DNA of 64,000 nt from positions 872,231-936,230 of the forward strand of contig CAVZQC010000004.1 of NCBI GenBank assembly GCA_963777315.1, read 5' to 3'. The stretch comes from Vulcanimicrobiota bacterium. GTDB taxonomy: Bacteria > Vulcanimicrobiota > Vulcanimicrobiia > Vulcanimicrobiales > Vulcanimicrobiaceae. The notes under the pieces were generated by a model. It was given only the letters and a program-made list of their open reading frames with translations. It ran no database searches and was not told the DNA's origin. Position numbers and translations under genes: made by a program. Of this stretch, positions 1 to 64,000 are shown in pieces. Within the stretch, counting starts at the first letter, position 1. The number at the start of each line of letters is the position of its first letter.

Positions 1-178
1 TGACGACGACGCCGTTGCGCGCCAGCACCGGAGACCGGCTTTGCGGCAGCCATCCCTCCGCGCGATCGCCGCGCACGGCGCTATCCGCCGGAACTTTCGG
101 CGGTGCGGGCGCCGCGCACACCAGCGTGTACGCAGCAAAAGCGCCGGCAATGATACAACTCATAACTACACGTCGCAT
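1..178 (-). CDS. ggt: Gamma-glutamyltransferase, N-terminal part (runs off the window edge)
   Basis: Manual translation from ATG 178: MRRVVMSCIIAGAFAAYTLVCAAPAPPKVPADSAVRGDRAEGWLPQSRSPVLARNGVVV. Signal peptide followed by 'RSPVLARNGVV', which resembles the GGT N-terminus. Only 59 codons are visible. Confidence 0.55.
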   Translation of the reverse strand, partial: MRRVVMSCIIAGAFAAYTLVCAAPAPPKVPADSAVRGDRAEGWLPQSRSPVLARNGVVV

Positions 179-233
179 GAGCCGCACTTCGCTGCGCGCA
201 GCCGTTACTCTTTACCGAAGCTGTGCCGTCGCC

Positions 234-2249
234 TCACTCTTGACCCAAGGCAAACCGCTTTGCCGCCACCCACCGGTACAGCCCCAGAGCAAGCGCAATG
301 AACGCGACACCGCCGATAACTTCGGACGGAATCAAAAACCGATCGCCTACCAGCGATAACGGCGCGCCCTTTCCGCTAAATACGATGATTCCGGATAGCA
401 AAACGCCGAACAAGCTCTCCCCCACTATCAGGCCCGACGCGAGCAACACGCCCAAGCGCTTTGCCACCTCGGAATGCGGCCCGCGCGATACGCCGCGATT
501 GTACGCCCAGCCGAGAACCGCCCCCAGCACGGCGGCCGCCGTCGTCGACGTCGGCAGGTAAATGCCCAGGCCCACTGCAAGCGGAGGCAACTTCGCGCGT
601 CCGTTCGTGCGCGCGCGCAGTATTTCGTCGACGACGATGACGCCGATGCCCACCAGCGCGCCGATCGAAATCAGTCCCCAGTCGATCTGCCCGCTGATTA
701 CGCCCTTTGCCAGCGCCGAAATCAGCGTGGCCTGCGGCGCGGGCAGCGGCTGCGCTACGGCTGCTGCATGCGCGCGCGGCGCGCCCGCGAAACCGTATGC
801 GGCATTGAGCAAATCGAGGATCGGCGGAATCACCAGCGACCCGAACACCACGCCCGCAACCAGCGCCACTTGCTGACGCCACGGCGTTGCGTCGACGAGT
901 TGCCCGGTCTTGAGATCCTGCAGATTATCGTTGGCAATCGTCGCCGCCGCCAGAACGACTGCCGTTACGAACAGCGCAAACGCAACCAGCGCGTCCTTTG
1001 CGCTCCCCGACGCGCCGTGCGCAACGAACAGCACGATGAGCGAAATGCCGATGATCGCCAGTATCGCAAGCCCTGAAACCGGACTATTCGAAGAGCCGAT
1101 CAGGCCGGCCATGTATCCCGCAACCGCTGCCACGATAAAGCCGACGACGACCACGTAAATCACCGCGGCGATCGTCAACGGAACGATGTACGCTCCCAGA
1201 GCGCCGCCGTGCAAAAACGCGACCAGCAAAAACGCCATCGGCACCAAACAGGCAAGGCTAATGATTCCCACGATGCCGATCGGCATGTCGTGCTCGGTGC
1301 GCGCGAGCAAGTGCGCCTCCCCCGCGGATCTGCGGCGGGATGCTTCGATCGCTGCAAGCAAACCCGTCCACACCGGAACCGCCAGGCGCGCGAGCGTCCA
1401 AATGGCCGAGATCCCGATAGCGCCCGCGCCGATGAAGCGCACCTGGTGCGACCACACGGCCGTCGCAACGTCCGCCGCGGGACCGATTGCAGGATGAAGC
1501 GCAGTAAGTGCCGGCACGGCGACGCCCCAAGCAATCACGAATCCCGTTAGAATCGCAAGTCCGACCGCCAAACCGATCAAATGTCCGGCACCCAGCAATG
1601 CGAGCGACAGGGAAAAACCGATGCCGCTGGCCGAAGCACCCGCGCGAAAATAGTAATCGATCTCCCCGGCGAACACGCGCGTTGCCGTTATCGCCGCAAA
1701 GATCGCCGACGATATCGCGCCCCACACCACTGCCGACAGTCCGGCTTTGCCTTCGGCGGCCCCTTCGCGCGTGCCGGTGCCGACGCGCAGGATCTCGGCG
1801 GCCGCGACGCCTTCGGGATACGGAAGGTCCGATGTCGTCACCAGCGCGCGGCGAAGCGGAATGGTGAACATCACGCCCAGCACGCCGCCCACCACGCAAA
1901 CGCCGAACGAGGGCCAAAACGGAAATCCGCTCCACCAGCCGACCATGACCAATCCCGGAAGCACGAAGATGATCGATGAAATCGTCCCCGCCGCGGACGC
2001 GACGGTTTGAACGATGTTGTTTTCGTAGATCGTGCCGGTCTTGAACGCGCGCAGCACGGCCATCGAGATGACGGCCGCGGGAATCGACGAGGCGAACGTG
2101 AGGCCCACCTTGAGGCCCAGATACACGTTTGCGGCGGTGAAGACGAGCGTAATGGCCGCGCCCAGCACCAAACCGCGAACGGTTAATTCAAGCCGTGCCC
2201 GTGCAGCGTCCGGCGCAGCCGCCGAAGCCGCGGCAGAGGATCCAAGCAT
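234..2249 (-). CDS. OPT-family oligopeptide transporter
   Basis: 671-aa multi-TM ORF with OPT motifs ELTVRGLVLG, NVYLGLKVG, ENNIVQT, LPYPEGVAAAE, DNLQDLKTG, LPAPQA. Confidence 0.93.
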   Translation of the reverse strand: MLGSSAAASAAAPDAARARLELTVRGLVLGAAITLVFTAANVYLGLKVGLTFASSIPAAVISMAVLRAFKTGTIYENNIVQTVASAAGTISSIIFVLPGLVMVGWWSGFPFWPSFGVCVVGGVLGVMFTIPLRRALVTTSDLPYPEGVAAAEILRVGTGTREGAAEGKAGLSAVVWGAISSAIFAAITATRVFAGEIDYYFRAGASASGIGFSLSLALLGAGHLIGLAVGLAILTGFVIAWGVAVPALTALHPAIGPAADVATAVWSHQVRFIGAGAIGISAIWTLARLAVPVWTGLLAAIEASRRRSAGEAHLLARTEHDMPIGIVGIISLACLVPMAFLLVAFLHGGALGAYIVPLTIAAVIYVVVVGFIVAAVAGYMAGLIGSSNSPVSGLAILAIIGISLIVLFVAHGASGSAKDALVAFALFVTAVVLAAATIANDNLQDLKTGQLVDATPWRQQVALVAGVVFGSLVIPPILDLLNAAYGFAGAPRAHAAAVAQPLPAPQATLISALAKGVISGQIDWGLISIGALVGIGVIVVDEILRARTNGRAKLPPLAVGLGIYLPTSTTAAAVLGAVLGWAYNRGVSRGPHSEVAKRLGVLLASGLIVGESLFGVLLSGIIVFSGKGAPLSLVGDRFLIPSEVIGGVAFIALALGLYRWVAAKRFALGQE

Positions 2250-2279
2250 GGCGCACCGTTAGATGACCGGGCGCCGGTT

Positions 2280-2567
2280 TCATGCGCGGCGCGTCACCAC
2301 GATTTCGCTGCCGGTGGGCGTCACGTTCTTTTCCAGCGCTCGCCCGGCGAGCCAAACGAAAGCCGTACACAGCAGCGCGAGCAGTGCTGCATCGTCGAAC
2401 AGTCCCAGGATCGGGATGTCGGCGAAAATATCCAGCGGTGAAATGATCAGCAGCCCGAGCGCGACGGTAAGTACTTTGAGCAGCGCGGGAACGCGGGTGT
2501 CTCGCATGAGCGGAACGGTCGCCTTGAAGCTGCGGACCGCCCAGAATATCGCGCGCGGAAGAGCCAT
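2280..2567 (-). CDS. YkvA/DUF1232-family small membrane protein
   Basis: Motif ISPLDIFADIPILGLFDD matches the SPxDxxPDxIPxxGxxDD pattern of DUF1232. Confidence 0.8.
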   Translation of the reverse strand: MALPRAIFWAVRSFKATVPLMRDTRVPALLKVLTVALGLLIISPLDIFADIPILGLFDDAALLALLCTAFVWLAGRALEKNVTPTGSEIVVTRRA

Positions 2568-2669
2568 ACGTTATGAATATCGGTCGCCTACCGGAAAAGT
2601 TGCAGAACCTGCGCTCCGCAGGCAGCCGTACGGCGGGAACACCCGGCCCTTTGGACCAAAATTGCGGCT

Positions 2670-3332
2670 ATGGAGACGATAGAAAGCGTTACGGAAGTCC
2701 GGCGCATGCTCTCGCCGGCGCCGCGCCCGCAAAGCGTGGCCTTCGACGGTGAAACGCTCTGGATGGGCTCGCTCGAGACTTCGCGCCTGTATGCTCTCGA
2801 CCCGCTGCACTGGACGGTGCGCGAGGAAACCGAAGCGCCCGGTAAGCCGTACGGCATCACCGTCATGGGTGAGGAACTTCGGGTGCTGCTCTCGGAAGGG
2901 CCTGACGACAAACGCATCATTCGGCGGTACATTCCGGGCCACGGATTTAAAAACAACGGCGCGATTGCATGCCCCGACGACACCGGCTCGCAACTGGGTT
3001 ACGACGGGGATCGGCTCTACGTCAGCCAGTGGTACAATAGGCGCATCATTTCGCTCGATGCGGACGGACGAATCGGAACGGTGATCGAAGCGCCGCACGG
3101 CATTTGCGGGCAAGTGATTTTCGGCGGCGCCTTTTATCTGCTGGGCACCGACGATGAAGAATCCGACGAGTATTTCCTCTCACGGATCGACGCGCGCGAC
3201 GGAACGGCGAAAGCCGACGACATCGCCCGCGTCAACTTTCAGGGCCGCGGTTTAGCGTTCGACGGAACTCGCTTCTGGAGCAATCATCGCGAGAAGCACG
3301 AGATCGTCGCTTTTACGATTCCGTCCTGGTGA
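2670..3332 (+). CDS. Hypothetical beta-propeller protein (glutaminyl-cyclase-like repeats)
   Basis: 220-aa ORF with repeated blades PQSVAFDGETLW, SQLGYDGDRLY, GRGLAFDGTRFW. Confidence 0.65.
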   Translation: METIESVTEVRRMLSPAPRPQSVAFDGETLWMGSLETSRLYALDPLHWTVREETEAPGKPYGITVMGEELRVLLSEGPDDKRIIRRYIPGHGFKNNGAIACPDDTGSQLGYDGDRLYVSQWYNRRIISLDADGRIGTVIEAPHGICGQVIFGGAFYLLGTDDEESDEYFLSRIDARDGTAKADDIARVNFQGRGLAFDGTRFWSNHREKHEIVAFTIPSW

Positions 3333-3352
3333 CGGGTCCGTTCGTCACGCCT

Positions 3353-3673
3353 TTACTGATGAGTCTTGGGCACCTTCGGGTGCGCAGGCGCAGAAACCGC
3401 CCGCATCTCGATCTTCATTAAATTCAACTGTTGCTGCAACTCTAAATATTGGGTTTGCAGCAGCTGCTGCTGCATCTGGGCCTGCAGATTTGCGCGTGAA
3501 AGATTCTGCTGGCTCTCAAGCCGCACGGCCTGCGTATTGAGCTGGTTCTGCATTTGCTGCTGGAGCGCTTGCGTTACGATGACGCGGTTGACCCGTGGAC
3601 TCACGTCCGCCCGTACGGCAACCGGCAAAAGGAACGCGGCGGCAATCAGCGCGGCCGCAAACGATCTTCTCAT
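3353..3673 (-). CDS. Secreted Gln-rich hypothetical protein
   Basis: Signal peptide ending VRA-D, 20 Gln in 106 aa, starts 15 nt after the kinase stop on the same strand. Confidence 0.65.
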   Translation of the reverse strand: MRRSFAAALIAAAFLLPVAVRADVSPRVNRVIVTQALQQQMQNQLNTQAVRLESQQNLSRANLQAQMQQQLLQTQYLELQQQLNLMKIEMRAVSAPAHPKVPKTHQ

Positions 3674-3688
3674 AGCGGGATCATGACC

Positions 3689-5053
3689 CTACGCCACGGG
3701 GTTTGGTTGCTGCTCGCGAGGCAAGCACAGCGTCACGCGCGTGCCCTTGCCCGGAGCGGTTTCCAGCCGAGCCGTCCCGTGTGCCCGCTCGACAGCGCGC
3801 CTGGCTATCGCAAGCCCCAAGCCCGAACCGTCGATTTCGCCGTGCGCGCCGCGATAAAAGCGGTCGAATGCATGCTCGGCATCCTCGGGCTCCATCCCCG
3901 GCCCCGAATCGGAAACGCTGATGCAGGCAGCATCGGAATCGCTGGTTACGTCGATTCGCACATCGGACTTCGGTGCATACTTGAGCGCGTTGTCGACCAA
4001 ATTTTTCACTGCTTCGTATAGTTCGGATTCATCCGCCGTAACGATGGCGGACCCGGCGGCGGCATCGGTCCGGATGCGCCCGTTTGCCAGCGGATGCAAC
4101 GCGTCGGCCGCGCGTTGCGCCACCGCGTTCAAGTCTACCGGTACGGGGCGCGTTGCCGCCGGCGCGCGGTCCAAGCGCGCGAGCAGAATGAGCTTTTCGA
4201 TGATCGACCGCATCTTGCGGCTCTCGTCGAGCATGGTTTCATACGTGCGTTGAGTCCCTTCGCTGCCTTGAACGATCCCTTGGCGCAGCACATCGAGATA
4301 GCCCATGATAATCGTCAGCGGCGTGCGCAGTTCGTGCCCCGCGTCGGCGATGAACTGGCGCATCTGCGCTTCGGTTTGCCGGCGTTCCGCGGTCGCCGTC
4401 GCCAAGCTGTATGCCACGTCGTTGTACGCGTTGGTCAACTCCCACAAGTTGTTGCCTTCGCTCAAAAGCCGGCGCGGTGAAAAATCACCCGCTGCGACCA
4501 CGCGAAGTGCCTGCGTCACTTCGGCCAGCGGAACCACGGCACGCGCGGTAATGCGCCGGCCGATCAGCCATGCTGCCAGCACGCCCAGCGCGCCGATGGG
4601 CAGCATGATCGACCAGTACCACAGCAAGATTTGGCCGAAGCGATCGAAATCCGCGCTGATCGCGATCGTGCCGCCGGCGATCGGCACCTGCACTCGCGGC
4701 AGTCCCACGAGCCGCCCGATCGCAATGACCACGGCGCGGCCGGCACCGGCCGATTGCCGGCGCTCGTTTTGCGCAAGCGGGCGTCCGCGATCGTCGAGCA
4801 CCAGTACGCGAAAGCGTGAACGGCCCACGGATGCCGCAAGCCGGGGCGCAACCTGCGCGAGCGGATGCGCGGGAGTTATCAGTCGCCCGGCGATTTCGGA
4901 CGCGCGCTGCGCCGCCGACGCAACGGCGTCGTTCATGCCGCGCGCGTACAGCAAAAATGCCAGCGCGGTAGACGCCGCAACGATCGCCAGAATCAAAACG
5001 ACGGCCAGCGCCACGTACGCGCGCGTGATGCTCCGGCTCAGCGATGCAAACAT
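3689..5053 (-). CDS. HAMP-domain sensor histidine kinase
   Basis: Two TM segments, H-box FIADAGHELRTPL, N-box NLVDNALKY, G-boxes DSGPG and GSGLGL. Confidence 0.95.
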   Translation of the reverse strand: MFASLSRSITRAYVALAVVLILAIVAASTALAFLLYARGMNDAVASAAQRASEIAGRLITPAHPLAQVAPRLAASVGRSRFRVLVLDDRGRPLAQNERRQSAGAGRAVVIAIGRLVGLPRVQVPIAGGTIAISADFDRFGQILLWYWSIMLPIGALGVLAAWLIGRRITARAVVPLAEVTQALRVVAAGDFSPRRLLSEGNNLWELTNAYNDVAYSLATATAERRQTEAQMRQFIADAGHELRTPLTIIMGYLDVLRQGIVQGSEGTQRTYETMLDESRKMRSIIEKLILLARLDRAPAATRPVPVDLNAVAQRAADALHPLANGRIRTDAAAGSAIVTADESELYEAVKNLVDNALKYAPKSDVRIDVTSDSDAACISVSDSGPGMEPEDAEHAFDRFYRGAHGEIDGSGLGLAIARRAVERAHGTARLETAPGKGTRVTLCLPREQQPNPVA

Positions 5054-5725
5054 CTATTCGATACGCAGGGTGTAGCCGACGCCGCGCACGGTATGAATCA
5101 GCCTTTGCTCGAAACCGTCGTCGACCTTGGCGCGCAAGTACGAAATGTAGCGCTCGACCGCCGCGGGCGTCACGTCCCGTTCGTCGCCCCATACCATTTC
5201 GAGCAGCTCGTCGCGGGTGAACACGCGTTTGGGGCGGCGCAGCAGCGTGACGAGCAGATTGAATTCCAGCGGCGAAAGGTCCAAGCGCGTGTCCGCGCGC
5301 TGCGCGACGTGCGTCTGCAGATCGACGATCAGGTCCGCGTACCGCAGCACGTCGCCGTGTTCGATGTGCGGGCGTCGCAGTTTGGCCTCGATGTGCGCGA
5401 TCAGTTCGGATATCTCGAAGGGCTTGCTTAAGTAATCGTCCGCGCCGTGAGACAGGCCGGAAACCTTGTCTTCCACCTCGCCCTTTGCGCTGAGCATGAT
5501 GACCGGCGCGTCGGTGATGCGCCGCAGCATCGGCAGCAGCGAGATCCCGTCGATCTTTGGCAGCATCACGTCCAGCACGATCGCGTCGGGCTCCCACTGC
5601 GTTGCCGCCGTCAGCGCGGTCTGTCCGTCGGGCGCGCTCTGCACGTCGTAGCCGTGGTGGCGCAAGCTGAGTTCGAGCAACTCTCGGATGCGCCGCTCGT
5701 CGTCCACCACAAGCACGCGAGTCAT
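5054..5725 (-). CDS. OmpR/MprA-type response regulator
   Basis: MTRVLVVDDE, LDVMLP, GADDYLSKPF, HTVRGVGY. Start ATG 5725 overlaps the permease stop (ATGA). Confidence 0.95.
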   Translation of the reverse strand: MTRVLVVDDERRIRELLELSLRHHGYDVQSAPDGQTALTAATQWEPDAIVLDVMLPKIDGISLLPMLRRITDAPVIMLSAKGEVEDKVSGLSHGADDYLSKPFEISELIAHIEAKLRRPHIEHGDVLRYADLIVDLQTHVAQRADTRLDLSPLEFNLLVTLLRRPKRVFTRDELLEMVWGDERDVTPAAVERYISYLRAKVDDGFEQRLIHTVRGVGYTLRIE

Positions 5726-6933
5726 TCGAAGCGCAGCGCCTCGATCGGCCGCAAGTTGGCGGCTTTGCGCGCCGGATAGTATCCGAAGAACACGCCGACC
5801 ATCGCCGAGAACAGCACGGAAAACGCGATCCATGCGGGTGGGATCATCATCGGCCACTTCGCGAGAAGAGCGACCACACCCGTACCGCCCAGGCCGAACA
5901 CGACTCCGATCAGGCCGCCGACCGTGGATAGCACGATCGATTCGGTCAGGAACTGGCGCAGAATCACCCGTCCGCGCGCGCCCACCGCCATCCGCAATCC
6001 GATTTCGCGCGTACGTTCGGTAACGGACACCATCATGATGTTCATGATGCCGATGCCTCCGACGATGAGCGAAACGGCCGCAACGCCCGCGAGCAGAAAT
6101 TCCATCACCGCTCCGGTCGACGATGCGGCCGCTGCGATGTCCTGAAGATTGCGAACCGAGAAATCGTCCTGCTGCGCAGGCGCAATCCGATGGCGCTGCT
6201 CGAGCAGTGCGGTAACCTCGTTCTGCACGTCCGTTACGCTTTGAGAATCCTGCGCCGAAACCATCAGGGTGTTCACCGTCGTTTGTCCGGTCAGCCGCTG
6301 CATGGCGGACGTGTAGGGAATCATGATCGTATCGTCTTGATCTTGCCCCATGCCGCTTTGCCCGAGCGCGGACAGTGTCCCTACCACCGTAAACGGCACG
6401 CCTTTGACGAACACCGTTTTGCCCAGTGGCGACGATCCGTCCGGAAACAGATTCGCAATGACCGTTTGGCCCAATACCGCGACCTTTGCGGCCGAAGCAA
6501 CGTCGTTTTGCGTGAAGAACGTGCCGCTCGCCATCGGCCAGCTGCGCACGAACGTATACGTGGGCGCCACGCCGGAGATCGACGTCTGCCAGTTGTTGCC
6601 GCCCGAAACGACTTGCGATCGGACGCTCACGACGGGCGACACCGCCGCAACGCCGGACAGCTTGGCAATGGCCATGCCGTCGTCGGGCGTGAGGGTCGAA
6701 GCGCCGCCGAAACCGCTGCGCGCGCCGCTTTGCGTGACGCTTCCCGGCATGACGACGATCATGTTGCTGCCCAGGCTGTTGATTTGATTTTGCACCGATA
6801 TGCGCGCACCCGCGCCGATCGCGACCGTGACGATCACCGCCGCGACGCCGATGATGACGCCCAGCATCGTGAGCAGCGAGCGCCCGCGATTGCGCAGCAG
6901 CGCATCCAACGCGAGTCGAAGCGTCGACATCAT
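5722..6933 (-). CDS. MacB-like ABC transporter permease
   Basis: RSLLTMLGVIIGVAAVI, GGIGIMNIMMVSVTERTREIGLRMAVGA, PIEALRFE. Confidence 0.93.
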   Translation of the reverse strand: MMSTLRLALDALLRNRGRSLLTMLGVIIGVAAVIVTVAIGAGARISVQNQINSLGSNMIVVMPGSVTQSGARSGFGGASTLTPDDGMAIAKLSGVAAVSPVVSVRSQVVSGGNNWQTSISGVAPTYTFVRSWPMASGTFFTQNDVASAAKVAVLGQTVIANLFPDGSSPLGKTVFVKGVPFTVVGTLSALGQSGMGQDQDDTIMIPYTSAMQRLTGQTTVNTLMVSAQDSQSVTDVQNEVTALLEQRHRIAPAQQDDFSVRNLQDIAAAASSTGAVMEFLLAGVAAVSLIVGGIGIMNIMMVSVTERTREIGLRMAVGARGRVILRQFLTESIVLSTVGGLIGVVFGLGGTGVVALLAKWPMMIPPAWIAFSVLFSAMVGVFFGYYPARKAANLRPIEALRFE

Positions 6934-7631
6934 GCCGCCTCCTGCATACGGCACGTGTCGGAAACCACACGGCCGTCGCGGAATGCGATCACGCGCTTCG
7001 CGTAAGCGGCCACGTCCGGCTCGTGGGTGACGAGCAGAATCGTTATCCCGCATTCTCGATTCAGACGCGCGAACAGGTCCATGACGTCCTGCGACGTCTT
7101 CGTATCCAACGCGCCGGTGGGCTCGTCGGCCAGAATCAAACCCGGATTGTTCACCAGCGAACGCGCTATGGCGACGCGCTGCTGCTGACCGCCGGACATC
7201 TGGTTGGGCGCATGCTCGGCCAAATGTGCGACGCCGACGATCTCCATTTTCTCCAGCGCGATGCGCCGGCGTTCTTCGTCGGGCACTCCCGCATAGACCA
7301 TCGGCAATTCGACGTTCTGCAGCGCGCTGGTGCGCGGGAGCAGATTGTACGACTGAAACACGAAGCCCAAGCGCCGGCTGCGAATGTCCGCGCGCTCGTC
7401 GGGGCACAGGTTCGAAACGTCGCTGCCTTCGAACGTGTACTTACCGGCGGTAGGCTCGTCGAGCAGTCCGACGATGTGCATGAAGGTCGATTTGCCCGAA
7501 CCCGAGGGCCCCATCACCGCGACGAACTCGCCCGGTTCGATCTGCACGCCTACATCGTCCAGCGCGCGCACGCGCTGGGTGCCTAAGTCGTACACTTTCT
7601 CGAGTGCTTCAACCTTTACTACGGGTACCAT
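6930..7631 (-). CDS. ABC transporter ATP-binding protein (MacB/LolD type)
   Basis: Walker A GPSGSGKST, signature MSGGQQQRVAIAR, Walker B ILADEPTGALD. Confidence 0.95.
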   Translation of the reverse strand: MVPVVKVEALEKVYDLGTQRVRALDDVGVQIEPGEFVAVMGPSGSGKSTFMHIVGLLDEPTAGKYTFEGSDVSNLCPDERADIRSRRLGFVFQSYNLLPRTSALQNVELPMVYAGVPDEERRRIALEKMEIVGVAHLAEHAPNQMSGGQQQRVAIARSLVNNPGLILADEPTGALDTKTSQDVMDLFARLNRECGITILLVTHEPDVAAYAKRVIAFRDGRVVSDTCRMQEAA

Positions 7632-9283
7632 TAGCGTATCGCCCTTCCGATGCCGCCCATGCCGGCGGGACCGCCGCCGTGCGTACTTGCAGACGGCTTA
7701 CGAGCGCCCGCGCCGGACGAACCGCTCGCGACGATCACGTTGTCACCGGCGCTCAGCGAGCCGTGCACGGGCGTTACCGCGGCTTGCGTTCCGCTGATGA
7801 GATCAACGCGCACTCGAACGGGCTGCGGCTTTCCATTTGCGCTCACGAACACGACACCCGTACCGCCCGCGCTCACCGCACTGCCTGCGCCCGAGGCGGT
7901 TTGCCCCCACGGCGCGGCTGCAGATGCGGTCCCGGACGATGCAGAGCCTTGCACGTTTTGCACGTTTTGCACGTTCTGCACGTGTTTGTGCGTCGTCTTC
8001 GCATCGCTGGGACGAAAGCCGAGCGCCTGCGTCGGCACCACCAGCGCGTTATGGCGCGTTTGCACGGCTATCGTAGCGTTTGCCGTCATGCCCGGAAGCA
8101 GCTTGTTCTGCGGATTGCCGACCAGCGTGATCACGGTATAGGTCACGACGTTCGAAACCGTGGTCGGATTCTCGCGCACTTGCGTAACCACGCCGTCGAA
8201 AGTTTGATTAGGATAGGCCAGTACGCTGAAACTCACGGGGTTGCCCGGGCGCACGTTGCCGATGTCCGGCTCGCCAACCGCGATGTCGACTTCCATCTTT
8301 TTCAGATCTTGGGCTATCGTGAACAGCGTGGGCGTTTGAAAGCTGGCCGCAACGGTCTGCCCTACCGAAACGTTGCGCGCGATCACGGTGCCGTCGACCG
8401 GCGAGGTAATTACGGCGCGCTGAATGTTCAGCTGGTCCTGCGCCACCTGCGCGCCGGCCGCAGCGACGGCCGCTTGCGCGGCCTGGGCCGTATCTTGCGA
8501 TGCGCTCGCCTGAGCGGCGTTCACGGCGCTTTGCGCGGAACTCGCCTGGGCCTGACTTACGCTCGACGCCGCTTGCGCGCGTGCCTGCACGGCTGCAGCC
8601 TGCGCTGACTTGAGCGCGCTTTGCGCGGCCACGAAATTTGATTGATCGGCATCGTATTGGCTTTGCGCGATGTAGCCCTGGGAAAGCAAGGAACGGTCGC
8701 GGCCGACGGTTTGCTGCGCGACGTCGAGCGCGCTTTGCGCCTTGGCTACGTTTGCGTCCGCCGTGGCGATGCCGGCCTGCGCGGCCTGCGCGTTCGCGTT
8801 CTGCGCAGCACTGTTTGCCTGCGCGACGACTATGCTGGACTGCGCTCCGCCGGCGGTTTGCTGCTGCGCTGCGGCTTGTGCCTGCGCTTGCGCGAGCGAC
8901 GCCTGCGCCTGCTGCAGCTGCGCCTGCAGTTGGCTCGTGTCCAGTTTGGCCAGCACCTGGCCTTTGCGGACCTTACTGTTGTAATCGACGTAGATTGCGT
9001 CGATCGTGCCCGACACCTGCGTGCCGACGGTGATCGTGTCTTGCGGATTGACCGTTCCGGACGCAGTCACGCTCTGCGTGAGATCCTGCGTGACGACCGG
9101 CTGCGTTTGGTACGCTGCAGACGCGCCCGAGCGGGTCGCCAGCATCATGCCGGCGGCCAACGCCGCAATGAGCAGCAGAGCGGTCAGAATCGCCGGCATT
9201 TTGCGCCGTTTGAGGCTCGCGAACACGCCGTCCAGCCGCGGAAGCGACGGAAGGCTGATGGTGGCTTGATATTTTCCTAGCAT
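7631..9283 (-). CDS. MacA-like efflux periplasmic adaptor (membrane fusion protein)
   Basis: VGTQVSGTI..VDYNSKVRKGQVLA, long Ala/Gln coiled coil, ITSPVDGTVI, LLPGMTA. Start placed at ATG 9283 (uncertain). Confidence 0.88.
   Translation of the reverse strand: MLGKYQATISLPSLPRLDGVFASLKRRKMPAILTALLLIAALAAGMMLATRSGASAAYQTQPVVTQDLTQSVTASGTVNPQDTITVGTQVSGTIDAIYVDYNSKVRKGQVLAKLDTSQLQAQLQQAQASLAQAQAQAAAQQQTAGGAQSSIVVAQANSAAQNANAQAAQAGIATADANVAKAQSALDVAQQTVGRDRSLLSQGYIAQSQYDADQSNFVAAQSALKSAQAAAVQARAQAASSVSQAQASSAQSAVNAAQASASQDTAQAAQAAVAAAGAQVAQDQLNIQRAVITSPVDGTVIARNVSVGQTVAASFQTPTLFTIAQDLKKMEVDIAVGEPDIGNVRPGNPVSFSVLAYPNQTFDGVVTQVRENPTTVSNVVTYTVITLVGNPQNKLLPGMTANATIAVQTRHNALVVPTQALGFRPSDAKTTHKHVQNVQNVQNVQGSASSGTASAAAPWGQTASGAGSAVSAGGTGVVFVSANGKPQPVRVRVDLISGTQAAVTPVHGSLSAGDNVIVASGSSGAGARKPSASTHGGGPAGMGGIGRAIR
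7950..7983. repeat. 9-bp tandem repeat (about 3.8 copies of TGCACGTTT) inside the adaptor gene, encoding VQNVQNVQNVQ
   Basis: tgcacgttt tgcacgttt tgcacgttc tgcacgt read directly. Confidence 0.85.
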
Positions 9284-9728
9284 GGCAACAGCGAGCGTAT
9301 CGCATGTTGCTGACAACACCCGGAGACCGGATGAGAACCGGATTAAAGGCAGCTGAGGACTTAAAGCCGTACAGTCCGTGGCCTTGCGGGTTCGCGACGT
9401 AGACTTTGTACGCATGGCGCACACCGAGCGACTGCGTGAAGATCACGTGTACCGGAGTGCCGGGCTTGAGGTCCTTGGACTGCAGCGTCTTTCCGCCGGG
9501 CAGCGAAACGAACTTGGGCCAGGACAGGAACGACATGTCCGACGGAACGCCGTCGATGCAGTGAACCCGGACGTTTTCGATTGAAACGTGCCGCACGTAG
9601 CCGTGGCAATCGTGGTATTTACCGCCGGGCGGAAGACTGCCGCCGGCCGCGGAAACCGGAATCGTTGCACCCATGCACAGCGTGAGCGCGAGCAGCAGGC
9701 GCGCAAGTGAGCCGAATCTATACATCAC
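8973..9728 (-). CDS. Secreted hypothetical protein; true 3' end probably near 9350
   Basis: AAGGAG RBS, signal peptide and a plausible ~125-aa domain. The remainder overlaps the adaptor gene in another frame and looks like shadow sequence. Confidence 0.5.
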   Translation of the reverse strand: MMYRFGSLARLLLALTLCMGATIPVSAAGGSLPPGGKYHDCHGYVRHVSIENVRVHCIDGVPSDMSFLSWPKFVSLPGGKTLQSKDLKPGTPVHVIFTQSLGVRHAYKVYVANPQGHGLYGFKSSAAFNPVLIRSPGVVSNMRYARCCHARKISSHHQPSVASAAGRRVREPQTAQNAGDSDRSAAHCGVGRRHDAGDPLGRVCSVPNAAGRHAGSHAERDCVRNGQSARHDHRRHAGVGHDRRNLRRLQQ

Positions 9729-9772
9729 GTGTCACTCTCCTTATTATAAGGGCTTTTACCCGCCGCCGGCAG

Positions 9773-10045
9773 TCAAACCAGCCGCGCATCGGCTCCGATT
9801 GGAGCGTCGTCCGGCGTGACGAGCGCTTCCTCGGCAGCGACATCGTCGGGCACGCTCAAACCGGTGGCGTGGCCGTTACGGCACGTAAGCATCACCGCGA
9901 GCTGCGAACGGCCTTCGTCCTGCGCAACGTTGAGCGGATTGCCCTGCGCATCGACTACAAATGAACGCGCGCCGGCCTGCGCGAGCACCTGCCCGCAGCG
10001 CGCGCACGCGAGCTCGCGCAGGTGGACCAGATTCACATAAGGCAT
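9773..10045 (-). CDS. Small hypothetical protein with CxxC...CxxGH (possible zinc ribbon)
   Basis: MPYVNLVHLRELACARCG...LTCRNGHATG. Fills the gap right after the MFS gene on the same strand. Confidence 0.6.
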   Translation of the reverse strand: MPYVNLVHLRELACARCGQVLAQAGARSFVVDAQGNPLNVAQDEGRSQLAVMLTCRNGHATGLSVPDDVAAEEALVTPDDAPIGADARLV

Positions 10046-10056
10046 GCAGCGTAGAC

Positions 10057-11280
10057 CTACGCCTGCTCGCCGGCCAGAGTATCGAAGCGGCGCAACTGCG
10101 GAAACAGCACCGACCACACCGCAATTACCAGCAGCGTAGCGACTCCGCCGGCCACAACGCAAGCTTGCGCGCCGATGAGTGAGGCCAAGCCGCCGGACTC
10201 GAACGCGCCCAGTTCGTTGGAAGCGCCGATAAAAACGTTCTCGACTGCGCCGATGCGCCCGCGCATGACGTCCGGCGTACGCAACTGCACCAGCGCGCTG
10301 CGGATGACGACGCTCACCATGTCGAAACCCCCCGTCAGCACGAGCGCCAAAATCGAAAGGGCGAAATTGCGCGACAATCCGAACGCAATCGTCGCCAATC
10401 CGAAACCTGCGACGCACACCAGCAGCAAGCGCCCCGCGCTTTTATTGATCGAGCGCCGAGCGACATAGCCGGCCACAAGCACCGCGCCCATCGCCGGCGC
10501 CGCGCGCAAGACGCCGAAACCGGTGGGGCCGACGTGCAGAATCGTCGTTGCGAAAACCGGCAGCAGCGCGGTTGCACCGCCGAATAGGACCGCAAACAGA
10601 TCCAATGATATCGCCGCCAGGATGATCCGCCGCGAAAAAATGAAGCGCAGCCCTTCCAGCGCTGCGCGCACGACCGGCTCAGCTTCGTAAGGGACGTCAT
10701 GCCTGCTCAGAAGGCTAAAGGCAAGTGTTGCGAACACGTACGCCGCTGCGCCCAGTATGAACGCCGCCGAGGGACCCAGCGCGATAAGCGCGCCGCCCAG
10801 CGCGGGTCCCGCGATCGTGATGAGCTGCGTTGCCGACGACGTCGTGGCCTGCGCGCGCACATAGCCGTGCGCCGGCACGATGTTGGCCAGAAGCGAGCGT
10901 TGAGCGGGAGTGCCCAGCGAATGGGCAATGCCGATAAACGCCACGGCGGCCAAAGCGATCGGCAGCGAACGCACGTGCAGAACGACGAGCGCCACGAATC
11001 CGCCCAGCCCAACGCCTTCGGCCAACGACGCTGCGGCGCATATGCTGCGACGATCGACGCGATCGGCCAGTACGCCGGCAGGCAGCGCCAGCACCAGCTG
11101 CGGTACGAACAGCACCAAGCCTACCAGTCCCAGATCGAACGGATTGTGGCGCAACCCGAAGATCTGCCAGCTCACTGCGACGTCTTCCACCGTAAACGCC
11201 AGCATCGAGCTCTGGCGCGCGACGAAGTACCAATAAAATTCGCGCGGAAATGGCCCCCTTAAGATTCGCTCTCGGTCCAC
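10057..11280 (-). CDS. MFS transporter (EntS/H+-antiporter-like)
   Basis: About 12 TM segments, AGVLADRVDRR motif, AAISLDLFAVLFGGATALLP, TPDVMRGR. Start uncertain (GTG 11280 chosen). Confidence 0.88.
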   Translation of the reverse strand: MDRERILRGPFPREFYWYFVARQSSMLAFTVEDVAVSWQIFGLRHNPFDLGLVGLVLFVPQLVLALPAGVLADRVDRRSICAAASLAEGVGLGGFVALVVLHVRSLPIALAAVAFIGIAHSLGTPAQRSLLANIVPAHGYVRAQATTSSATQLITIAGPALGGALIALGPSAAFILGAAAYVFATLAFSLLSRHDVPYEAEPVVRAALEGLRFIFSRRIILAAISLDLFAVLFGGATALLPVFATTILHVGPTGFGVLRAAPAMGAVLVAGYVARRSINKSAGRLLLVCVAGFGLATIAFGLSRNFALSILALVLTGGFDMVSVVIRSALVQLRTPDVMRGRIGAVENVFIGASNELGAFESGGLASLIGAQACVVAGGVATLLVIAVWSVLFPQLRRFDTLAGEQA

Positions 11281-12119
11281 AAGCGCGCGAAGGCTTCGCG
11301 GTTTTTCGCCAGCACTCGATCCATGTCGGCCTTCCAGAGCGATCCTTCCAAATGCAGAGACGACAAAATCTCGACGACCCACGGACCGTTGTAGCCGGTG
11401 GCTCGTATCGAACGGATCATGTCGGCCAGCGGTATCACTCCGTCGCCCAAGCTGTAGCGGTCGGCCGTCGAACGCGGCGTCTTCCAGTCGCTCAATTGCA
11501 CGAGCAGAATCTTTTTACCGCACTGACGGATTCTTTCGTCCAGCCCAGCGGTTTGCCACACGTTCCAACTGTCGATGCAGATTCCCACGTGCGGGTGATT
11601 GACGTTGTCGACCAGTTCGAGCCCCTGATCCAAATACCATACGGCCGTATCGGTGTGGATGTTGACCGGACTGAGCGGCTCGAACGCGATGTTCATGCCG
11701 CGTTCGCCCGCAAAGTCGCCCAGTTCTTTGAGCGCTTGCGTCGTGCGCCCCACGGCCGTGCGAAAGTCGCGGTTGGGCGGTATTCCGGTGATGACGACGA
11801 AGGGCGTGTTCTTGGGCAAGTGCGGCGCGCTCATTGCGATGGCGCGTTTCATGGCATCGATGCGATCACTCGGATCCTCCGGCGTGCTCGCCATCGAGTC
11901 GACGAAGACGGAATGAATCTTCATTTGAATCGAGGAAGGCCTGAGCTCGTTCTCGGCCAGCATGTCGAGCTGCGCGCCGTAGTCTTCGTGCGCGAGTTTG
12001 AACTCGCAAATTTCGATGACGCTCGCGCCGTGCTCCCGGTACTTGCGTAAATCGGTCTGGAATGACCACGGCCAAGTCGTAAACTCGCTAAAACCAAATG
12101 TGTATGGCGTTGCCATCAT
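11259..12119 (-). CDS. Sugar-phosphate isomerase/epimerase family (xylose-isomerase-like TIM barrel)
   Basis: IAFEPLS, ICIDSWN, LVQLSD, GDGVIPL, GYNGPWVVEI. ATGA overlap with the upstream gene. Confidence 0.85.
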   Translation of the reverse strand: MMATPYTFGFSEFTTWPWSFQTDLRKYREHGASVIEICEFKLAHEDYGAQLDMLAENELRPSSIQMKIHSVFVDSMASTPEDPSDRIDAMKRAIAMSAPHLPKNTPFVVITGIPPNRDFRTAVGRTTQALKELGDFAGERGMNIAFEPLSPVNIHTDTAVWYLDQGLELVDNVNHPHVGICIDSWNVWQTAGLDERIRQCGKKILLVQLSDWKTPRSTADRYSLGDGVIPLADMIRSIRATGYNGPWVVEILSSLHLEGSLWKADMDRVLAKNREAFARLWTESES

Positions 12120-14558
12120 GCCTCCGTATGCAGTTCCAATAGACAAAAGCCGCGTCGGCTGACTTGAACCGGAATCCCCTCGCGCAGCCGCGGTCCCTCG
12201 AAGCCGGGCTGTTCCACCCATTCTCCTCGCAGCGTATTGTACACGCGCAGCAGATAGCGATCGCGCAGAGCGTCGGCGCGGAAGCTCAGCGACGTCGTCA
12301 CCGTGCGATCGCGCGTGTTGCCGATAAAAATTACCGTGCGGTCCGCGCGCTGGAGCGCCACGCGGATGACGCTGTCTCCGCTCACGTGCACCAGCTCGCT
12401 CACGTCCTGCTCGAATTCCCGCTCCTGGTCCACCGACGGAAACGGGTGGTTGGCGTAGATGCGCAGCGCGTCCAACCGCACGACGAACCACGAAACTTCC
12501 CGCCCGCGCAAATGCAGATTGCGCACGCCCATCCAGCTCCACCCGTTGGCCGGACGCGGATTGAGCGTGGGCGGGTTCACGCTGATGTCCAAGCCTGCGG
12601 CGCCCTCGATGGCGGCCCACAAATACTTGGGCGCGAACCACGGCGAGAGCATCATGCCTTGATTGGTGAGCGTTTCACCGTGCAGCCACTCCGAAAACTG
12701 TCCCGGCACCGTGTTGTTGCGCCGCGGGTCCTGCGAGTAGTGCTCGAAACTCACCGACAGTGCGTACGCCATGAATTCCGGATTGAACGCGGCGGCTGCG
12801 AATGCGAACCAGAACGTCGGTCCGGCCCAAACGCCGCCCAGCAGCCCGTATCCGTGCGTCGGGCCGTAATTGATGTCGTTGCGCGGCACGGTGTGCAGCC
12901 CCGCCTCGCTCCAAAACTCCGGTATGCTCAAACGCGCGATGATATTGGCGGCCACGTCGTGCTCGGCCACCCCGAACATCACCGGAAAGACCAAATCGCA
13001 CGTCACGTCGGTACGCGGCGTGCCGTCTAAGTCGATGTTGAGATAGTACAGGTTGCGGTTCTTGTCGAGCAGATGCTCGTTGATTGCAGCCCGCAGCGCA
13101 TCCGCCTGGTCGTCAAAATAGCGCGACTTCTCGTGGTCGGCCATCTCGCGCGACATCGTGGCCATCGTGCGCAGCGCAGCGTAGCATTCCGAGTTTACCT
13201 CGGTGGTTGCGCCGGAAAGCCGGTAGCCTTTGATGACGTTGCGCCACCCGACGATTCCCCAGTCCGCGGTTCCGTCGGCGGTGCACCATACGAGACCCTT
13301 GTCGTTGCGTTGAGACAGGATGTAGCGTGCGGCGCGTTCGGCTTTGGGATACACGTACTGCAAAAAGTCGCGATCGCCGGTAATGCCGTAATGATGCCAC
13401 AGCGCCAGAATGAGCAGGGGAGTGTCGTCGTTGATGTTCAAGCCGTAGTCTTCGGACTTGCCGTTGCGTATGTCGAAGTACTCGACCACCATGCCGTTTG
13501 GTTCGAGATGATCCGCGTACCACAGCAGCGACTCCCGCGCAAAATGCGGCGTAATGTAGTCGGCGCCGAAAGCAAACCAGGCCGTATCGCGCGAAACGCT
13601 GTTGTTCGAGCGGGTCGGGTCGTTGACGAAACACCAGCCCTGCGAGGTAAGCGACTGCGCGCGAAGCATGTTGGCCTTGGCCCACAGCGCGCCGCGGTTG
13701 ACTTGCGCGTCCGGGGTGACGACCACTGCGCGGCGCAGAACGGCATCGTAGTGCTCTCGCGTGCGCGTCAGGGCCTCCTGCGCGGTGGGCAAACTCCTCA
13801 ACGACTCGCGAGCGCCTTCTAGGCCGTGCATGGAAAACGTCAGCACGAGGTAAAACGCGGCGTGCTGTCCGGGCTTGAGCCGGTGCTGCAAGTGAAAAAT
13901 TCCGATCGGATCGTCCGATGAGTCCAGCGTCGTGTTTGAAAGCTCGCCCGGAAACTGCGCCGCACTGGTCTTCGCGCTGTCCAGCGTAGCCTCGTAGTCT
14001 GTTGGGCCGCACCGAACACGCTGCCATGCGCACGAGCTCGGGCTGCTCTTGATTGCGCACGACGAACGCATGCTTTGAGGCATCGTACGCAGTCTGCGTT
14101 CCGCTGCCGAAATCGCCTCGAAGCCGCAGCGATGCGTAGGTCGCGACGTCGACCGGTTCGGTGCCGTCGTTGCGCAGCTGCACGGTGTAATAGGCGCCCG
14201 GGGGATCGACGGCGTGCCCGTTCGGGCCTTGCGGCTGCCCGCTGAGAATGAAGATATCCTCGCACACCGTGATGCCGTTGACGAGTTGAAAGATGCGCTC
14301 CTGATGATCCGGATGGATGATGAACTGCCCGGGCCCGGGCAGCAGCGGAATGCCGCTGCCGGCATCCCAGTGATGCAGCACCAGCGTTCCGAACACGGCC
14401 AGTCCGGCTTCGCTCGAATACAACTTTTCCAGCGCTCCGGTCGCCTTGATCAGCACGGTGCCTTTGGGAGCGCCCAGCGTGCTGCCCACGGCCATTTCGC
14501 GATCGGAAATCTCGTATTTGGAGATTGCGTGGCCGGGACCGGAAATCGCGGCGATCAT
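12116..14558 (-). pseudogene. Six-hairpin glycoside hydrolase (amylo-alpha-1,6-glucosidase/trehalase-like), split by one extra base near 14005 (possibly a sequence error)
   Basis: N-terminal part MIAAISGPG...MAACSVRP in one frame. It continues as PTDYEATLD...SRDTAW...DDTPL...EVNSECYAAL...GGVWAG in another frame. Confidence 0.75.
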
Positions 14559-15388
14559 AAGCTGCCCGACTGCTTGCTCATGCCTCCGTCGATGACCAGC
14601 GAAGCACCGGTAACGTACCCGGCATCGTCGGAGGCGAGGTAAACGCACAGCGCGGCGATTTCCTGCGGTTTGCCCATGCGCCGCATCGGAATCTCGCTGA
14701 GCAGTTCGTCGTATTTTCCTTGCTGTTTCTTCAAGTTCGCGTCCATCGGCGTATCGATCGCTCCGGGGCACACATTGTTGACCGTTATCCCGTACTGCGC
14801 CAGTTCCACGGCAATCGTTCGGGTGAGCATGCGTAAACCGCCTTTGGTCGCGCAATAAGCAGCGTTCGTCGGCATCGCGAGATCTTCGTGGACCGAAGAA
14901 ATGTTGATGATGCGCCCGCCGCTCTTTTGCTGCGCCATCTGCCGGCCGGCAATCTGCGATCCCAGCCATGCCCCGGTCAAATTTACGGAAACGATCTCGG
15001 TATACACGTCCAGCGGCATTTCTAAAAACGGATACTTCTTTTCGATGCCGGCGTTGTTGACCATCACGTCGATTTTGCCGAAGCGCTGCACGGCAAAATC
15101 GATCATCTGCTGTACGTCGGCAGGCTTGCTCACGTCCGCGCCGATCGCGCAGGCACTCCCGCCGAAAGCTCGCAGCTCGCCAACCAAAGCGTTGGCAGGA
15201 GTTTGGTCGCCGTGATAGTCGATGACGATTTTGGCGCCTTCGCGCGCCATCGCGATGCAAATCGCTTTGCCGATTCCCGTATCGCCTCCGGTGACGATGG
15301 CGACTTTGTCGCGCAGGCGCATTCCGGTCTCCTGCGTCGTCTCGGCCTTTTCGACGCGCACGCCGAACATCGACAGCAGGTTTTTCAC
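14555..15388 (-). CDS. Glucose 1-dehydrogenase-like SDR oxidoreductase
   Basis: TGGDTGIG, NNAGIE, ISSVHE, YCATKGG, PGAIDTP. Start is either GTG 15388 (GTGA overlap) or ATG 15322. Confidence 0.9.
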   Translation of the reverse strand: MKNLLSMFGVRVEKAETTQETGMRLRDKVAIVTGGDTGIGKAICIAMAREGAKIVIDYHGDQTPANALVGELRAFGGSACAIGADVSKPADVQQMIDFAVQRFGKIDVMVNNAGIEKKYPFLEMPLDVYTEIVSVNLTGAWLGSQIAGRQMAQQKSGGRIINISSVHEDLAMPTNAAYCATKGGLRMLTRTIAVELAQYGITVNNVCPGAIDTPMDANLKKQQGKYDELLSEIPMRRMGKPQEIAALCVYLASDDAGYVTGASLVIDGGMSKQSGSL

Positions 15389-18300
15389 AGGAGGCCTCGG
15401 CGCAGAAGTACGACGCCGTATGTTGCCGTCACGGCCGCAGCGGCCGCAACCGCGAGAACTGCGTAGCCCTGCGCTATGACTTTGCGGCGTTTGGCGCGGT
15501 GATCGGGCATGAACCGCAGTTCGGGGTATGCGTCGTCGCGATCGAAGCCGCGGTCGTCCAAGGCTATCTTCATCACTTCGGCCGGATGCAGCGCTTGCCG
15601 CTTCGTGGTTTGCATAATTTGCTCGCGGCAGCTGAACCCGTCGGCCACGACGATCGTCTGCGGCTTGGCCTCGCGCACTTTGGGCAGCAGCACGCGCTCC
15701 CCGCACTTGACCGACATGTCGTAGTGGCTCTCCTCGAAACCGAACGCCCCGGCCATGCCGCAGCAACCGCTGTTGAGCTGCTCGTACTGCAGGTCCATTT
15801 GCTCGAAGACGTGCGTCTCCGCCATCGGATCCAGCAGCGATTTTTTATGGCAGTGCTCGTGCACCACGGCGCGGCGGCGAAGTTTGGGGGGCTTGTACTG
15901 CAGCTGCTGCTCGGCCTTTTTGTTCAAAAACGTTTCGAACATGTAGCATTGCTGGGACAGCCGGTGCGCGTCCTGATCGTTGCCCAGCATGTTCTGCATC
16001 TCGTCTTTGAACACCGATAAACAGCTGGGCTCCAATCCAACCACCGGAACGCCTTGGCGAATGAGCGGCCGCAGATCGGCCAGAATAGCCTGCAGCTGAC
16101 GTTTGGCCTGATCGAGCAAACCGTAATCGTACAGCGGTCGCCCGCAGCAGATTTGATTGGGCGGGACGAGCACCTCGTAGCCGGCGTCTTCGAGCACCTC
16201 CACCGCCGCCTGCGCCGTCTGCGGATGAAAATGCTCGTTCCACGTGTCGGTCCACAAAAGAACGCGATTGTCGAAACCCCGCGACGGCTGCGCGGGCCGG
16301 CGCGGACGGTTCTTGAACCATTGCCGGAACGTACGGCCCGCGAACATCGGTATCTCGCGCTCGGGCGCGATGGAGCCGAGCTTCTTCGCGATCGTGCTGA
16401 ACGGCGGGGCCTGCGTGAAGAAATTGGCAACCCCGGGCGCGAGCGCGGCGAGCTTTGCCCACCAGAACATGTAGCCGAACAGCCACATGTGCAGCGGGCG
16501 CACTTTGCCTTTGAAATAGTGAAAGAGAAACTCCGCCTTATACGTGGCCATGTCGACGTTGACGGGACATTCGTGCTTGCAGCCCTTGCATGCAAGGCAG
16601 TATTCCAGCGACTCTTTGACCGTTTCGTCCTTCCAGCCGTGTTTCATCGGATTGCCTTGCAGCATCTCGAACAGCAGCCGCGCGCGCCCGCGCGTCGAAT
16701 ATTTTTCCTCTTTCGTCACCATGTAGCTGGGACACATGGTGCCTTTATCGTGTTTCCGGCACACGCCCGCGCCGACGCACCGGTTGGCCGCATAGGCGAA
16801 GCTGTGATGATCCTCACCCAGGGCAAATTTCGTGGGCGGATCCCAAGGCTGATAGTTGACGCCCCAGCGCAAGTGCGCGTCGATGGGATACGGCCGAACG
16901 ACTTTTCCGGGGTTCATTTTGTTTTCGGGATCGAACGCGGTCTTGAACTCCCAGAACGCCTGTACCAAATCATCGCCGAACATAATCGGCAGGAGCTCTG
17001 CGCGAATCTGCCCGTCGCCGTGCTCGCCGGAAATCGAGCCTTCGTACTTGACGACGATGTGCGCCATTTCCGTGACGAATTTGCGGTACTTGGCAATGCC
17101 GTCTTTGGTGAACAGGTCGAAGTTGATGCGGCAATGCACGCAACCCTGACCGAAGTGCCCGTAAATGGACGCGAAGTAACCGTACTCCTGCATCTTGTGC
17201 TGAAAGTCGCGCAGGTAATCGCCCAGGTGTTCGGGCGCAACGGCGGCATCTTCCCATCCCGGGTAAAACTCCGGTTCGTTGGGGATTTTCGCGTTCACGC
17301 CCAGTCCGGCTTCACGCGTCTGGAAGATCTCCTCCATCGTGTGCGGATCGCTGGTAACGTCTGCGCCTTTGACCTTGTCGCTATGTTTTTTGATATCGTC
17401 GATCAGCTTGCGCCCTTTGGCTTCGACCTCGTCTTTGGTGTCGCCGCCGAATTGAATGACCAGCCACGCCCGCCCGTCGGGAAAAAGCTCCTCCTGCTGG
17501 TGCGGGTTCTTGCCTTTTTCATGCATGTGCTGAAACAGCGTTTCATCCATGCCCTCTATCGCATGCGGCATGTAGGCGTTGCAAAACGCCACGTGATCGC
17601 CCGCAGCGGCGATGTCTTCAAAACCCAGCAAGGTTACGGCGGTGGTCTTGGGATTGGGCACGAGCACTAGGGTCAGCTCGAGAACGTGTACGCACGTGCC
17701 TTCCGTTCCCACGAGCGCACGGGCCACGTTGAAGCCGCTTTGCGGCGACAGCTGTTCCAAATTGTAGCCCGATACGCGGCGGGGAATCTGCGGAAATTTC
17801 TCGCGAACCAGCGCCTGATATTTCTCATGAATTTGCGCGAGCTTGGCGTAAATGTCAGCCTTGCGGCCGCCTTCGCGAACGATGGCTTCGCGCTCCCGTT
17901 CGCTGGTCGATCCCACGCACAGCCGCGTGCCGTCGTGCAGCAGAACTTCGGCTTGCTCGACGTTTTCTTCCATGCGGCCAGCGAACTGCGCGGGTATGCC
18001 GCAGGCGTTGTTGCCGAACATTCCGCCGATATTGCAGCGGTTGTGCGTCGACGGCGCGGGGCCAAACGTCAAACCGTGTTTTTGAGCGGCGTGCCGCAAG
18101 TCGTCCAGCACGACGCCCGGTTCCACTCTAGCGCGGCGGTTCTCGAGGTCGATCTCCAGGATGTGGTTCATGTACTTGCTGTAGTCGAAGATCATCGCGA
18201 CGTTGCAGCTCGCTCCCGTCAAGCTCGTGCCGCCGCCCCGCGGCGTTGCAGGCACGCCGTAGCGATGGGCGACCGCCATCGCGCGCTGCGCGTCGTCGGC

Positions 18301-18465
18301 GTCTTTGGGCAGCACCACGCAAATCGGGACCTGCCGGTAGTTGGCCGCGTCGGTAGAGTACATGGCGCGATACGCGTCGCTGAAATGCACGTCCCCACGC
18401 ACTGCGGCGCGGAGGTCGCGTTCGAGCGAACGAACGTCGATCTCGGGTTCGATGACCTCGATCAC
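15385..18465 (-). CDS. FAD-linked oxidase with Fe-S and CCG domains (YdiJ/GlcD-GlcF-like)
   Basis: PRGGGTSLTG, SGEHGDG, CVGAGVC, CLACKGCKHECP, CCGRP, CCGMAGAFG, GFSCREQI. Confidence 0.9.
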   Translation of the reverse strand: MIEVIEPEIDVRSLERDLRAAVRGDVHFSDAYRAMYSTDAANYRQVPICVVLPKDADDAQRAMAVAHRYGVPATPRGGGTSLTGASCNVAMIFDYSKYMNHILEIDLENRRARVEPGVVLDDLRHAAQKHGLTFGPAPSTHNRCNIGGMFGNNACGIPAQFAGRMEENVEQAEVLLHDGTRLCVGSTSEREREAIVREGGRKADIYAKLAQIHEKYQALVREKFPQIPRRVSGYNLEQLSPQSGFNVARALVGTEGTCVHVLELTLVLVPNPKTTAVTLLGFEDIAAAGDHVAFCNAYMPHAIEGMDETLFQHMHEKGKNPHQQEELFPDGRAWLVIQFGGDTKDEVEAKGRKLIDDIKKHSDKVKGADVTSDPHTMEEIFQTREAGLGVNAKIPNEPEFYPGWEDAAVAPEHLGDYLRDFQHKMQEYGYFASIYGHFGQGCVHCRINFDLFTKDGIAKYRKFVTEMAHIVVKYEGSISGEHGDGQIRAELLPIMFGDDLVQAFWEFKTAFDPENKMNPGKVVRPYPIDAHLRWGVNYQPWDPPTKFALGEDHHSFAYAANRCVGAGVCRKHDKGTMCPSYMVTKEEKYSTRGRARLLFEMLQGNPMKHGWKDETVKESLEYCLACKGCKHECPVNVDMATYKAEFLFHYFKGKVRPLHMWLFGYMFWWAKLAALAPGVANFFTQAPPFSTIAKKLGSIAPEREIPMFAGRTFRQWFKNRPRRPAQPSRGFDNRVLLWTDTWNEHFHPQTAQAAVEVLEDAGYEVLVPPNQICCGRPLYDYGLLDQAKRQLQAILADLRPLIRQGVPVVGLEPSCLSVFKDEMQNMLGNDQDAHRLSQQCYMFETFLNKKAEQQLQYKPPKLRRRAVVHEHCHKKSLLDPMAETHVFEQMDLQYEQLNSGCCGMAGAFGFEESHYDMSVKCGERVLLPKVREAKPQTIVVADGFSCREQIMQTTKRQALHPAEVMKIALDDRGFDRDDAYPELRFMPDHRAKRRKVIAQGYAVLAVAAAAAVTATYGVVLLRRGLL

Positions 18466-19580
18466 AGCGCGTACCTCTGCGCGTCTTGGCGCTTGAAGTC
18501 CAGGCCGATGCCGGGCCGCTCGAGATCCGGCGCTAGGCAGCCGTCCTTGGGATCCGGCGTTCCGTCGAAAAACATCCGTTCGATGCGCACGTGGTCGTAA
18601 AAGTACTCGACGTGGCGAAGCATCTTTGCCGCGCTCGCCGCGGGCAGCGTCACGTACGGGGCGCAGTGACTCGAGAGCGGCATCATGTGCGCTTCGCACA
18701 GTCCGTCGACGGCAATGAACCCGCTGTAACCCCCGCATCGCGTGACGTCGGCCTGCAACACGTCCGCAGCCTGCGCGGCGATGATTTGCGCGAAATTGTA
18801 CGGCGCAAAACCGTATTCGCCGTTGCTGATCTCCATGACCGCAGGCGCGTGTTCGCGCACCATGCAATTGCCTTCCAAATCGTTATGGTAGACCGGTTCC
18901 TCGTACCAGCAGACATTTTGCTCGGCGAAGAGGGCGGCCATCTCCAGCGCCTGTTTGCGCGCGTAGGCGCCGTTTGCGTCGACGAAGAGCTGCGCGCCGC
19001 TTCCGATCGCTTTGCGAGCGGCCGCTACGCGCTTGCCATCCTGCTCGGGTTCGCGTCCGATTTTCATCTTGACCCGCGGAATCTTCATCGCGTGCACCCA
19101 ATGGCCGAGCTGTTCGCCAAGCTGCGCGATGCCGTACGATGTGAATCCGCCGCTGCCGTACACCGGCGTGCGGCTGCGCGCTGCCCCCAGCAGCACGCTC
19201 ACGGGCGCTTCGAGTATGCGTCCCTTGAGGTCCCACAGCGCGATGTCGACCGCGGATATCGCCATCGACGTGATGCCTTCGCGCCCGTTGTTGCGTATTT
19301 TCGCGTACATGTCGGCATAGCGGGCGGCGGTTTGCAGCGCGTCGCGATGCAGGATCGCATCGCGCAGCACATCGGCGATAACTGCGGCGGCGGCGGCGTC
19401 CGCGTACGTGTAGCCGATGCCTTTCTTTCCGGCCGCCGCGACCTCGACGAGCACCATCGTCGTCGAGGTCCACTCGAGCGTGCCGTCCGATTCCTCCGGT
19501 TCTTGGGTCGGTATCTTGTACGCTTGCACGTCGATCGCTTCGATCGGACACTCCGCTCGAACCGCACCGGCGACGGGCAT
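18462..19580 (-). CDS. Mandelate racemase/muconate-lactonizing enzyme family protein
   Basis: SAVDIALWDLKG, YGSGGFTS, KMKIG, VDANG, WYEEP, GEY. Confidence 0.9.
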   Translation of the reverse strand: MPVAGAVRAECPIEAIDVQAYKIPTQEPEESDGTLEWTSTTMVLVEVAAAGKKGIGYTYADAAAAAVIADVLRDAILHRDALQTAARYADMYAKIRNNGREGITSMAISAVDIALWDLKGRILEAPVSVLLGAARSRTPVYGSGGFTSYGIAQLGEQLGHWVHAMKIPRVKMKIGREPEQDGKRVAAARKAIGSGAQLFVDANGAYARKQALEMAALFAEQNVCWYEEPVYHNDLEGNCMVREHAPAVMEISNGEYGFAPYNFAQIIAAQAADVLQADVTRCGGYSGFIAVDGLCEAHMMPLSSHCAPYVTLPAASAAKMLRHVEYFYDHVRIERMFFDGTPDPKDGCLAPDLERPGIGLDFKRQDAQRYAL

Positions 19581-19581
19581 G

Positions 19582-21385
19582 CTATTCGCCCCTCTTTACG
19601 TGCTCTTCCGTCTTGTGCGGAATGACGCCGGCGAAGATTTGCTTGATCGACTCTTTGAGCATGCCGCCTTCTTGCGGGTCGCCTTGACGCGCGGCATTGA
19701 GGAAGTTTTCCGCCTGCTTCATCGAGATGTGCGGAGGCAGAGTGGCGACGTTGCCCGACGTGACGGCTTCGAACACCACCGGACGATCCGCGCTCAGCGC
19801 GTCGCGCCAGCCCCGTTCGACGTCCTCGGGCGATTTGACGCGAATGCCTTTGAAGCCCAAGGATTCCCCGAACGCGGCGTACGGAAAGTCCGGCAGCTGC
19901 TGGGTGCTCACGTTTTCGGGATTACCCGAAAGGATGCGCATCTCCCAAGTCACCTGGTTCAGATCCTGATTGTTGAGCACCAAGAAAATGATCCGCGGAT
20001 CGCTCCAGGTCTTCCAATACTTCTTGACCGTGAGCATCTCGTTCATCCCGTTCATTTGGAACGCGCCGTCGCCGGGCAACGCGATCACCACGCGATCCGG
20101 AAAGGCGAACTTCGCGCCGATCGCATAGGGGACCGCCGAACCCATCGTGGCCAGCGTGCCCGACAGCGAGATCTTCATGCCGCGGCGCACCATGATGTGC
20201 CGGCCCAGCCAATTCGTCGGCGTTCCGGCATCGCCGGTGAGGATTGCGTTGGCGGGAACTTGATCGTTCAGCTCGGCGAACAGCAGACTGCGGATTGAGC
20301 GGGTCGGCGCTCTGATGCGCGCGCTCGCGCTCGACTTCGTACCACTCGTCCTTATTCTTTTTGATGCTCTGCCGCCACGAACCATCGTCCTTTTGGTTCA
20401 AATGCGGCAGCAGCGCGGACAGCGTGTCGGCCGCGTCGCCGATCAGGTTGACGTTGGTGGGATAGCGCAGCCCGATAAAACGCGGATCGATGTCGATCTG
20501 AACCGCCGGCACGGAGCCGTCTTTGGGCAGAAACTCCGCGTACGGGAAATTGGTTCCGACCATCAGCAGCGCGTCGCACTCGTTCATGATGTCCGAGCTG
20601 GGCCGCGTGCCCAACAGGCCGATCGTTCCGGTCACCCAGGGCAGGTCGTCGGGGAGCACGTCTTTGCCCAGCAGCGCCTTGGCGCAGCATGCCTGCAATT
20701 TGTCCGCAACGGCGACGATCTCGTCGGCTGCATTCTTCGACCCGGCGCCGACGATCATCGCGATCTTCGTTTGACCGTTGAGAATCTCGGCGGCGCGCTG
20801 CAAATCGTGCAGGCGCGGGATGATCATCGGCGCAGAATACCCAACGCCGCTGTGAATCGTGTTGTGCTTGCGGGCCGGCTCGGAGAAATCTTCTTCCTGC
20901 AGGTCTTTGGGAAAGATGACGGTCGCTACGCCGCGCATTCCCATTGCGACGCGGCACGCGCGATCGACGATGTGCCTGGTGGAGCTCGGATTCATGATCG
21001 TGGCGTTGTAGTCGCTCACGTCCTTGAAGAGCGTCTGCAGATCGACTTCCTGCTGATACGAGCCGCCCATCGCAGTCGTTGCCGCTTGGCCGACGATCGC
21101 CAGCACCGGGGCGTGATCGCCTTTGGCATCGTACAGACCGTTGAGCAGATGAATTGCGCCCGGCCCGGAAGTGGCCATGCAAACGCCCAGTTCGCCGGTG
21201 AACTTGGCATGCGCGCACGCCATGAACGCGGCCATTTCTTCGTGTCTGGCTTGGATGAACTGAATCTTGTCCGTAAAATCTTCCAGCGCTCCCAACATTC
21301 CGTTGATGCCGTCGCCGGGGTACCCATAGATGCGCTTTACGCCCCAGTCCACGAGCCGCTGCAGCAAAAAATTGCTTGCTTTCAC
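19582..21385 (-). pseudogene. Thiamine-pyrophosphate-requiring protein (pyruvate oxidase/PoxB-like), split by one extra base at ~20287
   Basis: YGYPGDGING, RHEEMAAF, TSGPGAIHLLNGLYDA in one frame. TPP motif GDGAFQMNG...LNNQDLN lies in the next frame. Removing one base restores NPQ-LLFAEL. Confidence 0.85.
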
Positions 21386-21425
21386 AGGTTGTTTGTCCGC
21401 CTTTTACTGAGAGATATCTTCAGTC

Positions 21426-21451
21426 TTACCACGGGCGGTTGTACAGCAAAC
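21426..21451 (-). promoter_or_regulatory. Putative SigB/SigF-type promoter of the TPP-enzyme operon
   Basis: Minus strand GTTT-N16-TGGTAA about 40 nt upstream of the start. Confidence 0.4.
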
Positions 21452-21489
21452 GACGCCCGGCGAGCGAGCGCGCGCTTCAGGTGAGGCGG

Positions 21490-22278
21490 CTACTGCGTCG
21501 AACCGATGCGGCGAATCAGCAGCACGAGCAGTCCGATGCCGAAGGCCCACGTGACGAAGCCTTCGGAAACGGGCCCCCAGTTTGCCAGCTGCATGCCGCC
21601 CGGATTATATTTGGCGCGCTGCAGGTAGCGGATGTACGCGATCAGATCGTTCAGATGTGAATCGTCGATGATCGCCGGCCCGAAGCGCGGCATCACGTCG
21701 GGTCCGGTGCGAACTGCTTCGGCGATTTGCAGCGGATCCGAGTCCATCAAGTCCGGAGCCACGTCGAGATAGCCCACGGAATCCCCGCGTCCCGTGGCGG
21801 CGTGGCATTGCTGACAGTTTTCTTCATAGACTTCGCGTCCGCTGCGCAGCATGTCGTTCGAGGCGTGCGCAAGCGTGGGAATCTGCACCGACGGCAGCTT
21901 TCTGTTCCCGGAGGAGCGCGACATCACGAACTCGACCAGCGAATCGATCTGTGCCCGGTTGAATGTCGGCGCTTTCTGGTATTCCTGCTCGAACGGAACC
22001 GACGCCGGCATGCGGCCCGTGCGAAGCTGAAAATCCACCGACGCGGCATCCACGTCGATCAGCGGGGGTCCTTGCGCGGTGCCCTGCTCGTTCAAGCCGT
22101 GACAGGATGCGCAGTGCACGTTGAAGATCTGCTCGCCTTGCCGTAGATCCGCAATCGAGGGATGCTCGGCAAACGTCGGACTGCGCGTCGCGGCGGGCGT
22201 AGGGGTAACCAGCACGTTGCCCGAGGAGGGAACGGTCGCGCTCTGCATGAGGACGATCAACGCGTATGCCGCGATCAC
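21490..22278 (-). CDS. qcrC: Diheme cytochrome c subunit of the bcc complex
   Basis: Two CxxCH motifs (CASCH, CQQCH), FQLRTGRMP, GPDVMPRF, C-terminal GPVSEG plus TM. Confidence 0.88.
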   Translation of the reverse strand: MIAAYALIVLMQSATVPSSGNVLVTPTPAATRSPTFAEHPSIADLRQGEQIFNVHCASCHGLNEQGTAQGPPLIDVDAASVDFQLRTGRMPASVPFEQEYQKAPTFNRAQIDSLVEFVMSRSSGNRKLPSVQIPTLAHASNDMLRSGREVYEENCQQCHAATGRGDSVGYLDVAPDLMDSDPLQIAEAVRTGPDVMPRFGPAIIDDSHLNDLIAYIRYLQRAKYNPGGMQLANWGPVSEGFVTWAFGIGLLVLLIRRIGSTQ

Positions 22279-23051
22279 GATTCGGCAGCCGCTCCGCCGC
22301 GTTCGGCGATTGCCCACGCCGCAGCCGTAAGCATGAAGGCCGTGAACAGCAAAAAACCGCCCGCGATCCACATCACCGCGCCGCCGTTTTGCTGATCGGC
22401 CAATGCCAAACCGGGCGTTTGCTCCAGCAGATAATGCGGATAGAGCACTCCGCGCGCGGCGTAGATCGCAAGGCCCAAGAACGCGCCCTGCGGGATCGCC
22501 AAAAAGACGTATAACATCCGCGCCGGGAACGGCACCGGGCGCGGGACGTATCCCACCTGCACGACCACGCCCCAAAACAAAAACGCAGCCCCCAAAAACA
22601 GCACGTGCTCGACCACGTGCACGCCCGGATAGTCGAGTGCCGATTCGTACAGCGGTGAGAAATGCGATCCCCACAGCACCGCCACCATCGCCAGCCATCC
22701 GGTCAGCGGCGCAAAGATCACTTGCCCGAGGCCGCTGTGCGCGAAACCCGTAATGCGCCGGGCGACCCGCGCGGGCGGCACGGCAACGAGCAGCAGCAGG
22801 GGCGCGCCCAAAAGAATCAAGGGCGGCGCGATGAGCAGCAAAGTCACGTGCTGCACCATGTGCGAGGCAAACGAACGCTCTGCCAGCGCATCGATCGGCG
22901 GCAACAGCGCCAGCGTGAGCAGTGTGACGCCCGCGACATATGCGGCGACGCGCGCAAAAGTAAACGCGCGATCCGGAAAGCGTGCGTTATACGTTTTGAC
23001 GGCCCACAGGTACGCGGCGATCGCGCCCGTGCCCAGCGCGATTGCAATCAC
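22275..23051 (-). CDS. ctaG: Cytochrome c oxidase assembly factor (caa3-type CtaG)
   Basis: FASHMVQHVTLLLIAPPLILLGAP, HVVEH, DQQNGGAVMW. Confidence 0.88.
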   Translation of the reverse strand: MIAIALGTGAIAAYLWAVKTYNARFPDRAFTFARVAAYVAGVTLLTLALLPPIDALAERSFASHMVQHVTLLLIAPPLILLGAPLLLLVAVPPARVARRITGFAHSGLGQVIFAPLTGWLAMVAVLWGSHFSPLYESALDYPGVHVVEHVLFLGAAFLFWGVVVQVGYVPRPVPFPARMLYVFLAIPQGAFLGLAIYAARGVLYPHYLLEQTPGLALADQQNGGAVMWIAGGFLLFTAFMLTAAAWAIAERGGAAAES

Positions 23052-24412
23052 AACACCGGCTCCTCTTCGTAGCCGCCTTCGGGCGTGCGCCGCAGCCGAA
23101 CCCGCTCGGCTTGGTGCGAGCCGCCGCGGTTTTTCAACTCGGCCGCCATAGCGTAGGCGATCCAGAATCCGACGACCGGAGCGACTACGCAAAAGAACCG
23201 GTAGCCCCACACCATGTCGTTGATCGGAAGGTGCAGATACCGCGCCTGCACGTCGTCGCCTCCGGCCAAAAACAATCCGAGCATGAACAGGAAAAACGCT
23301 ACGCCCAGGCCGGTTCGAACCGGCGCGTCGCGCGGCCGGTCCAGCAGATGGTGCTGCTTATGATCTCTGCGCAGCAGCGCTTCGGCGAACGGATACGCGA
23401 ACAGCCCAAGCATAATGACGAACGGAAGAACTATGCCGGGCCAGAAGGGCGACGGTATCATGTGTCCGGGGAAGTGGATCGCCCAGCGTGGACCGATGCG
23501 CAGCGCACCCTCCAGCCAGCCGATGTACCAGTCCGGCTGTGCGGGTGAAATCGCTTTCCAGGTTTGATACGGTCCCCACAGCCAGATGGGATTGATCTGT
23601 ACGAATGCCCCCAGCGTGCAGCACACGGCAATAACGCCCATTTGCAGAGCGATCGATTTTGCCGTGTAGTGCGGGAACAGCGGCGATCCGACGACGTTTT
23701 CTTGCGTGCGCCGGGGCCCGGGGAATTGCGTATGCTTTTGGCGCCACAGGATCATCAAGTGCACGGTAATGCCCAGCGTAATGAGCATCGGCACGACGAA
23801 CACGTGCATGACGAACAGCCGCTGAATCAGAATCTCCGTCGGCCAAACGCCGCCGATCAGGAAGAAGGTCGCCCAGGTCCCGATCAACGGCAGCGACTGC
23901 AGGATCGACACCGCGATCCGCAGACCGATCCCGCTGAGCAGATCGTCGGGCATCGAATATCCGGTGAAGCCCTCGAACATGGCAGCGAACAGCAGCAGCA
24001 CGCCGATGACCCAATTCAGCTCGCGCGGACTGCGGAAAGCCCCGGTGAAAAAAATGCGGCCCATGTGCACGACGATGCCGGCTACGAAGATATTCGCAGC
24101 CCAGTGATGGATCTGGCGAATCAGCAGCCCGGCGTTGACGGCAAAGCAAATGTGCAGCACCGAATCGTACGCTTCGCTCATGCGCGTGCCGCGCAAAAAC
24201 GCGTACGGTCCCTCGTACACCACGTTGGCGTGCCCGGGGACGAACCACAACGCGAGGAACGTGCCCGTCGCCAGGAGCACGATGAACGCGTACATGTTGA
24301 TCTCGCCCAGCATGAACGACCAGTGGTCGGGAAACGCCTTCTTGAGCGCGTGATGCAAAAACGTACCGGTTCCGAACCGGTCGTCTGCCCATAGCAAAAG
24401 CCGTTGTATCAC
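23048..24412 (-). CDS. qcrB: Cytochrome b subunit of the bcc complex
   Basis: FPDHWSFMLGEI, RQIHHWAA, FRSPRELNW, GYSMPDDLLSG, QPDWY. Confidence 0.95.
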   Translation of the reverse strand: MIQRLLLWADDRFGTGTFLHHALKKAFPDHWSFMLGEINMYAFIVLLATGTFLALWFVPGHANVVYEGPYAFLRGTRMSEAYDSVLHICFAVNAGLLIRQIHHWAANIFVAGIVVHMGRIFFTGAFRSPRELNWVIGVLLLFAAMFEGFTGYSMPDDLLSGIGLRIAVSILQSLPLIGTWATFFLIGGVWPTEILIQRLFVMHVFVVPMLITLGITVHLMILWRQKHTQFPGPRRTQENVVGSPLFPHYTAKSIALQMGVIAVCCTLGAFVQINPIWLWGPYQTWKAISPAQPDWYIGWLEGALRIGPRWAIHFPGHMIPSPFWPGIVLPFVIMLGLFAYPFAEALLRRDHKQHHLLDRPRDAPVRTGLGVAFFLFMLGLFLAGGDDVQARYLHLPINDMVWGYRFFCVVAPVVGFWIAYAMAAELKNRGGSHQAERVRLRRTPEGGYEEEPVL

Positions 24413-25230
24413 GAGTGCTCCCAGAATCCCGGGCCGACGGGCTGGGGAAAATCGCCGCCGGCGCGCAGGTAGCCGTCGGCCGAAAGCTCGAGCGGCAATC
24501 GCGGCAGCGGATGGTCCGCGGGTCCCGTGACTACGCTGGCATTGTCCGCGACGTCAAAGACCGATTGGTGGCACGGGCAGATCAGACGATGATCGGCCGA
24601 GCGGTACAGCGCCACCGGGCAGCCGGCGTGCGTGCACATCTTAGAGTATGCGATCAGACCGTCGAGCGTGTTCTCGCCGACGCCGTCGGGCAGACGAATC
24701 AACACGGTCATCGATTGTGAATCGCCGATGCTGCCCTCCGGAAACACGGTAACCACGCCGTCGACGTTGACGTCGCCCGCTTTGACGATGGAACCGTCCG
24801 GGCGCTGCAGTCGCATGCCCCGCTTCCAGCGCGTGTGGAACAGCGCATCGTCGGGCTCGGGCCCGAGCGACCCAACCGGGAACAGCGCCGCCAGCCCAAA
24901 TAGGCCGGCTGCGCCGTACAACATGCGCGTGAGCCAGGTGCGGCGCGTGAGCTGCGCGATGCCGTGCTCGTAGGCCTCGACCATTTGGGCGCGTTCTTCC
25001 ACGGGCTGCGGATACGTGTCGCGCAAATCCACGACTTGCTCGTGCGTGAGGATCCAGCGTGCCCAGCCCAGCGCGGCAATCATGAAACCGGCAAAAACGA
25101 CGGCCAGCGCAAACCCCTCCCACTGGATGCTCATCTGCTTGGCGAACGCAATCATGAAGCCGACGCTGCCCGCCATGGAGAGCAACAGGGCGGCCGCTAT
25201 TGCGCGCTCGCGAACGTTGGGCTCGTTCAT
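24409..25230 (-). CDS. qcrA: Rieske iron-sulfur subunit of the bcc complex
   Basis: CTHAGC and CPCHQS Rieske motifs, three N-terminal TMs, C-terminal PVGPGFWE. Confidence 0.93.
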   Translation of the reverse strand: MNEPNVRERAIAAALLLSMAGSVGFMIAFAKQMSIQWEGFALAVVFAGFMIAALGWARWILTHEQVVDLRDTYPQPVEERAQMVEAYEHGIAQLTRRTWLTRMLYGAAGLFGLAALFPVGSLGPEPDDALFHTRWKRGMRLQRPDGSIVKAGDVNVDGVVTVFPEGSIGDSQSMTVLIRLPDGVGENTLDGLIAYSKMCTHAGCPVALYRSADHRLICPCHQSVFDVADNASVVTGPADHPLPRLPLELSADGYLRAGGDFPQPVGPGFWEHS

Positions 25231-25796
25231 CGGATCCAGTACACCGTGGAGTAAATACCGAACCACATTACCGTCACGAAGTGCCAGTAGTAACTAACGG
25301 CTTCGGCCCCGCCGTGCTGGTCGGCGCGGAACGTGGGCGAACGCAGGCCCAAATACAAGCCGAGCAGCATGATCACGCCGACGACGACGTGCAGCAGGTG
25401 AAAGCCGGTGATCGTCAGATAGGTTGCGGCGTAGGCGCCGGTATGGAAGTTGAAGTTTTGGCTGGAGTATCCGTGCATCGCCACGCCGATGTAGCCCAAT
25501 CCCCCGACGATAGCGCCGTACAGCCACCCGTAGGCGGCTTTGAAATTGCGCCGGCGCAACGCGCGCAGCATCGGAAACATCATCAAACTGCTGGAGATCA
25601 GAAATGCCGTGCCGAACGCCGGCCCCAGTTCATCCAGATGAACGTACGGCGGAGGCCAGACCGCACTGGTGGATTTGAGATCGTAGTACGTAGCGAAGAG
25701 CGCCGAAAAGAACATCGTTTCCGACGCGATGAAAATGACGGTTCCCAGCACCACCGGGTGAGCGCGGTACGACAGCGGCAATTCGTGACGCGCCAA
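25227..25796 (-). CDS. ctaE: Cytochrome c oxidase subunit III
   Basis: FIASETMFFSALF, TGFHLLHV, YYWHFV. TTG start with AAGGAG RBS. Confidence 0.92.
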   Translation of the reverse strand: MARHELPLSYRAHPVVLGTVIFIASETMFFSALFATYYDLKSTSAVWPPPYVHLDELGPAFGTAFLISSSLMMFPMLRALRRRNFKAAYGWLYGAIVGGLGYIGVAMHGYSSQNFNFHTGAYAATYLTITGFHLLHVVVGVIMLLGLYLGLRSPTFRADQHGGAEAVSYYWHFVTVMWFGIYSTVYWIR

Positions 25797-25848
25797 TGCG
25801 AGCACTCCTTTCGTGCAAGCCGATTGCGGCTTTTGTACCCGAGCGAAC

Positions 25849-25876
25849 GGTTTCCTATCGGATATTGCGTGGGTAA
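25849..25876 (+). promoter_or_regulatory. Putative SigB/SigF-type promoter for ctaCDF
   Basis: GGTTT-N17-GGGTAA, 12 nt upstream of the ATG. A GGGTAC on the minus strand (25840-25835) may serve ctaE. Confidence 0.5.
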
Positions 25877-25888
25877 GTAGCGCACGAC

Positions 25889-26548
25889 ATGCCGATTCTG
25901 AATCCGGCCTCGGTTCAGGGATGGGACCTTCGCGGCGTTTGGTACATCTTCTTCGGCGCCGCAATGTTCATCGCCGTCATCGTTTACGGGCTGATCTTCC
26001 TCGTTCTGGTGCTGTGGCGAAAACGCCGCAACGACGACGGTTCCCTGCCGCCCCAGTTCCACAGCAATCCGGGTATCGAGATCACGGGCGTGGTCGTGCC
26101 GCTCATCATGGTGATCGGTTTGTTTTACGTCACGTACATCCGCGAAGGCGTCGTCGACTTTCTGCGGCCCAACCCGTACGCGGTCGTCGACGTGACCGGG
26201 TACCGCTGGGCCTGGCAGTTTCGCTATCCCGGACATCACATTACGATCAACGGCACCTCGCACAATCCGCCGGTGCTGGTCATGCCGCTGGGCAAGATGA
26301 CGCAGATTAACTTGTACTCATCGGACGTCGTCCACTCGTTCTGGGTTCCGTCGTTTCTGTTCAAGCGCGATGCAACGCCGGGATACACGCAGCACTTTGA
26401 CGTTACGCCCAGCCAAACCGGAGAATTCCACGGCTTGTGCGCGGAGTATTGCGGGTTGAATCACGCGCTGATGACCTTCACCGTGAAGGTCGTTCCGGCG
26501 GCGGACTACAACCGATGGCTGGCTTCCGGGGGAGCCGCGACGGTATGA
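25889..26548 (+). CDS. ctaC: Cytochrome c oxidase subunit II
   Basis: Two TMs, GYRWAWQFRYP, DVVHSFWVP, CuA motif CAEYCGLNHALM. Confidence 0.95.
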   Translation: MPILNPASVQGWDLRGVWYIFFGAAMFIAVIVYGLIFLVLVLWRKRRNDDGSLPPQFHSNPGIEITGVVVPLIMVIGLFYVTYIREGVVDFLRPNPYAVVDVTGYRWAWQFRYPGHHITINGTSHNPPVLVMPLGKMTQINLYSSDVVHSFWVPSFLFKRDATPGYTQHFDVTPSQTGEFHGLCAEYCGLNHALMTFTVKVVPAADYNRWLASGGAATV

Positions 26549-28131
26549 TCTATCGCCTGACCTCGACCAATCACAAATCGATCGGCATCCTCTATATTTC
26601 CACGACGTTCTTCTTTTTCGTGGTCGCCGGCATTCTGTCGCTGCTCATCCGGCTTCAGCTGGCGCACCCCGACAACGCCGTTCTCACGCCGCACTCGTAC
26701 AACGAAATATTCACTCTTCACGGAACGGCAATGATCTTCTTGGTCATCGCGCCGTTTGCGTTCGGTCTGGGCAACTATCTGGTGCCGCTGCAGATCGGCG
26801 CGCCCGACATGGCGTTCCCGCGCCTGAACCTGCTGGGCGTGATGCTCTTCATCATCAGCGGCTTCACCATCTTCGCCGGCGTGTTCGCCCAGGGCGGAGG
26901 CGCCTCGGCCGGTTGGACGGCCTATGCGCCGCTTTCAGAGATACAGAACGGCACGGGCGCGGGACAAGATCTCTGGATTATCGGCCTGCTCATCAACAGC
27001 GTCGCGACGATTATGGTGGCGATCAACTTCGTGGCGACCATTCTGCTCTATCGCGCGCCCGGTATGACGATGTGGCGCATGCCGATCTTCACTTGGGAGA
27101 TGCTGGCGACCTCGCTGCTGATTCTCATGGCGTTTCCGCCGCTGGCCGCGGTGCTGAGCGAACTGCTGCTCGCGCGCCATTACGGCGCCCACTTTTTCGA
27201 TCCGCAGTTCGGAGGTAACGCGATCCTGTATCAGCACCTCTTTTGGTTTTTCGGACATCCTGAAGTCTACGTCATGATCCTGCCGTATTTCGGCGTGGTG
27301 ACCGAAGTCGTTTCGGTGTTTTCCGGCAAGCCCGTCTTCGGTTACGTCGGCCTAGTGCTCTCGGCTTTTGCGATTGCCGGACTGTCGATGGGAGTTTGGG
27401 CGCACCATATGTTCGCAACCGGAGCGGTCGCGAACGGATTTTTCTCGGGCATGTCGTTTTTGATCGCCGTTCCGACCGGGGTGAAGTTTTGGAACTGGAT
27501 CGGCACGATGTGGCGCGGCAAGATTCGGCTGACGACGCCGATGCTCTTTACGATCGGATTTTTGTTGAACTTCCTGATCGGCGGCGTGACCGGCGTTATG
27601 GTTGCATCGCCGCCCATCGACTACCACGCCGAGGACAGCTACTTTTTGGTTTCGCACTTCCACTACGTGCTCGGGGGCGGATCGATGTTCGCCGTCTTCG
27701 CAGCGCTCTTTTTTTGGTGTCCGAAAATCTTTGGGTTCAAACTCAACGAAACGCTGGGGAAGATCACGTTCTGGACGATGTTCGCGGGGTTCAACCTGAC
27801 CTTCATGCCGATGTATTTCATGGGGATCGAAGGCATGCCGCGGCGGGTGTTCACCTATCCGGCTACCGGCGATCTGCCCTGGCTCAACGCGCTTGCATCC
27901 GTAGGCGCGGGGATCATGACGCTCGCGGTCATCGTATTCGTTCTGAACGTGATCGTTTCAAAATTGGCGCACGAGAAGGTTGCCGACGATCCGTGGGGCG
28001 GCGCGTTTACGCTGGAATGGGCGACGTCTTCGCCCCCGCCGGAGTTCAATTTTCACGCCCTGCCGCCCATTCGCTCCGAGCGGCCGGTGTGGGACTTGCA
28101 CAACCCCGAGTACGCGCAGCAGAAGGCATGA
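26545..28131 (+). CDS. ctaD: Cytochrome c oxidase subunit I (A1 type)
   Basis: HGTAMIF, DMAFPRLN, YQHLFWFFGHPEVY, VWAHHMF, HFHY, GMPRR. Confidence 0.97.
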   Translation: MIYRLTSTNHKSIGILYISTTFFFFVVAGILSLLIRLQLAHPDNAVLTPHSYNEIFTLHGTAMIFLVIAPFAFGLGNYLVPLQIGAPDMAFPRLNLLGVMLFIISGFTIFAGVFAQGGGASAGWTAYAPLSEIQNGTGAGQDLWIIGLLINSVATIMVAINFVATILLYRAPGMTMWRMPIFTWEMLATSLLILMAFPPLAAVLSELLLARHYGAHFFDPQFGGNAILYQHLFWFFGHPEVYVMILPYFGVVTEVVSVFSGKPVFGYVGLVLSAFAIAGLSMGVWAHHMFATGAVANGFFSGMSFLIAVPTGVKFWNWIGTMWRGKIRLTTPMLFTIGFLLNFLIGGVTGVMVASPPIDYHAEDSYFLVSHFHYVLGGGSMFAVFAALFFWCPKIFGFKLNETLGKITFWTMFAGFNLTFMPMYFMGIEGMPRRVFTYPATGDLPWLNALASVGAGIMTLAVIVFVLNVIVSKLAHEKVADDPWGGAFTLEWATSSPPPEFNFHALPPIRSERPVWDLHNPEYAQQKA

Positions 28132-28559
28132 AAACGTTCGTCGGGCTGTTCTTCAGTTCGGCCGTTTTCGGCGCGACGATTTCCATCGTCTACTGGTTTG
28201 CCTCGCGCGACTACGCCGGAACGCTTATGCTGGGTTTCATGTTTTGCGGTTTGGGCTTTGCGGCGGGCTACGCTATGCTGGCCGAAAAACACTCCAATCT
28301 CGAGGGCGACGATCCCAAACTGCAGCACAAGGCCGCCGCATCGCAAGACGTGGGTATCGTAACGAAGGAAACGCCCTGGCCTGCCGCGCTTGCGTTTAGC
28401 ATTCTCTGGTTCTTCATCGGCCTCGTGTGGTCGGATTTCATGCTCTTTACCGGCATTGCGGCCATACTGCTGTGCCTATGGCGTCTGGGAGCCGAAAGCG
28501 CTCGCGTCGGCGAGCAAGAATCCGGGATGATCGACGAGCATTCCCGCCGGACCCGGTAG
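28128..28559 (+). CDS. ctaF: Cytochrome c oxidase subunit IV (actinobacterial CtaF-like)
   Basis: Small ~4-TM ORF (MKTFVGLFF...DYAGTLML...TPWPAALA) with ATGA overlap on ctaD. Confidence 0.72.
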   Translation: MKTFVGLFFSSAVFGATISIVYWFASRDYAGTLMLGFMFCGLGFAAGYAMLAEKHSNLEGDDPKLQHKAAASQDVGIVTKETPWPAALAFSILWFFIGLVWSDFMLFTGIAAILLCLWRLGAESARVGEQESGMIDEHSRRTR

Positions 28560-30725
28560 CGCCCGCTCGGGACGCTCACTGCTGCTCGTAATGCGCTCTA
28601 TCGAACCGATGAAGCCGGCAGCGGCAAACGCATCCCCCTGCAGCGTCTGCGCGACCTGCGCGCGCGCGCTCGCTGCAGGCGGCGCGGGATATCCGTCGCA
28701 GCGCGAAGCCGAGATAAACCCGAACGACTGTGCCTTGCGCAAACTCCACCACCGGCGAACGTTGTCGGAGGTGCCGTAAACGACTTCGTACTGCAGATCC
28801 GGTTTTTCGACGCCCAGTTTGACGAGCTGCACGAAATCGGCGGGGCTGAGCCAAATCCCTTCGTCGACCGGATGCTCGGGTTTCGCGCACACGTGGCCGA
28901 TGCGAATGCAGAAGATCTCCAATCCGTATTTGTCGGCGTACAGCCGCGCGAGCGCCTCACCGAACACTTTGCTGACGGCATACAGTCCGTCCGGACGCAG
29001 GGGTGCCGTTTCGTCGATCTTCTGCTCGCGCGGATAGAAGCCCGTAACGTGGCCCGTGCTGGCAAAAATCACTCGGCGCACGCCTTCCAAACGCGCTGCT
29101 TCCAGCACGGTGTACGTGCCCCGAACGTTATGATCCAGCAGTTTGTCGAAGGGCGCCTCTTTCGAGATTGCGCCCAAGTGCAGCACCGCGTCCATGCCGC
29201 GCACCGCTTTGCGCATTTGACGCAGGCGCCGGATGTCGGCGCGTACGAACTCTTCGCCGGGAAGCGGATTCGCAACCGGCCCGACGTCGCTCGATCGCAG
29301 CGCGTACAGTTGGCTGAGCGGCTTGCGGATGAGCGTGCCCACTGCGCCGCCGGCGCCGGTGATCAGCAAGCGCGGCCGGCCATTGGCCGGCATCGGCGCA
29401 GGCTTGGGCGCGCGCTTGCGCCTGCGCGCGAGCAGATCCTTGAGCACGTTGCGGAAGGCTCGCAGATCTTGCCGGCGCACGACCCAAACCGCCGACGGCC
29501 GGTATCCGCTCAGCCGGCAGAACCACCACGTGTTGAACGATGCCCCCACCAGATACGTCGCACTCGATGCCAATGCTGCGCCGGCCATTCCCATGCGCGG
29601 AACGAGCACCACGCAGCCGGCGACTTGCACCGCAATCATCGCCACATTCACGACCGTCACGATGAGCGGCCGTCCAATCTGGAAGAGAAAGAACGCTGCG
29701 AACGTTCCGGCCGAGGTAAAGGCGACGATGCCGGGCAGCAGCCAGCGCAGCGGCGCCGCAGCTTCGGAAAAGCGCGTGCCGTAGATGTGGTCGATCAGCC
29801 ACGGTCCGGCGATGAACGATACGATCGACGCGCACGCGGCAACCGCGACGGATATGCGAATCGTTCGCGCGGAAATCTCCGCCGAAGTTCCGCGATCGCT
29901 TCTGCCGATCTCTCGAGTCACGGCCGCGGTGACGGGCCGCGTGAGCATGAACAGCATCTCGCCGAACGATACGGCAATCGAATAGATGCCGAACGATGCG
30001 AAACCCAGCATTCCGACGAGCACGAGCGAATCGACGCGATAATTCAGCACTCCCAGCGCGGAGTTGAGCGCGGACTGTCCCCCCATCCTCACGACGTCGT
30101 GAAGTTGCCTGCGCAAGTCCGTGCGGTGCAGGCGCCCGCCTTGACGCACGGCATCGACCACGACGATCGCCGCGAAAGCGTACGTAACGGCGATCCACGC
30201 GCCCAGCACGCCCGCAATTCCGGCATGCGCAACGAACAGCGCTGCCGCAACCGCCGCAAGCGTTGCGGCCGAGACCGCCACGGTCTGATAGTTCATGCGC
30301 TGCATGCGTCCGGTTGCGATGTAATATGCCGGCTGCCACGCAAAGAGGATTGCGCCCGGAGCGACGGCGACTATCGCGATCGTGACGACCGTCCAGCCGC
30401 GCAGCGCGCTCCAAACGATCATGCCGGCCCATAAAGCTGCCGTCAGCGCGAGAAACGCAACGGTGAGCGCGGGAAACAGCTGTCGCATGTTTCGGCGCTC
30501 CTTGGTCATCAAGAAGACGATGGCCGCGCCCGCGCCGCTGCTGACCGCCAGCGGAACGGCCAGCATGGTTTGCACGCCGCTGTACACGCCTTTTCCGGCC
30601 GGGCCGAGCATCTTGGCGATGATGATGCCGACCACGACGCTGAGCGCGACGCCGGCCGTGCGCGCAACGAACGTGCCTATCGCATTTGCGCCGATCGTGC
30701 GCGCGTCCGCCGGTGCGTCGCTCAT
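28476..30725 (-). CDS. Wzx/MOP-type oligosaccharide flippase fused to an NAD-dependent epimerase/uronate-dehydrogenase-like domain
   Basis: N-terminal multi-TM region with AKMLGPAGKGVYS, LNYRVDSLVL, GIYSIA, LVPRMGMAGAALAS. C-terminal ITGAGGAVG, NVRGTYTVLEAA, LYAVSK. Confidence 0.82.
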   Translation of the reverse strand: MSDAPADARTIGANAIGTFVARTAGVALSVVVGIIIAKMLGPAGKGVYSGVQTMLAVPLAVSSGAGAAIVFLMTKERRNMRQLFPALTVAFLALTAALWAGMIVWSALRGWTVVTIAIVAVAPGAILFAWQPAYYIATGRMQRMNYQTVAVSAATLAAVAAALFVAHAGIAGVLGAWIAVTYAFAAIVVVDAVRQGGRLHRTDLRRQLHDVVRMGGQSALNSALGVLNYRVDSLVLVGMLGFASFGIYSIAVSFGEMLFMLTRPVTAAVTREIGRSDRGTSAEISARTIRISVAVAACASIVSFIAGPWLIDHIYGTRFSEAAAPLRWLLPGIVAFTSAGTFAAFFLFQIGRPLIVTVVNVAMIAVQVAGCVVLVPRMGMAGAALASSATYLVGASFNTWWFCRLSGYRPSAVWVVRRQDLRAFRNVLKDLLARRRKRAPKPAPMPANGRPRLLITGAGGAVGTLIRKPLSQLYALRSSDVGPVANPLPGEEFVRADIRRLRQMRKAVRGMDAVLHLGAISKEAPFDKLLDHNVRGTYTVLEAARLEGVRRVIFASTGHVTGFYPREQKIDETAPLRPDGLYAVSKVFGEALARLYADKYGLEIFCIRIGHVCAKPEHPVDEGIWLSPADFVQLVKLGVEKPDLQYEVVYGTSDNVRRWWSLRKAQSFGFISASRCDGYPAPPAASARAQVAQTLQGDAFAAAGFIGSIERITSSSERPERALPGPAGMLVDHPGFLLADASAFGSQTP

Positions 30726-31840
30726 CGGCGATACCACGACGGACAACCGGCCGCCGCGAGTCCTGTGACGAGGCGCCCGGCCGTTTTCATTCCCGTAAGC
30801 ACCCGGCCTTTTGCGCTCCGATCGGCCAGCACCGCATTGGGAACGGCCAGCCGAGTCGACGGCCCGAGCACGCGGCCGCCGTTGCCGAACCAGGCGTCCG
30901 TAAATTGGGCGCGCGCCCGCAGGTACGCCGGAAGCGCCTCTCGGCGCATCGTCCACGATACGAATCGCTCGACGGCGGCGTCCGTCGTAATCTCCACTCC
31001 CGCCATGCGCGCGGCCAGCGCTAAAACCCCTTGCGTGCCGATCGGCTGAATCCGTTCGTTCGCAAGCTGCGACTGCAGCGCCCCGACGAGCTGCGGATCG
31101 GCGCGAAGATCCATGGCGAGCAGCACGGCATCGTAAATGCGGTACAAGCCCGCTCCGTGCAGCACCATGTGCAGTGCGCGCGCAAATGCGTCCAGCCGAA
31201 GCGTCGGCCCCGCCGCACCGTCGACTTGCTCGAAATGGCCGCACAGCGCCGGCCAATCCGTCTGCAGAGAAAACCATCCGGGCGGAGTGAGCGCGACGTG
31301 CAGCTCGACGCTTTTGCCTGCGCCCGGAGCGACCAGCGGAACCAGATGGTGATGGCGGCGCGCATACGAGTCGAATGCGAATGCCGTGTCCCTTTCGGGG
31401 CGATAGCCGCAAGCGGTCAGCGCTTCGAAGGCCGCCATCGCTCGTTCGCGCGGAACGAGCACGTCGAGGTCCAAGATCGTGGTCCACTGCGCCATCGGAT
31501 CGCCCGCGTACAGCCGCGCGCCGGTTTTGAGCAGTGCGTGCTGGATGCCCGCGCGGTTGAATTCGCGCACGACGTCCGCCAGCTGCGCGCCGATCGAAAA
31601 GCTTTGGACGATCGCGCTCTGCGCGTGCGGCTTGAGCATCGTCAGCAGCGGCGCCAGCGATCGGTCGCGAAGCTTGGCGGCGACGATCCCGTGGGAAAGC
31701 ATTCCGGCGCATTTGTGACGGACCGCTTGCGAGAACAGCCGTTCGTGGGAAACGTTCCTGAGCGCGGCGTCAAGCCGATTGGGCTGCTCCTGAACGATGG
31801 CCGTCATCGCTTCGACGAGCGTTTCGAAGGCGCTCTTCAT
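30722..31840 (-). CDS. Nucleotidyltransferase family protein (type associated with lasso/PqqD clusters)
   Basis: AGIQHALLKTGA, LDLDVLVP, VELH motifs. ATGA overlaps on both sides. Confidence 0.82.
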   Translation of the reverse strand: MKSAFETLVEAMTAIVQEQPNRLDAALRNVSHERLFSQAVRHKCAGMLSHGIVAAKLRDRSLAPLLTMLKPHAQSAIVQSFSIGAQLADVVREFNRAGIQHALLKTGARLYAGDPMAQWTTILDLDVLVPRERAMAAFEALTACGYRPERDTAFAFDSYARRHHHLVPLVAPGAGKSVELHVALTPPGWFSLQTDWPALCGHFEQVDGAAGPTLRLDAFARALHMVLHGAGLYRIYDAVLLAMDLRADPQLVGALQSQLANERIQPIGTQGVLALAARMAGVEITTDAAVERFVSWTMRREALPAYLRARAQFTDAWFGNGGRVLGPSTRLAVPNAVLADRSAKGRVLTGMKTAGRLVTGLAAAGCPSWYRR

Positions 31841-32331
31841 CGTGAAACCCGCTCTGCAGCGATCGGAATTTCGCGGATACGTCCCTGCACAACGGCTTGC
31901 GGCCCTTCGAGCACCTTTCCGTGTAGCGTTACCCAAGCATGGCCGCGCAGGCGCTCTTCGAGCCGGTCGCGATGCTCGATTCCGAAGTGCACGCCCAACG
32001 CGGCATCGTCGGCATCCAGGAAACGGTACAACGTGAGCGCGCGCACGTAACACGTGTTGTGCCGTGCGAAGATCGGAACGCGCAGACAGAGCGCGCGCAG
32101 GCGCGCGATGCGTTCGTAGGAAAGCCGCGGCGACTTTACGATACGCCCTCGCGCCGCACGCAAATTTGCCAGCGTGATGCGAAGATCGCCGCTGCGCAGC
32201 AGCGCCGGAACGGCCGCGATGAAGGCTCCCACGTGCAGCGCGAGCAGCAAGTCGGAAGGTTCGTGCACGAACACGCGCAGGCGCTGGTAGAATCCGAGCG
32301 GCGTCCATTTGTTCGCCATACGCGCTACCAT
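31837..32331 (-). CDS. Lasso peptide biosynthesis B2-like transglutaminase-fold cysteine peptidase
   Basis: TCYVRALTLYRFL...VHFGI...LRGHAWV, the Cys/His signature of B2 leader peptidases. Confidence 0.85.
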   Translation of the reverse strand: MVARMANKWTPLGFYQRLRVFVHEPSDLLLALHVGAFIAAVPALLRSGDLRITLANLRAARGRIVKSPRLSYERIARLRALCLRVPIFARHNTCYVRALTLYRFLDADDAALGVHFGIEHRDRLEERLRGHAWVTLHGKVLEGPQAVVQGRIREIPIAAERVSR

Positions 32332-33197
32332 CGCCGCCGCTCGCGAAGGTTATAGTATGCGCGCAAAAAGCCCGCATGCTGCGCCGCTCCTCGAACGAAC
32401 CGGCCGCGCCGCGCGAGCGCCGCATCTCCTTTGCCCGGAAGCGCGGCGGCGGCGGCTTGCCATGCGAGCTCGCCCAGCGCGCGCAGCTCCTTGTGAACCG
32501 TCCAGCTCGTTTCATTGTGATACGCGAGCATGAACTGCGCGTACCCTATGCCGTAAAAGTATTGCTGGCGCCAGTATTGCCCCCACTGCGCGCGGTGCCG
32601 GTGCAGTACCAGCGCGCGGGGCTCGTACGCAAATGCGTTGCCGTAGCGTCTTCGCAGCCGCGTATGCAAATCGCAGGCGTCGTACGTGGTGTAGCGCTCG
32701 TCGAAACCGCCGGCCTCCAGCAAGCAATCGCGGCGGTAAACGATATTGGCCGAGGGAGCAAACGGATACGTCGGATGCGCGAGATGGCGGCCGGCGTCCA
32801 AACCGCCCATGAGGTCGACGAACCGCGCCGCCGGGGTGTGCGAGTCGATGCCGACGGTTTTGCCGGCAGCCCCCAAGGATGCCCGGTCGGCGCACGCCGC
32901 CAGCAGTCGCTGCAGCCACGCGCGTGAGGGCACGCAGTCCGCGTCGGTGAACGCGACCCATTCGCCGCGCGCCTCTCGCATGCCGCGGTTGCGGGCCGCG
33001 GGCGCGCCGCCGTTGCGCTGCGAGATCAGACGCACGTCGAAATGCCGCGCGACGTCGGCGGTCCGGTCGGTGGACCCGTCGTCGACGACGACGATCTCGA
33101 ACTCGCTGCATGTCAGCGTTTGGGTTTTCAAGGCGCGCACGCACGCCGCCAGCGTGCCGGCGCCGTTGTAAACCGGAATCACGACCGAGGCCTTCAC
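32325..33197 (-). CDS. Glycosyltransferase family 2
   Basis: SVVIPVYN, VVVDDGSTD, AARNRG, FTDADCVP. Start is GTG 33197 or 33203. Confidence 0.9.
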   Translation of the reverse strand: MKASVVIPVYNGAGTLAACVRALKTQTLTCSEFEIVVVDDGSTDRTADVARHFDVRLISQRNGGAPAARNRGMREARGEWVAFTDADCVPSRAWLQRLLAACADRASLGAAGKTVGIDSHTPAARFVDLMGGLDAGRHLAHPTYPFAPSANIVYRRDCLLEAGGFDERYTTYDACDLHTRLRRRYGNAFAYEPRALVLHRHRAQWGQYWRQQYFYGIGYAQFMLAYHNETSWTVHKELRALGELAWQAAAAALPGKGDAALARRGRFVRGAAQHAGFLRAYYNLRERRRW

Positions 33198-34096
33198 GTC
33201 CACACCCTGCGGCGGCGCGTGCGATACGCCGCCCAAAAGCCCAGCCAAAAGTTGCGCGTCCACAAGCTTTGGTAGTGAAAGAACTCCAGACGATCGCCGG
33301 CACCGCTGCCTGCCGCAGCTGCAATGCGCGCGAAGACCGGGAGCGTAACGCGGCTTGCGAGCATCCAGGCCAAATGCGCGCTCTTGGCGAGATCCCAACG
33401 CAATTCGTCGGGATAGCGCCGATACAGGTCGGCGGCTCCTTCGCCGTACGTCCAAGCCTGACGCGCGAGCGCGTCGTCCGTCGCACGAGTGCGGTGGTAC
33501 AGCACGGCACGCTCGGCGTACGCGATCGGCGTGCCGTATGCGCGCAGAATACGATGCGAAAAATCCACGTCTTCGCCCGTGGACAGATCTTCAGGCCATG
33601 CACCCACCGCAAGCGCCGCTTCACGGCGCACCGCCAAATTCAGCGACGGCGCGAACGGAAACGGCGTACGGCGTATCGCGCGCAGCGTGTCGTACAACCC
33701 CGACGCCTGAACGTAACGTTCGGCGGGAGTACTGGGCGGATAGCACAGGGTGTTGCCTGCTACCAACGCCACGCTCGGATCGGAAAACGGCACCAGCATT
33801 TCGCGCAGCCACCGGCGGCTTGGAACGGTGTCGGCGTCGAGATGCGCGACGATCGAACCGCGTGCGGCGCGCAGACCGCGGTTTCGCGCCGCCGACGGCC
33901 CACGGGTGGTTTCGACCAGCACGGCGGCACCCAGACTGCGCGACACGGCGCCCGTGGCGTCGGTCGACCCATTGTCGACGACGATCAGCTCGAACTGCGG
34001 AGCACCGGCTTGTGCACGCAGCGCCTTGAGGGCTTCGCCGATTGTGGCCGCGGCGTTGTATGCGGGAATGACCACGCTGACGATCGGTTCGGTCAT
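33194..34096 (-). CDS. Glycosyltransferase family 2
   Basis: SVVIPAYN, VVDNGSTD, GPSAARNRG, HLDADTVP, GEDVDF. Confidence 0.92.
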   Translation of the reverse strand: MTEPIVSVVIPAYNAAATIGEALKALRAQAGAPQFELIVVDNGSTDATGAVSRSLGAAVLVETTRGPSAARNRGLRAARGSIVAHLDADTVPSRRWLREMLVPFSDPSVALVAGNTLCYPPSTPAERYVQASGLYDTLRAIRRTPFPFAPSLNLAVRREAALAVGAWPEDLSTGEDVDFSHRILRAYGTPIAYAERAVLYHRTRATDDALARQAWTYGEGAADLYRRYPDELRWDLAKSAHLAWMLASRVTLPVFARIAAAAGSGAGDRLEFFHYQSLWTRNFWLGFWAAYRTRRRRVWT

Positions 34097-35085
34097 AGCA
34101 CTGCATGCTCGAAGATCGGCAGCCAGGCGCGATCGCGGTAAGCATCGTCGCCGACTTCAAAGATCACCCCGCGCAGAGTCGCCGCACAGCGCGCGGCGCC
34201 TTGCAGAATTTCGCGCGCCGCGTCGCGGTCGTTCGGCATGACGATCTGCTTGAGCAGAGTGGGCAGCACTTCGCCCGATTCCATGGCCGTTGCGCGCGCC
34301 GGCTGCGCGGCGCCCTCACGCACGATGCGTACGATGTGCGTGGCCACGGCGTCGGCGATCGCGCCTCCCGGCACGATGCTCTCCACGCCGACGCGCCGCT
34401 TTTCAGTCCATGCCGAGTAGCGCGGCAGGTCTTCGAGATCGTCGATTGCGGAAAACCAGGAAGCGGTGCGCGGGTGAAGGTTGAACGTTTGCAGTAATCC
34501 GATGAGGTGCGATGACTGCAGCCCTCGTCCCAGCAGCAGCTTGTCGTCGCCCAGCGTTTGCCAGCCGTTGCACAGCAGCGCCGTCGTCAGCGTGCTTTTG
34601 CCCCCGCCCGATGGAGCGCACAGGATCGCGCACCGCCCATCTTTGGCAACCGCCGCACCGTGCACCGGCACGAATCCTTCGCGGCGCCAGCCCACGGTGC
34701 ACGCCAGGCCGAGCAGATCTTCCATGTCGCCGATCTCCGGCTCTCCAAAGCGCAGATCCGGTGGAACGGCAATTTTCCAGCAATCCGATTCAGCTGTGCT
34801 GCACGCGGCCGTTATGCCCGATGCCGTCGATGCGACGTACGCATCGCCGTCGCGGTCCACGTTCATACGGGCGCATCGCAGAAACGAACCGGCTGCGCGC
34901 GCACCCTTCGAACCGCGCGCGATCCACACGTCCACTCGACGGCGAGCGCGCATGCGCGCGCTTCCGAACAAGTCCAAATTCTGCAGCGCGACGGCGGCAA
35001 GCCGGTCGTCGCCGGTGTGCACGATCACTTCCAATGGACCGCAATAGCGCGGCTGCATCGGCGTGACGCGCTCGCGGGCGATCAT
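34093..35085 (-). CDS. HPr-kinase-like P-loop kinase (lasso-peptide kinase type)
   Basis: VHGAAV, Walker A APSGGGKST, GDD motif. Confidence 0.8.
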   Translation of the reverse strand: MIARERVTPMQPRYCGPLEVIVHTGDDRLAAVALQNLDLFGSARMRARRRVDVWIARGSKGARAAGSFLRCARMNVDRDGDAYVASTASGITAACSTAESDCWKIAVPPDLRFGEPEIGDMEDLLGLACTVGWRREGFVPVHGAAVAKDGRCAILCAPSGGGKSTLTTALLCNGWQTLGDDKLLLGRGLQSSHLIGLLQTFNLHPRTASWFSAIDDLEDLPRYSAWTEKRRVGVESIVPGGAIADAVATHIVRIVREGAAQPARATAMESGEVLPTLLKQIVMPNDRDAAREILQGAARCAATLRGVIFEVGDDAYRDRAWLPIFEHAVL

Positions 35086-35091
35086 GTTGCG

Positions 35092-35502
35092 CTACTCGGC
35101 TAGGGGAATGCTGGGATCGAAGGCGCTGGTGACGAGCGTTTGCAGCGGCTGCGCTTGGCGCTTCATCTCCGGCGCGACCCACGGCTGCGCTTTGTGCCCC
35201 GCTGATGCTTGCGCCGTGGGCGCTGCCTCCACCAAATTCTCGCGCTCGAGCTCGGCCAAGAATTGACGCACGGAACCGTCGTTTGCGGGCGCTCCCCACA
35301 GGCAGCACTGCTGCTCGATTTGCTCTGCGGTCGCACCGTCGGTTTCGAACAATTGCGTGATGGCCCACGCGCCGGCGTTGAGATGATAGAAATACTTGGT
35401 TTCGAGATCGAGGAGAACGGCGCCGTCTTCAACCACCGTCGCCACGACGGTCGGCCGCAATACGAATCCCCCTGTTTCCACAAGCGCACAAGAAACCGCC
35501 AC
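35092..35502 (-). CDS. PqqD-family RiPP recognition element (RRE) with a C-terminal precursor-like extension
   Basis: EDGAVLLDLETKYFYHLNAGAWAI...VRQFLAELERENLVE is an RRE fold. It is followed by an Ala-rich linker and PWVAPEMKRQAQPLQTLVTSAFDPSIPLAE. GAGG RBS before the GTG. Confidence 0.85.
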   Translation of the reverse strand: MAVSCALVETGGFVLRPTVVATVVEDGAVLLDLETKYFYHLNAGAWAITQLFETDGATAEQIEQQCCLWGAPANDGSVRQFLAELERENLVEAAPTAQASAGHKAQPWVAPEMKRQAQPLQTLVTSAFDPSIPLAE

Positions 35503-35548
35503 GTTGTCTTACCTCGCCTCTTCGTCCGAATGGTTTTGAATTGCACTT

Positions 35549-35554
35549 ATTATA
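35549..35554 (-). promoter_or_regulatory. Putative sigma70 -10 box for the RRE operon
   Basis: Perfect TATAAT on the minus strand ~47 nt upstream of the start. No convincing -35. Confidence 0.45.
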
Positions 35555-35692
35555 GACCGGGCGGCGAACCCGCATCAGTAGCGCGCGGCACCGTCCCGCT
35601 AGGACGGGCGACCCAGCAATAAGCACGAGGTTCCTGCGGAACGGACCATCGCTTCGACCGGAGAAGCGGGTCGAGGGTAGAAACGGTCGTTC

Positions 35693-36706
35693 GTGCTGCT
35701 GTTGGGAATCGAGACGTCCTGCGACGACACCGCCACGGCCGTCGTGCAGAACGGGCGCCGAGTTGCCGCCGGCGTTTCCACCAATCAGGACGTTTTTCAC
35801 CGCAAGTACGGCGGAATCGTTCCGGAGATCGCCGGCCGTGCGCACGTCGCCTTACTGTCCGCCGCGATGGAAGATGCAGTCCAGCGCGCCGGAACCAGCC
35901 TGCAGGACATCGACGGAATCGCCGTCACCAAAGGTCCCGGCCTCGTGGGCAGTTTGGTCGTCGGCGTTGCGGCCGCCAAAGCGCTGGCTTTTGCGCTCGA
36001 CAAGCCGCTGTACGGCGTCAATCATCTGCACGGTCATATCTTTGCCGCCTTTCTGGACACTGACGTCGTCCCGAGCTATCCCTTTCTCGCACTGCTCGTG
36101 TCCGGCGGCCATTCACAGCTGGTCGAAGTGGAAAGCGCGACGGTCATGAGCGTCATAGGCCGTACCAAAGACGACGCTGCCGGTGAAGCGTACGATAAGA
36201 CCGCGCGGCTTCTCGGTCTGGGATTTCCGGGTGGCCCTGCGCTCGACGAGCTGGCCGGCCGCGGCAACCCCGGGGCGATACCGTTTCCGCGCCACCGTGC
36301 AAGTCCGGGTTCATTGGACATGTCCTTTTCCGGACTGAAGACCTCGGTGCGCTATTACTTGGAATCCGCGCAGAAGCCCCGGGTTTCGAAAGCCGACGTC
36401 GCCGCGTCGTTTCAGTCGGCCGTGGTGGACGTGCTGATCAGCCGCGTGCGCGCCGCCTTCGAGCGCCGCGCATACACCTCGATCGTGCTGTCCGGGGGAG
36501 TCGCTGCGAATTCCGCACTCAGCCGCGCGCTTCGCGACTGGAGCGCCGCCACCGGAATCCCCGCCTTCATTCCGCCGCCGAAGTACTGTACCGACAACGC
36601 GGCGATGATCGCCGCCGCCGCGTATGCGCAAGGGCAGGCCGTTCGAGCCGATGCGATGACGCTCACGGCGGATCCGAATCTTCCGTTCGAACTGGAAACT
36701 CCGTAA
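35693..36706 (+). CDS. tsaD: tRNA N6-threonylcarbamoyltransferase
   Basis: LGIETSCDDT, YGGIVPEIA, NHLHGH, LLVSGGHSQL, DDAAGEAYDK, CTDNAAMIA. Confidence 0.97.
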   Translation: MLLLGIETSCDDTATAVVQNGRRVAAGVSTNQDVFHRKYGGIVPEIAGRAHVALLSAAMEDAVQRAGTSLQDIDGIAVTKGPGLVGSLVVGVAAAKALAFALDKPLYGVNHLHGHIFAAFLDTDVVPSYPFLALLVSGGHSQLVEVESATVMSVIGRTKDDAAGEAYDKTARLLGLGFPGGPALDELAGRGNPGAIPFPRHRASPGSLDMSFSGLKTSVRYYLESAQKPRVSKADVAASFQSAVVDVLISRVRAAFERRAYTSIVLSGGVAANSALSRALRDWSAATGIPAFIPPPKYCTDNAAMIAAAAYAQGQAVRADAMTLTADPNLPFELETP

Positions 36707-38268
36707 TGCGCGCGGTCCGCGTCGCCATGCTCGCGCTGCTGTTCGCTCCGGTCGCGTGCGCGAAGCAACAGTCCACGCCGCCGGCAATCTCCACGCTTTC
36801 GATCGCGCAGCAGCGCGAACCCATGTCGCTCAATCCTGCGCTCGAAAACGGGCAATCCTCGACCGAGTGGGGGTTTTTACTGTTCTCCTACTTAGTCAAA
36901 TACGACGATCGCGGGAAGTTGATCGGCGACGTTGCAACGCAAGCGCCCTCGGTGCAAAACGGCGGCATCAGCAAAGACGGGCTGACCGTAACCTATCATC
37001 TGCGTAAGGGCGTGCGTTTCGCCGACGGAACGCCGCTGACGGCGCGCGACTGCGTCTGGTCGATAAACGCGGTCAACGATCCGGCAAACAACGTGCAGTC
37101 GCGCTACGGTTACGATCGCGTCGCTTCCGCGCGCGCCCCTAACGACACCACCCTCGTCCTTCATCTCAAGGAGCCGTTTGCGCCGCTGCTCACGCTGGTG
37201 CTGGCGCCGCAAGGGTTCCCGATTCTGCCCCGGCACCTGCTCGCCAAATATCACGACTTCAATCACATTCCGTTCGACGGCCAGCCCGTGGGCTCCGGAC
37301 CGTACGTCGTCGAGCGCTGGATTCGCGGCGACCGCGTGATCATGCATGCCGACCCGTACTATTTCAAAGGCAAGCCGCGCATCCCCCGGCTGACGATCCG
37401 GTTCGTTCCGGACGCTCAAACGGCCACGAATCTCCTGCAGACGCGCGAGGTGCAAGGCTACTTCAACGAGCAGGATTACTCTCAGTATCCGTTGCTGGAA
37501 CGCATACCGGGATACCGGATTTACAAGATACCGGTTTCGGGCGTCGGCGCAATCATCTTCAACACCCAGCGCGTCTCGGATCCGCAGGTGCGGCACGCTT
37601 TGGCCGAAGCGATGGACGTCCCCACTCTCGTGCGCAAAGCCTATCGCGGCGCAGTCGAAAGCGCGCACCCGGGCGGCGGCCTGTTTTTCTGGGCGTACGA
37701 TCCAGCCGTATATCCCGATATTCCGTACGATCCGGCCTTCGCGCGGCGCGTTCTTTCCGGGCGAAAGCTCGATTTACAGCTGATCATCCAGGCGGCCACG
37801 CCAGGCGACGCAATACTGGCCAACAGCATCGTTCAGTACGAGCGCGAGGCAGGCGTCCACGTTACGATCAAGCAGTTCAACATCACGCAGTTCGTTGCGC
37901 CGGCGAGTGAAGGCGGCCCCGTCTACGGCGGCAAATTCGACATGGCTCTGTACGATTTCGTCAATGGCGACGATCCCGACACGACCGATCAGTTTGCCTG
38001 CGCCAACGTTCCCCCGCACGGTTACAACAAATCGCGCATCTGCGATCGGCGAATCGACGCGTTGCTCATGGCCGGACATTCGACGTTCGACGTGCAAAAG
38101 CGCATCGCGATATACAAACGGCTTCAGCGGCTGCTGTACCGGGAGCTGCCGATCATGCTGACGGATCAGCGCCGCGAAATCAGCGCGTTCACCGCGCAGT
38201 TGCACGGCGTGACCGGATCGACCGACAGCATTTTTTGGAACGTCGGCGATTGGACGCTGGGCGGTTAG
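36706..38268 (+). CDS. Peptide/nickel ABC transporter substrate-binding lipoprotein (family 5)
   Basis: Lipobox-like PVAC, SKDGLTVTYHLRKGVRFADG, PVGSGPY, VRHALA. Confidence 0.9.
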   Translation: MRAVRVAMLALLFAPVACAKQQSTPPAISTLSIAQQREPMSLNPALENGQSSTEWGFLLFSYLVKYDDRGKLIGDVATQAPSVQNGGISKDGLTVTYHLRKGVRFADGTPLTARDCVWSINAVNDPANNVQSRYGYDRVASARAPNDTTLVLHLKEPFAPLLTLVLAPQGFPILPRHLLAKYHDFNHIPFDGQPVGSGPYVVERWIRGDRVIMHADPYYFKGKPRIPRLTIRFVPDAQTATNLLQTREVQGYFNEQDYSQYPLLERIPGYRIYKIPVSGVGAIIFNTQRVSDPQVRHALAEAMDVPTLVRKAYRGAVESAHPGGGLFFWAYDPAVYPDIPYDPAFARRVLSGRKLDLQLIIQAATPGDAILANSIVQYEREAGVHVTIKQFNITQFVAPASEGGPVYGGKFDMALYDFVNGDDPDTTDQFACANVPPHGYNKSRICDRRIDALLMAGHSTFDVQKRIAIYKRLQRLLYRELPIMLTDQRREISAFTAQLHGVTGSTDSIFWNVGDWTLGG

Positions 38269-38405
38269 CCGCCCGGACTTTCGACTCCGCCCTCGAGCGC
38301 GGGACACTGAACCCCGGACTCGCCGCAGATTTTGCAGTGACGTCCTTCATGTGCTTGCATCGGATGGCCGCAGCCCGGGCAAGTGGTCGTTTCCACGTCG
38401 TGCAT
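38265..38405 (-). CDS. Putative 46-aa Cys/His-rich metal-binding microprotein
   Basis: MHDVETTTCPGCGHPMQAHEGRHCKICGESGVQCPALEGGVESPGG, filling the gap downstream of purN. Confidence 0.5.
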   Translation of the reverse strand: MHDVETTTCPGCGHPMQAHEGRHCKICGESGVQCPALEGGVESPGG

Positions 38406-38446
38406 GCGGTGCTCGTACCCACATCGCCGGCTTGACGACACCGGCG

Positions 38447-39589
38447 TCATGCTGATGCCTCGTATGCCCAGCGCATGATGCCGCCGGCCAGCACGCGGTG
38501 CTCGAGCGGGTGCAGGCGTTCGACGATCGCTTCCTGCGTTTCGCCGTCGGCCAGCGCCAGCGGTTTGCGCACCAAAATCGGACCGCGATCGGCCTGCGGC
38601 ATCACGCGATGGCACGACGCGCCCACCCAGCGGCTTCCCCACGCGAGCGCGTCCGCAACTGCACGCGCGCCGCGAAATGCCGGCGTCGTCGAGCCGTCGG
38701 GATAAGTAACCTCGTCGGCAAGCGGATCGAGCGGCAAGAATGCCGGATGAATGTTGATCGTTTCGGGCAGCGAGCTGATGAACCGGTGTTCGAGCAGATG
38801 CATCCATCCGAGCAGCAGCACGAGGTCCGGTTCCTCGCGCCGGACGAGGTCGAAAAGCGCCGCATCATACTGCCCCCGAGACTGCGCGGTCCGATCCCAG
38901 GGCAAGGCGACGGCGTGGATGCCGGCGTCTCGCGCTCGCTGCAGCGCGTAAGCCGCGGCGTTGTTGCTAATCAGCGCGGCAATGCGCAGCGGAAGACGGT
39001 TCGCGCGAGCACCGTCGACGACCGCTTGAAAATTGCTGCCGTTTCCCGAAGCAAGGACGACCGCGCGATGCAATGGTCGCCGCCATAACGCTTTATCGAA
39101 TGTTTCCGCGATAACGGCGGCGCAATGCCGCTCGTAATACGCGATGAGCTTTTCGTGTCCAACTGCCGGTATCAGTGCGCGAGCGTAACCCAAGTGGGCC
39201 AGCGACGCAAGGGCAGCGATCAAGAGATGCGGGCCTATTCCCGATCCGCGAAATTCACTCGCGACGCCGAAGGGCCCGAAAATGCCTACCTGCGGCGCGC
39301 GCCCCAACCCGTTCAGCCAGGCAAAGCGCAATCCACGCGGATCGTAGCTCGCAAATCCGGCAAAACGGCGCCCGCGCATGGCCACAACGCTGCTTGCGGC
39401 ATAGGCTTCCGAGCTCCACGTTCCCCCGAATTCATCGTCGAGCCACGCCAAAAATTCACCGCTTCCGGGCGTAACTCGCTCGAGCGAAAACCCCGCATCT
39501 TCGATCGCGCCGGCCGCTTTCGCATACCGATCCTCACCGAACTGCCCGTTCTGCAGTTCGACCACCAGATTGACCATCGCATCGGTCAT
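38447..39589 (-). CDS. purN: GNAT acetyltransferase fused to phosphoribosylglycinamide formyltransferase
   Basis: N-terminal FGPFGVASEFRGSGIG (GNAT motif A). C-terminal VLASGNGSNFQAV, LLGWMHLL, INIHPAFLP, DRGPI. Coupled to purM. Confidence 0.85.
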   Translation of the reverse strand: MTDAMVNLVVELQNGQFGEDRYAKAAGAIEDAGFSLERVTPGSGEFLAWLDDEFGGTWSSEAYAASSVVAMRGRRFAGFASYDPRGLRFAWLNGLGRAPQVGIFGPFGVASEFRGSGIGPHLLIAALASLAHLGYARALIPAVGHEKLIAYYERHCAAVIAETFDKALWRRPLHRAVVLASGNGSNFQAVVDGARANRLPLRIAALISNNAAAYALQRARDAGIHAVALPWDRTAQSRGQYDAALFDLVRREEPDLVLLLGWMHLLEHRFISSLPETINIHPAFLPLDPLADEVTYPDGSTTPAFRGARAVADALAWGSRWVGASCHRVMPQADRGPILVRKPLALADGETQEAIVERLHPLEHRVLAGGIMRWAYEASA

Positions 39590-40623
39590 TCGCCCGAGCG
39601 GGCAGGATGGACGACGACTTGCGGCTCGTCGCCGCGCCGTTTTTCGATCCAGCCGACGACTTTGGCCCCCTGTGCGGCGGCAACGGCATCCGGCGCGTCC
39701 GCCATCGAGACGATGAGCGTGTACCCGATGCCCATATTGAAGGTGCGGTAGCGCTCCTGCCGATCCAATTCACCGCGACGGCACAGTTCGGCAATCAGCG
39801 GCGGAACGCGCCAGCGCGACTGCTCGAAGATCGCTTTGACGCTCGAGGGCAGCGTGCGGGGAACGTTTTCAAGCAATCCTCCGCCGGTGATGTGCGACAT
39901 CGCTTTGACTTTTGCAACGCGTTGAACGGCGCGCACGTCGCGGTAATATGACGGATGTTCGGCCAGCAGCGCATCGCCGAACGTCGCGCCGCCAAAGGCA
40001 GCATGGTATTCGGCAGGCTCGATGAGCTCTCGCGCGAGCGTGTAACCGTTGGTGTGCAATCCGCGCGCCGGCAGGCCGACGACTGCATCGCCCGGCTGCA
40101 CGTCGCGCGGATCCGGCACGTCGGCCCTATCGACGATGCCCACCATCGTACCGGCCAAATCGAAATGTCCGGGTTGGTAAAGCCCGGGCATCTCGGCAGT
40201 TTCGCCCCCCAGCAGCGCGCAGTGATTCTCGCGGCAAGCCGCAAAGCATCCTTGCACCACTTGCGCGGCAACGTGCGGGTCCAACGCACCTACGGCAAAG
40301 TAATCCAAGAAAAAAAGCGGCGTTGCATTGACTACCAAGATATCGTTGACGCAGTGGTTGACCAGGTCGGCGCCTACCGTATCGTAGCGCTGCAGGGCCG
40401 CGGCGATCAGGATTTTGGTGCCCACGCCGTCGGTCGAGGCAGCCAGCGCGCGAGCGCCGTCGCCCGGGATGCGGAACAGGCCGCCGAAGCCGCCGATGGC
40501 GTCGAGCTGGTCGGGGTGACGCCAGCCCCGCGTTACTTCCTTATAAAGCGCGACGGCCCGGTTCCCCGCCGCGATGTCGACGCCGGCGCGCGCGTACGCA
40601 TCCTTACGAGGGTTGAAGGTCAC
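39586..40623 (-). CDS. purM: Phosphoribosylformylglycinamidine cyclo-ligase
   Basis: YARAGVDI, STDGVGTK, CVNDI, GGETAEMPG, GLHTNGY, HITGGG, FNMGIG. Confidence 0.97.
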   Translation of the reverse strand: MTFNPRKDAYARAGVDIAAGNRAVALYKEVTRGWRHPDQLDAIGGFGGLFRIPGDGARALAASTDGVGTKILIAAALQRYDTVGADLVNHCVNDILVVNATPLFFLDYFAVGALDPHVAAQVVQGCFAACRENHCALLGGETAEMPGLYQPGHFDLAGTMVGIVDRADVPDPRDVQPGDAVVGLPARGLHTNGYTLARELIEPAEYHAAFGGATFGDALLAEHPSYYRDVRAVQRVAKVKAMSHITGGGLLENVPRTLPSSVKAIFEQSRWRVPPLIAELCRRGELDRQERYRTFNMGIGYTLIVSMADAPDAVAAAQGAKVVGWIEKRRGDEPQVVVHPARSGE

Positions 40624-40684
40624 GGGGCAGAATCCAATGCAGTCGCCATTGCGGCCGTAGATTTCTCCCTCGGAAAGGTTGACC

Positions 40685-42238
40685 ATGCAAGTTCGGATCG
40701 TTACCGATGCGCCGGATTGGAACGGCATCGGAGCGCTGGTGGTTCCCGTCTTTTCAAATGCGCCGCTCGAGGGCCTGGCCAAATCGATCGACGGCGAGTT
40801 GGACGGTGCGCTCGGCGAGGTGCTCTCCTGCGGGGAAATCAAAGGCAAATTGTGCGAAATCAGTTCGGTCGGCGCACACGGCAAACCGTATAAGCGCGTC
40901 CTCGTCGTTGGTCTGGGCGAAAGCGAAAAGTTCGAACCCTGGATGCTCGCGCGGTATGCAGGCGCCGCAGTTCGGTATCTCGGCCGGCGCAACGTTCGCG
41001 AGCTGGGTTTTGCGCTTCCGGCGCAAGCTCGCGGCGACGAAACCGCGTGCGCGTCGTTCTTGGTGGAAGGCGCAATAGCCGGCGCGCTCGACACGACGAT
41101 TTATCAGAAGGAGCCCGATAAACGCAGCGGTGCCGACACGCTGACGATTTTGGCGCAAGGACTGGATCGGACTGCGCTGCAGACGGGCATCGAGCGCGGA
41201 CAGATTTTAGGCGACGCAGTCAATTTTGCTCGCCGGCTCGCGCTTACGCCTGCCAACGACATGTCGCCCTCGCATATGGCCAAAGAGGCCGGTGCGGCAG
41301 CCGAAGAAGCCGGTATCGAGATAGAAATTTTGGATGAAGCCAAGTGTCGCGAACTGGGCATGGGATCGTTCCTGTCGGTTGCGCAGGGAAGCGCGCAGCC
41401 TCCCAAGTTCATCGTCATGACGTACAAAGGCGATCCGCAAAACAACGATCTGCTCGCGCTGGTCGGCAAAGGCATTACGTTCGACAGCGGCGGCATCTCG
41501 ATCAAACCCGCCGATCGCATGGAAGAAATGAAGTACGACATGTCCGGCGGCGCCGGCGTCATCGCGACGATGCGCGCGCTGGGCAAATTGCGCCCCAAGC
41601 TCAACGTCGTCGGCATCGTTCCCGCAACGGAAAACATGCCGGGAGGCAGGGCGACAAAACCCGGCGACATCTTTACGGCGATGAACGGCAAAACCATCGA
41701 AGTGATCAATACCGACGCGGAAGGGCGCCTCATCCTGGCGGACGCCCTCTGCTATGCGGGCACGCTCGGCGCAAACAAGATCGTCGATTGCGCGACGCTC
41801 ACGGGAGCATGCGTTATTGCTCTCGGGCACGCTGCCAGCGCAGCGGTCAGCAACAACGACGAGTTCGTGCAGCAGTTTCTGGCGGCGACCAAAGCTTCGG
41901 GAGAGCGCTACTGGCAGATGCCGCTGTACGAAGACTATGCCACCGCAATGAAGAGCGACATTGCCGATCTCAAAAACAGCGGCGGCCGCCCGGCGGGAAC
42001 GCTGACGGCTGCGGCATTTCTCAAATCGTTCGTCGGCGACACGCCGTGGATTCATCTGGACATCGCCGGAACGGCATATTTGGACGGCGAGTCGGCATGG
42101 CAAGCAAAGGGTCCGACCGGCACACCGGTGCGCGCGTTCGTCGCGCTGGTGGAACAGCTCGCCGGCGCGCCCGTCGTGCGCGTCAACGGAGCCGCTGCTT
42201 ATCGACCGAGCGCGGAGCTGACTACCTCCTCGTCATAG
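40685..42238 (+). CDS. pepA: Leucyl aminopeptidase (M17)
   Basis: VGKGITFDSGG, MKYDMSG, NTDAEGRL, ATLTGA, HLDIAG. Confidence 0.96.
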   Translation: MQVRIVTDAPDWNGIGALVVPVFSNAPLEGLAKSIDGELDGALGEVLSCGEIKGKLCEISSVGAHGKPYKRVLVVGLGESEKFEPWMLARYAGAAVRYLGRRNVRELGFALPAQARGDETACASFLVEGAIAGALDTTIYQKEPDKRSGADTLTILAQGLDRTALQTGIERGQILGDAVNFARRLALTPANDMSPSHMAKEAGAAAEEAGIEIEILDEAKCRELGMGSFLSVAQGSAQPPKFIVMTYKGDPQNNDLLALVGKGITFDSGGISIKPADRMEEMKYDMSGGAGVIATMRALGKLRPKLNVVGIVPATENMPGGRATKPGDIFTAMNGKTIEVINTDAEGRLILADALCYAGTLGANKIVDCATLTGACVIALGHAASAAVSNNDEFVQQFLAATKASGERYWQMPLYEDYATAMKSDIADLKNSGGRPAGTLTAAAFLKSFVGDTPWIHLDIAGTAYLDGESAWQAKGPTGTPVRAFVALVEQLAGAPVVRVNGAAAYRPSAELTTSSS

Positions 42239-42239
42239 C

Positions 42240-43043
42240 TCAAGAACCGGAGTCCTGCTGATAGGGGCCGCTTCCCACGTTGAGCAGCAGACCGCCGTCG
42301 ACAAAGACGGTGGTTCCCGTCATGTACGCCGACTGGGTGCCCGCCAAAAACAGCGCCACCTTTCCGATGTCGTCCGGAACGCCTATGCGCCCGAGCGGAA
42401 TGGTCTTCTCTTCTTTTTTGCGCTTTTCAGGGTCTTCTTTGAGCTCCTCGTTCATCGGCGTCAGAATGGCGCCGGGCCCGATGTTGTTTACCGTAACCTT
42501 GTATTTTGCTGCCTCCATCGCAAGGCATCGCATGAACATCATCAGGCCGCCTTTGGTCGCGCAATACTCGGCAAAACCCATCATCGGCATGGTTTCGTGA
42601 ACCGAGCTGATGTTGATGATGCGCCCCCCGCTGCGCCCGGATTCTTTATATGCGCGCATGAATCGCCGCGAGCAAAGAAACGGACCGGTCAGATTCGTGC
42701 CCAGCGTCTCTTGCCAGAGATGCAAATCCAGGTCGACGACTTCCTTGCCATGGCCGTTGATGCCCGCGTCGTTGACCAATATCGTGACGGGTCCGAACCG
42801 TTTTTCCGCAGCGGCAAAAAGCTTTTCGACGTCGTCTTCTTTGCGAACGTCCGCGTGAACGGCTGCGGCTTTGCCCCCCGAACGCTCGATGTCTTGGACG
42901 GTTTGCTCGGCGCGTTCGGAGTACGCGAATTCGTTCACGAGTATTGCTGCGCCGGCGCCCCCCAAGACCTTGGCTATGGATTGACCTATTCCGGATTCCG
43001 AACCGGTAACGACTGCGACTTGTCCCTCTAAAGAATTTGGCAT
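42240..43043 (-). CDS. Glucose 1-dehydrogenase-like SDR oxidoreductase
   Basis: TGSESGIG, NDAGI, ISSVHE, YCATKGG, GPGAILTP. Confidence 0.9.
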   Translation of the reverse strand: MPNSLEGQVAVVTGSESGIGQSIAKVLGGAGAAILVNEFAYSERAEQTVQDIERSGGKAAAVHADVRKEDDVEKLFAAAEKRFGPVTILVNDAGINGHGKEVVDLDLHLWQETLGTNLTGPFLCSRRFMRAYKESGRSGGRIINISSVHETMPMMGFAEYCATKGGLMMFMRCLAMEAAKYKVTVNNIGPGAILTPMNEELKEDPEKRKKEEKTIPLGRIGVPDDIGKVALFLAGTQSAYMTGTTVFVDGGLLLNVGSGPYQQDSGS

Positions 43044-43052
43044 GCACGTATC

Positions 43053-43079
43053 GTTCCCGCTGCGGTCACGGCTGCTAAC
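43053..43079 (-). promoter_or_regulatory. Putative SigB/SigF-type promoter for the SDR gene
   Basis: Minus strand GTTA-N17-GGGAAC, 9 nt upstream of the ATG. Confidence 0.35.
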
Positions 43080-43235
43080 AGCGGCGCATAGCAGCCGAGC
43101 ACTTGGTGTAGATCCAAAAATGTAAAAGTTTGAGCTACGGCGTGGCGGGACCGGGAAATCGAATCCAACAGTGGGCACAATTCGGCAGCCTGCATACGTT
43201 TGCGGGATGTTTCGTGAGCACCGGTCCACATAAGA

Positions 43236-45173
43236 ATGGGAAAATTGTCGTTTCCTAAAATCGGAACGCAGACGTTGTTGCTCAGCGCCGTACCGCTGAC
43301 GTTTTTGGTGCTGCTGCTGGCGCTCGCCCTCGTTCTGCAGAGCAAAAATGCCTTAATTGCGGCCGATTCCCAGCGGTCCGCACAAGTGCTCTCACAGTCC
43401 GATCACGCTATGCAGCTGCTCGACGAAGCGGGCGGCAGCATCGGCGCTTACGCGCGAACCCGAAATGAAGCAGCCTTGGCGCAGTATCGGGCGGCCGTCC
43501 GCGAGCTGCCCGGCGCAATGGCTGCTCTCGCTTACCTGGTAGGCGACGATCCTACCGAACGCCTTAGGGCCGCGCGTCTGACGGCGGACGTGTCTGAGGG
43601 CGTGGCGGTCCTCAAAGAATACTTGTACTACGTGCGAACGCGCAACGCGGGCGGACAAAAACGGCTCGAGGAATCTCACCGCGTGCGCCAACTCAGCTCC
43701 AATATCGCCTCTCTTGCAGCGGCAGTCAACAACGGCCAACGTGCGGCGACGGTTCGCCGGTTAAAGCAGATTCATGCGCAGATTCGCGATTTTACCATCG
43801 GACTGGTCGGCTTGTGTATTGTGGGCATAGCCGTGACGCTTGCCGTTTCCGTCAGGTTCGGACTGGGGATCACGCGGCGCGTCGCGCGCCTGACGGACAA
43901 CGCGCAGCGGCTCGCACGAGGCGAAAAAACCGAGCCTATCGGCGGCAACGACGAGATCTCCAACCTGGACTTGGTCTACCAGCAAATGACCCAGCGCATT
44001 GCGCGCGAGCACGATGCGGCTTCCACGCTGCAGCGCGCGCTGCTTCCGCAGGAGCTGCCGCTGCTTCCGGGCGTGCGTCTTGACGCCGCATACGCTCCGG
44101 CATCGGGCGGGACGGCAATCGGCGGCGATTGGTACGATGTCTTTCCCATTTCCGACCGGCGTCTGGGGATCAGCGTCGGAGACGTCGCCGGGCACGGTTT
44201 GCGCGCGGCAGCGATCATGGGCAACGTTCGCCAAGCGATTCGCACCGTGGCGTACATCAACGACGATCCGGCATTTGTGCTCGAGCACATCAATCGCGCA
44301 CTTTGCCGCAGCGAAGGCGCTACGCTGATCACGGCGTTCTTCGCAACGCTGGACCTGCTCGACGGATCGCTGCGTTACTGCTTGGCCGGGCATCCGCCGC
44401 CCATGGTGATCAAGAGCTCGGGCTCGGTCGGACTGCTTGCCGGAAAAGGATTCGTGCTGGCCGTCGATCCGCGCGCGCGATTTGAAACGCTCGAGACGAC
44501 GATGGACGTGGGATCCGGCATCGTTTTATACACCGACGGGCTCGTCGAAGCCGAACGCAACTACTTCCAAGGAGTCGCGAAACTTCGAGAAGCGATCGAG
44601 CTGGAATATCGGAACGCGTCCTCAAACATCGCCGAGGCAATTCAGCAGCGCGTTTTCGCTCAACACCCGCCTCGCGACGATTCGGCACTGCTTTTCATGG
44701 GCATCACGGCGCTGGGCGCCTCGGCTTTGCAGACCGAACGTCTGGTGTGGAGCGTCGACGCCCGCAGCGAAAAATCCGCGCATCGGGCCAGGCGCGCGTT
44801 GATGTGGCACCTGGGCGAGATCGCAGGCGACGCGGACTTGTCCGCCTCGGAACTGATCGTGGGGGAGTTGCTCGGCAACGTCGCACGCCATACGCCGGGC
44901 CTGGCGGAAGTGATACTGGAAGTAAAAAGTACTGTCGCGACCCTGCGCGTCATCGACGGCGGTCCGTGTTTTGACGCATCGGTCAATTGCGACATCGGCG
45001 ACGTGCTGTCCGAGAGCGGGCGCGGATTGTTTTTGATTCAAGCGCTCACGAACGACTTCACCGTAGAGTGGACCGGAGAAGGCAATTGCGTTTCAGCGGT
45101 TTTACCTCTGGAAATTCACGCCGACGACGAGCGCGCGCCGGCGGCCACCTCGGTGCAGAGCGGCGCAGTCTAG
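43236..45173 (+). CDS. Membrane sensor with CHASE3-like, HAMP, SpoIIE/PP2C phosphatase and C-terminal RsbW-like HATPase domains
   Basis: LQRALLP, GGDWYD, GDVAGHG, AGHPPP, YTDGLVE, DDSALL, followed by GELLGNVARH, DGG, ESGRGLFLI. Confidence 0.9.
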   Translation: MGKLSFPKIGTQTLLLSAVPLTFLVLLLALALVLQSKNALIAADSQRSAQVLSQSDHAMQLLDEAGGSIGAYARTRNEAALAQYRAAVRELPGAMAALAYLVGDDPTERLRAARLTADVSEGVAVLKEYLYYVRTRNAGGQKRLEESHRVRQLSSNIASLAAAVNNGQRAATVRRLKQIHAQIRDFTIGLVGLCIVGIAVTLAVSVRFGLGITRRVARLTDNAQRLARGEKTEPIGGNDEISNLDLVYQQMTQRIAREHDAASTLQRALLPQELPLLPGVRLDAAYAPASGGTAIGGDWYDVFPISDRRLGISVGDVAGHGLRAAAIMGNVRQAIRTVAYINDDPAFVLEHINRALCRSEGATLITAFFATLDLLDGSLRYCLAGHPPPMVIKSSGSVGLLAGKGFVLAVDPRARFETLETTMDVGSGIVLYTDGLVEAERNYFQGVAKLREAIELEYRNASSNIAEAIQQRVFAQHPPRDDSALLFMGITALGASALQTERLVWSVDARSEKSAHRARRALMWHLGEIAGDADLSASELIVGELLGNVARHTPGLAEVILEVKSTVATLRVIDGGPCFDASVNCDIGDVLSESGRGLFLIQALTNDFTVEWTGEGNCVSAVLPLEIHADDERAPAATSVQSGAV

Positions 45174-45183
45174 CCGCCGACGC

Positions 45184-46129
45184 ATGCCCGCCACCCTCTA
45201 TTCTGATCGCAACGTGGGGCGATGGGCTATTCATTCTCTCCGGGAAAACGGTCCGTCAAGAGTTCGCCGGTCAATCGGTTCGCAGTCTGGTGGACGATGG
45301 GCCCGGAAAAGTGCTCGCAATCGTCGGCGGCCATTCGCTCCGTCGGCGATCCGCTGACGGCCAGTGGACCGAGATAGCAGAAAGCGAATTCGAGCTTTCA
45401 TGCTGCTTGCCGATGAAGAACGTCCTTTTTGTCGGAACCGACGACGCGCACGTTCTGCGCGTGCATCCTGACGGCTCGCAACACCGCCTGACGGGTTTTG
45501 ACGCCGTAGCGAGCCGCGAGAAGTGGTACGCCGGATCGGCGATCGTCGACGGCAAGCCGATGGGACCGCCGCTTGGAATTCGTTCGATGGCGTCGACATG
45601 CGATGGCGCCGTACTTTTGGCCAACGTCCACGTCGGCGGAATTCCGCGATCGACCGATTCCGGTGTAACCTGGCGCCCCACTATCGATATCGATAGCGAC
45701 GTCCATCAGGTTTGTGCCCATCCAGCCCGGCCCGACATCGTGATAGCGGCGGCGGCGGTGGGACTTTGCATCAGTCGTGATGCCGGAACGACGTGGACTA
45801 TCGAACGGGAAGGACTTCACGCCCAGTATTGCTCTGCCGTAGCGTTTGGCAAAAGCCATATCTTCGTGGCGGCATCCAGCGGCCATTTTGCGACGCAAGG
45901 CGCAGTATATCGACGCCCGATTGACAGCGACGGTCCACTGCAGCCTTTGGCCGCAGGCATGCCCAAGTGGATCGACGGCATCGCCGATACCGACTGCATC
46001 GCGACCCGCGATTCAATGGTCGCAGTAATCGATGGATCCGGACGCCTTTACGTCTCGCATGACGACGGCGATTCTTGGGCGCATCCGTTCGATCGTCGAA
46101 CCGTTCCAAGCGGGCTTCACATTTGCTGA
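45184..46129 (+). CDS. BNR/Asp-box beta-propeller protein; apparent extra C just after the start codon
   Basis: Asp-boxes RSTDSGVTW, ISRDAGTTW, VSHDDGDSW. ATG 45184 is one base out of frame at CCC 45187-45189. Confidence 0.7.
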
Positions 46130-46185
46130 CCTCACCACGCCGGCCATGAGCGTACTCGACCGCTAGGAAACCCTTTAGTTGCGCA

Positions 46186-46575
46186 TCAGCCCCGGTAGGT
46201 GGCGATCCACCATGTGTTGCCGAAGCTGTCTTTCACTCCGGCGCCGCGTTCCTGATAGGGCTTGTCCTCGGGCTCATTGATCGAAGTCGCGCCGGCTTGG
46301 ATAGCGCGTTCATAAGCAGCGTCTACGTCCGTTACGAAGACATAAATGGCCGATGGCGTCCCCGTATGCAACGCGTTGCCGCCAAGCTCCATCATGATGA
46401 CAGAGTCCCCGATCTGGACCTCGACGTGGAAACCGCTACCTACGGGCAGTCGTTCAAGTTCCCTCGCCTGAAAAGTATGCTGAATGAAGCGGGCAAGATC
46501 TATATCTCCGAAGATGTACGGCCGCACCGTTCCCACGCCATGTCTTACAAATCCCATCTGCCGATCATCGGTCAT
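46186..46575 (-). CDS. VOC/glyoxalase (PhnB-like) family protein
   Basis: HVEVQIGDSVIMM, DVDAAYERAIQAGA, VKDSFGNTWWIA. AAGGAG RBS. Confidence 0.9.
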   Translation of the reverse strand: MTDDRQMGFVRHGVGTVRPYIFGDIDLARFIQHTFQARELERLPVGSGFHVEVQIGDSVIMMELGGNALHTGTPSAIYVFVTDVDAAYERAIQAGATSINEPEDKPYQERGAGVKDSFGNTWWIATYRG

Positions 46576-46729
46576 ACGCGCTCCTTATAAGCGAAAGCGA
46601 AAGTCAACCGCAACTCGCGCTCCGGCGATCGGGAGCAAGGCCGGATTGGCTTTGCGTCCTCGTCGGCGCTTGAGTTCTGGTAAGGGAATTATTATGGCAT
46701 AGTTCGTTTTATCTTGACTACAATAATAG

Positions 46730-47903
46730 GGCAGGTCTGATCATTCAGGCGTTTACTCGACGACTTGCCGCGGAATCTGGGATTTTTGAGATATTTTCTC
46801 CATTTTCTGCCTCTCGCGCCCGGTTTTCCTGGACGAGAGCATGTTTGTTCTGACTTCGAGAGACAATTATCCGGTCGAAAAGTGTCGCAATTTCTTTTTC
46901 GACATGAACAAATTGGAGAGCGCGAAGAGCACGTTCAGGCAGTTTTCGTTTTTTGTTAACCCGCGATAACGCACTTTCTTGAATCCGAAGTATCCTTTGA
47001 CGGTTCCGAAAATATGCTCGGCTCGCGACCGGATCGAGGATTTGCGCCGATTCGTCTCGCGGTCCCGACCGGTCAGCGGGCGATTGCGGTAGGCGCGTTT
47101 GCTGATGAACGCCCGTGCCTGCGGCGACTTCTCGCGGATCGCCTTGGTTTTGCCGGTGTAGGCCGAGTCACCGTAGACGCGCGTTCGCTACCGTGCAGCA
47201 ACTCGGCGACGACCTTGCTATCGTGGACGTTGGCGGCGGTGGCCACGATCGAATGAACCAACTTGGTGCAGCTGTCCACCCCGATATGCGCCTTCATGCC
47301 AAAGAACCATTGGTTACCCTTCATCGTTTGATGCATCTCCGGATCCCGTTCGCCGCGTTGGTTCTTGGTCGAGCTGGGCGCGTGAATGATCGTCGCGTCG
47401 ACAATCGTACCGCCGCTAATCGTGATGCCACAATCCGCCAGATACTGGTTCACTCCAGCAAAAAGCTTCTTGCCCAGGTCATGCCTTTCCAGCAAGTGGC
47501 GAAACTTGCAAATCGTGGTCTCATCCGGAACCGGAGCTTCGCCCAGGTCGATCCGCGCGAAGGCGCGCATCGAGAGCATATCATAGAGCGACTCCTCTAC
47601 GGCCGGGTCACTCAGGTTGAACCACTGTTGCAAAAAGTAGATGCGCAGCATTGTTTCAAGATCGATCGGCCTACGACCAACACCCTCTCCCTTGTAATAG
47701 AACGGCCTGACGATTTTGCGCAAGCGCTTCCAGGGAACAATGCGATCCATCTCTTGCAAGAACTTCGTGCGTCGCGTCGTCTTGGAATGACGCTCGAAAT
47801 CCGTGGTAGCCAAGGTCATCTGCTCTTGCATGCTCATAGGATGATGATAGCTTGAACCGGGGCGTAAGTCGATCCCCTTGGCCGGAAATAAATCGGACCT
47901 GCC
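46730..47903 (-). mobile_element. IS5-family insertion sequence (1174 bp) with 12-bp terminal inverted repeats and a 4-bp target duplication
   Basis: Ends GGCAGGTCTGAT (46730) and GGCAGGTCCGAT (reverse complement ending 47903). ATAG flanks both sides (46726-46729 and 47904-47907). Confidence 0.9.
46867..47837 (-). pseudogene. IS5-family DDE transposase with one base missing near 47184
   Basis: LQQWFNLSDP, PDETTI, VDATII, FGMKAHIGVD. After the shift, manual translation gives VYGDSAY...RSRAEHIF...KVRYRGLTKN...STG*. Confidence 0.88.
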
Positions 47904-47962
47904 ATAGTGTTATGGCTGTAATCCCGCAAGAGGAGAGGTTGCGAGCTCGTTTCAGAGGCCCC

Positions 47963-48811
47963 CTAGAACGTTCCGCGCCGAAGATCTTCGAAGGCTTGCC
48001 GCACCTGCGCTTGCGTGTTCATCACGATCGGTCCGTAGCGCGCCACCGGTTCGCCCAGCGGACGGCCCGCGACAAGCAGAAAACGTCCCCCGTTCGCGCC
48101 GGCGCGCAAGGCGATCGCGTCGCCGCGCGTAAGGGCGGCGAGTTCTCCTCGCGCGAGCGTGCGCGCTGCGACATCGACGCTTCCTTCGTACGCGTAGACG
48201 AAGGCGTTGTGCTCGGACGGCAGCGCGGTTTCAAACGCCGCACCCGCATCCAGCCGGACGTCCAGATAGGTGGGCTGAGTTTGCGCCGCTTGCACCGGTC
48301 CATGCACGCCGTTGAAGCTTCCGGCGACGACGCGAACGTTCGTGCCGGGCAGCGTCACATCCGGTATGCGATCCGGCGCGATATCTTGGTACCGCGGCGC
48401 GATCAGCTTGTCTTTGGCCGGCAGGTTTACCCACAGCTGAAATCCCCACATCAAGCCGTTTTCCTGTTGCGGCATTTCCGAGTGAACGATGCCGCTTCCG
48501 GCAGTCATCCATTGGACGCTCCCGGCGGTCAACAGACCGGAGTTTCCTTTGTTATCGGCGTGACGCATCCGTCCGGCCAACATATACGTCACCGTTTCGA
48601 ATCCGCGATGAGGGTGTTCCGGGAATCCGGCGGCGTAGTCCGTTGCCTGGTCGGAGCGAAATTCGTCGAGCAACAAAAATGGGTCGAGATCGGGTAGTGC
48701 GGGTTGGCCGATGACGCGGTTCAGCCGCACGCCGGCGCCGTCGCTTGTCGGTTGGCCTTGCACGATTATAGCGACTTGGCGTGTGGTTGGCGCTGCGGTG
48801 TTGTTCGTCAT
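47963..48811 (-). CDS. Pirin family protein
   Basis: DPFLLLDEF, HPHRGFETVTY, WMTAGSGIVHSE, QLWVNLP. Confidence 0.95.
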   Translation of the reverse strand: MTNNTAAPTTRQVAIIVQGQPTSDGAGVRLNRVIGQPALPDLDPFLLLDEFRSDQATDYAAGFPEHPHRGFETVTYMLAGRMRHADNKGNSGLLTAGSVQWMTAGSGIVHSEMPQQENGLMWGFQLWVNLPAKDKLIAPRYQDIAPDRIPDVTLPGTNVRVVAGSFNGVHGPVQAAQTQPTYLDVRLDAGAAFETALPSEHNAFVYAYEGSVDVAARTLARGELAALTRGDAIALRAGANGGRFLLVAGRPLGEPVARYGPIVMNTQAQVRQAFEDLRRGTF

Positions 48812-48898
48812 ACTCCCTATAACCCACGGGCGGTTGCAGGGACGTGCGGTCGTCAAATGGGCTGCACGGCTATCGTGCAGCCCATTTCACTGTGGTTC

Positions 48899-49399
48899 TC
48901 AGCAGTAGTTACGGCAGGGCGTTCCGCCGGGACCGGTGGCTGAGGATGCATTTGGTCTAGCCATGTGCCAGGGGCCGTACACGCCGTTGGCTTGATCGGG
49001 CCCCGAGTCGCCCGCAAAGTGATACAGGGCATGCCCCTGATATGACCATTGCCGCGCTCCATCGGTGCGGGTCACCATTACCATGTTGCCTTGGGCTTGC
49101 GCATTGGCACTTGGCGTGAGTAGCGGCCATTCGGAAGTGCATGCTCCCGAACACGCGGTTCCGGGCGGCGTATCACCATCGATGAAATAGAGCGTATGGT
49201 GATTTGCCGGATCGACGAACGCGGCTGCACCTGCCACGGTATCTTGAACCGGAATATTATTTTGCGGCTGGGGTGCCGTGCTCGGTGCGCTCGACGGCAC
49301 GGTAGGCACAGTATAGCCCGCGCCGTTAACGCCTCCGCCGCCGCACGCAGCCAAGCCGGCGATGCTCGCGAATGCGAGCACTTTCAATCGGTCGTACAA
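48899..49399 (-). CDS. Lipoprotein with COG4315-type secreted repeats
   Basis: Lipobox LAAC, TLYF..D...CSGACTSEWP, DGARQWSYQGHALYHFAGD. Confidence 0.82.
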   Translation of the reverse strand: MYDRLKVLAFASIAGLAACGGGGVNGAGYTVPTVPSSAPSTAPQPQNNIPVQDTVAGAAAFVDPANHHTLYFIDGDTPPGTACSGACTSEWPLLTPSANAQAQGNMVMVTRTDGARQWSYQGHALYHFAGDSGPDQANGVYGPWHMARPNASSATGPGGTPCRNYC

Positions 49400-49474
49400 T
49401 TCTTTCTTCTCCTGTGGTGGATTGAGGTTCGTACAAACCGTAGCCGTAAAAAGTGAAAAAATATTGAATGCGGT

Positions 49475-52400
49475 TCACAATGATACAACGGGGGCGCTGA
49501 AAAGACGATCGATCTCGTCGATATCTAGACGCAGCGGGGCCGTCGAGGTTTCCTCGAACAGACTGCTCGCCAGTGCGCCTTTGCGCTCTTGCAATTCGAG
49601 AATGCGTTCCTCCACCGTTCCTTCGGCAATCAGCTTGTACACGAAGACGTGATTGCTCTGGCCGATGCGGTGGGCGCGATCGGTCGCCTGGCGCTGGACT
49701 GCGGGGTTCCACCACGGATCGTAGTGGATCACCGTATCCGCGGCCGTGAGATTGAGACCGGTGCCGCCCGCGCGTAGGCTGATCAAAAAAAGCGGAACTT
49801 CTTTGCTTTGGAAGCGTTGCACCGGCACCTGGCGATCGCGCGTGTCGCCGCGCAGTTCCACAAACCTCATTTGCCGTTTGGACAATTCCGGCTTCATCAA
49901 GTCGAGCATCGAGGTGAACTGAGAAAACAGCAGCACGCGCCGGCCGTCCTCGAGCAGACTGTCCAGCATGTCCAACAGCGCGTCGAGCTTCTGCGATTCC
50001 TTCACGCCTTCCGCGGCGGGAAGACGCACGAGACGCGGATCGCAGCACACCTGCCGCAGTTTGAGCAAAGCATCGAGCACGACGATGCGACTGCGCGCGA
50101 GACCTCGCCTTGCGACCTCGTCGCGCACGCGCTTGTGCATCGCCAGCCGAATCGTCTCGTACAGGTCGCGCTGCGCACCGGCCAGTTCGATGCGTTGCAC
50201 GATCTCGGTCTTTTCGGGCAGATCGGCGGCCACGCGCTCTTTCGTGCGGCGCAGCAGAAACGGGCGCAGACGCGCGGCGAGCGACGCGCGGCGCAGCGTA
50301 TCACCTCGCTTTTCGATCGGCGTGCGAAACAGCCGGGCGAAGGCCGTGCGTTCGCCCAGCAGTCCCGGCACGGCGAACGCGTAGATCGACCATAGTTCTT
50401 CCAAGTGATTTTCGATCGGCGTTCCGGTCATGGCAATCCGTTGACCGGCACGCAGCGCTCGCGCGGCGGCCGCGGCCTTGGCGCGGGGGTTCTTCACCGC
50501 CTGCGCTTCGTCGAGCACCGCGATCGACCACTCGCGTTCGAGCAGGTGTTCCGCGTCGCGCGGCAGCAGTGCGTACGTGCTCAGCACGATATCGGCGCCT
50601 TCGATTTGATCCACGCGCTGCGCGCGATCGGGTCCGGTCAGCGCGACGACGCGCAGTTTCGGCACGAATCGCGCGATCTCGGCGCGCCAGTTCGGCACGA
50701 CGCTTGTCGGCGCAACGATGAGCACCGGCCGGCGCAAGCGTTGCGCGCTTTTTTCGGCCGCAACGTGCGCGAGCAGCTGCACGGTCTTTCCCAGGCCCAT
50801 GTCGTCGGCTAAAACGCCGCCGAAACCATGTTTGCGCAGCACGCCAAGCCATGCGACGCCGTCGCGCTGGTATGGACGAAGCTCCGATTTGAAGGTTGCG
50901 GGCGTTTGGAACGACGTGCCGTCGAGCGAGGATAGCTCGTCAAGCAGCCGGTGCAGCGAATCGGCGGCTGCACCGCCCAACTGGACGGCTCCGTCCAAGT
51001 TTGCCAACGTGCCGGCCTGCACGCGAGCGATCGGCAAGCGGCCTTCTTCCGTCAGCGCGTCGCGGCCGAAGAGATCGACGAGCGCGGCTAACACGCGGCT
51101 GACGCGAGCGGCCGGCAGCGCCAAATATTTTCCGTTCGGAAGCTTGCCGTACACCGGCTCCGCGCGCTGCGAAAGTTCGGCGAGATCGCTTCCCGGACCG
51201 ATGCCCTCGGCGGCAATGGCTGCAATGATGATCGGCAGCAACGCCACCCGCTCACCGTGCAGATCGATCCCGAGATCGAACTCGAACCAGGATAATTCGG
51301 TCTCGTGCAGATCCGCCTGCCACTCCCGATCGGCCTGCTCGACTTCGAACGGAAAGCTGTCGTCGATTTCGATGCGCCAACCGCCTTGGCGCAGCTGCGG
51401 CATCGCCGCGTCGAGAAAGCGCAGCCACGCCAGATCGCCGTCGGCACGTGGCCGCAACAAGAAGCGCCCACGGCCCTCGAATTGCTGTGGCCATCCGGCC
51501 GGCACGAAGTCCAACTCTTCCATGCGCGCCCGCACGCCGCTCTCGAACGCAATCCTGCGCGGCCAGATAGCGGCAGTTTCACCCTCGTACACGTGCAGCG
51601 CGCGATCGTCTTGGCCGGGATAAACCAGCCGATCGCCGTAGGCGAACTGTAACTCGGCCGTCGGGGACGAGCCGCTCAAACGCAGCACCGGAATGGGATC
51701 GCGATCGATCACATGCTCTTCGATGGCGGCTTTCGGCAGTTCGATTCCGGAACCCGAAAATGCGCCTCGCAAAAATATCTGCGTTCGTTTGGCCTGCTCC
51801 GCGGTGAGCGCCGGCACCGTGGCCACGTGCGCGGCAAGCTCCGGAGTTGCGCCGACGCGTGCCGGACCGGCCGATCTCGCCAGCGTGTCGACGTACCAAA
51901 GCGGCGATGACGGAATGAGCACGCTCGCGGGCAGGCCGTCCAGCTGCGGCCGTTGACGATCGTCTTCTCCCAGCCGCCATGCGATGCGAGCGTCCGCGAG
52001 GGCGCGACGTTCGAGCGGGGCCTGCGTCATCGACCGCCAGTGCAGCCTTCCGGTGTCGATCATCAGTTCCAGCAGCGTTCCGAGGATGACGGGCGAGACG
52101 TTGCCGAGGCCGCCGAGCAGGCCGCTTGCGTTGACTAAACGGCCGATCGTGCGATCGACCGGAGTGGTGCGCCTGGCATTGCCGGTTGCCAAGTTGTACA
52201 GGTCGAAACGGCGCGATGTTCCGGGGCTGCCGTTTTGCAGCATCGGCACGACGTAAGCGCTCAACTCAAAATGCGGCACGTAATACCGCTCGGTCACGTC
52301 GATAACGTAGTGTACGTTTTCGCGTGACGCCCTGGGCGCGACGCAGGTCTGCAGCGCAGCGAAGGTTTGCGCCCAACTGTCCACGGCTCCGTCGGCGGCA

Positions 52401-52696
52401 TCACGTTGCGGCTCGCTGCGCCCCCCGTATATGATCGCGAGCGCGACCGCGGCCGCGTGCTTGCAACGCATGCCCACCGGGCACGAACATTCGCCGACGA
52501 TGATCTTGCGGCTCAGCCGCTCCTGCATGCGCAGCTTTACATGGTAAGGCGCTCGCCGAGAGCCGACGACCTCGGCTTGGACCACGCTACCGTCGTCGCG
52601 CACGCCGACGACGCGCCTGCGATTGAAATACTCCAGCCCGCGCTCAAGCGTGGTCGAATCGAAAGAAGCGCGAATATCTGCGTGATCGATCTGCAT
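49475..52696 (-). CDS. SWIM zinc-finger SNF2-family helicase
   Basis: CSCPVGMRCKHAAA, LRPYQRDG, LADDMGLGKT, DEAQ, TGTPIEN, DPWWNPA, RAHRIGQ. Confidence 0.95.
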   Translation of the reverse strand: MQIDHADIRASFDSTTLERGLEYFNRRRVVGVRDDGSVVQAEVVGSRRAPYHVKLRMQERLSRKIIVGECSCPVGMRCKHAAAVALAIIYGGRSEPQRDAADGAVDSWAQTFAALQTCVAPRASRENVHYVIDVTERYYVPHFELSAYVVPMLQNGSPGTSRRFDLYNLATGNARRTTPVDRTIGRLVNASGLLGGLGNVSPVILGTLLELMIDTGRLHWRSMTQAPLERRALADARIAWRLGEDDRQRPQLDGLPASVLIPSSPLWYVDTLARSAGPARVGATPELAAHVATVPALTAEQAKRTQIFLRGAFSGSGIELPKAAIEEHVIDRDPIPVLRLSGSSPTAELQFAYGDRLVYPGQDDRALHVYEGETAAIWPRRIAFESGVRARMEELDFVPAGWPQQFEGRGRFLLRPRADGDLAWLRFLDAAMPQLRQGGWRIEIDDSFPFEVEQADREWQADLHETELSWFEFDLGIDLHGERVALLPIIIAAIAAEGIGPGSDLAELSQRAEPVYGKLPNGKYLALPAARVSRVLAALVDLFGRDALTEEGRLPIARVQAGTLANLDGAVQLGGAAADSLHRLLDELSSLDGTSFQTPATFKSELRPYQRDGVAWLGVLRKHGFGGVLADDMGLGKTVQLLAHVAAEKSAQRLRRPVLIVAPTSVVPNWRAEIARFVPKLRVVALTGPDRAQRVDQIEGADIVLSTYALLPRDAEHLLEREWSIAVLDEAQAVKNPRAKAAAAARALRAGQRIAMTGTPIENHLEELWSIYAFAVPGLLGERTAFARLFRTPIEKRGDTLRRASLAARLRPFLLRRTKERVAADLPEKTEIVQRIELAGAQRDLYETIRLAMHKRVRDEVARRGLARSRIVVLDALLKLRQVCCDPRLVRLPAAEGVKESQKLDALLDMLDSLLEDGRRVLLFSQFTSMLDLMKPELSKRQMRFVELRGDTRDRQVPVQRFQSKEVPLFLISLRAGGTGLNLTAADTVIHYDPWWNPAVQRQATDRAHRIGQSNHVFVYKLIAEGTVEERILELQERKGALASSLFEETSTAPLRLDIDEIDRLFSAPVVSL

Positions 52697-52886
52697 CGGC
52701 AAAACCGCCCCTTTTCCCCGAGCCGTCGCTGCGCACCCGCAGTCCACTGCTTGCAAATGCTGCGCACGCATCAGGTGCGCGCTGCTCATCAACGCAAATG
52801 CAGCCCATCAAAGCAAGGGAGCCTTCCGTCGCGAAATTTCGGAGCGCAAGTTTTCGTTTCTAGGCTCGAGAGGAACATAGAACAGC

Positions 52887-53774
52887 ATGAACCGGCTCCT
52901 GGGCGTCCTAATCTCCGCACTCCTGGCGCTGACCTGCGTCGCACCTGCCTGCGCGTACACCGATGAAGAGCAGCAGGAGCTGCAGATCGGACAGCAAGTG
53001 TACCAGCAGCTTTCGCAAAAGGGCGAAATCATTCATAGCTCGCCCTACTATACGACGCTCGACTCTATAGCGGCCCGCGTTACGCCGGTAGCCGATAAAA
53101 AATACTTTACGCCCTTCCATTTCATTCTGGTCCATGAGAGCCAGCCCAACGCGTTCGCGGTTCCCGGAGGAAACGTTTACGTGACCGACTCGATGATGAC
53201 GTTCGTGAAAAACAAGGAAGAACTCGCCGGTGTGCTCTGCCACGAAGTTTCGCACGACATTCATCACGACGTCTACAATCTGTACGTAAAAGATCAGCGT
53301 TTATCGCTCTATGCAACGGGCTTGTCGCTGCTGCTGGGCGGCGGACGCAGCCAACTGGCAAACACGATCATCGGTTTTGCGGCAAACGTTCAGGCGCTGC
53401 ATTTTTCCCGCGACGTCGAGCACAACGCCGATGCAACGGGAGCCTACGTCTGTGCCCAATCCGGCATCACGCCGTACGGCATGATTTGGCTCATGCAGCA
53501 GTTCGAGGCCAATCCGACTGCCAGTCCCCCTGAGTTCCTTTCCGATCACCCCAGCGACAGCCACCGCGTCGAAGCGCTCAAGAACGAGTTTGCTTCGGAT
53601 CCGTCGACGTTTTCCAGATTCAACTCCAACATCGCATGCTCGACGCCTACGGGCATCGCGGGTTGGAACGATCAATACAAGGGCGGCTGCGGCCGCCGGC
53701 AAGCTGCTCCGGTGCATAAAACCGCCGACCGAAGCCCGCGCTGCCCGGCGAACTGGAAGTTCTGCACTAAGTGA
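52887..53774 (+). CDS. M48-family secreted metalloprotease
   Basis: Signal peptide, PNAFAVPGG, ELAGVLCHEVSH, FSRDVEHNAD, FLSDHP. Confidence 0.92.
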   Translation: MNRLLGVLISALLALTCVAPACAYTDEEQQELQIGQQVYQQLSQKGEIIHSSPYYTTLDSIAARVTPVADKKYFTPFHFILVHESQPNAFAVPGGNVYVTDSMMTFVKNKEELAGVLCHEVSHDIHHDVYNLYVKDQRLSLYATGLSLLLGGGRSQLANTIIGFAANVQALHFSRDVEHNADATGAYVCAQSGITPYGMIWLMQQFEANPTASPPEFLSDHPSDSHRVEALKNEFASDPSTFSRFNSNIACSTPTGIAGWNDQYKGGCGRRQAAPVHKTADRSPRCPANWKFCTK

Positions 53775-54750
53775 TGCGGTCGTTGAGCGTTTTGAGCAGC
53801 TTGACGATTGCCCAGGAGCCACGCTTAAAATCCGAGCACAGGGATCGAACGATCTCGCCTTTGCGTTTGCCTTGTTCTGCCAGTATGCGATACCGTTGAA
53901 CGAGCGCGTCGATTTCGCCGTCGCTCCACGGCTTGCGCGCATTTTCAACGCGATGCTCGCGCAAGGGCGTGCGCAGCAACGGCAGAAGCTCGCCCGGCTG
54001 CACTGACGCGATGACCGGCACGCGGCTCGCAAACGTCGCGGTCGAGAGTTCGAAACCCACGAAGCGGCGATTCATGCCGATGGCGACGATTGCCGTCGAT
54101 CCGCCTCCCATGAAGAAATCGCAGACGAGGTCGCCCTGGTTGCTGGAGTACTGCAGCAGTTTCTTGAGCAATTCTTTGGGAAGCTCGTTCTTGTTCTTTT
54201 CCCGTCCGGGCTTGTACTCGCGATTGACGACGAACACGTCTTCGCGGTCGCGGTAGTTCTCGCTTCCGCCGCCGCGGGGCGACTCATCGGTGGCGTACCG
54301 CGACTGCAGGTTGAACGTGCGCCGGCCTCCGGGCTTCTCGTAGTATAAAATGTGATAGTGCGACGACACGAATTTCCTGCTGGTAAAGACGCCGAAGTTG
54401 AACTTCCAGATCAGATGGTTCACTTCGTGAAGTGCAGCCGTGCGCAGCGCGCCGAGCACGTCGTACAAGTTGGTGTACCCCGACACGATGTAGATGCTGC
54501 CGCCGGGGCGAAGGACGCGCTGCGCCTGCCCAATCCACGCGCGCGTAAACTCGGCGTATGCCGTCGCCGGGACCTCGATGTACCCGTCGACGACGAAACG
54601 CTCGTCGCGGTTGTAATGGCGATGCAGCCGGTCGCCCTCGATACCGTACGGGGGATCCGTGACGATGAGATCGACGGAGTCGTCCGCGAGGTGCTCTACT
54701 GCTCCGCCGATCGCATCGATGTTGTAAAAGCGGTTTCCACGAACGTTCAC
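53767..54750 (-). CDS. Site-specific N6-A/N4-C DNA methyltransferase (beta order) with a C-terminal extension
   Basis: DLIVTDPPY precedes DFFMGGGST. GTG start chosen 7 nt after TGnTATAGT (possibly leaderless). Confidence 0.88.
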   Translation of the reverse strand: MNVRGNRFYNIDAIGGAVEHLADDSVDLIVTDPPYGIEGDRLHRHYNRDERFVVDGYIEVPATAYAEFTRAWIGQAQRVLRPGGSIYIVSGYTNLYDVLGALRTAALHEVNHLIWKFNFGVFTSRKFVSSHYHILYYEKPGGRRTFNLQSRYATDESPRGGGSENYRDREDVFVVNREYKPGREKNKNELPKELLKKLLQYSSNQGDLVCDFFMGGGSTAIVAIGMNRRFVGFELSTATFASRVPVIASVQPGELLPLLRTPLREHRVENARKPWSDGEIDALVQRYRILAEQGKRKGEIVRSLCSDFKRGSWAIVKLLKTLNDRIT

Positions 54751-54812
54751 ACCACGTACTATAACACGGCTTCGCAAAAGGTCAGCCCGCCGTTTCGAGA
54801 TAATGGTACGGC

Positions 54813-56336
54813 ATGAATGCATTGCTGTTCGCGGGGATGCTGGCGCTGAATACCGCACCCGGGGCGCAACGACCGCCCGACGGAACGTACGCGTACTCGC
54901 TCGTTCAGAACGGGCGCGCAATGGGAACGAGCGAAGTGGTATTCAAGACGCAATGGCCGACGCTTACGGTGCAGGAACGTGCAACGATTGGGTCGCTGCA
55001 GGTGACCACGAACACGTCGCTGGATGCCGCAACTCTTCGCGAGCTCTCGTACGACGGCTTTTCTCCGCAGCAAGGCTCGTTCGCGGTCAGCTTTGCAGGA
55101 GACGTCGCCACCTTGCACTCCGGCAGCGTGATGCTGCCGCTCAAAGCCGTTGCGGGTTCACCGACGCTCGTCGTGGGCGATGGTTTGGTTTCGAGTTACG
55201 CGATCTTGCCGGCGCTGGTGCACGCGACCGGGGTCAAAAGCTTTACGCTCGCGGCGCTCAACGGAGCCAAGGCGTTGCCTGTAATGGTTGGAACGGCAAC
55301 GGGCAAATATGCGGGCGATGCGGGCATGACTGTGACGTTCGGCGGTGCAACGGCCACGCTGTGGTACGATCCGGCGACGTACGTGCTCGACCGCGTCGAC
55401 AATCCGACGAGCGGCGTGCAGATTCGCTTAACGTCGCATAGCGCCGGCGCGCGGATCGCCCCGACACCGAGTCCTGCGCCGACGGCGACGCCGGTGCCGC
55501 TTGCGCCCGCGCGCTACACGAGCCGCGACGTGACGTTCCCCGCCGCCGGCGGAGCGCAAATCGCCGGCGTGCTGACTATACCGTCGCGCTCGGCAAGGCC
55601 GCTGCCCACGATCGTCATGGCGCCGGGAAGCGGCCCTCAGGACCGCGACGAAACGATCGGGCCGAACAAGATTTTTCTGCAGCTTGCCAATGCATTGTCC
55701 AACCACGGGTACGCCGTGCTCCGCTACGACAAGCGCGGCATCGGCAAAAGCATCGGCACCGACGCGGATCTGCGCCGGAACGCCGTCGCGGATATCGATG
55801 CGGCGTTTCATTACGCGCAGACGCTGAGCGAAGTGGACAAGCGACGGATCTATTTACTCGGGCATAGCGAGGGCGCAGCCGGCGTTCCGATCGTCGCCGC
55901 GCGCGAAAGCGGCATTCGCGGGATCATCCTGCTCGCGCCTCCGGCCATACCGCTAACGCAAGTGATCGCCAAACAGGCGCATTTGAGCGACGCTGCCTAT
56001 CGCAAACGATTGGCCGGCGCCGCTGCGCCCGTTCGGGCGTTCGTACGGAGCTGGGCGGACTACGTTCCGGCCCGGACGATTGCCAAGGTACGCTGCCCCA
56101 TCCTCGTCATTCAAGGCGCGAAGGATTTTCAAGTGCTGCCGGGCGATCTTCCCACGCTCGTGAATGCCGCCAAAGCGGCGAATCGCAACATTACCGTTCG
56201 CATATTGCCCGACGACGATCATATTTTCCTCAAAGTGCCGCCCGGACGCGAATCGACGCTCGCAGAGTACTACGTTGCGGGCTACATCGATCCGGCGGTC
56301 GCTTCGACGATTTTAGGCTGGCTGCGCACGCAGTAA
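54813..56336 (+). CDS. Secreted alpha/beta hydrolase with an N-terminal extra domain
   Basis: GSGPQDRD, RYDKRGIG, GHSEG nucleophile elbow, QGAKDFQV, DDHIF. Pro/Thr linker. Confidence 0.88.
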   Translation: MNALLFAGMLALNTAPGAQRPPDGTYAYSLVQNGRAMGTSEVVFKTQWPTLTVQERATIGSLQVTTNTSLDAATLRELSYDGFSPQQGSFAVSFAGDVATLHSGSVMLPLKAVAGSPTLVVGDGLVSSYAILPALVHATGVKSFTLAALNGAKALPVMVGTATGKYAGDAGMTVTFGGATATLWYDPATYVLDRVDNPTSGVQIRLTSHSAGARIAPTPSPAPTATPVPLAPARYTSRDVTFPAAGGAQIAGVLTIPSRSARPLPTIVMAPGSGPQDRDETIGPNKIFLQLANALSNHGYAVLRYDKRGIGKSIGTDADLRRNAVADIDAAFHYAQTLSEVDKRRIYLLGHSEGAAGVPIVAARESGIRGIILLAPPAIPLTQVIAKQAHLSDAAYRKRLAGAAAPVRAFVRSWADYVPARTIAKVRCPILVIQGAKDFQVLPGDLPTLVNAAKAANRNITVRILPDDDHIFLKVPPGRESTLAEYYVAGYIDPAVASTILGWLRTQ

Positions 56337-56391
56337 AGCCGTGCCCGCGGGCCGCCATGGCCGCCGAGCCGCCGCGGCGAATCGGCTCAGC

Positions 56392-57390
56392 GTGCGATCC
56401 CAGGCGCTCCCGTCCCGCAGTCTCCTCAAAGCCGGCATTGCTTTGGCCGCGGTCGTCGTGCTGGGAACGTTCGGGTACGCCAGACTCGAGGGGTGGACAT
56501 GGTTCGATGCTTTTTACGTGACGATCATGACGATCACGACGGTCGGATCCGCAGAACCTACGCCGTTGAATCCCGGCGGCAAGTGGCTGTCGATCGTGGT
56601 GGTCGCCGTCGGCTTCGGCGCGTTGACCTACACCGTACTGCACCTCATGGCGTACATGGTCGAAGGGCGGCTGGAAGACCTCGTCGGCGAACGGCGGCTA
56701 CGGCGAAAGATCGCTAAGATGCAAGACCACTACATCCTGTGTGGTTACGGACGCGTCGGGCGCGAGATCGCGCGCGCGTTTGTGGAAGAGCGAACGCCGT
56801 TCGTGGTGATCGACATCAATCAGGATTCGCTGGAACGAGCCGCCGGAGAGGGACACACCGTGGTCCAAGGCGATGCGGCTGAAAGCGGCACGTTGCGCAG
56901 CGCCCACGTCGAACGCGCGCTGGGCCTCGTCGCCGCGGTGGACAGCGATGAAAAGAACATTTACGTAACGCTTTCAGCTCGGATACTCAATCCGCAGCTG
57001 TTCATCGTTGCGCGCGCGAACCGCGATCACGCTGAAGAAAAATTGCGGCTAGCCGGCGCGAACCGCATCATCTCGCCCTACACGATCGGTGGCCGGCGCA
57101 TGGCCAGCCTGGCCATGCGCCCTACCGCCGTCGAGTTCGTCGACACGGTCCTGTCGGCCAGCAACAGTGAATTGCTGCTCGAGGATTTCTCCGTGGGAGA
57201 TAATTCAAAAGCGCGCGGCCGCACGCTGGGCGATCTGATATCGCACGAAAGCCCGATCATCGTACTGGCGTTAAAACGCGACGGGCGCATGACGTTTCAG
57301 CCCGCACGCGATATTGCCCTCAAGAGCGGCGATGAGCTCGTCGTCGCCGGACCCCCGGATGATATGCGCAACCTGGAGTCGAAAGTTTGA
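56392..57390 (+). CDS. 2-TM potassium channel with TrkA-N/TrkA-C (RCK) domains
   Basis: DAFYVTIMTITTVG pore helix, CGYGRVG, GDA, SARILNP, AGANRIISPY. Start uncertain (56341 or 56392). Confidence 0.88.
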   Translation: MRSQALPSRSLLKAGIALAAVVVLGTFGYARLEGWTWFDAFYVTIMTITTVGSAEPTPLNPGGKWLSIVVVAVGFGALTYTVLHLMAYMVEGRLEDLVGERRLRRKIAKMQDHYILCGYGRVGREIARAFVEERTPFVVIDINQDSLERAAGEGHTVVQGDAAESGTLRSAHVERALGLVAAVDSDEKNIYVTLSARILNPQLFIVARANRDHAEEKLRLAGANRIISPYTIGGRRMASLAMRPTAVEFVDTVLSASNSELLLEDFSVGDNSKARGRTLGDLISHESPIIVLALKRDGRMTFQPARDIALKSGDELVVAGPPDDMRNLESKV

Positions 57391-57413
57391 CCCGCTACGA
57401 AGGAGGACTCATC

Positions 57414-57920
57414 ATGAGAACGCTGCTTGGCCTAACTGTGCTGTCCGTGGCGCTCGGAGCGACGACCGGAGGCGCTATGGCCGTATCGCAATCGCATCAT
57501 CCGGTCAATGTAACGAGCTGTCGCCCCTCGCGCAACGTCATGCCTGCGCCCGGATTCGTGCCGGCGTATTATCCGCCCAACCTGTTTTACTGGAACACCG
57601 TGTACGGTTATCGCTATTACCAGCCGCGGATGAGGACTTCAAATCCCATGCTGGCCATCGATTACACCAACGAAACCGCCAAAACGATGAAGGAAATCGA
57701 ATTCGGATTGGTTGCCAACGGCTATTTGGTCGCCGAAGTAAAGGATGTCGGAACTTTTTCGCCGGGCGCCGAGATCAAGCATGAATTCGGCCTAAGCCGA
57801 GAGGTTTTTCCGTTACGAACCGCTCTTTCGCACTGCGTGCCCTTGAGAATAACGTACGACGACGGAACGAAATGGCGCAATCCGCAACTGCCGCGAATGC
57901 AGCACAAATTGGGCCAATAA
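57414..57920 (+). CDS. Secreted hypothetical protein
   Basis: AGGAGG RBS, signal peptide, two Cys, DVGTFSPG motif. Confidence 0.7.
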   Translation: MRTLLGLTVLSVALGATTGGAMAVSQSHHPVNVTSCRPSRNVMPAPGFVPAYYPPNLFYWNTVYGYRYYQPRMRTSNPMLAIDYTNETAKTMKEIEFGLVANGYLVAEVKDVGTFSPGAEIKHEFGLSREVFPLRTALSHCVPLRITYDDGTKWRNPQLPRMQHKLGQ

Positions 57921-57930
57921 CGCGAGCTTT

Positions 57931-58449
57931 TTAGCCTCGCGACGAAACGGGCGTCGCAGCGCTCATCGCATGCCCGAGCTTTTGATGCACGATGAACGCC
58001 GACGCCAATATCGCCGCGGTGGCAAATGCCAGAAAGCCTAGGCTCCATACGGTGGCGCCGTGGCTCGCGCCCGGAATGAAGTAGCGGATGGCGCCGCGCG
58101 CCACAAACGCTACCAGCCACACGACGACGATAAACGGAGAAGAGCGCACGACGTACACGCCGGCTCGCTCCGTCGATTGTACTTGGCTGTGACGGCCGCG
58201 AAGAATGCCGAGCGGAATGCCCAGCACCGCGCCGGCCGCTAGAATAGCGGCCACTTCCCACGCCGGCGCCGGCGCGGTGAATCGCTCGCCCCACACCGCA
58301 AGGGCGACGAACACTACGAGGATCGCGGGACGCACCCAAATGCGCGCGACGCTCACGCGCGCAGGACGCATCATGCGCCACACCAGCATCGCAATGACGA
58401 CGATGTAGATAAGCGCCGTCATGCCCAGTTGGTTGCCCGCGACGTTCAC
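57931..58449 (-). CDS. CcdC/DUF1453-like membrane protein
   Basis: Multi-TM ORF (WRMMRP..., GIPLGILRG) directly after rplL. Confidence 0.6.
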   Translation of the reverse strand: MNVAGNQLGMTALIYIVVIAMLVWRMMRPARVSVARIWVRPAILVVFVALAVWGERFTAPAPAWEVAAILAAGAVLGIPLGILRGRHSQVQSTERAGVYVVRSSPFIVVVWLVAFVARGAIRYFIPGASHGATVWSLGFLAFATAAILASAFIVHQKLGHAMSAATPVSSRG

Positions 58450-58452
58450 GGT

Positions 58453-58824
58453 CTACTTGATCTCAACCGTTGCGCCGGCTTCTTCCAGTTTCTTTTTGAC
58501 CGCCTCGGCTTCGTCTTTGCTCACGCCCTCTTTGACGGCCTTGGGCGCGCTTTCCACGAACGTCTTGGCTTCGGTCAAACCCAGGCTGGTGATCTCACGA
58601 ACCGCCTTGATGACCTTGATTTTCTCCGCTCCGGCCGCAGCCAGAACGACGTCGAACTCCGTCTTTTCCGCCGCGGGCGCTGCTGCGGCTGCGCCTGCCG
58701 GCGCGGCCAACGCTACCGGAGCCGCCGCGGATACGCCGTACTTGTCTTCCAGCTGTTTGACGAGATCGGCCAGTTCGAGCACGGTAAGCTTGTCGATCGA
58801 TTCGATGATTTCTGCAAGTGCCAT
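58453..58824 (-). CDS. rplL: 50S ribosomal protein L7/L12
   Basis: [35 protein letters not shown]. Confidence 0.98.
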
Positions 58825-58850
58825 AGTAGTTTGTCGTTGTCTCCTTTAAG

Positions 58851-59384
58851 CTAAGCGTTCGAAGCCGCGGCGTCTTTTTGCTCGCGGATGGCATTGAGCA
58901 CGCGGACGAGTCCGCTTTGATTGCCGGATAGCACGGTAACCAGACCGCGCAGGGGATTCGCGATTGCGCCGACCATTTTCGCGAGCAGTTGCTCGCGAGA
59001 AGGCAATGCGGCCAGCATACGGACTTGGGCTGCGTCGACGACGCGGCCTTCGATATACGCGGCCTTGACCTCGATCGGCTTGACGTCGTCTGAAAATTTC
59101 TGCAGCGCCTTTGCCGGTGCGACGGGATCGGTTCCCGCGAACACGATTGCCGTGGGCCCATGCAGAAACTGCTCGAGCTGCCGTGCGAGATCCTCGCCCG
59201 CGGCAAGCGAAAACAGCGTGTTCTTGGCGACCGAGTACGTGCTGCCGTCCTTGCGCAGTTCGCCGCGCAGACGCGTGATCTGCTCGACCGTCAGGCCGGA
59301 ATAGTTGGTGAAAAACAAGTTTCCCGACTGTGCGAGCCGCTCTTTGAGTTCGCCGACTGCAGTGCGTTTTTTAGCGGTTGGCAT
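58851..59384 (-). CDS. rplJ: 50S ribosomal protein L10
   Basis: MPTAKK, YSGLTV, VAKNTL, GPTAIVF, LPSREQLLA. Confidence 0.97.
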   Translation of the reverse strand: MPTAKKRTAVGELKERLAQSGNLFFTNYSGLTVEQITRLRGELRKDGSTYSVAKNTLFSLAAGEDLARQLEQFLHGPTAIVFAGTDPVAPAKALQKFSDDVKPIEVKAAYIEGRVVDAAQVRMLAALPSREQLLAKMVGAIANPLRGLVTVLSGNQSGLVRVLNAIREQKDAAASNA

Positions 59385-59394
59385 GAGGCTCCTA

Positions 59395-59532
59395 AAAAGC
59401 AGAAAAGCGCTCCATCCGTCCGGAGGAACGCTGCACGCATGCTCGCAAAAATAAAGCCTTACGTCGTTCGCGTCCTCGGTAGGCGTTCTTCGAACATTAC
59501 CTCGCTCGTGCCGAGCGAGACCCACGGTCTTT
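59395..59532 (-). promoter_or_regulatory. L10 leader-type autoregulatory RNA with a terminator-like hairpin
   Basis: Minus strand AAGACCGTGGG...TAA...CCTACCGAGG, then hairpin GCGTTCC...GGAGCGC-TTTT just before rplJ. Confidence 0.7.
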
Positions 59533-59621
59533 GGAGCCGCTCACCATCATAGCAGCGCAGCCGCCGCAGATGCAAGAGCCTGCTGCGCGCGAGCGCGCTT
59601 GCTGCCAACGAAAGGGCACCC

Positions 59622-60203
59622 ATGTCTGCTGCCGACGCCTTAGCAACGCTCATGGAAGGCAACGCGCGCTTTGCATCCGGGCAGCCGCGCTGCCGCCCGC
59701 TGCTGGGTCGCGTGCATGAGTTGGCCCGGGGGCAAGCGCCATTTGCGACGGTGCTCGGCTGCTCGGATTCGCGCGTACCGGTCGAAGCGGTGTTCGACTG
59801 CGAACCCGGCGACATCTTCGTCGTACGTCTGGCGGGCAATTTCGTCAGCGACGACGCGCTGGGGTCGATAGAGTACGCCACGGCGGTTCTCAAAGCGCCG
59901 CTGATTATGGTGCTCGGTCACACATCGTGCGGCGCGGTTTCCGCTGCAATCGACTTCGTCGATTCGGGCCAGACGTTTCCGGGCCACATTCAGTTGCTTG
60001 CGCAGGCCGTTGCGGCCGCCGCCCGCGAAAGCCGGCATCAGCCCGGCGACCGGCGGCACAACGCCGTCCTCGAGAACGTGCGCTTAAACGTCGAGCGATT
60101 GAAAACGGCAGTGCCCATCATTGCGAAGGCCGCCCACGCCGGCGAAGTTCAGATCGCCGGCGCCGTGTACGATTTGGCGACCGGCAAAGTGTCGCCCGTG
60201 TAA
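59622..60203 (+). CDS. Beta-class carbonic anhydrase
   Basis: LMEGNARF, GQAPFA, GCSDSRVP, GSIEYA, GHTSCGAV. Confidence 0.95.
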   Translation: MSAADALATLMEGNARFASGQPRCRPLLGRVHELARGQAPFATVLGCSDSRVPVEAVFDCEPGDIFVVRLAGNFVSDDALGSIEYATAVLKAPLIMVLGHTSCGAVSAAIDFVDSGQTFPGHIQLLAQAVAAAARESRHQPGDRRHNAVLENVRLNVERLKTAVPIIAKAAHAGEVQIAGAVYDLATGKVSPV

Positions 60204-60208
60204 GCCGC

Positions 60209-60910
60209 TTAAACGCGCGTCTTCACGCGGTTCGGATCCACTTTAACGCCCGGTCCCATCGTGCTGGCGAGCGTGATGCTCCGCAGGTACGTTCCTTTGG
60301 CTGCCGCGGGCTTCGCGCGTACGATCGCATCGAGCAGCGTGCCGACGTTTTCGGCCAGCGCCTCTTCGGCAAAACTCGCTTTGCCGACGATCGTGTGAAC
60401 GATGCCGGTTTTGTCCAACCGGTACTCGACCTTGCCCGCCTTGATGTCGCGAATGGCCGCACCGATGTTCGGAGAAACCGTTCCCGCCTTGGGGTTGGGC
60501 ATCTTTTGCGCCAGAATGCGGCCGAGCTGGGAGCCGACCGCACCCATCATGTCGGGCGTCGCGACCGCAACGTCGAAATCGGCAAACCCGCCCTTGACGC
60601 GATCGATGAGATCCTGTTCGCCGACCACGTCGGCGCCCGCAGCGTCGGCTTCTTTGGCTTTGTCGCCTTTGGCAAACGCAATCACGCGAACCGTCCGGCC
60701 GGTGCCGTGCGGCAGCAGCACCGTCCCGCGCACGTTTTGATCGCTCTTTTTGGGATCGACGCCCAGACGCACGTGTGCTTCAATCGTTTCGTCGAACTTC
60801 GCGCTCGCGTTCTTTTTGACGATCGAAACCGCTTGCGCCGCATCGAACAGTTGTTTTCCGTCGTAGGCGGTGGCCACGCTGCGAAAACGCTTGCCGTGAA
60901 CGCGCGCCAC
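60209..60910 (-). CDS. rplA: 50S ribosomal protein L1
   Basis: [33 protein letters not shown]. Confidence 0.98.
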
Positions 60911-61335
60911 TATGCTTCCACCTCGACGCCCATCGAACGCGCCGTGCCGGCGACGATGCTCTTTGCCGCGGCGACGTCATTGGCGTTGATGTCCGGCATT
61001 TTGACCTTGGCGATTTCTTCGAGCTGCGCCTGGGTGAGCTTGCCAACCTTGTTGCGGTTGGGCTCTTTCGAACCCGAGTCGATCTTCAGCGCTTGTTTGA
61101 TCAGAAACGATGCCGGAGGCGTCTTGGTGATGAACGTAAACGTGCGATCTTCAAAGACGGTAATTTCCACCGGGATAATCATCCCCGCTTGCGATGCCGT
61201 GCGCTCGTTGTACTGCTTGCAAAAATCCATGATGTTCAAGCTGTACGGACCCAGCGCCGGGCCTATGGGGGGCGCCGGCGTTGCCTTGCCGGCCGGAATC
61301 TGCAGGCCGATTTTGCCTACGACTTTCTTTGCCAC
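60910..61335 (-). CDS. rplK: 50S ribosomal protein L11
   Basis: [28 protein letters not shown]. Confidence 0.98.
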
Positions 61336-61435
61336 TGTGTCGTTCCTTTCGTTCACGTCCCGCACGCAAACCGCGCGGGTTGCAACTGCCCCAAGCGATG
61401 AGCGCGCGATCGGGGTCGCTTCGCGCGCCTATCCG

Positions 61436-62179
61436 CTACACTTTTTCGATTTGGTAGAACTCCAACTCGACGGGCGTTTCACGCCCGAAGATAGAGATGA
61501 GCGCACGAACTTTTTCTTTCTCGGGCTGGATCTCGTCGACTATGCCCGTGAAATCGAAGAACGGCCCGGACGTGACTTTCACGCGGTCCCCCTTCTTGAA
61601 GTCGATCTTCAGTTTGGGCGTTTCGATGCCCATCTGCTTGAGGATCGTTTTCACTTCTTTGTCCTGCAGCGGAACGGGCTTTTCACCCGCCCCTGGGCTG
61701 CCGACGAAACCCGTAACGCCTGAGGTATTGCGCACGACGTACCAAGACTGGTCGTCCATGTCCATTTCGACCAGCACGTAACCGGGAAAAACCTTCTTGG
61801 GAGTGATCTTTCGTTTGCCTTCCTTGAACTCGACTTCGTCTTCCATCGGCACCAGGACGCGAAAGATCTTGTCCTGCATGTTCATCGAGTGGATGCGCCG
61901 CTCGAGGTTGGCCTTGACTTTGTTCTCGTAGCCCGAATAGGTGTGGATGACGAACCAGTGCTTGCGGTCGTCCTTGCCGCCGGCAGGGCGCGTCTGCTCG
62001 CGCTGTTCGAGCAGCTCGTCATCGGCCTGCGCCGAGCCTTCGAGTTGCTCTGCGACTTGGTCGGCCTCGGCCAAGTCGTTGCTGTGCGCGGATTCCGTCA
62101 GCGCTTGCGCTTCGGATTCCGAGGTTTCATGCGTGATCGTAAACTCGCCGCGGTCGTGTTCCAATGCAAAATCCGTCAT
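61436..62179 (-). CDS. nusG: Transcription termination/antitermination factor NusG with an acidic N-terminal extension
   Basis: WFVIHTYSGYENKVK, FPGYVLVEM, GVTGFVG, IFGRETPVEL. ATGA overlap with secE. Confidence 0.96.
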   Translation of the reverse strand: MTDFALEHDRGEFTITHETSESEAQALTESAHSNDLAEADQVAEQLEGSAQADDELLEQREQTRPAGGKDDRKHWFVIHTYSGYENKVKANLERRIHSMNMQDKIFRVLVPMEDEVEFKEGKRKITPKKVFPGYVLVEMDMDDQSWYVVRNTSGVTGFVGSPGAGEKPVPLQDKEVKTILKQMGIETPKLKIDFKKGDRVKVTSGPFFDFTGIVDEIQPEKEKVRALISIFGRETPVELEFYQIEKV

Positions 62180-62418
62180 GACGAAATCGGGGGATGCACC
62201 CAGGTGAAGATTTGGCCGAATATCCAATCGCACGCCCACGTAAACAAGCCGATGGCGACGACGAGCACCACCGTAAGGACGGTCGCCGACACCCACTCGT
62301 CGCGCGTCGGCCAGGTGACGCGGCGCAGCTCGAGCCAAACGCCGCGAATGAATTCCTGCGCGCTCTGATTGGCGAGTTTCCTTCGGGCATCCGGTGTGCT
62401 GCCGGGGGCCTTATTCAT
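62176..62418 (-). CDS. secE: Preprotein translocase subunit SecE
   Basis: ELRRVTWPTRDE plus one TM, located between tRNA-Trp and nusG. Confidence 0.93.
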   Translation of the reverse strand: MNKAPGSTPDARRKLANQSAQEFIRGVWLELRRVTWPTRDEWVSATVLTVVLVVAIGLFTWACDWIFGQIFTWVHPPISS

Positions 62419-62439
62419 CAAAGAGATTCTCCTGGAGAT

Positions 62440-62515
62440 TGGCAGGGCGGACAGGACTCGAACCTGCAACAACTCGTTTTGGAGACGAGGACTCTACCAA
62501 TTGAGCTACCGCCCT
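62440..62515 (-). tRNA. tRNA-Trp (CCA)
   Basis: AGGGCGG...CTCGT CT CCA AA ACGAG...GGTTCGAGTCC...CCGCCCT GCCA, 76-nt cloverleaf. Confidence 0.96.
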
Positions 62516-62524
62516 GTATGAGGG

Positions 62525-62689
62525 CTACTTGGTCTCGCGGTGCGGCTTGTGACAGCGGCAGAACCGGCAGTACTTGCTCAGCTCCAGGCGCTGCGAAGTT
62601 TTTTGCTTGTTCTTTTGCGTGTTGTAGTTGCGTCGCTTGCACTGCGTGCAAGCCATGACCACCATCACGCGATTTTCTTTCTTCGCCAC
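62525..62689 (-). CDS. rpmG: 50S ribosomal protein L33 (zinc-binding C+ form)
   Basis: Manual translation [54 protein letters not shown] (absent from the ORF track). Confidence 0.96.
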
Positions 62690-62842
62690 GTTCCTCTACC
62701 GCTACAACGTAAATAAAACGGACCCCAGGCCCGTTCGACGTGCCAGTATAGCACGGAGCGTCCGCGGCTTGCAACCGACCGTATCGGCATCGGCGCGAGG
62801 ATAACGGCACGAGGCCGCTTGCCTGGCTGCAGCCAGAGTAAA

Positions 62843-62916
62843 CGCGCCCGGGCGGAATCGAACCGCCAACCTCGGCCTTAGGAGTGCCTTGCTCTATCCG
62901 ATTGAGCTACGGGCGC
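62843..62916 (-). tRNA. tRNA-Arg (CCT), no encoded CCA
   Basis: GCGCCCG TAGCTCAATCGGATAGAGC...CT CCT AA...GGTTCGATTCC...CGGGCGC G. Weak anticodon stem. Confidence 0.85.
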
Positions 62917-62999
62917 ATGTGCGACACTTGCGCGCGGGTTCCCCGAACCCCTAGACCCTGCGCAGGCGTGCACTCCGCGAACGGTAAACGCTACACGCC

Positions 63000-63599
63000 A
63001 TGCCCGGCGGCGGATCGGATTTGCAAGCGCCAACGGCAGCAGCGGACTACGATCTGCTCGAGCGGCAGGTCACGGCACTGCTCGAGGGAGAGCGCGACTT
63101 TATCGCAAACGCGGCGAACTTCGCGGCGCTGCTCTACAACGCACTTCCCCTGGTGAACTGGGCCGGTTTTTACTTCCCGGATCCCGGCGGACTGGTCCTG
63201 GGCCCGTTCGGCGGAAAACCGGCTTGCACGCGTCTGCCCAAAGGACGCGGCGTGTGCGGTAAAGCGTTCGAGAGAGCAGAAACCGTGGTGGTCCACGACG
63301 TCAGCGCAGAGCCGGGCCACATCGCCTGCGATTCGGAATCACGCTCGGAATTGGTCGTGCCGCTGCTGCACGGTGATGCGATCTTCGGCGTCTTCGACCT
63401 CGACAGCCCGGTGCTTTCGCGCTTTACCCAACGCGATAAAACCGGCGTAGAGAGCTGGTCAACCGCTTCATGGAATGTGCGCGCTTCCCGGACGCATATC
63501 GCAAGGAACGCTCCGGTGCAGACCGCATCAACGATCGCATTGACGTCCAGACTTGCCGCGATCATCACGTCATGCTGCGATTTCTGCTCGACGATTTGA
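63000..63599 (+). CDS. msrC: GAF-domain free methionine-(R)-sulfoxide reductase-like protein; probably continues through a frameshift (~63452) into the next ORF
   Basis: NWAGFY, LGPFGGKPAC, GRGVCG, HIACDSESRSELVVPL, DLDSP. Confidence 0.8.
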   Translation: MPGGGSDLQAPTAAADYDLLERQVTALLEGERDFIANAANFAALLYNALPLVNWAGFYFPDPGGLVLGPFGGKPACTRLPKGRGVCGKAFERAETVVVHDVSAEPGHIACDSESRSELVVPLLHGDAIFGVFDLDSPVLSRFTQRDKTGVESWSTASWNVRASRTHIARNAPVQTASTIALTSRLAAIITSCCDFCSTI

Positions 63600-63940
63600 G
63601 TAAACCGCACGCCTCCGCCAAAGAGTCGCTGGCGCTGCTGCAGCGCTTTCACAACGTGCTGGTGGCGCACCTCAAGCTCGAAGACCAGTGGCTCTATCCG
63701 CGTCTGCTGCGCAGCGACAACGAAATCGTACGCGGTAAAGCCGAGCGTTACCAAAAAGACATGGGCGGCGTTCGGGATCACTTCCTGCAACTTTGGAAAC
63801 AGTGGTCGCGCCCGGAAGCCATCGCAGAGGACCGGGAAGGCTGGGCTCAAGAGTGGCAAGGCTTCGCACAAGGTCTTGAGCGCCGGATCGACATCGAAGA
63901 CGACGATTTGTACGTTGCCGCCGAAGCGGACCTGGGCTAG
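63470..63940 (+). CDS. Hemerythrin/HHE cation-binding domain (likely C-terminal half of a fusion)
   Basis: DHHVML, HLKLEDQWLYPRL, RRIDIEDDDLY. Confidence 0.75.
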   Translation: MECARFPDAYRKERSGADRINDRIDVQTCRDHHVMLRFLLDDLSKPHASAKESLALLQRFHNVLVAHLKLEDQWLYPRLLRSDNEIVRGKAERYQKDMGGVRDHFLQLWKQWSRPEAIAEDREGWAQEWQGFAQGLERRIDIEDDDLYVAAEADLG

Positions 63941-63954
63941 TCCGCCGAAAAAGC

Positions 63955-64000
63955 TGGAGCCGTTGACGGGGATTGAACCCGTGGCCTCATCCTTACCAAG
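63955..64000 (-). tRNA. tRNA-Thr (GGT), 3' part (truncated by the window edge)
   Basis: Reverse complement CTTGGTAAGGATGAGGCCACGGGTTCAATCCCCGTCAACGGCTCCA. Confidence 0.88.

Follow-up and report, generated by a model that had tools for sequence, protein, structure and literature searches.

How could a gene set that resembles the accessory part of a phosphorylated lasso peptide cluster operate without a lasso cyclase, without a free precursor and next to glycan enzymes? This question is raised by a module in the window, the 64,000-nucleotide stretch of a Vulcanimicrobiota genome that was analysed as a whole. A preliminary description had placed seven nearly abutting genes of one strand here and had read them as a cyclase-free linear RiPP-glycan hybrid pathway. 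The junction sequences bear out the gene order and the sizes given, which run from a 6-nt gap through overlaps of 4, 4, 7, 4 and 4 nt between the seven minus-strand ORFs. The flanks were also named correctly, with the gene for cytochrome oxidase subunit IV (ctaF) on one side and, on the other, a gene that its sequence marks as tsaD-like.

Table 1. Features of the module and their positions in the window
Feature	Position	Strand	Evidence
RRE-tail protein	35092-35502	minus	ORF list, profile searches
Leader-like segment, residues 108-124	35131..35181	minus	W108-x-x-P111-x-[I/V/L/M], V/I/L at residue 123
Predicted core T125-E136 (TSAFDPSIPLAE) and stop	35092..35130	minus	conservation, codon variation
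HprK-like kinase	34093-35085	minus	profile search, motif matching that given for BsfK
GT2a glycosyltransferase (MftF-like, D87-x-D89)	33194-34096	minus	profile searches, conserved residues
GT2b glycosyltransferase (MftF-like, D85-x-D87)	32325-33197	minus	profile searches, conserved residues
Lasso B2-type transglutaminase-like cysteine peptidase	31837-32331	minus	profiles; C94/H131/E142 conserved
NTP_transf_5 (PsmN/LppN-like)	30722-31840	minus	profile; conserved DxD
Flippase-dehydrogenase fusion gene	28476-30725	minus	fold model and profile matches
MOP-fold, Wzx-like flippase domain of fusion	29424..30725	minus	structure model, fold match
Uronate-dehydrogenase-like extended SDR domain of fusion	28476..29390	minus	profile match
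Whole module as presence/absence unit between ctaF and tsaD	28560..35692	none	same-genus genome G001

The final 84 nt of the fusion gene overlap the end of the convergent ctaF. In the same-genus genome G001 the ctaF stop lies about 18 nt from the tsaD start, and the module is absent from that site. No sigma-70-like promoter was found at the module (1.3 expected), terminator-like sites were fewer than in shuffles, blastn against 54 homologs revealed no shared upstream DNA, and neither boundary repeats nor a target-site duplication were seen at the module edges.

A precursor-like tail on the RRE protein

The absence of a free-standing precursor, claimed earlier, holds, yet the C-terminus of the RRE carries a fused segment that resembles a precursor. 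This tail, which the preliminary description named only in its proposed test, can be identified as the predicted peptide substrate. The RRE-tail protein has 136 residues counted from its predicted GTG start; the PqqD-like RRE covers about residues 15-92 and is followed by a variable linker and then by the tail. The best fold matches of its model (pLDDT 83.9) are RRE-leader complexes, TbiB1 with its leader peptide first among them, and residues 113-116 are modelled as a strand (pLDDT about 80). A protein atlas search returned PqqD-family clusters only.

The lasso-type leader motif [Y/W]xxPx[L/I/V] with Thr, Ile or Val at position -2 of the predicted cut site is present as a fused segment, and residue 123 occupies -2 in the canonical -17 register (PMC10368454). 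The leader pattern was matched in 118 of 120 homologs, always with the Trp 29 residues from the C-terminus and with V/I/L at W+15. Mean column conservation is 0.92 in the core, 0.31 in the linker and 0.63 in the RRE domain; core codons vary synonymously among homologous loci, and the stop directly follows the terminal Glu in 102 of 103 loci. Asp129 and the terminal Glu136 are invariant even in the sister clades, where both serines vary. S131 and S126 would be the candidate phospho-acceptors, with S131 favoured; at two loci with a kinase, residue 126 is Asn while residue 131 is Thr. The sequence by itself does not settle where the cut falls, since in several sister tails residue 127 is Pro and residue 125 varies.

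A motif scan of small ORFs for a free precursor yielded 5 candidates for the window and 76 across 57 GTDB loci; apart from start codons inside the tail, none recurred at the module. In the genome the tail is present once. The second PqqD-like gene lacks it, and no RiPP genes were recognised by eye among the ORFs neighbouring that gene. Further RRE-tail types turned up besides this one.

Core enzymes and their distribution

In profile searches, among them those that had been proposed for the module, the B2 peptidase exceeded the cut-offs of NF033537 and PF13471 and the NTP transferase that of NTP_transf_5, each as the only match to its family (PF13471, PF14907) in the genome, and the RRE matched PqqD PF05402 marginally (23.2 bits; cut-off 23.4). 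The conserved DxD of the NTP transferase is D124/D126, counted from ATG. The kinase matches profiles of HPr(Ser) kinases and has every element of the motif reported for the peptide kinase BsfK (PMC10368454), namely H142, G160-G162-K163-S164 and D180-D181. Both GT2s match PF00535, and their best NCBIfam match is MftF TIGR03965, with scores of 163 and 179 that lie under the cut-off of 280; they fall into separate clades, that of GT2a spanning phyla, in a quick tree without support values. The N-terminal half of the fusion has the MOP fold (model pLDDT 86.9; best fold match WzxE), a homolog of this domain matches Polysacc_synt weakly, and the C-terminal domain is closest to uronate dehydrogenase (E 2e-53).

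Homolog sets were partly chosen via the tail motif. Loci with an S/T131 tail and at least 5 kb downstream (n=49, main and PIPE clades) are the long S/T131 loci. The RRE-tail, the kinase, B2, the NTP transferase and at least one GT2 are each present at 48 of these 49, in about eight phyla; 42 have two or more GT2s and none has a cyclase. Across phyla the six core genes are found together, and their catalytic residues are retained across homologs, which lends support to the idea of a cyclase-free linear RiPP-glycan hybrid.

At loci with at least 700 nt downstream, the kinase accompanies 69 of 71 S/T131 tails versus 3 of 13 Q131 tails, but the Q131 loci form one clade and this co-variation therefore amounts to about one event. 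The Q131 clade keeps the tail, three to four GT2s and the NTP transferase; among its five long loci, B2 is found at none and the kinase at one, so release and phosphorylation are not universal. Most sister-clade loci lack B2 and the kinase, which corrects the roles that the preliminary description gave to these two enzymes. The three clades share only the RRE-tail, GT2 and the NTP transferase. The RRE tree, a quick version with few columns, and the GT2 tree were not used for the direction of gain or loss.

In terms of export, the Wzx-type flippase proposed earlier is upheld in that several flippase kinds were recruited repeatedly, but the flippase and its dehydrogenase fusion are accessory. 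The fusion occurs in 6 of 15 homologs whose flippases are uncut by a contig end; of the 57 GTDB loci, 16 have a flippase of this clade and 27 (16 + 8 + 3) have some Wzx-type flippase next to them. The exporter varies between several Wzx-type flippases and ABC types, an ABC membrane-type exporter adjoins the homolog L078, and several loci have no adjacent exporter. Wzx-type flippases normally move lipid-linked glycans, which, like the loci without an adjacent exporter, speaks against the peptide pathway proposed below.

Proposed pathway and competing readings

The reading that we favour, with a probability of about one half, is a self-contained, cyclase-free RiPP pathway in which the precursor is fused to its own RRE and a linear 12-mer phospho-glycopeptide may be the product. 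The structure model has the WxxP leader folding back into the cleft of the RRE. The HprK-like kinase would phosphorylate a tail serine, most likely S131, and the NTP transferase and two non-redundant MftF-like GT2s, to judge from PsmN and MftF, would build a short glycan on the phosphate or the tail. B2 would then cut near the L123-V124/T125 junction and free the linear 12-residue phospho-glycopeptide, each RRE being used once. The uronate-dehydrogenase-like domain may tailor or supply the sugar, and the Wzx-like flippase might export the glycopeptide or a membrane-linked form, which is the least certain step. Cleavage by B2 as the first step, as previously suggested, is unlikely, because in characterised relatives (LPP and Bsf) the precursor Ser is phosphorylated before the leader is removed (PMC13381572, PMC10368454). 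With pseudomycoidin, PsmN-dependent hexoses are found on phosphoserine, and D134/D136 of PsmN are needed for hexosylation (PMC6993621). The near-invariant core is unusual for a secreted RiPP and counts against the pathway, as do two sets of loci: L096-L098, where a kinase (motifs intact in L098) lies beside a tail without Ser or Thr, and L040, whose tail has S131 although no kinase or B2 lies within 10 kb.

The module could also be read as an ordinary phosphorylated lasso cluster that has its cyclase at another place or has lost it and is decaying. In favour of this, RRE, B2 with its catalytic Cys/His, kinase and NTP transferase make up the paeninodin/Bsf accessory set; this reading is largely refuted and we consider it very improbable. 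The preliminary description had seen no lasso cyclase in or beside the operon, and none was found in the window, nor in the 89.9%-complete genome, where NF033535 has no match and the only PF00733 match is an ORF read as MnmA from its sequence. A cyclase elsewhere in the genome or at homologous loci had been named as evidence against the hybrid pathway, and cyclase-like ORFs occur at 0 of 104 related loci. The incompleteness of the genome leaves some room, and 26 of 50 host genomes have a long match to the asparagine-synthetase family, but the other 24 have no match or only short N-terminal ones, with none in a single-chromosome assembly that carries the module. No Asp or Glu stands at core positions 7-9 for core starts 124-127 (D129 fits only starts 121-123), and all genes are intact and conserved. 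A remote cyclase was rejected on the genome profile searches, the host genomes and the 104 loci.

The sister clade without Ser/Thr131 keeps the tail, the GT2s and the NTP transferase, the only parts shared by the three clades, and instead of yielding a free peptide the tail may therefore prime or carry a glycan during its synthesis. The glycan would be built on phosphoserine, Asp129 or Glu136, then passed to a lipid or surface acceptor and exported, with kinase and B2 (perhaps a transpeptidase) as optional linkage or release steps. We hold this to be possible but tentative, and somewhat more speculative is its fuller form, a self-recognising protein primer: repurposed RiPP machinery would start and extend an oligosaccharide on a conserved peptide, before a flipping or transfer step takes it to the cell surface. 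The invariance of D129 and E136, the neighbouring Wzx-type flippases and the sugar enzymes near the module (AGE-family epimerase at 7, GT-C/PMT-like at 4 and GT4 at 6 of 57 GTDB loci, besides Gfo/Idh/MocA and sulfotransferase genes) are consistent with it, as is a distant RRE-tail cassette on a Crinalium plasmid with kinase, NTP transferase and glycosyltransferases but no annotated B2. Against it stand the B2 with intact Cys/His at 48 of 49 long loci, the cleavage-type spacing of the leader and the lack of any polymerase, ligase or lipid-priming enzyme recurring in the module; moreover, B2 could sit elsewhere in the Q131 genomes, which are metagenome contigs. It is unlikely that the tail instead serves to dock or regulate the enzymes and bring them together, the peptide being no part of the product; kinase and NTP transferase would then turn a free sugar into an NDP-sugar, and the GT2s would assemble an ordinary glycan, small or lipid-linked. 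The kinase beside the hydroxyl-free tails of L096-L098 would fit, very high tail conservation also suits a binding motif, and the co-occurring uronate-dehydrogenase-like, AGE and Gfo/Idh/MocA families act on free sugars. The pseudomycoidin authors, too, allowed for the possibility that a host glycosyltransferase uses a product of PsmN as its substrate (PMC6993621). However, the kinase has the BsfK motif and an HPr(Ser) kinase profile, its presence follows S/T131, and docking leaves the retained leader peptidase unexplained.

Known relatives and meaning

Among known systems the module comes closest to the cyclase-free LPP family, the linear polyphosphorylated peptides of Bacillota (Popov et al. 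2026, PMC13381572), in which clusters of RRE, HprK kinase and NTP transferase near polysaccharide genes have already been published. The module shares with it the lack of a cyclase, these three proteins, the [Y/W]xxP leader and the polysaccharide-gene surroundings. LPP clusters have a free precursor with a highly variable core (PMC13381572) and a discrete RRE, whereas here the precursor is fused to the RRE and the core is near-invariant. A signal-peptidase-I-like protease and an MsbA-like exporter in LPP contrast with B2 (all seven genes being otherwise assigned) and mostly flippases here. In addition, two GT2s are core genes, unlike in LPP, and the hosts found belong to phyla other than Bacillota.

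The phosphorylated lasso clusters (psm, PMC6993621; paeninodin; Bsf, PMC10368454) share the RRE, B2, HprK-like kinase and PsmN-like transferase, and Bsf also the leader spacing and Ile/Val at -2 (PMC10368454), but the module has no cyclase, no free precursor, a dedicated GT2 pair and, in the likely registers, no ring-forming Asp/Glu at 7-9. In mycofactocin, MftF oligoglycosylates a RiPP-derived cofactor (PMC7491314); both GT2s score best against MftF, and an RRE-dependent peptide pathway with dehydrogenases nearby is common to the two systems, but the MftF scores are under cut-off and no radical SAM gene or other redox-cofactor maturase is among the seven. A redox cofactor of the mycofactocin type was dropped, as no maturase for a redox group recurs. 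The HPr-rel-A cassette (TIGR04352/TIGR04353), which has no assigned function in the profile library description, is matched weakly, by the HprK-related profile TIGR04352 for the kinase (E 2e-12) and at E 0.055 for the PqqD-like protein, far under both cut-offs. Wzx/Wzy polysaccharide loci combine a flippase with a priming transferase and a polymerase; the module shares the MOP fold and has no polymerase among its seven genes, and the three priming transferases of the genome (PF02397) lie far from it. In borosins the substrate peptide is fused to a biosynthetic protein, a methyltransferase of unrelated chemistry, whereas the partner here is an RRE.

A peptide that bears phosphate and sugar, of a kind not described before, is the probable product of the module. 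What the pair of HprK-like kinase and NTP_transf_5 finally makes, and why beside polysaccharide genes, is a question raised in the papers on LPP and pseudomycoidin, and the module offers a compact test case. LppN was silent in a heterologous host, for which the authors blame a missing partner (PMC13381572); here a single 7-kb unit encodes both the substrate and the likely partners, the two GT2s. Precursor mining that relies on small ORFs would miss such fused precursors, and the architecture may thus be a blind spot in general. If the tail is indeed a primer, this would give a purpose to the orphan kinase/NTP transferase pairs beside capsule loci in lasso and LPP clusters.

Gene content and the RRE-fused tail

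The window sequence bore out the seven genes, the gene order and the junctions that the preliminary description had claimed for the module, and its domain assignments were upheld by domain searches. Among the module proteins, the curated Pfam/NCBIfam cut-off was passed only by B2, the NTP transferase, the GT2s and an epimerase-family domain. The RRE domain fell narrowly below its curated cut-off and was confirmed by fold, and the kinase was identified by its motif and by its own profile, which matched HPr(Ser) kinases (E 0.002). The final gene encodes a predicted MOP-fold transporter, with WzxE as the best model match (TM 0.71-0.75) and MATE and MurJ close behind, fused to a uronate-dehydrogenase-like domain. 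Among 15 flippase homologs not truncated by a contig end, 6 have this fusion. The GC content of the module is about that of the surrounding DNA.

The RRE protein carries a fused precursor-like tail. Across the 120 top-ranking homologs out of 254, the C-terminal sequence of this tail is W-x-x-P-x-[IVLM]-x-[RK]-[QH]-x-[EQ]-P-L-Q-x-[VIL]-[VIM]-x-S-A-F-D-P-S-[IVL]-P-L-[AV]-E. Mean conservation in this set was 0.63 for the RRE, 0.31 for the linker, 0.67 for the leader and 0.92 for the last 12 residues, and the terminal Glu was found in 120/120. The 118 that match the search pattern have the Trp 29 residues before the end and V, I or L at W+15. Because the tail codons vary synonymously, selection acts on the tail peptide; the apparent invariance of the tail is inflated, since the homolog searches relied on shared words or the tail motif. 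A tail-less relative (L084) was recovered through an RRE-domain pattern. According to Duan et al. (PMC10368454), phosphorylated lasso precursors have YxxPxL at -17 to -12 and Ile/Val at -2, a register that would put L123 at -2 and make T125-E136 the core. The report on cyclase-free linear polyphosphorylated peptides (LPP; PMC13381572) gives Tyr at -16 and Ser3, and it is possible that this alternative spacing maps Ser3 onto S126.

Neighbourhood, spread and the search for a cyclase

The module is real, widespread and intact. The loci compared numbered 108 (57 from GTDB and 51 from metagenomes), with a readable tail in 104 and at least 5 kb downstream in 54; the GTDB loci fall in Vulcanimicrobiota, Chloroflexota, Pseudomonadota, Gemmatimonadota, Actinomycetota, Acidobacteriota, Thermodesulfobacteriota, Myxococcota and others. 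Position 131 is Ser or Thr at 49 of the 54 long loci. A kinase was found at 48 of these 49; B2, the NTP transferase and a GT2 likewise each occur at 48, and more than one GT2 occurs at 42. GT2a and GT2b form separate clades that each extend across phyla, suggesting two different steps. The NTP transferases form three sequence clusters and vary in gene position, which suggests that the function is retained and the gene swapped. As for export, the flippase clade of the module occurs at 16 of the 57 GTDB loci, a second Wzx-like clade at 8 and ABC-2 pairs at 7; further-scanned loci added 3 other Polysacc_synt proteins, and no adjacent exporter was seen at several loci.

In a genome of the same genus (G001), ctaF and tsaD are about 18 nt apart, and the module is therefore a presence/absence unit. 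Counting the source genome, 19 of the 301 genomes searched in the phylum carry the module. The tail end was reached by 20 of the 21 matches in the phylum search, the exception being an orphan without neighbour genes (G007). The ctaF C-terminus differs from that of G001, as expected if the module edge rewrote the junction. Two genomes each hold two copies of the module (L064/L042; L065/L047), and in the second copy several kb separate the RRE from B2 and one GT2, which are upstream of it. At L082, L083 and several MFD-series loci the module genes are split by many frameshifts, which are probably sequencing errors.

An ordinary lasso peptide with a hidden cyclase is very improbable. The preliminary description had reported no lasso cyclase, and this held when the source genome (89.9% complete) was searched: PF00733 gave a single short match, in an ORF that reads as MnmA from its sequence, and a lasso cyclase model gave none. 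The genome holds one B2 and one NTP_transf_5. A cyclase profile, built from eight asparagine-synthetase-family proteins that are not verified lasso cyclases, recovered held-out family members and matched nothing in the window, at the 57 GTDB loci or at the 104 tail-bearing loci. The PF00733 search was extended to the genomes that host 50 of the 57 GTDB loci: it matched nothing in 9, gave only short N-terminal matches in 15, and in 26 gave long, unclassified matches away from the locus. G080 (locus L048), which belongs to the 15 with short matches, carries an unpublished flag; it contributes one row per tally and no conclusion rests on it.

Features in the window and at related loci
Sequence	Position	Strand	Feature
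Window	23048-28559		Putative actinobacterial-style cytochrome bc/aa3 block (cytochrome b, Rieske protein, oxidase subunits I-IV); CtaG upstream
Window	28476-35502	-	Module
Window	28476-28559		84-nt overlap of the flippase-dehydrogenase ORF and the convergent ctaF end
Window	38447-39589	-	GNAT domain fused to formyltransferase (PurN-like) domain; adjoins purM-like gene
Window	47076-47837	-	Transposase (DUF772 + DDE_Tnp_1); window GC is lowest here
G000:C2 (L026), source genome	582886-583083		Stand-alone PqqD-like gene without tail; neighbours transketolase-like and ABC solute-binding genes
L047	4178-4273		Small ORF, YxxP leader and Cys-rich core
L050	3434-3571		Small ORF, YxxP leader and Cys-rich core
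L050	3680-3826		Small ORF, YxxP leader and Cys-rich core
L095	5896-6360		RRE-tail protein with LLLDPIH-type tail

At L047 and L050 (two genomes), the small ORFs with Cys-rich cores precede the module by a few kb and resemble free precursors for a different kind of RiPP.

Sister clades, acceptor residue and proposed pathway

In a sister clade the tail ends PFDPQLPLAE, without a hydroxyl at position 131. These Q131 operons combine the RRE-tail gene with 3-4 GT2s and with one NTP transferase or two; Gfo/Idh/MocA and 2-hydroxyacid dehydrogenases are frequent members as well. B2 was found at none of the five long Q131 loci. Where at least 700 nt downstream could be read, the kinase was present at 3 of 13 Q131 loci versus 69 of 71 S/T131 loci, and two kinase-bearing loci have Asn126/Thr131. 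The sequences favour S131 as the phospho-acceptor, because the kinase tracks S/T131 and is kept at the Asn126/Thr131 loci; as the Q131 loci are one clade, this co-variation amounts to about one event. A third clade (SPFDPTVPIPE) has a kinase, one GT2, B2, a GT4 and an NTP transferase.

By analogy with its relatives, the module may make a linear phospho-glycopeptide in cis, the reading we favour, with a probability of about 0.5. The kinase would act first, the NTP transferase and GT2s would follow, and B2 cleavage and then export would be the last steps, each step being modelled on a relative. LppK (PMC13381572) and BsfK (PMC10368454) phosphorylate precursor serines before cleavage, PsmN is needed for hexoses on phosphoserine (PMC6993621), and a RiPP-derived molecule is oligoglycosylated by MftF (PMC7491314).

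At three loci the kinase stands beside a tail that has neither Ser nor Thr. Only the tail, GT2 and NTP transferase are common to all clades, whose tails all keep D129 and the terminal E136. Both the Ser/Thr-free tails and the small shared gene set cut against this simple model. The main rival is a protein-primed glycan system, in which the tail is the primer or carrier of a glycan whose final acceptor is a lipid or lies at the surface; it is a distinctly less likely reading. That the tail is a pure scaffold is more doubtful still.

Relation to known systems

The module works like the LPP systems and resembles a de-cyclised Bsf/pseudomycoidin cluster, but it fails membership in either group. 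According to PMC12710340, 21% of PF05402 proteins are above discrete-RRE size without another domain, and the RRE-tail proteins would belong in this oversized bin. Members of the family may be listed in the RRE datasets published with the LPP and RRE-Finder papers.

Other RRE proteins also end in conserved tails. One further family has the tail LLLDPIH(D/E)VD..GWP (P0192, P0209, P0221, P0233, P0237-P0239, P0242, P0259, P0261). On a Crinalium plasmid, a gene of this type is followed by genes for an NTP transferase, an HPr kinase, an FkbM methyltransferase and glycosyltransferases. A uronate-dehydrogenase-like gene lies close to this set, and the annotation shows neither B2 nor a cyclase. A tail of the type YxxP...D...LALDPP ends P0165, P0166, P0180, P0185, P0198, P0213, P0223 and P0236, some of which have two RRE domains.

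No description of an RRE-fused precursor with B2, a GT2 pair and a flippase was found in the largely open-access literature searched. This form of the module is apparently undescribed so far, and it apparently extends the cyclase-free phospho-RiPP pathways.
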